Assembly: GCA_027323785.1 (NCBI GenBank)
Contig: DAHVZZ010000347.1
Coordinates: 1 to 27,876, forward strand
Length of the DNA: 27,876 nucleotides
Source: Acidobacterium sp.
GTDB taxonomy: Bacteria; Acidobacteriota; Terriglobia; Terriglobales; Acidobacteriaceae
Reading direction: 5' to 3'
The position numbers and the translations under genes are program-made. Numbering within the stretch: the first letter of the stretch is position 1; every line of letters starts with the position of its first letter. Of the stretch, positions 1 through 27,876 are shown in pieces. A model generated the notes under the pieces. The model was not told the DNA's origin, did not search any database, and worked only from the letters and a program-made list of their open reading frames with translations.

Positions 1-336
1 TCTTCACCATCCCAAACCATCGACGCCCGGGATGTATTTCCGCCCGCCGTGCCCTCTGGTCTGGCCGTCGTGCCTGACCAGCAGGCCCGGACGATGAGCC
101 TGTCCTGGATACCCGATTCCGCCGCCGATCTGGCGGGATACATCGTCTATCGCCGCGACCTGTCAGCCGGATCAGGCATCCAGCGTATCTCTGGCGCGGC
201 GCTCATCGTTGCGCCATCCTTTGTCGATAGCAATGTTGTTCCAGACCATCGATATGCCTACTCGGTCAGCGCCGTCGATCAGGATGGCAACCAGAGTGCC
301 CGATCTTCGGAAGTAGTCGTCGAGTTGAAGAAGTAA
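1..336 (+). CDS. Fibronectin type III domain protein, C-terminal part (5' truncated by window edge)
   Basis: Frame is open from base 1 (SSPSQTIDARDVFPPAVPSGL). FN3 hallmarks: PPAVPSGL, LSW, GYIVYR, FVD, YAYSVSAVD..GNQS..S. Stop TAA at 334-336. Confidence 0.8.
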   Translation, partial: SSPSQTIDARDVFPPAVPSGLAVVPDQQARTMSLSWIPDSAADLAGYIVYRRDLSAGSGIQRISGAALIVAPSFVDSNVVPDHRYAYSVSAVDQDGNQSARSSEVVVELKK

Positions 337-349
337 ACGAGGATAAGAC

Positions 350-1138
350 ATGAGATATTGCCGCTTTCAGACGCCGGATGGCCCACAATACGGCGAAGTC
401 GCGGATCGCGCGGGCGTTCTGTGGATTGAGCGTGTGCTGCCGCCCTTCCCCGAAGACCCCTGGACAGTCCCGAGCGCCGTCGCCTTCGAGCCGCTGCCGC
501 TCGCCGAAGCAAGCCTCCTGCCGCCTGTCGTCCCTTCAAAGATTCTCTGCATCGGACGCAATTACCGCGACCATGCCGCGGAATTAGGCAACGAAATCCC
601 CAAAGAGCCCCTGCTCTTTCTGAAAGCTCCCTCCTCCGTCATCGGTCCCGGCCAGCCCGTCCGAATTCCCGCCATTTCCCGGCGCGTCGATTTTGAAGGC
701 GAGCTGGCTGTCGTGATCGGCAGGCGTGCGTCAAAGATTGGCCCTGACGAAGATGTTCGGCCCTACATTCGTGGCTACACCATCGTGAACGACGTCACCG
801 CTCGCGACCTGCAGAAGACCGATGGACAGTGGTCACGCGCCAAAGGCTTCGACACCTTCTGTCCTGTGGGACCGCTGGTGACCGACGAAATCGACCCGCA
901 CAAAGGACTGGTAGTCGAGACGCGGCTCAACGGCGAACTCAGGCAGCATGGCACTACCGCCGATTTCATCTTTGCTATCCCAGCCCTCCTTCGCTACATC
1001 ACTGCCGCTATCACGCTGCTGCCCGGCGACCTGATCCCCACGGGCACTCCCGCGGGTGTAAGCCCCATGCAGCCAGGCGATCTGGTTGCAGTGTCGGTCG
1101 AAGGAATTGGCACGCTCGCCAACCCGGTTGTGGGCTAG
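350..1138 (+). CDS. Fumarylacetoacetate (FAA) hydrolase family protein
   Basis: Motifs KILCIGRNYRDH, FLKAP, DFEGELAVVIG, NDVTARD, AKGFDTFCPVGP, GDLIPTGTP. RBS GAGG upstream of ATG. Confidence 0.95.
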   Translation: MRYCRFQTPDGPQYGEVADRAGVLWIERVLPPFPEDPWTVPSAVAFEPLPLAEASLLPPVVPSKILCIGRNYRDHAAELGNEIPKEPLLFLKAPSSVIGPGQPVRIPAISRRVDFEGELAVVIGRRASKIGPDEDVRPYIRGYTIVNDVTARDLQKTDGQWSRAKGFDTFCPVGPLVTDEIDPHKGLVVETRLNGELRQHGTTADFIFAIPALLRYITAAITLLPGDLIPTGTPAGVSPMQPGDLVAVSVEGIGTLANPVVG

Positions 1139-1213
1139 CCGGCCTCGCCATTCCGGCATCTAAATCAAGTATGAAGCTGGGGTTAAGGCAATCCTGAATT
1201 GCGGCGCGAGCTT

Positions 1214-1241
1214 TTGCTGGAGTCGCCGGATCAGAGATAAT
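1214..1241 (+). promoter_or_regulatory. Candidate sigma70-type promoter for tal
   Basis: TTGCTG (1214-1219), 16-nt spacer, GATAAT (1236-1241) in the 123-bp intergenic gap, followed by a purine-rich RBS (GGAAGGGGG). Motif match only. Confidence 0.3.
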
Positions 1242-1261
1242 AGTTTCAGGAAGGGGGATGG

Positions 1262-2269
1262 ATGGCAAAAACACTGCTTGCACAGCTCCGCGAGATGACT
1301 ACCGTCGTGGCGGATACCGGCGACATCGAAGCGATTGAGAAGGCGAAACCGCAGGATGCGACAACCAACCCGTCGCTTTTGACTGCGGCGGCCCAGATGC
1401 CCCAGTACAGCAAAATCGTGGACGATGTGCTGCTGGATGCGAAGAAGGAACTTGGCGGAAATGCCGCCGACGACAAGGTGACAAAGCTGGCCTTCGAAAA
1501 CCTGGCCGTAGCCTTTGGTAAGAAAATTCTCCAGATTATCCCGGGCCGCGTTTCCACCGAAGTCGATGCCCGGCTCTCCTATGATCGGGAAGCCACCATC
1601 GCCCAGGCGCACTCGATCATCCGCAAATACGAAAGCGCGGGTGTCTCGCGTGAGCGCATCCTCATCAAGATCGCCTCCACGTGGGAAGGAATCCGCGCAG
1701 CCGAAATACTGGAGAAGGAAGGGATTCACTGCAATCTCACCCTCCTCTTTGGCCTGCATCAGGCCATTGCCTGCGCCGAAGCGAAGGTCACCCTGATTTC
1801 GCCCTTCGTCGGCCGCATCCTCGACTGGTACAAGAAGGACACCGGTAAGGACTATCAGGGCGCGGACGATCCCGGGGTTCAGTCGGTTACCCGCATCTAC
1901 AACTACTTCAAGAAATTCCATTACCGCACGCAGGTGATGGGAGCCAGCTTCCGCAACACCGGAGAAATCATCGAGCTCGCGGGCTGCGATCTCCTCACGA
2001 TCTCCCCGCACCTGCTGCAGGAGCTCGATTCAGCCGAAGGCAATCTGGAGCGTAAACTCGATCCCCAGCGCTCCATCGCGGATACCTCCATCGAGAAGAT
2101 CCCGATGGATCAGGACCAGTTCGAGAAGATGCATGCCGCCGACCGCATGGCGCATGAAAAGCTCTCGGAGGGCATCGAAGGCTTCAGCAAGGCGCTGGTC
2201 CAGCTCGAACAGCTGCTGGCAAAGCGCCTGGCCGAACTGGAATCCGCAAAAACAGTCGGCGCTCACTGA
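1262..2269 (+). CDS. tal: Transaldolase
   Basis: [38 protein letters not shown] (Schiff-base Lys), [22 protein letters not shown]; 335 aa. Confidence 0.97.
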
Positions 2270-2286
2270 AATACCCGCAACATGGC

Positions 2287-2322
2287 AAGACAGGCAGCCG
2301 TCCAGGCTGCCTGTCTTCTTTT
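2287..2322 (+). terminator. Rho-independent terminator after tal
   Basis: Perfect 13-bp stem AAGACAGGCAGCC (2287-2299) / GGCTGCCTGTCTT (2305-2317), 5-nt loop, then CTTTT. Lies 17 bp after the tal stop and between convergent genes. Confidence 0.85.
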
Positions 2323-2366
2323 AGGCCGGAGATCGCTCTCGCGCAGCAGCTTTCCGTAAGCTTCGG

Positions 2367-2801
2367 CTATGCCCGGACCGATGCTTCCTCGTTTGCGTGC
2401 TGCGCGTCCTTCGTCTTCAGCGCAATTTCCACACTGGGCGGAGACAAAAGCGTATTGTGCACCAGGCACTTGTGTACCGAGCGCAGCATCCCCTGCTCCT
2501 GATCCTCTGTCAGCGCAACCGGCGAGATCACATCGATCTTAAAATTCCCTAGGCGCGCCGGCTGAAGCAGCTTTTCGGCCGTGACTGAAACCTCCACGCC
2601 CCCCTCAGCCAGATGCCGCGCTCGGAGATACTGCGCCGCATAGAACGCCGCGCACGACCCCAGCGACGCCAGCAACAGCTCCGGCGGCGTCATCCCCGTA
2701 TCCGCTCCGCCGTTTTCCACGGGCTGATCGCTGATCACTGTATGGTTGCGTGTTTCGATGGAGAACTGAACGCCTTCCGTTTGTCTCACGTGGACCTGCA
2801 T
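2367..2801 (-). CDS. OsmC/Ohr family protein (OsmC-like, YhfA-type)
   Basis: SDQPVENGGADTGMTPPELLLASLGSC and HKCLVHNTL: both family cysteines present. RBS GAGAGG upstream. Confidence 0.9.
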   Translation of the reverse strand: MQVHVRQTEGVQFSIETRNHTVISDQPVENGGADTGMTPPELLLASLGSCAAFYAAQYLRARHLAEGGVEVSVTAEKLLQPARLGNFKIDVISPVALTEDQEQGMLRSVHKCLVHNTLLSPPSVEIALKTKDAQHANEEASVRA

Positions 2802-2856
2802 TCGTGGTTCCTCTCTTCCGGTGCCTTCATCTGCTCGGATTTCGGCTGCCGGAGTT

Positions 2857-2880
2857 GCAGGGCCAATTGGCCCGGTTACA
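2857..2880 (-). promoter_or_regulatory. Candidate ECF-type promoter/operator upstream of osmC-like gene
   Basis: Minus strand TGTAAC-N13-CCTGC, containing a perfect 14-bp palindrome GGGCCAATTGGCCC (2860-2873). A similar TGTAAC-N14-CCCGC lies upstream of tolC. Confidence 0.3.
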
Positions 2881-2899
2881 AATTACAGCCCAAGCAGCT

Positions 2900-3481
2900 T
2901 CACGGTTTCGTGCCGCTGACGATCCAGGAATATTTGCCGGCACCCCCCGGAGCATCCTCCCGGAATCCGGCCTCCGCGAGCGCCTGTCGTGCTGCCCCTG
3001 CCGCAATTCTATGCTCAAGTGGAGGCCCATGCTCTGGTTCCACGTCCGGACGCCAGTCGAGCAAGGCAATCCGTCCGCCTTTTCGGAGAATGCGTCCCGC
3101 CTCCGCAAGAACCGCCGCATGGTCGTCGAACTCATGCCACACGTTCGCCATAAACACCACGTCGCACGACTCCGCTCCCAGCCCTGTGGCCGATGCCTCG
3201 CCTTCGACGCAACGCACGTTCTCTGCGCCGCTTTCCCCGAGCTTCGCCTGAATGCGTGCCAGCATTTCCGGCGAAACGTCCACCGCAAAAACCTGTCCCC
3301 GCGCTCCCACCTTTTCCGCCATCGGCAATGTGAAATATCCAGTCCCCGCGCCGATGTCGGCGACGGTCATTCCCACACGAAGGGCAAGACGATCGACCAC
3401 CTCGCCCGGTGGAAGCCATTCCCTGCGGCTGGGGTCGTCCAGCCGGTGTGCCTGCGATGGATGAAACCTGCGTTCGTGCAT
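2900..3481 (-). CDS. Class I SAM-dependent methyltransferase (core; frame stays open upstream to GTG at 3811)
   Basis: VADIGAGTGYF (motif I), VFAVDVSPEML, CDVVFMANVWHE, RILRKGGRIALLDW. ATG at 3481 (MHERRF) has GAAGAGGA upstream. Confidence 0.85.
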   Translation of the reverse strand: MHERRFHPSQAHRLDDPSRREWLPPGEVVDRLALRVGMTVADIGAGTGYFTLPMAEKVGARGQVFAVDVSPEMLARIQAKLGESGAENVRCVEGEASATGLGAESCDVVFMANVWHEFDDHAAVLAEAGRILRKGGRIALLDWRPDVEPEHGPPLEHRIAAGAARQALAEAGFREDAPGGAGKYSWIVSGTKP

Positions 3482-3811
3482 GATTCTGTCTGCGTCCTCT
3501 TCGTATGAAGCATTTTCCCGGACCGGTGTTGGCGTCGCCGGCCGGCCTGCATCGATTCTGCATGGCCGGTCGCCTTCGCAGCCTGGCTCCTTCCCGATCA
3601 TCTTCAGGCATACCGGGCAAACCGAGCGCAGCCACCGGCGCGGTTCGCTCTGCGCAGGCTCTCTTTCAAAAGCCATCCAGGCCCGCAGCAGCGCCACAGC
3701 CAGCAGCATATCAGCCGAAGGATGCCCTTCCTCCAGCCGGAACATCTGCCGGTACACTTCATCCTGCAGGTGTTCCAGTTGGCGATGCTTTGCTGGCTGC
3801 TCCCTGCTCAC
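3482..3811 (-). other. 110-codon Cys-containing segment in frame with the methyltransferase (N-terminal extension or former separate gene)
   Basis: No stop between 3811 and 2900. Coding-like codon usage. GTG start 12 bp after the DUF2892 stop. Contains CPVC..GC...C. Confidence 0.4.
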
Positions 3812-3823
3812 AATCCCTCGTTG

Positions 3824-4039
3824 CTACGCGTGCTGACGTTCGCCGCACCCGGCGTTCCGCAGTCCCATCCACTTGAAAATTGCCATGGCCGGACACCAGT
3901 TCGTAAACGCGGACTGAAACAGGTTCAGCCCCACGAATGCCGTGAGCCAAAGCCACATTGGTGATACCCAGTGAGCCAGCGCCAGCGATGCAAGCACCAC
4001 CACCCCAGCCATTAACCGAACTGCGCGTTCTACTGTCAT
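3824..4039 (-). CDS. DUF2892 (YgaP-like transmembrane) protein
   Basis: 71 aa with two hydrophobic helices; ERAVRLMAG, FVGLNLFQSAFTNWCP with the conserved Cys. ATGA overlap with the RND stop. Confidence 0.9.
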   Translation of the reverse strand: MTVERAVRLMAGVVVLASLALAHWVSPMWLWLTAFVGLNLFQSAFTNWCPAMAIFKWMGLRNAGCGERQHA

Positions 4040-7000
4040 TGTGCAACCTCCTGTTGCTCCAGTGGAGAAGATGACCCTGTTTCCGCTTCTCTGGAATGCA
4101 TCATGTAATACAGCACCGGAACAGCGGGCCAGGAAAGAAATGTTGAAGCCACGCCCCCCGCAATCAGCGAAAGGCCCAGCCCCTGAAAGATCGGATCGGC
4201 AAGAATCACACTGGAGCCGACAACCACGCCCGCGGCGGTCAGCAGCACCGGCCGCAGCCGCACAGCCCCCGCGTCGATGGCCGCTTCCTTCAGCGGCATC
4301 CCCTGGCGGCGTCTCAACTCAATAAAGTCCACCACCAGAATCGAGTTCCGCACGATGATGCCCGCCCCGGCGATAAAGCCAATCATCGAAGTAGCCGTGA
4401 AGAACGCTCCGATCATGGCATGTGCCGGCAAAATTCCAATCAGCGTCAGCGGAATCGGAATCATGATCACCAGCGGCGCCGTAAACGACTTGAACCACCC
4501 GACAACCAGGATGTAAATCAGCACCAGCACCGCGGCAAAGGCAATCCCGAGATCGCGGAATACCTCAATCGTGATCTGCCACTCGCCATCCCACTTCAGC
4601 GAATAGTGAGCGGTGGACTTCGGCTGTACCGAGTTGTATCGGGCCAGCTTGTAACCGTCCGGCAGTGTGATCTTGTCCAGGGCCTTGTTCATTTTCAGAA
4701 TCGCGTACACGGGGCTCTCCTCCCCGCCGGCTACGTCGCCGGTCACGTACACGACCCGCTCCATATTCTTCTGATAAATGTCCGGCTGCAGCGTCGTGTG
4801 CTCCACATCCACCAGCTCACGCAGCGAAACCATGCTGCCGTCGGCACCGCGTAGTCGGATTCCCTCCAGCCCCTGCAGCGAAGAGCGTTCCGCCCGGTCC
4901 AGTTCCACAACCGTCGGAATCGGCTCCCGTGAACCCGGCACATGCAGCAGCCCTGCATGTGCTCCCGACGTCGCCAGCGCCAGCGTCTGCGCCACCTCCG
5001 ACACCGGAATCCCATGCAGTGCCGCCTTGGCCTCGTCCACATGGAAGTTCACCTGCGGCTGCGGATCCTGCATGTACCAGTCCGTATCCACCACACCGGG
5101 CGTCTGCTGGAAGATCTTCTTCACCTTGCGGGCGAGCGCGATCTGGCCGTTAAGATTCGGCCCGTAAATCTCCGCTACCAGCGTCTGCAGAACCGGTGGT
5201 CCCGGAGGCACTTCCGCAATCTGGATTCGCGCCTTGTACGCATCGGCAATCCTGTCCAGCCCCGGCCGCATTTGCTTCGCGATGGCATGACTCTGCATGC
5301 TGCGCTGATCCGCTGGCAGCAGGTTGACCTCGATGTCCGCCTGATTCGGCTGGTTCCGCAGATAGTAGTGGCGAACAAGACCATTGAATGTGATCGGTCC
5401 GGCGGTGCCCGAGTAAATCTGGTAATTCTTCACAACGGGTTGCCGGCTCAGGTAATCGCCAAGCGCCTGCGCCACCCGCGTCGTCTGCTCCAGAGGCGTT
5501 CCATCCGGCATGTTGATAATCACCTGGAAGTCGCTCTTGTTGTCGAAAGGCAGCATCTTCACCAGCACCGCCTTCAGCGGCACCAGGGCGCAGGCGGCCA
5601 GCAACAGCAGGGCCAAAGCGCCTAGAAACATCCAGCGGTTCCGGGACCGTCGCATCAGCCGGTGCATCACGCGCCGGTAAAAACGCGTCAGCCATCCTTC
5701 CTTTTCCGGAGTCAGCGTATGCGCGCCGGCCAGGTGCTTCCGCCCCAGCAGCCGCATCGCCGCCCACGGAGACACGACGAACGCAACCATCAGCGAGAAC
5801 ATCATCGCCATCGAAGCGCCCACCGGGATCGGCCTCATATACGGCCCCATCAGCCCGCGCACAAAAGCCATCGGCAGAATGGCGGCGATCACAGTGAAGG
5901 TGGCCAGAATCGTCGGATTGCCCACCTCCGCCACGGCTTCCACCGCGACATCCATCAGCGGACGCCGGTAGTTGGTCGGTATTCGGAAATGGCGCACCAT
6001 GTTTTCAACCACCACAATGGCGTCATCCACCAATATGCCGATACTGAAGATCAGCGCGAACAGCGTTACGCGGTTCAGCGTGTAGCCCAGCAGGTAGAAC
6101 ACGAGCAGCGTGAGCGCCAGCGTGACGGGCACCGCCAGCAGCACCACGCCCGACTCCCGCCAGCCCAGGAACAGAGCAATCAGAAACGTAACTGACAGCG
6201 TTGCCAGTACCAGGTGTTTCAGCAGCGTGTCCGCCTTCGCCTTCGCCGATGCGCCGTAGTCTCGCGTCGTCGTGATCGTCAGGTCATTGGGCAGCGCGAC
6301 GCCCTTCATCGCATCCACGCGCGCCAGCACAGCATTGGCCACATCCGTGGCGTTGGTTCCTTTGCGCTTGGCAATCGTAATCGTAACCGCTGGGTATTCC
6401 TGTGCCGGTACGCCTCCATCGTGCGCCCATGTTGTCCCGAAAAGAACGTAGCTCTTCGCGTCTTCCGGGCCGTCGACCACCCGGTCGGCCACATCGCGCA
6501 AATACACAGGGCGTCCTTTGGACACGCCAACCACGACGTTCTCAACATCCTGCGTGTCCCGGAAAAAGTTCCCGGCATCCACGCGAACCTCTTCATTGCC
6601 CTCAGCGAATTCCCCCGCCTGAATCCGGGCATTGGCCGCCTGCAACCGATGCACAACATCTTCCGGTGCGATTCCGAACGCAGCCAGCTTCGCGCCGTTG
6701 AGGATTACCCGCATGGCTCTCGGCCGTCCGCCAATGATCGAGGTCTCCGACACGTTCGGAACCTCGCGAATCGTATGCTGAATCTCGGCCGCCATCTGGC
6801 GCAGCTGATAGCCGTTGTAGTGCGAGCCCCACAGCGTCAGCGTCAGAATCGGCACGTCGTCAATCGAACGCGCCTTGATCATCGGCCGGGAAGCGCCCGG
6901 CGGCAGAATGCTGATGTTGGAATACAGCTTGCTGTACACCTTGACCAGCGCGTTCTCCTCCGGCGTTCCCACCAGGAATCGCACGATCACCAGACTTTGC

Positions 7001-7305
7001 CCCGGGCTGGAAATCGAGTACACGTACTTGACGCCCGGAATCTCGTGCATCAGACCTTCGATGGGGTTGGTGACGCGCTCTTCCACCTCTTTCGGGGTTG
7101 CCCCCGGCATGGCCGTCATCACGTCCAGCATCGGCACCTTGATCTGCGGGTCTTCCTCCCGCGGAATCGCGATGACCGCAAAGATCCCCAGCGCCAGAGA
7201 TGCCAGAATCGCCAGTGGCGTCAGCTTCGAATTGATGAACGCCCGCGCCAGACTTCCCGCGATGCCGTGTGACTTCTTCGTCGCGTCGCTCGTGTCCTCT
7301 TTCAC
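4036..7305 (-). CDS. RND efflux permease (AcrB/AcrD/AcrF family)
   Basis: 1089 aa; PREEDPQIKVP, TM4 GILVDDAIVVVEN, GIIVRNSILVVDF, RLRPVLLT. GTGA overlap with the MFP stop. Confidence 0.95.
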   Translation of the reverse strand: MKEDTSDATKKSHGIAGSLARAFINSKLTPLAILASLALGIFAVIAIPREEDPQIKVPMLDVMTAMPGATPKEVEERVTNPIEGLMHEIPGVKYVYSISSPGQSLVIVRFLVGTPEENALVKVYSKLYSNISILPPGASRPMIKARSIDDVPILTLTLWGSHYNGYQLRQMAAEIQHTIREVPNVSETSIIGGRPRAMRVILNGAKLAAFGIAPEDVVHRLQAANARIQAGEFAEGNEEVRVDAGNFFRDTQDVENVVVGVSKGRPVYLRDVADRVVDGPEDAKSYVLFGTTWAHDGGVPAQEYPAVTITIAKRKGTNATDVANAVLARVDAMKGVALPNDLTITTTRDYGASAKAKADTLLKHLVLATLSVTFLIALFLGWRESGVVLLAVPVTLALTLLVFYLLGYTLNRVTLFALIFSIGILVDDAIVVVENMVRHFRIPTNYRRPLMDVAVEAVAEVGNPTILATFTVIAAILPMAFVRGLMGPYMRPIPVGASMAMMFSLMVAFVVSPWAAMRLLGRKHLAGAHTLTPEKEGWLTRFYRRVMHRLMRRSRNRWMFLGALALLLLAACALVPLKAVLVKMLPFDNKSDFQVIINMPDGTPLEQTTRVAQALGDYLSRQPVVKNYQIYSGTAGPITFNGLVRHYYLRNQPNQADIEVNLLPADQRSMQSHAIAKQMRPGLDRIADAYKARIQIAEVPPGPPVLQTLVAEIYGPNLNGQIALARKVKKIFQQTPGVVDTDWYMQDPQPQVNFHVDEAKAALHGIPVSEVAQTLALATSGAHAGLLHVPGSREPIPTVVELDRAERSSLQGLEGIRLRGADGSMVSLRELVDVEHTTLQPDIYQKNMERVVYVTGDVAGGEESPVYAILKMNKALDKITLPDGYKLARYNSVQPKSTAHYSLKWDGEWQITIEVFRDLGIAFAAVLVLIYILVVGWFKSFTAPLVIMIPIPLTLIGILPAHAMIGAFFTATSMIGFIAGAGIIVRNSILVVDFIELRRRQGMPLKEAAIDAGAVRLRPVLLTAAGVVVGSSVILADPIFQGLGLSLIAGGVASTFLSWPAVPVLYYMMHSREAETGSSSPLEQQEVAQ

Positions 7306-8429
7306 CGCTGCTCCCCTGTGTGTCCGTTTGCCGGTTCGATCCGCACGCCTGCCAGATCGCGGTCACCGGGATTGTTCACCAGCGTTTCCCCTGCACTCAG
7401 CCCGGACAGAATCTCCACCTGATCGCCCTGACGGTGCCCCAGAGTTACATAGCGAAGGTGCGAGATCCCGTTCTGGTCGACTGCGTAAACGCACGCCAGC
7501 GAGCCACGCATCGTGACGGCTGACTGCGGCGCCAGAATCATGTTCTTCATTGATCCCGGAAAATCCGCCGTTGCAAACATTCCGGCCCTCAACCCATTCG
7601 TCGCAGGCAGATCCAGCTTCACCAGAAAACTTCGGCTCGATGGATCCGCTGCCGGAACAATCTCCGCCACCGTTCCGGTCAGGTTCCCCATGCCGCTCCC
7701 GCTCACGCTCACCGGAACCTTCATCCCGCGATGCACCGAACCGATCAGGGACTCGTCCACCGTCGTATATACCTGCAGCGGCCCGTCGCGATCGATCTGC
7801 AGCAGAGGAACGCCCGGCGAAGCCAGCGTGCCGGGATCGGCCATGCGCGCTGTCACCACACCGTTGAAGGGTGCCCGGATGGTGGCGTACGCCACCTGGG
7901 TTTTCGCCGCTGCCACCGCGGCCCGAGCCGCCCGCGTCTGTGCCTGGTACGACTCAAACTGCAGGTGCGCCGCTTCCGAACGCTTCTGCACCACATCGAA
8001 TTCCTGCGGGCTGACGCTCTTCTCCTTTTGCAGGAGTTCGTACCGCTTCAGCGTCTCTGCTGCCAGCGAGGCGTCCGACTGCGCGGCCGACTGCTGCATC
8101 TGCGCGGCAGCTTCCGCCGCCTCTGCCTGATTCAGTCCGGCACGCAACGCGGCGTCGTCAAGCTGCACCAGCAGCTGTCCCGTATGAACATAGTCGCCCG
8201 CCTGTACCAGTACCTGGCGGATCTGACCCGGAACCTGCGCGGAGATCGTTGCCGTCTCCTTCGCGTGAAGCGTGCCCGTCGTCTGAATCCGCTGTGTGCG
8301 TTCTGCGGCCACACTGTGCACCAGTTGGCCCTGCACCACCGGCGGTGCGCTTGTGATCGCTTTCTGGTTGCCGGAGCATCCCAGCAGCAGTGCGGGAGCC
8401 AGAAGAAGAGGGTAGTAAACGGCTTTCAT
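7302..8429 (-). CDS. RND periplasmic adaptor (membrane fusion protein), lipoprotein
   Basis: Lipobox LLLGC; ISAQVPGQIRQVLVQAGDYV, coiled-coil hairpin, TIRAPFNGVV, PAADPSSRSF. ATGA overlap with the tolC stop. Confidence 0.95.
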   Translation of the reverse strand: MKAVYYPLLLAPALLLGCSGNQKAITSAPPVVQGQLVHSVAAERTQRIQTTGTLHAKETATISAQVPGQIRQVLVQAGDYVHTGQLLVQLDDAALRAGLNQAEAAEAAAQMQQSAAQSDASLAAETLKRYELLQKEKSVSPQEFDVVQKRSEAAHLQFESYQAQTRAARAAVAAAKTQVAYATIRAPFNGVVTARMADPGTLASPGVPLLQIDRDGPLQVYTTVDESLIGSVHRGMKVPVSVSGSGMGNLTGTVAEIVPAADPSSRSFLVKLDLPATNGLRAGMFATADFPGSMKNMILAPQSAVTMRGSLACVYAVDQNGISHLRYVTLGHRQGDQVEILSGLSAGETLVNNPGDRDLAGVRIEPANGHTGEQR

Positions 8430-9781
8430 TGCAGTTTCTCCGCGGAATCAGGTGTGAGTCGGCCGGTGGCGTACATCAGCTCGGCATAGGCAACGGTATT
8501 TCCCCAGGCAGCGCGCCAGTAATTGTTCTGGCTGGCTCGTTGCGCATCCTCCGCGCGCAGCAGGTCAGTCATCGTGGTCAGCCCGGCGTTGTAGCGGTTG
8601 CGCAGGATGCGCAGCGCCTCGGCGGATTGCTCCATCGCGGCGCGCGCCGTGGCCACCATGCGTTCCGCCGTTTGATGTCCCGTATACGCGCGCTCCACAG
8701 CCATCCGAATCTGCAACTCCTGGCTGCGCTCCTGCGCATCGATCTTTTCCTGTGCCGCCTGTTCCTGGCGCAGCTTTGCCCGCTTGCCCAGAGGCAGCAG
8801 ATCCAGATTCAGCTGCACGCCTGCCACCCAGTTGTTGCCTCCGCTGCCGGCGAAGGTCGTGCGATCCGTCTCCCAGTTGCCGTAGGCGTCGATCTCCGGC
8901 AAAAAGCTCCCGCGTGCCGCCTGAACTGCCTTCCGCTGCGCTGCCATCTGCTGCCGCAGAGCCTTCAGGTCGGGCCGTGCCTTCAGCGCTGCGGCAATAT
9001 CGCTCGCAAGCATGCCATCCGGATAGCTCTGCGCCTTCATCGGCTCCAGCACTCCGCGCGTCGTCGTCGTGCTGCCCATCGCTGTTTCCAGCTCCGCCCA
9101 GGCCGTCTGCAGCCTGCCTTGCGCCGCGATCTGGTCCTGCTCCCGCGCGGACAGATTCACTTGCGCCGCCAGACTGTCGGAATCGACCGCGAGGCCGGCC
9201 TTGACATGCGACTGCGCATCCCGCAGCAACGCCTGCGCCGTCACCACTTCGTGGTTCGCGATCTCCACCTCCCGCTGCGCAAACAGCACACCCTCATATG
9301 CCTGCACCACCCGCAGCACCACTGCCTGCTGGACTGCGCTCGACATCGAGACCGCACTTTTGGCCGCCAGCTTCGCGCTGCTGATCGTCCTCTCTGTGGC
9401 CAGTCCGTCAAACAGCCGCCACGACCCCTTGAAACGGGTAACAAAATCCCCCGTCGGCGTCGGTCGATTCAGCGCATTCAGCGAAAAGTCGCCCTGCGTG
9501 AAACGCTGCTGGCGCAGCTTCGTCCCAAAGACGTACACCGGATCGTTCCCGCGCGACAGGTCTTCAGTGAACTGCAGTTGCGGCAGCAGCGCCGTGCGCG
9601 CCATGCCCGCCTGCGCGTCCGCTGCCTTCTCATCGGCCCGCGCCACGGCTGTCTGCGGATTCTGCCCCAGCGCCCGGGCGATTGCCTGGCGAAGCGTCAG
9701 CGTCTGCTGTTGGGCCATGCCCGGTGTCGCTGCCGCCAGCATCAGGATGAACGTCCAGATTCTTCCGTAATGTCTACTCAT
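8426..9781 (-). CDS. TolC family outer membrane efflux protein
   Basis: Signal peptide (FILMLAAATPGMA), LTLRQAIARALGQNP, ARPDL, RYNAGLTTMTDLLRAE. Start moved to ATG 9781, which has RBS GAGGAAGG. Confidence 0.92.
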   Translation of the reverse strand: MSRHYGRIWTFILMLAAATPGMAQQQTLTLRQAIARALGQNPQTAVARADEKAADAQAGMARTALLPQLQFTEDLSRGNDPVYVFGTKLRQQRFTQGDFSLNALNRPTPTGDFVTRFKGSWRLFDGLATERTISSAKLAAKSAVSMSSAVQQAVVLRVVQAYEGVLFAQREVEIANHEVVTAQALLRDAQSHVKAGLAVDSDSLAAQVNLSAREQDQIAAQGRLQTAWAELETAMGSTTTTRGVLEPMKAQSYPDGMLASDIAAALKARPDLKALRQQMAAQRKAVQAARGSFLPEIDAYGNWETDRTTFAGSGGNNWVAGVQLNLDLLPLGKRAKLRQEQAAQEKIDAQERSQELQIRMAVERAYTGHQTAERMVATARAAMEQSAEALRILRNRYNAGLTTMTDLLRAEDAQRASQNNYWRAAWGNTVAYAELMYATGRLTPDSAEKLQ

Positions 9782-9881
9782 TACCTTCCTCACCGGCCAG
9801 TTGCGGACACACATGTACTTGCCGTCCTGCCGGATGGCTCTGCACATCGGCGCCCCTTTTCGGTGCCCTTGTCTTCTTAAA

Positions 9882-9906
9882 GCGGGTCTGGAAGGGATTC
9901 GTTACA
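9882..9906 (-). promoter_or_regulatory. Candidate ECF-type promoter upstream of tolC
   Basis: Minus strand TGTAAC-N14-CCCGCTTT. The hexamer overlaps the sigma gene stop codon (CTG TAA C). Motif match only. Confidence 0.3.
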
Positions 9907-10774
9907 GGATTGCGGAAGAATTTTTTATGAGCCGCAGATACTCTTCCGTCAGCAGCCGCCGCAGCACCGGCGGAGCCGCCGCATCCGGGCACACTTCGAG
10001 CGACCGGCACCGGTCGATGGCCTGCTTCAGATCGCGAATGAATGCAACGCACGCCGGGCATCCCTCAATGTGCCGCCGCATCGCATCGCAGGTTTTCGGC
10101 TGCAGCTTGCCGTCCAGATAATCGGACAGGTTGGAAAAGATCTCGCGGCACTCAGCCGAGCGCTGCACAGGCTTTTTCCTGCCTTTCGGCCTCTTCTGCT
10201 CCTCATCGAGGACGCGCCCCATCTCCTGCCGGACCATCAGCCTGGCCCGATGCAGCCGCACGCGCACGGTAGCCGCCTGCAGGGACAGCACTCGCGCCAC
10301 CGTCTCCGTGTCCAGTTCCTCCATGTCGTGCAGCACCAGCACCAGCCGGTAGGGAACCGGCAGCCGAAGAACTGCCTCGTGCAGCATCCGGCGGTCCTGC
10401 CGGCTGGCCGCCTCCTTCTCCGGATTGGCTCCCGGATCAGCCAGCAGCAGCTCGTTGAGCTCCGTGTCGCTCGGCAGTAGATCCTCAAGAGCAATGGCTC
10501 GCCGATAGGAAGCCTTGCTCCGGTTGCGCAGGCATCGATTACGCGCCGCCGTATACAGCCACGCGCTCAGGGCCTTGGGGTCTTCCAGCTTCGCCAGATG
10601 CGGCAGCGAATGAAAAAGTACTTCCTGAACAGTGTCTTCCGCGTCCTCCCGATGCCCGCATACCTTCATACCGAACGACAGCACCGTTCGATGCAGCAAT
10701 TGCAGGGCGCGATCGATACTCTCAGCGTCGGACTTCCGCAGCAGCTCGATAGCCTGTCGCAGTTCAGGGCGCAC
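9902..10774 (-). CDS. ECF sigma-70 factor with fused C-terminal zf-HC2/ZAS domain
   Basis: Region 2 (DAEDTVQEVL, LSAWLYTAARNRC), region 4 (LPVPYRLVLVLHDMEELDTETVARVL, TVRVRLHRAR), then CREIFSNLSDYLDG..HIEGCPAC. Start GTG 10774 (MRPEL) preferred over TTG 10828. Confidence 0.9.
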   Translation of the reverse strand: MRPELRQAIELLRKSDAESIDRALQLLHRTVLSFGMKVCGHREDAEDTVQEVLFHSLPHLAKLEDPKALSAWLYTAARNRCLRNRSKASYRRAIALEDLLPSDTELNELLLADPGANPEKEAASRQDRRMLHEAVLRLPVPYRLVLVLHDMEELDTETVARVLSLQAATVRVRLHRARLMVRQEMGRVLDEEQKRPKGRKKPVQRSAECREIFSNLSDYLDGKLQPKTCDAMRRHIEGCPACVAFIRDLKQAIDRCRSLEVCPDAAAPPVLRRLLTEEYLRLIKNSSAIL

Positions 10775-10948
10775 GGGTTCAGCATTCCATCCGGAAAAGT
10801 CTCTGGCCCCATTGTAGACGGCCCGCAAGCTGACCCCAGGTTTCGGTCACTCCTCCTCGCATCCTCCGCCGCTCCGGCAATTACTGTCGATTCTGTAGTT
10901 TGCCCGAAACCCTCGACCCTCACCCTGCGTCGGCGTACTTTAGTGGGC

Positions 10949-13195
10949 ATGTCGCGGATCGCTCAGCTCATCCTCGCCCTCATCGTCGGTCTGGTGCTTC
11001 TCACCTGGGCCGCTTCGGGCGTGGTTGAGACCACGGCCCGCGAATGGTTCGAGCGCGACGTCAATTCCCGGGCCCGCCTGGTCCTCACCAGTGCCGGGCA
11101 ATCGCTCGCTCGTTCCTGGTATGAGCCGAAGGAACTACAGGCTCAGTTGCTGGCTATCACCCGCGACGAGCGCATTATTGGGGTGACCGCCTGCGATGCC
11201 GACCTCTCCGTCCGCTCCAGCACTCCCGGTTTCCCCAGCGAGTTCAACTGCGTGGAAGTGGGCTCCCGCATTCGCAGCGGCGAATCCTCGGCAGGCGACC
11301 CCAGCTATCCGTTCCATGGGTGGAGCACCGTTGCCTCCCTCCCCACCGGCCGTGTTCAGGTCAACGCCATGCCGGTCTTCGATCAGGGGCGTCAGCTCGG
11401 TTTCGTCATCCTCGTTCAGGATCTCAGCTACATCCGGCAGCGCGAATCCAGAGCCCGCAACTTTCTCATCATTATCTTCATCATCCTCGCCATCACCGCG
11501 TTCGGCGTTCCCATCGTCGTCGCCCGGCGTGCCCGCCAGGAGTGGAGCCTCGAGCTCCGCCGCCTGTTGCGCGGCGGCGGCCGCAAAAGCCGCGAGTTCC
11601 AGCCCATCCTCAGCGACATGCGCGAGCTCCTCTGGCGTATGTCCTCCGAACAGGAAGATGCTCCCGGCCAGTGGACCGCCGCCAGCCTCAGACAAACCCT
11701 CAACCTGCATCTTCACGGCGAAAAGGTCGTCATCCTCGCCAACCGCGAGCCCTACATGCATCAGCGCCTCGCCAACGGCGAGATCGAAGTGCAGCATCCC
11801 GCCAGCGGACTCGTAACCGCTCTCGAACCGGTCCTGCGTGCCTGCTCCGGCGTCTGGGTCGCCCACGGCAGCGGCACCGCCGATCGCGAGACCGTCGACC
11901 GTGGTGACCACGTCAGCGTCCCTCCCGGCGAGGAATCCTACCGCATCCGGCGCGTCTGGCTCACTGAGGACGAGCAGCAGGGCTACTACTACGGCTTTTC
12001 AAACGAGGGCATGTGGCCTCTCTGCCACGTTGCTCACGCCCGCCCCATCTTCCGCGTCGAGGACTGGCACCACTACCAGTCGGTCAACCAGCGCTTCGCC
12101 GACGTCGTCTGCGAGGAGGTCGATTCCTCCGATCCAATCATCCTCGTGCAGGATTATCACTTTGCCCTCGCGCCCGCCATGATCCGCAAACGCCTCCCTT
12201 CAGCCACCGTCATCATGTTCTGGCACATTCCCTGGCCCAATGCCGAACGCATGGGAATCTGCCCCTGGCGCAATGAGGTGCTGCAGGGCTTGCTCGGCAG
12301 CAGCATTCTCGGCTTCCACACCCGGCTCCACTGCAACAACTTTCTCGACTCCGTTGACCGCTATCTGGAAACCCGCATCGATCGCGAAAACAACGCCGTC
12401 GTGATGCAGGGCCACAGCACTCTTATCCGCCCTTACCCCATCGCCATCGAGTGGCCCAATCGCTGGGTCGAAACTTCCCCCAGCCCTGAAGACTGCCGCG
12501 CCCGGGTGTTCCGCGACCTCGGCCTCAGCTCTCACGCCCTCCTCGGCGTCGGTGTCGATCGCCTCGATTACACCAAGGGCGTCGAAGAGCGTCTGCTCGC
12601 CGTCGAACGCCTGCTCGAGCGGTTTCCGGAATTCCGCGGGCGCTTCAGCTTTGTTCAGCTTGCTGCTCCCAGCCGCACGCGGATCCAGCGCTATCAGGAC
12701 CTCAATGACGCCGTCGAAGCCATGGCCGCCCGCATCAATCAGCGCTTTGGACAGGATGGCTACTCGCCCATCATCCTGCTCCGCTCCCACCATGAGCCGC
12801 CCGAGGTCTTTCGCTACTTCCGTGCGGCCGACCTATGCTACGTAAGCAGCCTCCACGATGGCATGAATCTCGTCGCCAAGGAGTTTGTTGCCGCGCGCAC
12901 CGACCTCCGCGGAGTCCTCATCCTCAGCGAATTTACCGGCGCAGCTCGCGAACTCACCGAAGCGCTCATCGTCAACCCCTACGACTTCGAGGGCGCCAGC
13001 GAGGCGCTTGCGACCGCTCTCAAAATGCCCCGCGAAGAGCAGCAGGACCGTATGCGCTCCATGCGCGCCGTCCTCGCCCAGTTCAACATCTATCGCTGGG
13101 CGGGCAAAATGCTGGTGGACGCCGCCCGGCTCCGCAATCAGGAGCGTGTTGCCGAAAGGCTCGCCGAGCGCTCGCCGGCCTCGCCCTCCGCATAG
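10949..13195 (+). CDS. otsA: Trehalose-6-phosphate synthase (GT20) with N-terminal TM-extracytoplasmic-TM module
   Basis: GT20 motifs [56 protein letters not shown]. Preceded by about 250 aa containing two hydrophobic helices. ATG 10949 avoids overlap with the ECF gene. Confidence 0.9.
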
Positions 13196-13282
13196 GCCCG
13201 CCGAACTGCGAGCCGCGGTTACCAGCCCCATCCGCGCAGCCGGCCTATCCATCTCCCATCGGACCCGGGAATATCGGCTCTC

Positions 13283-13322
13283 CGTCCAGATTTTCTGACC
13301 ATTGCGTCCAACTTCTGGACGC
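13283..13322 (+). promoter_or_regulatory. Candidate tandem upstream activator sites
   Basis: Perfect dyad GCGTCCA-N5-TGGACGC (13304-13322) plus a second CGTCCA half-site 22 bp upstream (13283-13288), 60-100 bp upstream of a -24/-12 motif. Confidence 0.35.
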
Positions 13323-13381
13323 CCTGCGCCGCAATCCACCCCCCTGTTTCCTGCAAGTTACGAAAAATGGCCTTCCCGATT

Positions 13382-13397
13382 TGGCGATTGGATTGCG
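13382..13397 (+). promoter_or_regulatory. Candidate sigma54 (-24/-12) promoter
   Basis: TGGCGATTGGATTGCG: GG (13383-84), N10, GC (13395-96), with TGGC and TTGC cores, about 100 bp upstream of the response regulator start. Confidence 0.45.
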
Positions 13398-13498
13398 AAC
13401 GGGAAGGCGGGCATTACCCAAAGCGATGTTTGGACCTCGCAGTACTGGACCGCTCGTACTGCTCACGCAAGCAACAGCTACTTGAGGAGAATAATCCT

Positions 13499-14332
13499 GT
13501 GAGCCTCCCAGCGATCGATCAGCATTTGAATTACGCCTCCGGCTTAAAACCCGCCCCCGGCCAACCCTCTCGCCTCTTTCTCCAGGAGCACCGGCAGGCG
13601 GTTCGCGTCGTCATCGCCGGCGGATATTCGATCTCCCGAGACGGCCTGCGCGAGCTGCTCAAAACCTCGGCCGAGATGCACGTCGTTGGCGAGGCTCCGG
13701 ATGGCGAAACCGCCCTGCGCATGGTCGATAGCTGCAGACCCGATGTCCTCGTGCTCGATCTTCCCATCCCCGGCCGCAGTGACAAGGAAATTCTCCGCGA
13801 AATTGCCGCTCGCTCCCTAGCCGTGCGCGTTCTCGTGCTGGCTCCGGTTCTCGACAGGCAGGAGATCCTCGCCGCGATTCAGCTGGGAGCCCGTGGCGTG
13901 GTATTGAAAAGCTCCGCCTCCACCCAGATGCTCTTCGAGGGGATCCGCAGGATCATGGCCGGACACTACTGGATCGGGCAGCAGGATGTCTCGACCCTGA
14001 TCGAAGTCCTCAAAAAAGCCCCATCCGAGCAGAATCCTCCCGCACCGCTCCGTCCCTATGGCCTCACGCCTCGTGAATTCGAGATCATCCCTCTCGTCGT
14101 CAGAGGCTATTCCAACGCCGAAATCGCGGAGACGCTCTCCATCAGCATCCAGACCGTCAAGCACCACTTCAGCCACATCTTCGACAAGCTCGGTGTCTAC
14201 AACCGTCTGGAGCTCGCCCTCTTTGCCATCAATCATCGCATCGTCGGAGAGAAGAGGCCATCCAGGTCCTGCCCTCCGAATGCGCCTGAGAGCGCATCTC
14301 CCTCAGTGCAGCCGATGGCACGCACCTCCTGA
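13499..14332 (+). CDS. NarL/FixJ-family response regulator (REC + LuxR HTH) with atypical receiver
   Basis: VVGEAPDG, PDVLVLDL, GARGVVLK, LTPREFEIIPLVVRGYSNAEIA..ISIQTVKHHFSHIFDKLGV. GTG 13499 follows RBS GAGGAG. Confidence 0.9.
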   Translation: MSLPAIDQHLNYASGLKPAPGQPSRLFLQEHRQAVRVVIAGGYSISRDGLRELLKTSAEMHVVGEAPDGETALRMVDSCRPDVLVLDLPIPGRSDKEILREIAARSLAVRVLVLAPVLDRQEILAAIQLGARGVVLKSSASTQMLFEGIRRIMAGHYWIGQQDVSTLIEVLKKAPSEQNPPAPLRPYGLTPREFEIIPLVVRGYSNAEIAETLSISIQTVKHHFSHIFDKLGVYNRLELALFAINHRIVGEKRPSRSCPPNAPESASPSVQPMARTS

Positions 14333-14473
14333 AGGCGCGCCAGGTGTCCGGACGTTGCTTCGCAGCCGAACGGAGGCCGTCCGCGCCACCTCCCCCTGGC
14401 CGGTTCGCCTGATTCCCTCGATTCCGCTACCGGCTGTCATCGCCATTCCGCGCAGCCGCCCTGGCCTGTTTCC

Positions 14474-15826
14474 TTACCTGGAATTGGGCAGCCGCTCGTC
14501 TGCAAAAGGCTGGCCAGCCTCCGGCGACCCACTGCCCCCGCCCGTCCACAGCGTCATCGTGAAGGCGACCCGGCCTTCCTCGTTCCGGCTCACCCACAGG
14601 TCGCCACCGTGCGATCGCGCCACCGCTCGGGCGATGGCAAGGCCCAGCCCTGTTCCCGTCGGCTTCGTTGTAAAAAACGGCTCGAATATGCGCCCCAGCT
14701 GGCTGGCCGGAATGGCCGGCCCCGTGTTCTCAATGTCGATCCGCACGGAGCCGTCCTCCATTTCCGCGCCAATCCTGATCGCGCCCCGCGCCGGCGTCGC
14801 ATCCGCCGCATTCAGCGCCAGATTCAGCAGCGCGCCCTCCACTTGCGACGCATCCACCGATATCGTGATATCGTCCCTCGTGAAACACTCCACCTGAACC
14901 TCCTGCCCCGCCGTCCGCATGCGAACCGCGCTCTCCACCGCCGTGAGCAGGTCGCCGATCAGCGTCGGTGTTCGATGCGGAATCCTCGGCCGCGCATACG
15001 TCAGAAAATCCGTCGTCAGCGACTCCAGACGCCCCGCCTGCCGCCCGGCGATCGCAAACATCTCCTCTCTCTCCCTGGCCGGAGTGGACGCATCCGCCGC
15101 CGTGCTCAGCGCGCTCAGGATCATCGCCACTGGATTCCGGATCTCATGGGCAATCCCGCTGGCCAGCCGCCCAACCGCCGCCAGCTTCTCTTCGCTCACC
15201 AGCTGCTCCCGCGCGCTGTGCAGGTCCACCAGCGCGCTCGATAGGTGGCTCTGCTTGCCGCGCAGCTGCGAGACCAGAAACCACACCAGCGTTCCCATCA
15301 GCGCGAAGATGATCGCCAGCATTCCCGCTTCCAGATACTCGGATCTCGAAGCCGGAGGATGCAGCGTAAAGTAATGCCACAGCCACAGGAAGATTCCCGC
15401 ATCCGCGGCCACAATCGTGGAGATCGTGACCCTCAGCCCAAACAGAAAGGCGGATTGAAGAACCGGAATCGCGAGCAGGACCTGATAGGGGCTGTGATCC
15501 TGATTCGTCAGCCACGCCAGCAGCGCTGCCAGCGCAAACAGCATCAGGATCGAGGCCGCTCCGTCCCACTTCGCAGCCCTGTCGCTGAGCGGAGCTGTGC
15601 TGCTTTGCAGCCAGGTCAGCTCTGCCAGCCGGACCACAAAGCTCAGTCCCAGCACCAGCAGCACCGCCATCGAAGGCTGCCCCAGCACAAACGCAAAAAG
15701 CGAGTGCAGCAGCAGCAGCATCGCCAGCACGAACAGCGTCAGAATACAAAATGCGGTTTGCTGTTTTCGCAGATCCTCGGCATGCTCCGTCGGCATCGCC
15801 CCTGCGTGAATGCTCTTACTCTCCAC
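14474..15826 (-). CDS. Membrane-bound sensor histidine kinase (HisKA + HATPase_c, NtrB-like)
   Basis: Multi-TM N-terminus; H box AHEIRNP, N box LLNLALNA, ENTGPAI, FEPFFTTKPTGTGLGL. Alternative ATG at 15796. Confidence 0.92.
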   Translation of the reverse strand: MESKSIHAGAMPTEHAEDLRKQQTAFCILTLFVLAMLLLLHSLFAFVLGQPSMAVLLVLGLSFVVRLAELTWLQSSTAPLSDRAAKWDGAASILMLFALAALLAWLTNQDHSPYQVLLAIPVLQSAFLFGLRVTISTIVAADAGIFLWLWHYFTLHPPASRSEYLEAGMLAIIFALMGTLVWFLVSQLRGKQSHLSSALVDLHSAREQLVSEEKLAAVGRLASGIAHEIRNPVAMILSALSTAADASTPAREREEMFAIAGRQAGRLESLTTDFLTYARPRIPHRTPTLIGDLLTAVESAVRMRTAGQEVQVECFTRDDITISVDASQVEGALLNLALNAADATPARGAIRIGAEMEDGSVRIDIENTGPAIPASQLGRIFEPFFTTKPTGTGLGLAIARAVARSHGGDLWVSRNEEGRVAFTMTLWTGGGSGSPEAGQPFADERLPNSR

Positions 15827-15992
15827 CGTCCATCGTCCCTGCGCGCTTGCTCCGGGCTCGCATCGCGTTCATGCCGCGCAACATCCTGGCACAGAACCCG
15901 CGCAGTCGCGCTGCTGGCATTATCTCCCTTCGGGCTCCGCCCGCGCGCCTGCAAATGCGAATCGAATCGTTCCCGGTACGGTTACCTTCGTG

Positions 15993-16514
15993 CTAGCTCC
16001 CCGCGCCGCCGCAGGGGCGCTCTGCCGGCGTGGTGATCGCGCTGTTGCCCGTGGGATGCGCCAGTTCCGTGCCCGCCTGCGCCGCGTTGACCAGCAGAGT
16101 CGCACCCGCGAAATAGAGCAGCAGAAAGCAGACCGGCAGCACCGTCGAAAGCAGCCGGCTCTGCTGGTGCAGCACCACAGGGATCAGCAGAACCCCGACG
16201 TAGATCGCAAGCAGCATGACAAATGTGCCCCTCGTTTCCATCGCCAGCCGCTGGTGCGTCTCCAGCAGAGACGGAGTCTCCCCGTGAAACATTGCTCCGG
16301 CCGCCGCTTCGCCGCTGGGTACAGCGATAAACAGGCTCGCCGTTCCCAGCGCCATCAGAACCAGCGCCGTCACCATCCACGGCCGCGCCTTGAGTGGAGG
16401 CATCGCCGCGCCAATCGCAATGAACAGCGGCGCTATCAGCAGCAGGCCGATGGGGAAATGAATGATGATCGGGTGCATGGCATGCCATGCAGGAATATAG
16501 AGAGCTTGTTCCAT
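15993..16514 (-). CDS. DUF2231-type membrane protein
   Basis: HPIIIHFPIGLL motif, four hydrophobic segments, SGEAAA, ETHQRLA, GTELAH. ATG 16514 has RBS AAGGGA. Confidence 0.8.
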   Translation of the reverse strand: MEQALYIPAWHAMHPIIIHFPIGLLLIAPLFIAIGAAMPPLKARPWMVTALVLMALGTASLFIAVPSGEAAAGAMFHGETPSLLETHQRLAMETRGTFVMLLAIYVGVLLIPVVLHQQSRLLSTVLPVCFLLLYFAGATLLVNAAQAGTELAHPTGNSAITTPAERPCGGAGS

Positions 16515-16567
16515 CGTCGAATTCCCTTGCGGTTGCTCCGGTTCCCGCAGCCGCCGTTCACCTCGAT

Positions 16568-17266
16568 CTACGAAACCGCCTCGAATTGCTTCTTCGGCGT
16601 GAAACACGATGGGCAATAGGCGAACGCTGCTTTATCTGCCACATACCCGCACACCGGGCACACATAGAAGGCCCGATGACCCGACCCTTTCAGTTCCTCC
16701 AGTCCTGCCAGAGCCTGCCGAAACAAATATGCCCGTTCGGCGCTGGCTTCCTTCGCCAGGCTGAAGCTTCTTATCGCACCGGCGGCTCCGTCCTTCTCCG
16801 CCTGATGCAGGAGTTCCGGATACAGCTTGTCGTGCTCCCATGCCTCGGTCCGGATCGCTGCCTCCAGGTTCTCGCGCGTCGTGCCCACCGCCATTTCTTT
16901 CAGGGTGCCCGGCGTCACCCGTTTCGGTCCCCCGGAAGCCGAAAGGTGATTGCGCTCCTCGATTGAATCCGAACGCGCCGCCGCCCGGAACAGGCTTGCC
17001 ACGGCGCCATATCCTTCCCGATCCGCCTGTTGAGCGCAGAGCAGATATCGCGCATGCCCCGCCATCTCCGCCCTCGCTGCGGTCCTCAGGTTTTCCTGCG
17101 TATTCGCCGCACGTGTCGCTGGAGTCGCGAGCAGGCTTGCCGCAATGGCTGTCATTCCAATCTGAATCCACCGGAATCGTCTGCGCCCGGCCACCTGCGG
17201 ACCTTTCGCGGGGGAGATCCTGCTGGTATCGCCCCCTGAGGACCTACCTCGCACATCAGGGGCCAT
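16568..17266 (-). CDS. Rubrerythrin-family protein with N-terminal signal peptide and C-terminal rubredoxin-like domain; di-iron motifs degenerate
   Basis: TQENLRTA..E, EGYGAVASLFRAAA, TTRENLEAAI..E..E..LYP, CPVCGY..CPSC. N-terminus GRRRF followed by a hydrophobic stretch and TRA-A. Confidence 0.85.
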   Translation of the reverse strand: MAPDVRGRSSGGDTSRISPAKGPQVAGRRRFRWIQIGMTAIAASLLATPATRAANTQENLRTAARAEMAGHARYLLCAQQADREGYGAVASLFRAAARSDSIEERNHLSASGGPKRVTPGTLKEMAVGTTRENLEAAIRTEAWEHDKLYPELLHQAEKDGAAGAIRSFSLAKEASAERAYLFRQALAGLEELKGSGHRAFYVCPVCGYVADKAAFAYCPSCFTPKKQFEAVS

Positions 17267-17613
17267 TCCTCTCCGCCTTTCCAGGCTTTGTACTCACATC
17301 GCCTTCTTTTCCGTGATACCGATTTGTCCAGGTCCCAGGACAGGCCTGTCGCAATTTCTCGACATTCCCATGCCCATCGGCGCTTCCGTCGGCTCTTTCC
17401 GCAGGGGAGCCGCTGAACATCTTTTGGCAGGCGGCGTGCAGCTTCGCCGCTGTCTCTCGGCGAGAGCCTCCTGACGGATGTCACTGGCCGGGTGCGACAC
17501 ACGGTTGTGACGGATGACTGGAGACTTCGCGTCGACGGCAGGCAGTCAGGGGATGCGCGGCGCTTCCGGATCGCTGTGCCGAACCGCAGCCTATCTTGCA
17601 GGGGATCAGAAGT

Positions 17614-17946
17614 ATGAAATGTGCCAATCCAAATTGCCAGAGTAGTCTGTTGTATCTGCGCGGCGGGACTCTCCGTCTGCTCGAACTTGAACCACACCCG
17701 GAAGATGGTGCGCCGGAGCTCAGCCGTGCCCCTTCTCCGGTTCACGCGCCGGCTCGCTACTTCTGGCTCTGCTCCCACTGCTCTCATATCTTCCGCCTCA
17801 GCCGCTGGACTGCGCGGGGACTGCTGCTCGAATCGCTGGATCCATCGGCGGAGCAGGAGAGGACCGTGCTCGTGGACCCCCATCCTGCCGTCAATCCGTC
17901 GTCTGTCTTTCACTTCCGTCGGCGTCCCGCGCGCGCCGCTTCATAG
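17614..17946 (+). CDS. Small hypothetical protein, putative zinc ribbon
   Basis: MKCANPNC...YLRGG...YFWLCSHC: two Cys pairs. Only plausible gene in an approximately 900-bp gap. Purine-rich AGGGG upstream of ATG. Confidence 0.65.
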   Translation: MKCANPNCQSSLLYLRGGTLRLLELEPHPEDGAPELSRAPSPVHAPARYFWLCSHCSHIFRLSRWTARGLLLESLDPSAEQERTVLVDPHPAVNPSSVFHFRRRPARAAS

Positions 17947-17983
17947 AGGGGTGTCAGCCAGCGGGGAGCGGCGCGGAACAGCT

Positions 17984-18015
17984 CGGCGATGGATAGATGG
18001 ATAAATGGATCGCCG
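17984..18015. repeat. Three tandem 8-mers (ATGGATAG ATGGATAA ATGGATCG) enclosed by a 7-bp inverted repeat
   Basis: Tandem units at 17989-18012; CGGCGAT (17984-17990) pairs with ATCGCCG (18009-18015). Confidence 0.6.
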
Positions 18016-18162
18016 CCGGAGCAAATCCCCGCCGCGTTCTGCTATCGCAAAATCCTTCGCGAAGCGCGGGTGACTCCGGTCACATACGTGCAGCCACGGT
18101 CACCATAGACTCTCGGCGAGCGAACGTGGCCATTCACCATCTCGCCGCTCCGGAGTTGCGCC

Positions 18163-20823
18163 ATGCCCGATCAGGAAATGATGCAACCGAAGCCGGAAAC
18201 TGCACGAGGAAAACCATCGCTGGACCCGCGCCTGCGGGCATTCTCCAGGCGCAGCGCCAGGCGCACGTTTTTCGCCCTCCTGCCGCCATTTCTTGCCGCG
18301 GCTCTGCAGAATCTGCTCTGGGGCGTGGTTCATCCATTTGCCTGGTTCCTTTCCTACCCCGCCGTTTTCTTCAGTTCCTGGTTCGGCGGCTTCCGCACCG
18401 GCCTCGCCGCAACTGTCATCAGTGCCCTGCTGGAGTGGTGGTTCTTCGTCCCGCCCGTGCACAACTTTCTGAAAAGCGACCTCCGGCTTCTCGTTCCAGC
18501 TGCCCTCTTCATCTCCACGGGCATTCTGTTCAGCCTCTTTCATGAGCGGCTCAGAAGATCCATCCGGGCGACTTCCGATGCCCTCGCCGAGCGCTCCCGG
18601 GCGGAGGCCGCCCTTCGCGAAAGCGAGAACAGCCTCCGTCGCGCCCAGGCCATCGCCCGGCTCGGCAGCTGGCGGCTCGATCTTTCCACCCATCGCCTCG
18701 TCGTCTCCGAGGAGTTTCCCCGCATTCTGGGTCTGGATCCGGAGGAACCTCTGGACTGGGAATCCTTCCGGGGCGTGGTTCACCCCGAAGATCGAGAGCG
18801 GGTTGAGCTGGCCTGGGCTCAGGCCCTCCGCGGAACGCCCTATGACATCGAGCATCGCATCGTTCCCCACGGCCAGGTCCTGTGGGTCCGCGAAATTGCT
18901 CAGGTGGAGTTCGACGCCACTGGCCGGCCCATCAGAGGCATCGGTACCGTCCAGGACATCACCCCTCGCAGAACCGTTCAGAACCGCCTCGAACTGATCT
19001 ATCGCGCCAACCGCGCCCTCAGCAAATGCAATCAGGCGCTGGTCCGCGCTACCGAGGAAGCTACGCTCCTCCAGCAAATCTGCGACATCGTCGTCCAGGA
19101 CGCGGGCTATCCGCTCTGCTGGGTGGGGCGGGCCGAGCAGGACGAAGCGCGTTCCGTGAGCGTCATCTCCCAGGCCGGATGGCAGAGCGGCTATCTCGAC
19201 GGGATTCAGATCACCTGGGCCGACTCCGAGCGAGGTCAGGGGCCAACCGGCACCTCCATTCGCACCCGAAAGATCGTTGCCGTCAGGGATATCGCCGCTG
19301 ACCCCCAGATGGCTCCCTGGCGAAACGAGGCCCTGCACTATGGCTACGCCTCCTGCCTGGCTCTGCCCCTGTTGCTCGAGGACCAAATCTTCGGCGCGCT
19401 GACTGTCTATGCTCCCGAACCCGACGCCTTTGGCCCCGAAGAAATCGCCCTCCTTTCCGAACTCGCCGGCGACCTCGCCTTTGGCATCTCCGCCTTGCGG
19501 ACTCGCGCCAGGCGCGCCGAAGCCGAGCAGGAACTCCTCTCCTTCAATGCCGAACTCGAGCAGCGCGTCCGCGCCCGCACCGAAGAGTTGCAGCAGGCCC
19601 GCGAACGCGAGGGCGAGATCGGCAATCGCATTCAGCAGAGCCTGCTGCTCGATCAGCCGCCCGCGCATCTGTCGTCCCTCAGCATCTCCGCGCTCAGCCT
19701 GCCCACCGAACGCATCGATGGCGACTTCTATGCGTTCGTCGAGCCGCGCGAAGGCTCGCTCGATGTGATCGTCGGAGACGTGATGGGCAAAGGCGTGCCT
19801 GCTGCGCTGCTGGGCGCGGCCACCAAGACCCATTTCCTTAAGGCCCTCGGCCATCTCACCGCCGGCGCCGCCGGCCCTCCCGAACCCCGCGAAGTCGTCA
19901 TGCGGACGCACGCCGAAATCGCCCACCGGCTCGTCGAACTCGAAAGCTTCGTCACCCTCTGCTATGCCCGCATCGACACCCGCAGAAGCCGCATCGATCT
20001 GGTCGACTGCGGCCATACCGGCGTCATCCACCTCCATGCCGCGACATCCCAGGCCAACCTCCTCCACGGAGACAACCTGCCTCTCGGCGTGCGTGAAGAA
20101 GAAGTCTATGACCAGATTTCCGCCACCATCGAATCCGGAGACATGCTGGTCTTCTTTTCCGACGGCATCACCGAAGCCCGCAATCCCGACGGAGATCTCT
20201 TCGGCATCGGACGCCTCCTCGACCGGGTTTGCAGCCTCGGCAGCGCCGCGCCCGCCGACCTCGTCAATGCCATCCGCGCCGCCGTCGCGGACTTCTGTCT
20301 CTGCCGCCATCTCGGCGACGATCTCACCGTCGTCGCCGTTCGCATCGAAGAAGTTGGAATCCCCGTCGCCCACGACGAATTCGCCATTGCCAGCGATCTG
20401 ACCGAGTTGCATCGCGTGCGCGAATTTGTGCGGGCCTTTTCCGGCAGTGCCTCGGCGCCTCTGCTCCCGCCTGAAGCGGTTCACGAGCTCGCCCTCGCCG
20501 CCAACGAGGTCGCCAGCAACATCGTGAAACATGCCTGCCGCGGCCAGCGCCATCGGCTGGTCGAAGTCGATGCCGAAGCCTACCCCGGACGCGTCATCGT
20601 TCGCCTCCGCCATTCCGGCGCCGTCTTCGTTCCGCCGCCTCCCTCGCTGCCCGCGCTGGATCTTCCGCGTGAGTCCGGCTTCGGCCTCTACATGCTCACC
20701 AAATCGGTGGACGAGGTCCACTACTACCGCGATGACCTCGGCAAAAGCTGTATCGCCCTCGTCAAATATCGCAACAACCGCACTCCCATCGGGAAAGTGA
20801 GGACAGATGGATATCCCGACTGA
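18163..20823 (+). CDS. SpoIIE/PP2C phosphatase fused to RsbW-like kinase domain (DUF4118-PAS-GAF-PP2C-HATPase_c)
   Basis: DUF4118 (YPAVFFSSWFGGFRTGL), PAS (VHPEDRERV..DIT), GAF (GQGPTG), PP2C (GDFY, GDVMGKG, FSDGITEA, DDLT), HATPase (ELALAANEVASNIVKHA, ESGFGLYML). RBS GGAG. Confidence 0.92.
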   Translation: MPDQEMMQPKPETARGKPSLDPRLRAFSRRSARRTFFALLPPFLAAALQNLLWGVVHPFAWFLSYPAVFFSSWFGGFRTGLAATVISALLEWWFFVPPVHNFLKSDLRLLVPAALFISTGILFSLFHERLRRSIRATSDALAERSRAEAALRESENSLRRAQAIARLGSWRLDLSTHRLVVSEEFPRILGLDPEEPLDWESFRGVVHPEDRERVELAWAQALRGTPYDIEHRIVPHGQVLWVREIAQVEFDATGRPIRGIGTVQDITPRRTVQNRLELIYRANRALSKCNQALVRATEEATLLQQICDIVVQDAGYPLCWVGRAEQDEARSVSVISQAGWQSGYLDGIQITWADSERGQGPTGTSIRTRKIVAVRDIAADPQMAPWRNEALHYGYASCLALPLLLEDQIFGALTVYAPEPDAFGPEEIALLSELAGDLAFGISALRTRARRAEAEQELLSFNAELEQRVRARTEELQQAREREGEIGNRIQQSLLLDQPPAHLSSLSISALSLPTERIDGDFYAFVEPREGSLDVIVGDVMGKGVPAALLGAATKTHFLKALGHLTAGAAGPPEPREVVMRTHAEIAHRLVELESFVTLCYARIDTRRSRIDLVDCGHTGVIHLHAATSQANLLHGDNLPLGVREEEVYDQISATIESGDMLVFFSDGITEARNPDGDLFGIGRLLDRVCSLGSAAPADLVNAIRAAVADFCLCRHLGDDLTVVAVRIEEVGIPVAHDEFAIASDLTELHRVREFVRAFSGSASAPLLPPEAVHELALAANEVASNIVKHACRGQRHRLVEVDAEAYPGRVIVRLRHSGAVFVPPPPSLPALDLPRESGFGLYMLTKSVDEVHYYRDDLGKSCIALVKYRNNRTPIGKVRTDGYPD

Positions 20824-21145
20824 ACAAAAGGGTAATGTCACAGTCGCTTCAATTTCGGTGAAGGAGCTGGACGCGGGCAATGTCGGCGACTTCAGACGTT
20901 CTCTCGTGCCCGTTCTTGAATCCTCGACCCACCTCGTCATGGACCTGACCCGCCTTGAGTTCGTTGACAGTTCAGGCCTGGGCGCCATCCTTTCCTGCCT
21001 GCGTCAGCTCAGCGCCAAAGGTGGCGACCTCAAGCTCTGCTGTATGACCACTCAGGTCCGCTCTGCCTTCGAGCTGGTCCGAATGCACCGCATCTTCGAT
21101 ATCTTCGATACGCCCGGCGAGGCAATCGCCGCTTTCGCAGGCTGA
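20807..21145 (+). CDS. STAS-domain anti-sigma factor antagonist (RsbV/SpoIIAA-like)
   Basis: ELDAGNV, LVMDLTRLEFVDSSGLGAI (phosphorylatable Ser motif), VRSAFELVRM..IF.IF. Overlaps the upstream gene by 17 bp. Confidence 0.95.
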   Translation: MDIPTEQKGNVTVASISVKELDAGNVGDFRRSLVPVLESSTHLVMDLTRLEFVDSSGLGAILSCLRQLSAKGGDLKLCCMTTQVRSAFELVRMHRIFDIFDTPGEAIAAFAG

Positions 21146-21158
21146 AGGAGGAGCTGCC

Positions 21159-23609
21159 ATGGCCGCGCAGTTAACCGCCGATGACAATGTATACGGCCTG
21201 CAACAGGCAATCTGCCGCCACGCCGTCGAATCGCTCGGACAGGACTGGCGCGATCTTTCCCTGGTCGACCGCTTCCATGCCGTGGCTCTCGCTGTGCGCG
21301 ACCGCATGATCGCCGGCTCTCTCGAAACCGAGAAGCGCTATCGCCAGAACAAATGCAAGCGCCTTTACTATCTCTCTATCGAATACCTCATCGGCCAGTC
21401 GCTCGGCGCCAATCTTCGTAGCCTGGGCCTCTATGACGCATGCCGTCAGGCGGTGGCGAATCTCGGCGGAGACCTGATGTCAATCGAGAATACCGAACCC
21501 GACGCCGCCCTGGGCAACGGCGGACTCGGCCGCCTCGCCGCCTGCTTCCTCGACTCTCTCGCCACCCTCGGCATGCCCGGCTTTGGCTACGGCATCAACT
21601 ATGAGTACGGCCTTTTCCGCCAGGAAATAGAAAACGGCTACCAGCGCGAAATGCCGGATAACTGGCTCGCCCAGGGCAGCCCCTGGCAGATTCCCCGTCC
21701 CGGCGAAACCTGCATCGTTCCCATCTATGGCCATATTGAGGAAGCCGTCGACCGCCACGGTGTCTATAACCCCATGTGGATGGGCTGGCGCGTGATTGTC
21801 GGCTTTGCCTGGGACATGCTGGTGCCCGGCTATGGCGGCCGCGCCGTTCATCCCCTCCGCCTCTATTCCGCCCGCGCTTCCCGCGAATTCGATATGCAGA
21901 TCTTCAATGACGGAGACTACTTCCGCGCCGTCGAGCAGAAAATCCAGTCGGAGATCATTTCAAAAGTCCTTTACCCGTCGGACGCGGTTGTTGCCAATCA
22001 GGAACTGCGCCTCGTTCAGGAATACTTCCTCGTCGCCTGTTCCCTTCGCGACATCCTGCGCCGCTTCCAGCGCGACTACAGCGACTTCCACGACCTTCCC
22101 GCTCACATCGCCATCCAGCTCAATGACACGCATCCCACTCTCGCCATCGTGGAGCTCCTGCGCATCCTCGTCGATGAAAAGGAGCTTCCCTGGGAGGAAG
22201 CATGGGAGATCACCCAAAAGACTTTCGCCTATACCAACCACACGCTCTCGTCTGAGGCTCTCGAGCGCTGGCCCGTGCCCCTCCTCAGCCGCGTATTGCC
22301 CCGTCATCTCCAGCTCATCGTCGAGATCGATCGTCGCTTCCGCCAGCAGATCACCGCCATCTCCCCGCCGCCTCCGGTAGCGGCAGAGCAGCTGGCCATC
22401 GTCGGCGGATTCGAGCCTCAGCAGGTCCGCATGGTCAATCTCGCCGTCGTCGGCAGCCACTCCGTCAATGGCGTATCCCCGATCCACAGCGGTCTCCTGC
22501 AGACGACTCTCCTCTCCGGCTTCCACGCCTTGTGGCCCGAAAAGTTCAACAACAAGACGAATGGCATCAGCCCGCGACGCTGGCTCCTCCATGCCAATCC
22601 TTCGCTGGCCCGCCTCATCACTTCAGCTATCGGCGATCGATGGATCACTGATCTGGAGCAGTTGCGCACCCTGGGCGATTTCGCCGGCGACTCCGCCTTG
22701 CAGCAGTCGCTCCGCGACGTGAAACACGCCAACAAACAGGCGCTCGCGGCGCTGGTCCGCGATCAGCTCCGCCTTTCCCTGGATCCCGCCTCGCTCTTCG
22801 ATGTCCAGATCAAACGCATCCACGCCTACAAGCGCCAGATCCTCAATGTACTGCACATCGTCTACGACTACCTCGTCCTGGTGGAAGATGGTGTCGCGCC
22901 ATCCATTCCGCGCACCTGGATCCTCGCCGGAAAAGCCGCACCCGGATACTGGCTTGCCAGGCAGATCATCAAGCTCATTCACGAAGTCGGCCGGATTGTG
23001 AATACAAATCCCCGCGCCGCCGACTGGATGAAAGTCGTCTTTATCCCTGACTACCGTGTTTCCCTCGCCGAAAAAATCATCCCCGCCGCCGATATCAGCG
23101 AACAAATCTCCACCGCCGGAACGGAAGCCTCTGGTACGGGCAATATGAAGCTGGCTCTCAACGGAGCCGTCATGGTTGGCACTCTTGACGGCACGAACCT
23201 CGATATCCGCGACGAAGTCGGCGAGGACAATATCTTTCTCTTCGGCCTTCATGCCAGTGAGTTGCAGGCCATGCGTGCCTCCCACGCCTATCATCCCCGC
23301 CAGCTCTGCCAGCAGGATGCGCGCCTCCAGCGCGTGGTCGATGCATTGCGTGCCAACCGGTTTTGTCCAGGCCAGCCAGGACTCTTCTCCTGGGTCGAGC
23401 AGATCATCCTCAACGATGCCGACGAGTACTTTCATCTCGCCGACCTGCCCCCTTACCTCGCCGCTCATCAGCGTTCCGCCGAGGCATTCCTCGACGCCAG
23501 CCGCTGGACGCGCATGTCTCTCATGAACATTTCCCGCGTCGGTCGCTTCTCCAGCGATCGCACCATCAGCGAGTACGCGCGCGACATCTGGGATATCCAT
23601 CCCTGCTGA
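21159..23609 (+). CDS. glgP: Glycogen/maltodextrin phosphorylase
   Basis: YYLSIEYLIG, LGNGGLGRLAACFLDS, QLNDTHP, AYTNHT, NKTNGISPRRW, KRIHAYKRQ, EASGTGNMK (PLP Lys), RFSSDRTI. RBS AAGGAGG. Confidence 0.97.
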   Translation: MAAQLTADDNVYGLQQAICRHAVESLGQDWRDLSLVDRFHAVALAVRDRMIAGSLETEKRYRQNKCKRLYYLSIEYLIGQSLGANLRSLGLYDACRQAVANLGGDLMSIENTEPDAALGNGGLGRLAACFLDSLATLGMPGFGYGINYEYGLFRQEIENGYQREMPDNWLAQGSPWQIPRPGETCIVPIYGHIEEAVDRHGVYNPMWMGWRVIVGFAWDMLVPGYGGRAVHPLRLYSARASREFDMQIFNDGDYFRAVEQKIQSEIISKVLYPSDAVVANQELRLVQEYFLVACSLRDILRRFQRDYSDFHDLPAHIAIQLNDTHPTLAIVELLRILVDEKELPWEEAWEITQKTFAYTNHTLSSEALERWPVPLLSRVLPRHLQLIVEIDRRFRQQITAISPPPPVAAEQLAIVGGFEPQQVRMVNLAVVGSHSVNGVSPIHSGLLQTTLLSGFHALWPEKFNNKTNGISPRRWLLHANPSLARLITSAIGDRWITDLEQLRTLGDFAGDSALQQSLRDVKHANKQALAALVRDQLRLSLDPASLFDVQIKRIHAYKRQILNVLHIVYDYLVLVEDGVAPSIPRTWILAGKAAPGYWLARQIIKLIHEVGRIVNTNPRAADWMKVVFIPDYRVSLAEKIIPAADISEQISTAGTEASGTGNMKLALNGAVMVGTLDGTNLDIRDEVGEDNIFLFGLHASELQAMRASHAYHPRQLCQQDARLQRVVDALRANRFCPGQPGLFSWVEQIILNDADEYFHLADLPPYLAAHQRSAEAFLDASRWTRMSLMNISRVGRFSSDRTISEYARDIWDIHPC

Positions 23610-23641
23610 TCGCCCGCGCAGACGCCGGCATGTTCGGCAAT

Positions 23642-23839
23642 CTACGTGTGCTCGGGATTCGAGCCCGGTTCGGGAAAGTCGGAGTCTGCCTCTTTGATCA
23701 GCGGATCGGATTCCCGATGGGGCAACTGTCCGGCGAGCCGGTCGTGTGCTTCTCCGGGCTTGGAGGCATTCGTGCCAGGCGCGGTATCTTCTGTCGCACC
23801 CTTCCTGATGTCCGAGTTTTTGGGAGTCCTGCCGGTCAT
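23642..23839 (-). CDS. Small (65 aa) hydrophilic hypothetical protein
   Basis: ATG 23839 with RBS GGAGGAG. Sequence MTGRTPKNSD...RLAGQLPHRESDPLIKEADSDFPEPGSNPEHT. This is the C-terminal part of track ORF 23642..24436. Confidence 0.6.
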   Translation of the reverse strand: MTGRTPKNSDIRKGATEDTAPGTNASKPGEAHDRLAGQLPHRESDPLIKEADSDFPEPGSNPEHT

Positions 23840-24089
23840 AGCTCCTCCAGTGCGGGAATCGGCGTACCGAAACGTGGATGCCGGTTGGGCATCGCGGCGC
23901 TGCCTGCGAATGGCCCGCATGCCATCCCGCGTTCTGTCGCGCTCTCTTTGCGCGAACGATCGAACGCTCGCAATTCTACTTCCCCCGGCGCGCTCTGCCC
24001 CTGGGCTGGAACTTGCAGGAGCCATTACGCCGGATTCGCCATCGTCCGTTCCATGCCTCGAAGAAGGGCCAGCCGAAGAAGCACTCCCC

Positions 24090-24728
24090 TCACGCGCCTC
24101 TGCGCTGCAGGTCCCTCTCCTGTTGCAGATAAATGCGATGATCGGCCCAGGAGATGCACCGAACCCAATCCGCCGGCACCATTGTGGCCTGATCGAGCAG
24201 CCATGTCTCGCCCTGAATGTCCAGAAATCCGATGCGCCAGTTGTGTTCATCCACTGCGAATCCCTGAAGTGTTCCGAGTCGCCCGTGGTTGCCCCACACT
24301 TCGTATCCCAGAAGGTATCCCACACTCCGCAGGTGCGGATCTTCCGTCGGGGGCACAGGATACAAAACTCCCGTCGGCAGCGACGTCGTCCCCAGCTCCT
24401 GGTCCACCCAGCAGGCCATCCGCCCAAAATACGCACGCATTGCGAGCTCCTGCTGCCGTGACACAGGCTTATGCGTATCCGCCGGGGGGCTTTCCTGTAT
24501 TTGTCGCCGGGTCAGGCGAACCCGAAAGATTCGCGACTCCCAGTTGAGCCGCTCGATGGCTTCGACCGGGACGATCACTTCCTGACGGCCCAGCCAGCTA
24601 CCAACGTCGACCACCATATAGCGGATCAGCCACGACTGGTCATCGAACAGGAAGGTCCCGATAGTGCCTACCCTTCCATCTGTCGCCAGAATCCTGGAAC
24701 CAATAAGATGCTTCAATTCGTGCAGCAT
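24090..24728 (-). CDS. PRC-barrel domain protein (tandem PRC repeats)
   Basis: LIGSRILATDGRVG..FLFDDQSWLIRYMVVDVGSWL, DPHLRS, and a second degenerate repeat. ATG 24728 with RBS GGAGGG. Confidence 0.85.
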   Translation of the reverse strand: MLHELKHLIGSRILATDGRVGTIGTFLFDDQSWLIRYMVVDVGSWLGRQEVIVPVEAIERLNWESRIFRVRLTRRQIQESPPADTHKPVSRQQELAMRAYFGRMACWVDQELGTTSLPTGVLYPVPPTEDPHLRSVGYLLGYEVWGNHGRLGTLQGFAVDEHNWRIGFLDIQGETWLLDQATMVPADWVRCISWADHRIYLQQERDLQRRGA

Positions 24729-24783
24729 AAGCCCTCCCCGCTGGAACGCTGCGCGCGCCAGGACAGAGCAATAAATCGTGCAG

Positions 24784-26259
24784 TTATGTGGCCCGCCGCG
24801 CCTTGCCTGGGGTTTTTGCGGCGGATATCTGTGCCATCGTCGACTTCGGTGTTTCCAGATACGAGCTAAATAGCTCGCACCAGCGAAATACATTCTCGTT
24901 GCGAACCTTGCGGCGCAACTTCCGCATCCGGCGCACCCGTTCGCGGGGATCCATGCTGAAGGCTTCGCACAGCGCTTCGGCCACCGCCTGGATGTCATAC
25001 GGATTCACCAGAATGCTCCCGTTGCGCAGCTGCTCGGCGGCTCCCGCGAATTCGCTCAGGATCAGCACCCCCTGGTCGCCAACCTGCGATGCGCAAAATT
25101 CCTTGGCGACAAGATTCATTCCGTCCTTCAGCGGCGTGATCAGTGCGATGTCTGCGGCTCGGTACAGCGCCAGCAGCTCAGGCCGGACCAGCGGGCGATG
25201 GATGTAGTGAATCGGCATCCACCCCGGATCGCCAAACTGACCGTTGACCTGGCTGACGAGCGTTTCGATCTCCAGACGCAGCTCGCGGTATTTGGGGATG
25301 TTCTCCCGGCTCGGAACCACAATCTGCACCAGACTCAGTTGGCGGCGCATTTCCTTATGGCTCGCCAGAAGATGCTGAAAAGCCTTCAGCCGGTCGGGAA
25401 CGCCCTTCGTGTAATCCAGACGATCGACGCCCAGCACCAGCTGTCGTCCGCGCATGTCTCGCCGGATTTCCGCCGCACGCTGCGCCACGATGGGCTGCTC
25501 GGACTGGCTGGCAAATTCGTCGAAGTCGATGCCGATCGGATAGCTGCGGATGTGCGTCACGCGATTGCCCGAATCGGTATGCACCTCATCGTCGCGGCGC
25601 TGAATCTCGACATCCGGCAGAAACTGGCGCACGCAGCTCAGAAAGTTGCGCTGGTCCCGTGGCGTCTGAAACCCAACCGCGTCGAACTGCAGAATCCCCC
25701 GCAGAATCTGGCTGCGCCATGGAAGCTTTTCAAAGATGTCCAGCGGCGGAAACGGAATGTGCAGGAAGAACCCAACCCGGCAGTGCAGCCCCTGATTGCG
25801 CAGATATTCGCCGACCAGCATCAGGTGATAGTCGTGCACCCATATCACCGACTCCGGCCTCGCAACTCGCACCACCGCGTCGGCGAATTTGCGGTTGACG
25901 TTGACGTAAGCCTTCCAGTACGTCGGATCGAAATTGCAGCGCGACTGAAGATCGTGAAACAGCGGCCACACAATCTCATTCGAGAACCCGGCATAGAATC
26001 CCTTTCGTTCCGCTGCCGTGAGCGAAACAGAGATCAGATGATAGCCGTGCTCTGAATGGCTCTCCTCAAGAAGCCGATCGATGTCGTCTTCATACCCTTC
26101 GCCCGCCCACCCGATCCAGTATCCCTTGCGGGTTTTCAGAACCGGCCGCAGAGCTGTTACCAGCCCCCCGGAACTCGGATTCAGGATCGGGCCGGACGGA
26201 CCCATTTCAATGGTTGTCGGCAGCCGGTTGGAAACCAGAATCAGATCGCCCTGCTTCAT
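24784..26259 (-). CDS. otsA: Trehalose-6-phosphate synthase (canonical soluble OtsA)
   Basis: [74 protein letters not shown] 26259 with RBS GGAGGG and ATGA overlap with otsB. Confidence 0.95.
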   Translation of the reverse strand: MKQGDLILVSNRLPTTIEMGPSGPILNPSSGGLVTALRPVLKTRKGYWIGWAGEGYEDDIDRLLEESHSEHGYHLISVSLTAAERKGFYAGFSNEIVWPLFHDLQSRCNFDPTYWKAYVNVNRKFADAVVRVARPESVIWVHDYHLMLVGEYLRNQGLHCRVGFFLHIPFPPLDIFEKLPWRSQILRGILQFDAVGFQTPRDQRNFLSCVRQFLPDVEIQRRDDEVHTDSGNRVTHIRSYPIGIDFDEFASQSEQPIVAQRAAEIRRDMRGRQLVLGVDRLDYTKGVPDRLKAFQHLLASHKEMRRQLSLVQIVVPSRENIPKYRELRLEIETLVSQVNGQFGDPGWMPIHYIHRPLVRPELLALYRAADIALITPLKDGMNLVAKEFCASQVGDQGVLILSEFAGAAEQLRNGSILVNPYDIQAVAEALCEAFSMDPRERVRRMRKLRRKVRNENVFRWCELFSSYLETPKSTMAQISAAKTPGKARRAT

Positions 26260-27053
26260 CGCGTCCCTCCGGTGCATTCCAGCCATGTGCGGAGAAAATC
26301 CAGCAGCTCCTGTGGCGGGCGGATCCAGCACTGGGCATGCGTTTCCCGCCATGCGGAGCGAACCAGCACCGTCAGGGCGCCCGTGTCGCGAAGCGCCAGA
26401 AAAGCATCCTCGTCCGTCGTATCGTCGCCCAGATAAGCGAGCGGCGTGCCCGGCTCAAGCTCGCCCAGCAAAACGCGAACCGCGCTCCCTTTGTTCGGTT
26501 CCGAGGGACGCAGTTCGATGCCCCCGTCGAACTCCAGCAGTGCGATCCCTGTGCGCTCGGCGATGGAAGCGAAAGCGCTGTGTGCTTCGGCGGTCAGCTT
26601 CTCCACCTGATCCCTGGCTTGCCCGCGCCAGTGCAGCGCAACGCTGCCCGGCTTGAATTCCGCCATCCCGCGCAAATCGCGGCCGTCGATCCACGTCGTG
26701 GCTTCATCGAGTGCCGCGCGATCCGCGGGACGGATCTCCGCCATCTCCGAGCTGCCATCTGGCCGCAGCCGCTGCCGTCCATGCGCTCCCCAGATTTCAG
26801 GCGCTGGTTCCACTCCAAGCAGGCGGCGCACTTCCTCTGCCGGCCGGCCGCTGATCAATACCACCCGGGTCCGCCCCCAGGCCTGAATGTCGCGAATCAG
26901 AGCCGCCACGCCGGGGTAGGGAACTGCCGCATCGCGATCCACCTGAAACGGAGCCAGCGTTCCGTCGTAGTCGAGTGCCAGCGCGCCGTCTCCGCGCGAA
27001 CGCAGCCGCTCGAAGAAGGGCCTAAATTGAAGATGTGGCTCTATCTCCTCCAT
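26256..27053 (-). CDS. otsB: Trehalose-6-phosphate phosphatase (HAD family)
   Basis: LDYDGTL (HAD motif I), LISGR, GAHG, EFKPGSVALHWR, NKGSAV, YLGDDTTDEDAF. Confidence 0.95.
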   Translation of the reverse strand: MEEIEPHLQFRPFFERLRSRGDGALALDYDGTLAPFQVDRDAAVPYPGVAALIRDIQAWGRTRVVLISGRPAEEVRRLLGVEPAPEIWGAHGRQRLRPDGSSEMAEIRPADRAALDEATTWIDGRDLRGMAEFKPGSVALHWRGQARDQVEKLTAEAHSAFASIAERTGIALLEFDGGIELRPSEPNKGSAVRVLLGELEPGTPLAYLGDDTTDEDAFLALRDTGALTVLVRSAWRETHAQCWIRPPQELLDFLRTWLECTGGTR

Positions 27054-27189
27054 CTCTTTCTCTTATAACAAGCGGCCAGGTGCGATGCGGCACATCATGG
27101 GCTCTGGTGAAATTATCCTTGCTGCGCGCCGAAGACAAATTGTCAGCACTATGCCTGCGCCCCGCAGCGTCAAAGGAGTCAAAAGAACC

Positions 27190-27876
27190 TTAACGTTTCT
27201 GCCCGGCGATGACGGGATCGATCCAGGGTCCGTCCTGGCCGATTAACTGACCCGCCTCTTCCGGTCCCCACGTCCCGGGTAGATAGGAATAGGCCGGAGT
27301 TACGTTGCCCAGAACCGGCGTAACCACCCGCCATTGCGCCTCCACCAGATCCTGCCGCGAGAACAACTCGCTGCTGCCGCGGCTCGCGTCTCCCAGCAGC
27401 CGCTCGTACGGCGGCATGTCATCCATTGCCTGGCGATGAAGATCCAGCTCCACGTCCCGGCCAATCATCCGTTCCCCCGGTACCTTCACGCGCACGCCCA
27501 GACCGATCGCGAAATCCGGGCTCACCCGGATGCGCATGTGCGCCGATCCCGTCGGCACGATCTCGCCAAACGTCTCGCGCGGCGGACGCTTGAACTCCAC
27601 CGTGGCCTCCGTGCATGTCACCGGCAGCATCTTCCCCGCGCGCACGTAAATCGGAACCCCCGCCCAGCGCCAGCTGTCGATGTGCAGCCGAATGGCGACA
27701 AATGTTTCCACGTTTGACCCGGGCGACACTCCCGCAACCGATCGGTATCCCTCGTACTGTCCCCGCACCACCGCATCCGGCGTCAGCGGACGAATCGCGC
27801 GCATCAGTTCCGCCTTGCGGTTGCGCGTCGCATCGCGATCTTCGCCCGTCGGAGGATCGATCGTCAGGTTGGCCAC
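27190..27876 (-). CDS. zwf: Glucose-6-phosphate 1-dehydrogenase, C-terminal part (5' end beyond window)
   Basis: VVRGQY.GY, VETFVA, WRWAGVPIYVRAGK, PYERLLGDA..G....F.R.D.VEAQW, Y..GTWGP. Confidence 0.93.
   Translation of the reverse strand: MANLTIDPPTGEDRDATRNRKAELMRAIRPLTPDAVVRGQYEGYRSVAGVSPGSNVETFVAIRLHIDSWRWAGVPIYVRAGKMLPVTCTEATVEFKRPPRETFGEIVPTGSAHMRIRVSPDFAIGLGVRVKVPGERMIGRDVELDLHRQAMDDMPPYERLLGDASRGSSELFSRQDLVEAQWRVVTPVLGNVTPAYSYLPGTWGPEEAGQLIGQDGPWIDPVIAGQKR

Follow-up and report, generated by a model that had tools for sequence, protein, structure and literature searches.

Trehalose is one of the chief compounds that protect soil and mine-drainage bacteria when they face drying, salt, or acid stress. 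The soluble OtsA/Tps1 synthases that make its precursor, trehalose-6-phosphate (T6P), such as those of M. thermoresistibile (5JIJ) and E. coli (1GZ5/1UQU), are full GT-B enzymes of family GT20. Sensor kinases of the WalK (YycG) and CitA/DcuS/KinD type are built on another plan, in which TM1, a long helix, a PDC fold, TM2, and a cytoplasmic helix-turn-helix lead to the HisKA and HATPase output. The Cache/PDC receptor enzymes (diguanylate cyclases, HD-GYP proteins, and adenylate cyclases), together with LapD, combine a periplasmic PDC-type domain, two TMs, and a cytoplasmic enzyme in one polypeptide, and the enzymes among them make or degrade second messengers. A further point of comparison is the OtsA of Arthrobacter sp. 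A3, which we take to be soluble. [quoted passage not shown] Finally, the Rta_36480-36500 cluster of Ramlibacter tataouinensis comprises a GH15 trehalase, otsA, and otsB in an arrangement of betaproteobacterial type (PMC3164672). This is the identical three-gene trehalose module found around the gene described below in many of its relatives, although the passages on the cluster mention no membrane-sensor form of the synthase.

The window, the whole 27,876-nucleotide stretch of Acidobacterium sp. DNA that was analyzed, encodes a 748-residue protein, P0001, that we read with modest confidence as a membrane-anchored T6P synthase with the build of a one-component transmembrane receptor-enzyme. Unlike soluble OtsA/Tps1, it carries an additional 258-residue N-terminal TM-PDC-TM-linker module. 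It shares the kinases' order of parts from TM1 to the predicted cytoplasmic helix-turn-helix and differs from them in having neither HisKA nor HATPase nor a sequence-detectable HAMP, and in its output, a metabolic glycosyltransferase; unlike the receptor enzymes, it would make an intermediate of a compatible solute. Our literature search found no paper describing a TM-PDC-TM-GT20 fusion, in line with the initial annotation, which knew of no characterization of this architecture. The gene and its parts are as follows:

10949-13195, plus strand: whole gene, membrane-anchored sensor-linked GT20 trehalose-6-phosphate synthase P0001 (translation, start conservation, 474 homologues)
10958-11026, plus strand: TM1, residues ~4-26 (Kyte-Doolittle peak 2.47; AF2 single helix over residues 3-55)
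11027-11461, plus strand: extracytoplasmic PDC/single-Cache-like domain, residues 27-171 (AF2, Foldseek, VIA-align, dN/dS 0.14)
11192-11194 and 11249-11251, plus strand: C82 (ACD) and C101 (NCV), within the outer domain
11462-11524, plus strand: TM2, residues 172-192 (Kyte-Doolittle peak 3.06; within a continuous AF2-predicted helix 160-208)
11525-11722, plus strand: cytoplasmic linker, residues 193-258 (invariant residues, dN/dS 0.08, AF2)
11723-13123, plus strand: complete GT20 (OtsA-type) catalytic domain, residues 259-725 (Pfam PF00982 E 9e-119; AF2)

Translation starts at the ATG at 10949, and an equivalent start codon, immediately 5' of TM1, is present in fusion homologues of four phyla. 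A longer frame from 10598 overlaps the divergent ECF-sigma gene at 9902-10828 on the minus strand. The N-terminus of P0001 is common to 474 full-length homologues. The fusion is no assembly artefact, since an independent assembly contig covers 10707-14400 and the same TM-sensor-TM-GT20 architecture occurs in 77 other genomes. The protein runs from TM1 through an extracytoplasmic domain of ~145 residues, TM2, and a helical linker of ~65 residues to the OtsA-type GT20 domain, which is its sole Pfam domain; HisKA plus HATPase_c and the MCP signalling domain are absent. The Kyte-Doolittle profile peaks strongly over residues ~4-26 and again over ~172-192, in agreement with the two membrane helices first marked from the sequence alone. 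In the AF2 model, TM1 and the long helix that opens the outer domain are continuous. A cleavable signal peptide (AAS/G) is conceivable for this region from its sequence. The placement of the ~145-residue domain between both membrane helices strongly supports its facing outward. With these two peaks, a conserved start, and a predicted sensor fold, the sensor-kinase-like topology with a GT20 output claimed in the initial annotation is real. The dN/dS of the gene is 0.14 in the outer domain, 0.08 in the linker, and 0.05 in GT20, which argues for purifying selection along the whole fusion.

The outer domain is predicted with high confidence to adopt the PDC/single-Cache fold known from the input domains of sensor kinases and chemoreceptors, a fold that had earlier been raised with a question mark. 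First, its AF2 model (pLDDT ~90 over residues 40-160) has the order alpha-alpha-beta-beta-alpha-beta-beta-beta, and the predicted structure shows the long N-terminal helix, five-stranded antiparallel sheet, and flanking helices of a PDC domain between two TMs. Second, Foldseek matched it to the sensor domains of WalK, KinD, PctC, Mlp24, and CitA, with E-values of 4e-5 to 5.6e-5 to WalK and a WalK-YycH model at the top. Third, VIA-align against 48,161 chains placed WalK 4ywz first (Z 13.4, rmsd 2.5 Å, 131/147 residues), and the runners-up were sensor domains as well, with Z from 13.4 to 12.0 across WalK, KinD, 5ere, and Mlp24. The resemblance extends beyond the outer domain: residues 1-256 match histidine kinases, HAMP proteins, and GGDEF and HD-GYP proteins in AFDB, the structure 9a5d aligns with P0001 over 259 columns, and the language-model neighbors belong to the sCache_3 and HAMP+Cache_WalK clusters. 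At the sequence level, the outer domain is 8-20% identical to any known sensor domain and matches no Pfam Cache or PAS model above threshold; sub-threshold matches appear in a few of 39 homologues (dCache_3 0.018, PAS_4 0.0023, GAF_PdtaS 0.0046). Since it is not clear which extracellular signal WalK itself senses, the top structural match offers no clue to a ligand.

Both cysteines noticed in the ~145-residue outer segment, C82 and C101, are present and are invariant across 39 acidobacterial homologues. The single homologue without them has lost both together, as expected for a disulfide pair, and, judging from this pattern in the alignment, a C82-C101 disulfide probably stabilizes the outer domain. 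W125, a Trp after a variable loop, is kept in at least 90% of 34 cross-phylum sequences. This residue, and a VIA-align match to the periplasmic output domain of a LapD orthologue (4u64, Z 10.0), would fit inside-out signalling as in LapD, in which substrate or product occupancy of GT20 is relayed outward and the periplasmic domain binds or releases a partner. We hold such signalling to be highly improbable: WalK-type and other input domains outscore 4u64, the search of related loci found no conserved periplasmic partner gene linked to the fusion, and GT20, with every catalytic residue kept, is in several genomes the only OtsA, which makes catalysis the primary role.

Between TM2 and GT20, the linker comprises a helix, a Gly-rich turn, EFQP, and a second helix, followed by a helix at 244-255 that enters beta-1 of the enzyme. 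AF2 places the first helix up to residue 208, the turn at 209-217, and the next helix at 218-235; pLDDT in the full-length model is <50 at residues 205-237 and ~86 at 244-255. The residues W199, G211, F217, Q218, P219, R225, W242, L247, and L251 are invariant. The linker sits where a HAMP domain would, yet by sequence it is not one. No Pfam HAMP was found in it at E up to 10, in P0001 or in any of the 39 homologues, and its profile aligned by hhalign with 10 genuine HAMPs of the same genome with Prob 0.3%, against 98.8% for a positive control of one HAMP half versus the other half. In that non-significant alignment, the linker connector is ~6 residues shorter than that of the HAMP profile. The HAMP assignment therefore fails despite the HAMP position, and the linker should not be called HAMP.

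That the linker holds no recognizable signalling domain could also mean that the N-terminal module merely anchors or oligomerizes a constitutive OtsA at the inner membrane. Trehalose would then be made, for example, where membranes need protection or beside a transporter, and the outer domain would be structural or bind a partner. Several observations suit a tether: the membrane-proximal helices are the most conserved parts of the N-terminal module, the module is seen with no other output among the best 150 of 726 profile matches, and the WalK-type outer domain, represented by the WalK-YycH model at the head of the Foldseek matches, is known to act partly through partner proteins. A simple anchor, however, needs no folded 145-residue domain with a conserved Cys pair held at a dN/dS of 0.14, and the constraint on the linker (0.08) nearly equals that on the enzyme, which is superfluous for an anchor. 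Moreover, the entire TM-PDC-TM-helical-linker unit superposes on kinase and cyclase input modules in AFDB. A tether without signalling thus strikes us as rather unlikely, and we return to the receptor-enzyme.

The enzymatic half of P0001 is strongly supported, by motif comparison, as catalytically complete. It matches PF00982 at 397.7 bits, where the gathering cut-off is 32.5; the match covers profile positions 2-471 of 473 and starts at nt 11723, next to the earlier estimate of about 11720 for a complete domain. Of the proteins with a solved structure, M. thermoresistibile OtsA matches it best (5jij, E 3e-82), and AF2 pLDDT is mostly 85-97 across the domain. Ten catalytic and substrate residues (R266, G287, D402, H404, H426, R538, K543, R576, D637, and E645) align with residues of that enzyme and do not vary among 34 sequences of four phyla. 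The classes kept are the Arg of ANR, the essential Gly of the Gly loop, the Asp and His of xDYH, the His of HIP, the Arg and Lys of DRLDYxKG, the phosphate-binding Arg, and the Asp and Glu of DGMNLVAKE, so that the motifs first described as intact are indeed present, and invariant across the fusion family. The replacement of the GG loop by SG was also read correctly: the first Gly is a Ser in P0001, and the family has an invariant PASGL where soluble OtsA/Tps1 has GGL. The retained Gly, G287, aligns with Gly39 of M. thermoresistibile OtsA, an absolutely conserved Gly in functional OtsAs; alpha-helix 1 and the Gly loop of OtsA shift up to about 12 Å on closure (PMC6879718).

The family-specific loop is among the features that could point away from T6P to a different GT20 product, such as glucosylglycerol-phosphate or another sugar phosphate. 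The NCBIfam OtsA equivalog TIGR02400 matches at 411.2 bits, below its cut-off of 564.85, and a GgpS model matches at 305 bits. The donor-preference positions are mixed as well, L571 and E619 resembling the ADP-glucose type and H615 neither type; given these mixed signals at the three determinant positions of PMC6879718, no donor nucleotide was assigned. Against another product, the OtsA models score best, TIGR02400 being the top single-enzyme model, none of the OtsA residues that contact acceptor or donor has been lost, and the linked genes encode a trehalose-phosphate phosphatase and a trehalase-like GH15 protein. We therefore consider a product other than T6P a very remote prospect.

The fusion family was seen in Acidobacteriota, Myxococcota, Binatia, and Pseudomonadota, and the cultured myxococcotal isolate Anaeromyxobacter oryzae Red232, whose genome is complete, has two copies. 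Within the family, GT20 identity across phyla is 67-77%, versus 37% to the soluble paralogue encoded in the same window (BLASTP), which argues, at the level of sequence, for one conserved family of single origin. Among the best 150 of 726 profile matches to the sensor module, those of at least 300 residues run on into GT20, except for four shorter sequences of 313-409 residues without a GT20 match, and no other output was seen. Typical sensor domains, unlike this module as sampled in those best 150 of 726 matches, occur with varied outputs.

Neighboring genes were surveyed with GC3-filtered gene calls and tblastn. In 40 of 61 scorable related loci, otsB adjoins the fusion gene downstream, a linkage shared with soluble OtsA genes; 36 of these lie on the same strand, and most overlap the fusion-gene stop by a few nucleotides. 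The other 21 have no adjacent otsB. A divergent GH15+TREH_N trehalase-like gene lies upstream in 27 of 68 related loci, and the fusion is the sole GT20 gene in four of five genomes tested. The fusion gene with otsB is the ancestral and commonest context, and the orphan state is derived. Genomes with an orphan membrane copy usually carry a soluble otsBA operon too, and the five related genomes of this kind have one otsB each. The otsB and GH15 linkage, with the fusion often the only GT20 in the genome, indicates a working trehalose-pathway enzyme, and we infer from this context that trehalose synthesis is the normal job of the family.

The window itself shows the derived state, an orphan second synthase beside a soluble otsBA operon, with the three-gene module broken up. 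The canonical pair that the initial annotation placed 11.6 kb away is there, at 24784-27053 on the minus strand:

24784-26352, minus strand: soluble canonical otsA paralogue (Pfam PF00982 E 2e-146)
26256-27053, minus strand: otsB, trehalose-phosphate phosphatase (Pfam PF02358 E 2e-19)

The genome is 81% complete, and no GT20 gene beyond the membrane copy and the soluble otsA was found in it. Besides the gene at 26256-27053, the window contains no otsB, so this single phosphatase likely dephosphorylates T6P from both synthases. Upstream of the fusion gene lies an ECF sigma gene with a fused zinc-finger anti-sigma domain, and downstream a LuxR response regulator; a functional tie to these neighbors was rejected because neither is kept in related loci. 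Rfam searches of the window and of eight related loci detected no riboswitch or other RNA element upstream, and a promoter and terminator scan returned nothing above chance. None of this sequence is present in the three metatranscriptomes of the source study, which is no evidence of silence.

T6P is a regulatory metabolite in plants and fungi. It is also toxic on accumulation in mycobacteria (PMC6879718), and a synthase with no otsB beside it, as here and in the 21 loci above, could make T6P not as a precursor of trehalose but as a second messenger inside the cell. The lack of an adjacent otsB, which had suggested this option, is true of the window, where otsB is 13 kb away, but not of the family at large, in which it is a derived state. 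The translational coupling to otsB, present in some two thirds of loci, the frequent pairing with GH15, and the fact that the fusion is often the only OtsA of a genome all disfavor a messenger. In addition, the one otsB retained in orphan-copy genomes is able to serve both synthases, and the fusion gene has no linked candidate for a T6P receptor. A messenger role for the orphan copy is accordingly improbable.

For the receptor-enzyme, we propose tentatively, and with rather less assurance than for the architecture itself, that the PDC outer domain senses a cue from the envelope or periplasm and that a helical linker of no established class relays it to a GT-B glycosyltransferase, which is thereby gated allosterically. 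The output would be a metabolic step of compatible-solute synthesis, neither a phosphorelay nor a second messenger. Architecture and conservation suggest this gating by an outside signal. P0001 would dimerize through its long sensor helices, and an extracytoplasmic cue, at a guess osmotic, desiccation, or ionic, would shift TM2 and the conserved helical linker. Such a shift could bias the open-to-closed transition of GT20, because the linker leads straight into beta-1 of the N-domain, ~10 residues ahead of the catalytic R266 and ~30 ahead of the mobile PASGL loop; T6P output would be altered, and OtsB would then turn T6P into trehalose. Counting against this mechanism are the non-HAMP linker with its pLDDT <50, the absence of an above-threshold Pfam Cache/PAS match, and GT20 as the sole output seen in the best 150 of 726 matches. 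The gating idea is directly testable because the family occurs in the cultured, fully sequenced A. oryzae Red232.

Outside E. coli and the actinobacteria, little is understood of how trehalose synthesis is rapidly turned on. If the proposal is true, a sensor-wired synthase would short-circuit environment and metabolism, bypassing any kinase, regulator, or transcription. It would also count among the rare GT-B glycosyltransferases controlled allosterically across a membrane, and it could serve as a tractable model of how PDC sensors drive non-kinase outputs. In this Acidobacterium, in which a soluble OtsA is also present, the fusion would add a fast input to trehalose synthesis alongside otsBA, and a separate, transcription-independent route to trehalose.

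The frame at positions 10949–13195 (+), the coordinates given in the initial annotation, is free of stops and encodes a protein of 748 residues. A longer alternative frame begins at 10598 and runs into the divergent gene at 9902–10828 (−), while a start codon equivalent to 10949, just before the first hydrophobic helix, is present in homologues of the Acidobacteriota, Myxococcota, Binatia, and Pseudomonadota; on these two grounds, 10949 was taken as the start. An assembly chimera is ruled out as the origin of the fusion, since one contig of an independently assembled mine-drainage metagenome run covers 10707–14400 with six differences. The divergent gene lies 120 nt from the fusion gene and, among other genomes, is not conserved next to it; its product is an ECF sigma factor in which regions 2 and 4 share one polypeptide with a zf-HC2 zinc finger of anti-sigma type at the C terminus. 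Also encoded in the window are:

13367–14332 (+): LuxR-type response regulator, with a receiver domain starting only at about residue 89
14474–15826 (−): membrane histidine kinase without a recognized sensor domain, convergent with the LuxR-type regulator
18163–20823 (+): 886-residue protein with DUF4118 (membrane), PAS, GAF, SpoIIE/PP2C phosphatase, and RsbW-like HATPase_c_2 kinase domains, so that one polypeptide holds both a partner-switching phosphatase and a kinase of the anti-sigma type
18100–20988 (−): longer antisense frame, without a Pfam match and with a weaker GC3 signal, hence probably spurious

The C-terminal part of the fusion protein is a GT20 domain (residues 259–725; Pfam, E 9e-119), for which the nearest solved structure is M. 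thermoresistibile OtsA (5jij, E 3e-82). The donor- and acceptor-contact residues of OtsA listed in PMC6879718 are all kept in the alignment to 5jij and do not vary among 34 sequences spanning four phyla, which bears out the first description of the catalytic and substrate motifs as intact. The loop then read as SG is PASGL in every family member, and its retained glycine, G287, aligns with the glycine called absolutely conserved in PMC6879718. A rival reading is that the enzyme makes another product; by NCBIfam, it scores 411 bits against the OtsA equivalog (cut-off 565) and 305 bits against the GgpS model. At the three positions that set OtsA donor preference (PMC6879718), the fusion protein carries Leu, His, and Glu, two of ADP-glucose type and one like neither type, a mixed pattern.

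The genomic context well supports a role for the fusion enzyme in trehalose synthesis. The trehalose-phosphate phosphatase gene, otsB, lies directly downstream of the fusion gene in 40 of the 61 scorable related loci, on the same strand in 36; in most of these 36, the otsB start overlaps the fusion stop by a few nucleotides. Upstream, a divergent GH15 gene with a trehalase-like N-domain is found in 27 of 68 loci; betaproteobacteria are known to have a GH15–otsA–otsB module (PMC3164672). A riboswitch-led salt operon was not seen in this subfamily, and Rfam detected no riboswitch or other RNA element in the window or in eight related loci. The fusion is the sole GT20 gene in four of five examined genomes with a linked otsB. 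These features make it unlikely that the fusion enzyme produces trehalose-6-phosphate as a stand-alone second messenger, one of the two roles first suggested. In a set of five genomes with an orphan fusion, each has one otsB, which in four sits beside a soluble otsA. The window shares this arrangement: as first noted, no otsB adjoins the fusion gene, and the window's copy stands next to soluble otsA. Positions 21159–27876 form a carbohydrate cluster around this soluble pathway; its genes, and a transaldolase gene elsewhere in the window, are:

26256–27053 (−): otsB
24784–26352 (−): soluble otsA; the frame reaches 97 nt into otsB and its GT20 match begins at residue 37, the true start probably lying further downstream than the listed one
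21159–23609 (+): glycogen phosphorylase
24090–24998 (−): PRC-barrel protein
27190–27876 (−): glucose-6-phosphate dehydrogenase, C-terminal part
1262–2269: transaldolase

With a span of 19 residues, the hydropathy profile has just two peaks, at residues ~4–26 and ~172–192, in agreement with the two-helix layout first proposed. The GT20 domain is placed inside because its substrates, sugar nucleotides and glucose-6-phosphate, are cytoplasmic; residues 27–171 are therefore outside, with the first hydrophobic segment either a retained helix or a signal peptide, possibly cleaved at an AAS/G site. The two extracytoplasmic cysteines already noticed, C82 and C101, are kept without exception in 39 acidobacterial homologues. 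In the wider alignment, one sequence lacks them, a homologue from a Pseudomonadota MAG (L070:37-2286), where Tyr and Ser replace both and the remainder of the module is kept. This joint loss fits an extracytoplasmic disulfide, and the homologue offers a natural test of the need for it.

The outer domain of the window protein has no Pfam match, and among 39 homologues, matches to dCache_3, PAS_4, and GAF are sub-threshold only. An AlphaFold2 model of residues 1–258, built from an alignment of 39 sequences, has a pLDDT of about 90 across residues 40–160 and runs from a long helix through a short helix, two strands, a helix, and three strands to a long helix turning into the second transmembrane segment. 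Foldseek against the PDB returned the extracellular or periplasmic sensor domains of WalK/YycG (E 4e-5 to 6e-5; TM 0.59–0.68 by target), KinD, PctC, Mlp24, and CitA, and aligned the full WalK model over 259 columns (E 1.7e-8). An independent structure search of 48,161 chains placed WalK 4ywz first (Z 13.4, rmsd 2.5 Å, 131/147 residues), followed by KinD, a Desulfohalobium receptor, Mlp24, DctB, and CitA. Among AlphaFold DB clusters, residues 1–256 matched histidine kinases, HAMP proteins, and GGDEF and HD-GYP proteins, the best match being another protein named trehalose-phosphate synthase (19% identity); language-model neighbors included sCache_3 and HAMP+Cache_WalK clusters. The predicted PDC/single-Cache fold, suspected from the outset, is thus well supported by modeling. 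The LapD output domain is also among the structural matches (Z 10), which would fit a rival, LapD-like inside-out direction of signaling.

The linker (residues 193–258) occupies the position of HAMP in kinases and is strongly conserved (W199, G211, F217, Q218, P219, R225, W242, L247, and L251). It is predicted to form a helix, a Gly-rich turn, a helix, and a third helix (244–255) entering β1 of GT20; in the full-length model, pLDDT is below 50 for residues 205–237 and about 86 for 244–255. We do not class it as HAMP because Pfam detects none even at E 10 in the window protein and 39 homologues, and profile–profile comparison with ten genuine HAMPs of the same genome gives 0.3% probability, against 98.8% for a HAMP half-versus-half control.

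The anatomy of the protein, its conservation, and its pathway context are shown directly; regulation of this sensor-linked synthase by an outside signal is a plausible inference from the sensor fold, which would act through the linker to gate GT20 activity. Three observations suggest such gating. First, the modeled module superposes on kinase input modules. Second, the constraint on the linker comes close to that on the enzyme: in 22 independent pairs, dN/dS is 0.14 for the outer domain, 0.08 for the linker, and 0.05 for GT20, approximate values given synonymous divergence near saturation. Third, the linker runs into the N-domain of GT20 some 10 residues ahead of the catalytic Arg and some 30 ahead of the Gly loop, in a region of OtsA that moves up to 12 Å on closure over substrates (PMC6879718). 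A rival view takes the outer module as a plain membrane tether or a partner-binding domain.

The N-terminal module matches 474 database proteins, named in their sources only as trehalose-6-phosphate synthase; those listed are all about 745–750 residues long with GT20. From 1.84 billion representatives, a profile of the module retrieved 726 matches, many fragmentary; among the best 150, the longer sequences run on into GT20, except four shorter ones (313–409 residues) without a GT20 match, and no other output domain was seen. The survey of the architecture suggested earlier places it in 77 species-level genomes, the majority Terriglobales and Bryobacterales, the others Binatia, Myxococcota, Acidiferrobacterales, and one other Pseudomonadota MAG. 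The family is patchy, since only 8 of 301 evenly sampled genomes of the window's phylum have the module. Identity to the window protein across phyla is 67–77% in GT20, 33–48% in the outer domain, and 37–52% in the linker; the GT20 values, set against only 37% for the soluble paralogue 11.6 kb away, suggest that the fusion arose once and then spread. Full-text literature searches, with few subscription journals in their scope, returned no account of a membrane-sensor OtsA. The fusion is thus genuine, conserved, and apparently unstudied, an OtsA variant carrying a membrane module of sensor type. The cultured Myxococcota isolate Anaeromyxobacter oryzae Red232, whose complete genome holds two fusion copies (L076, NZ_AP025591.1; G001:C1:1502206-1504371), one with otsB 38 nt downstream, and one soluble OtsA (GT20), provides a ready experimental system.
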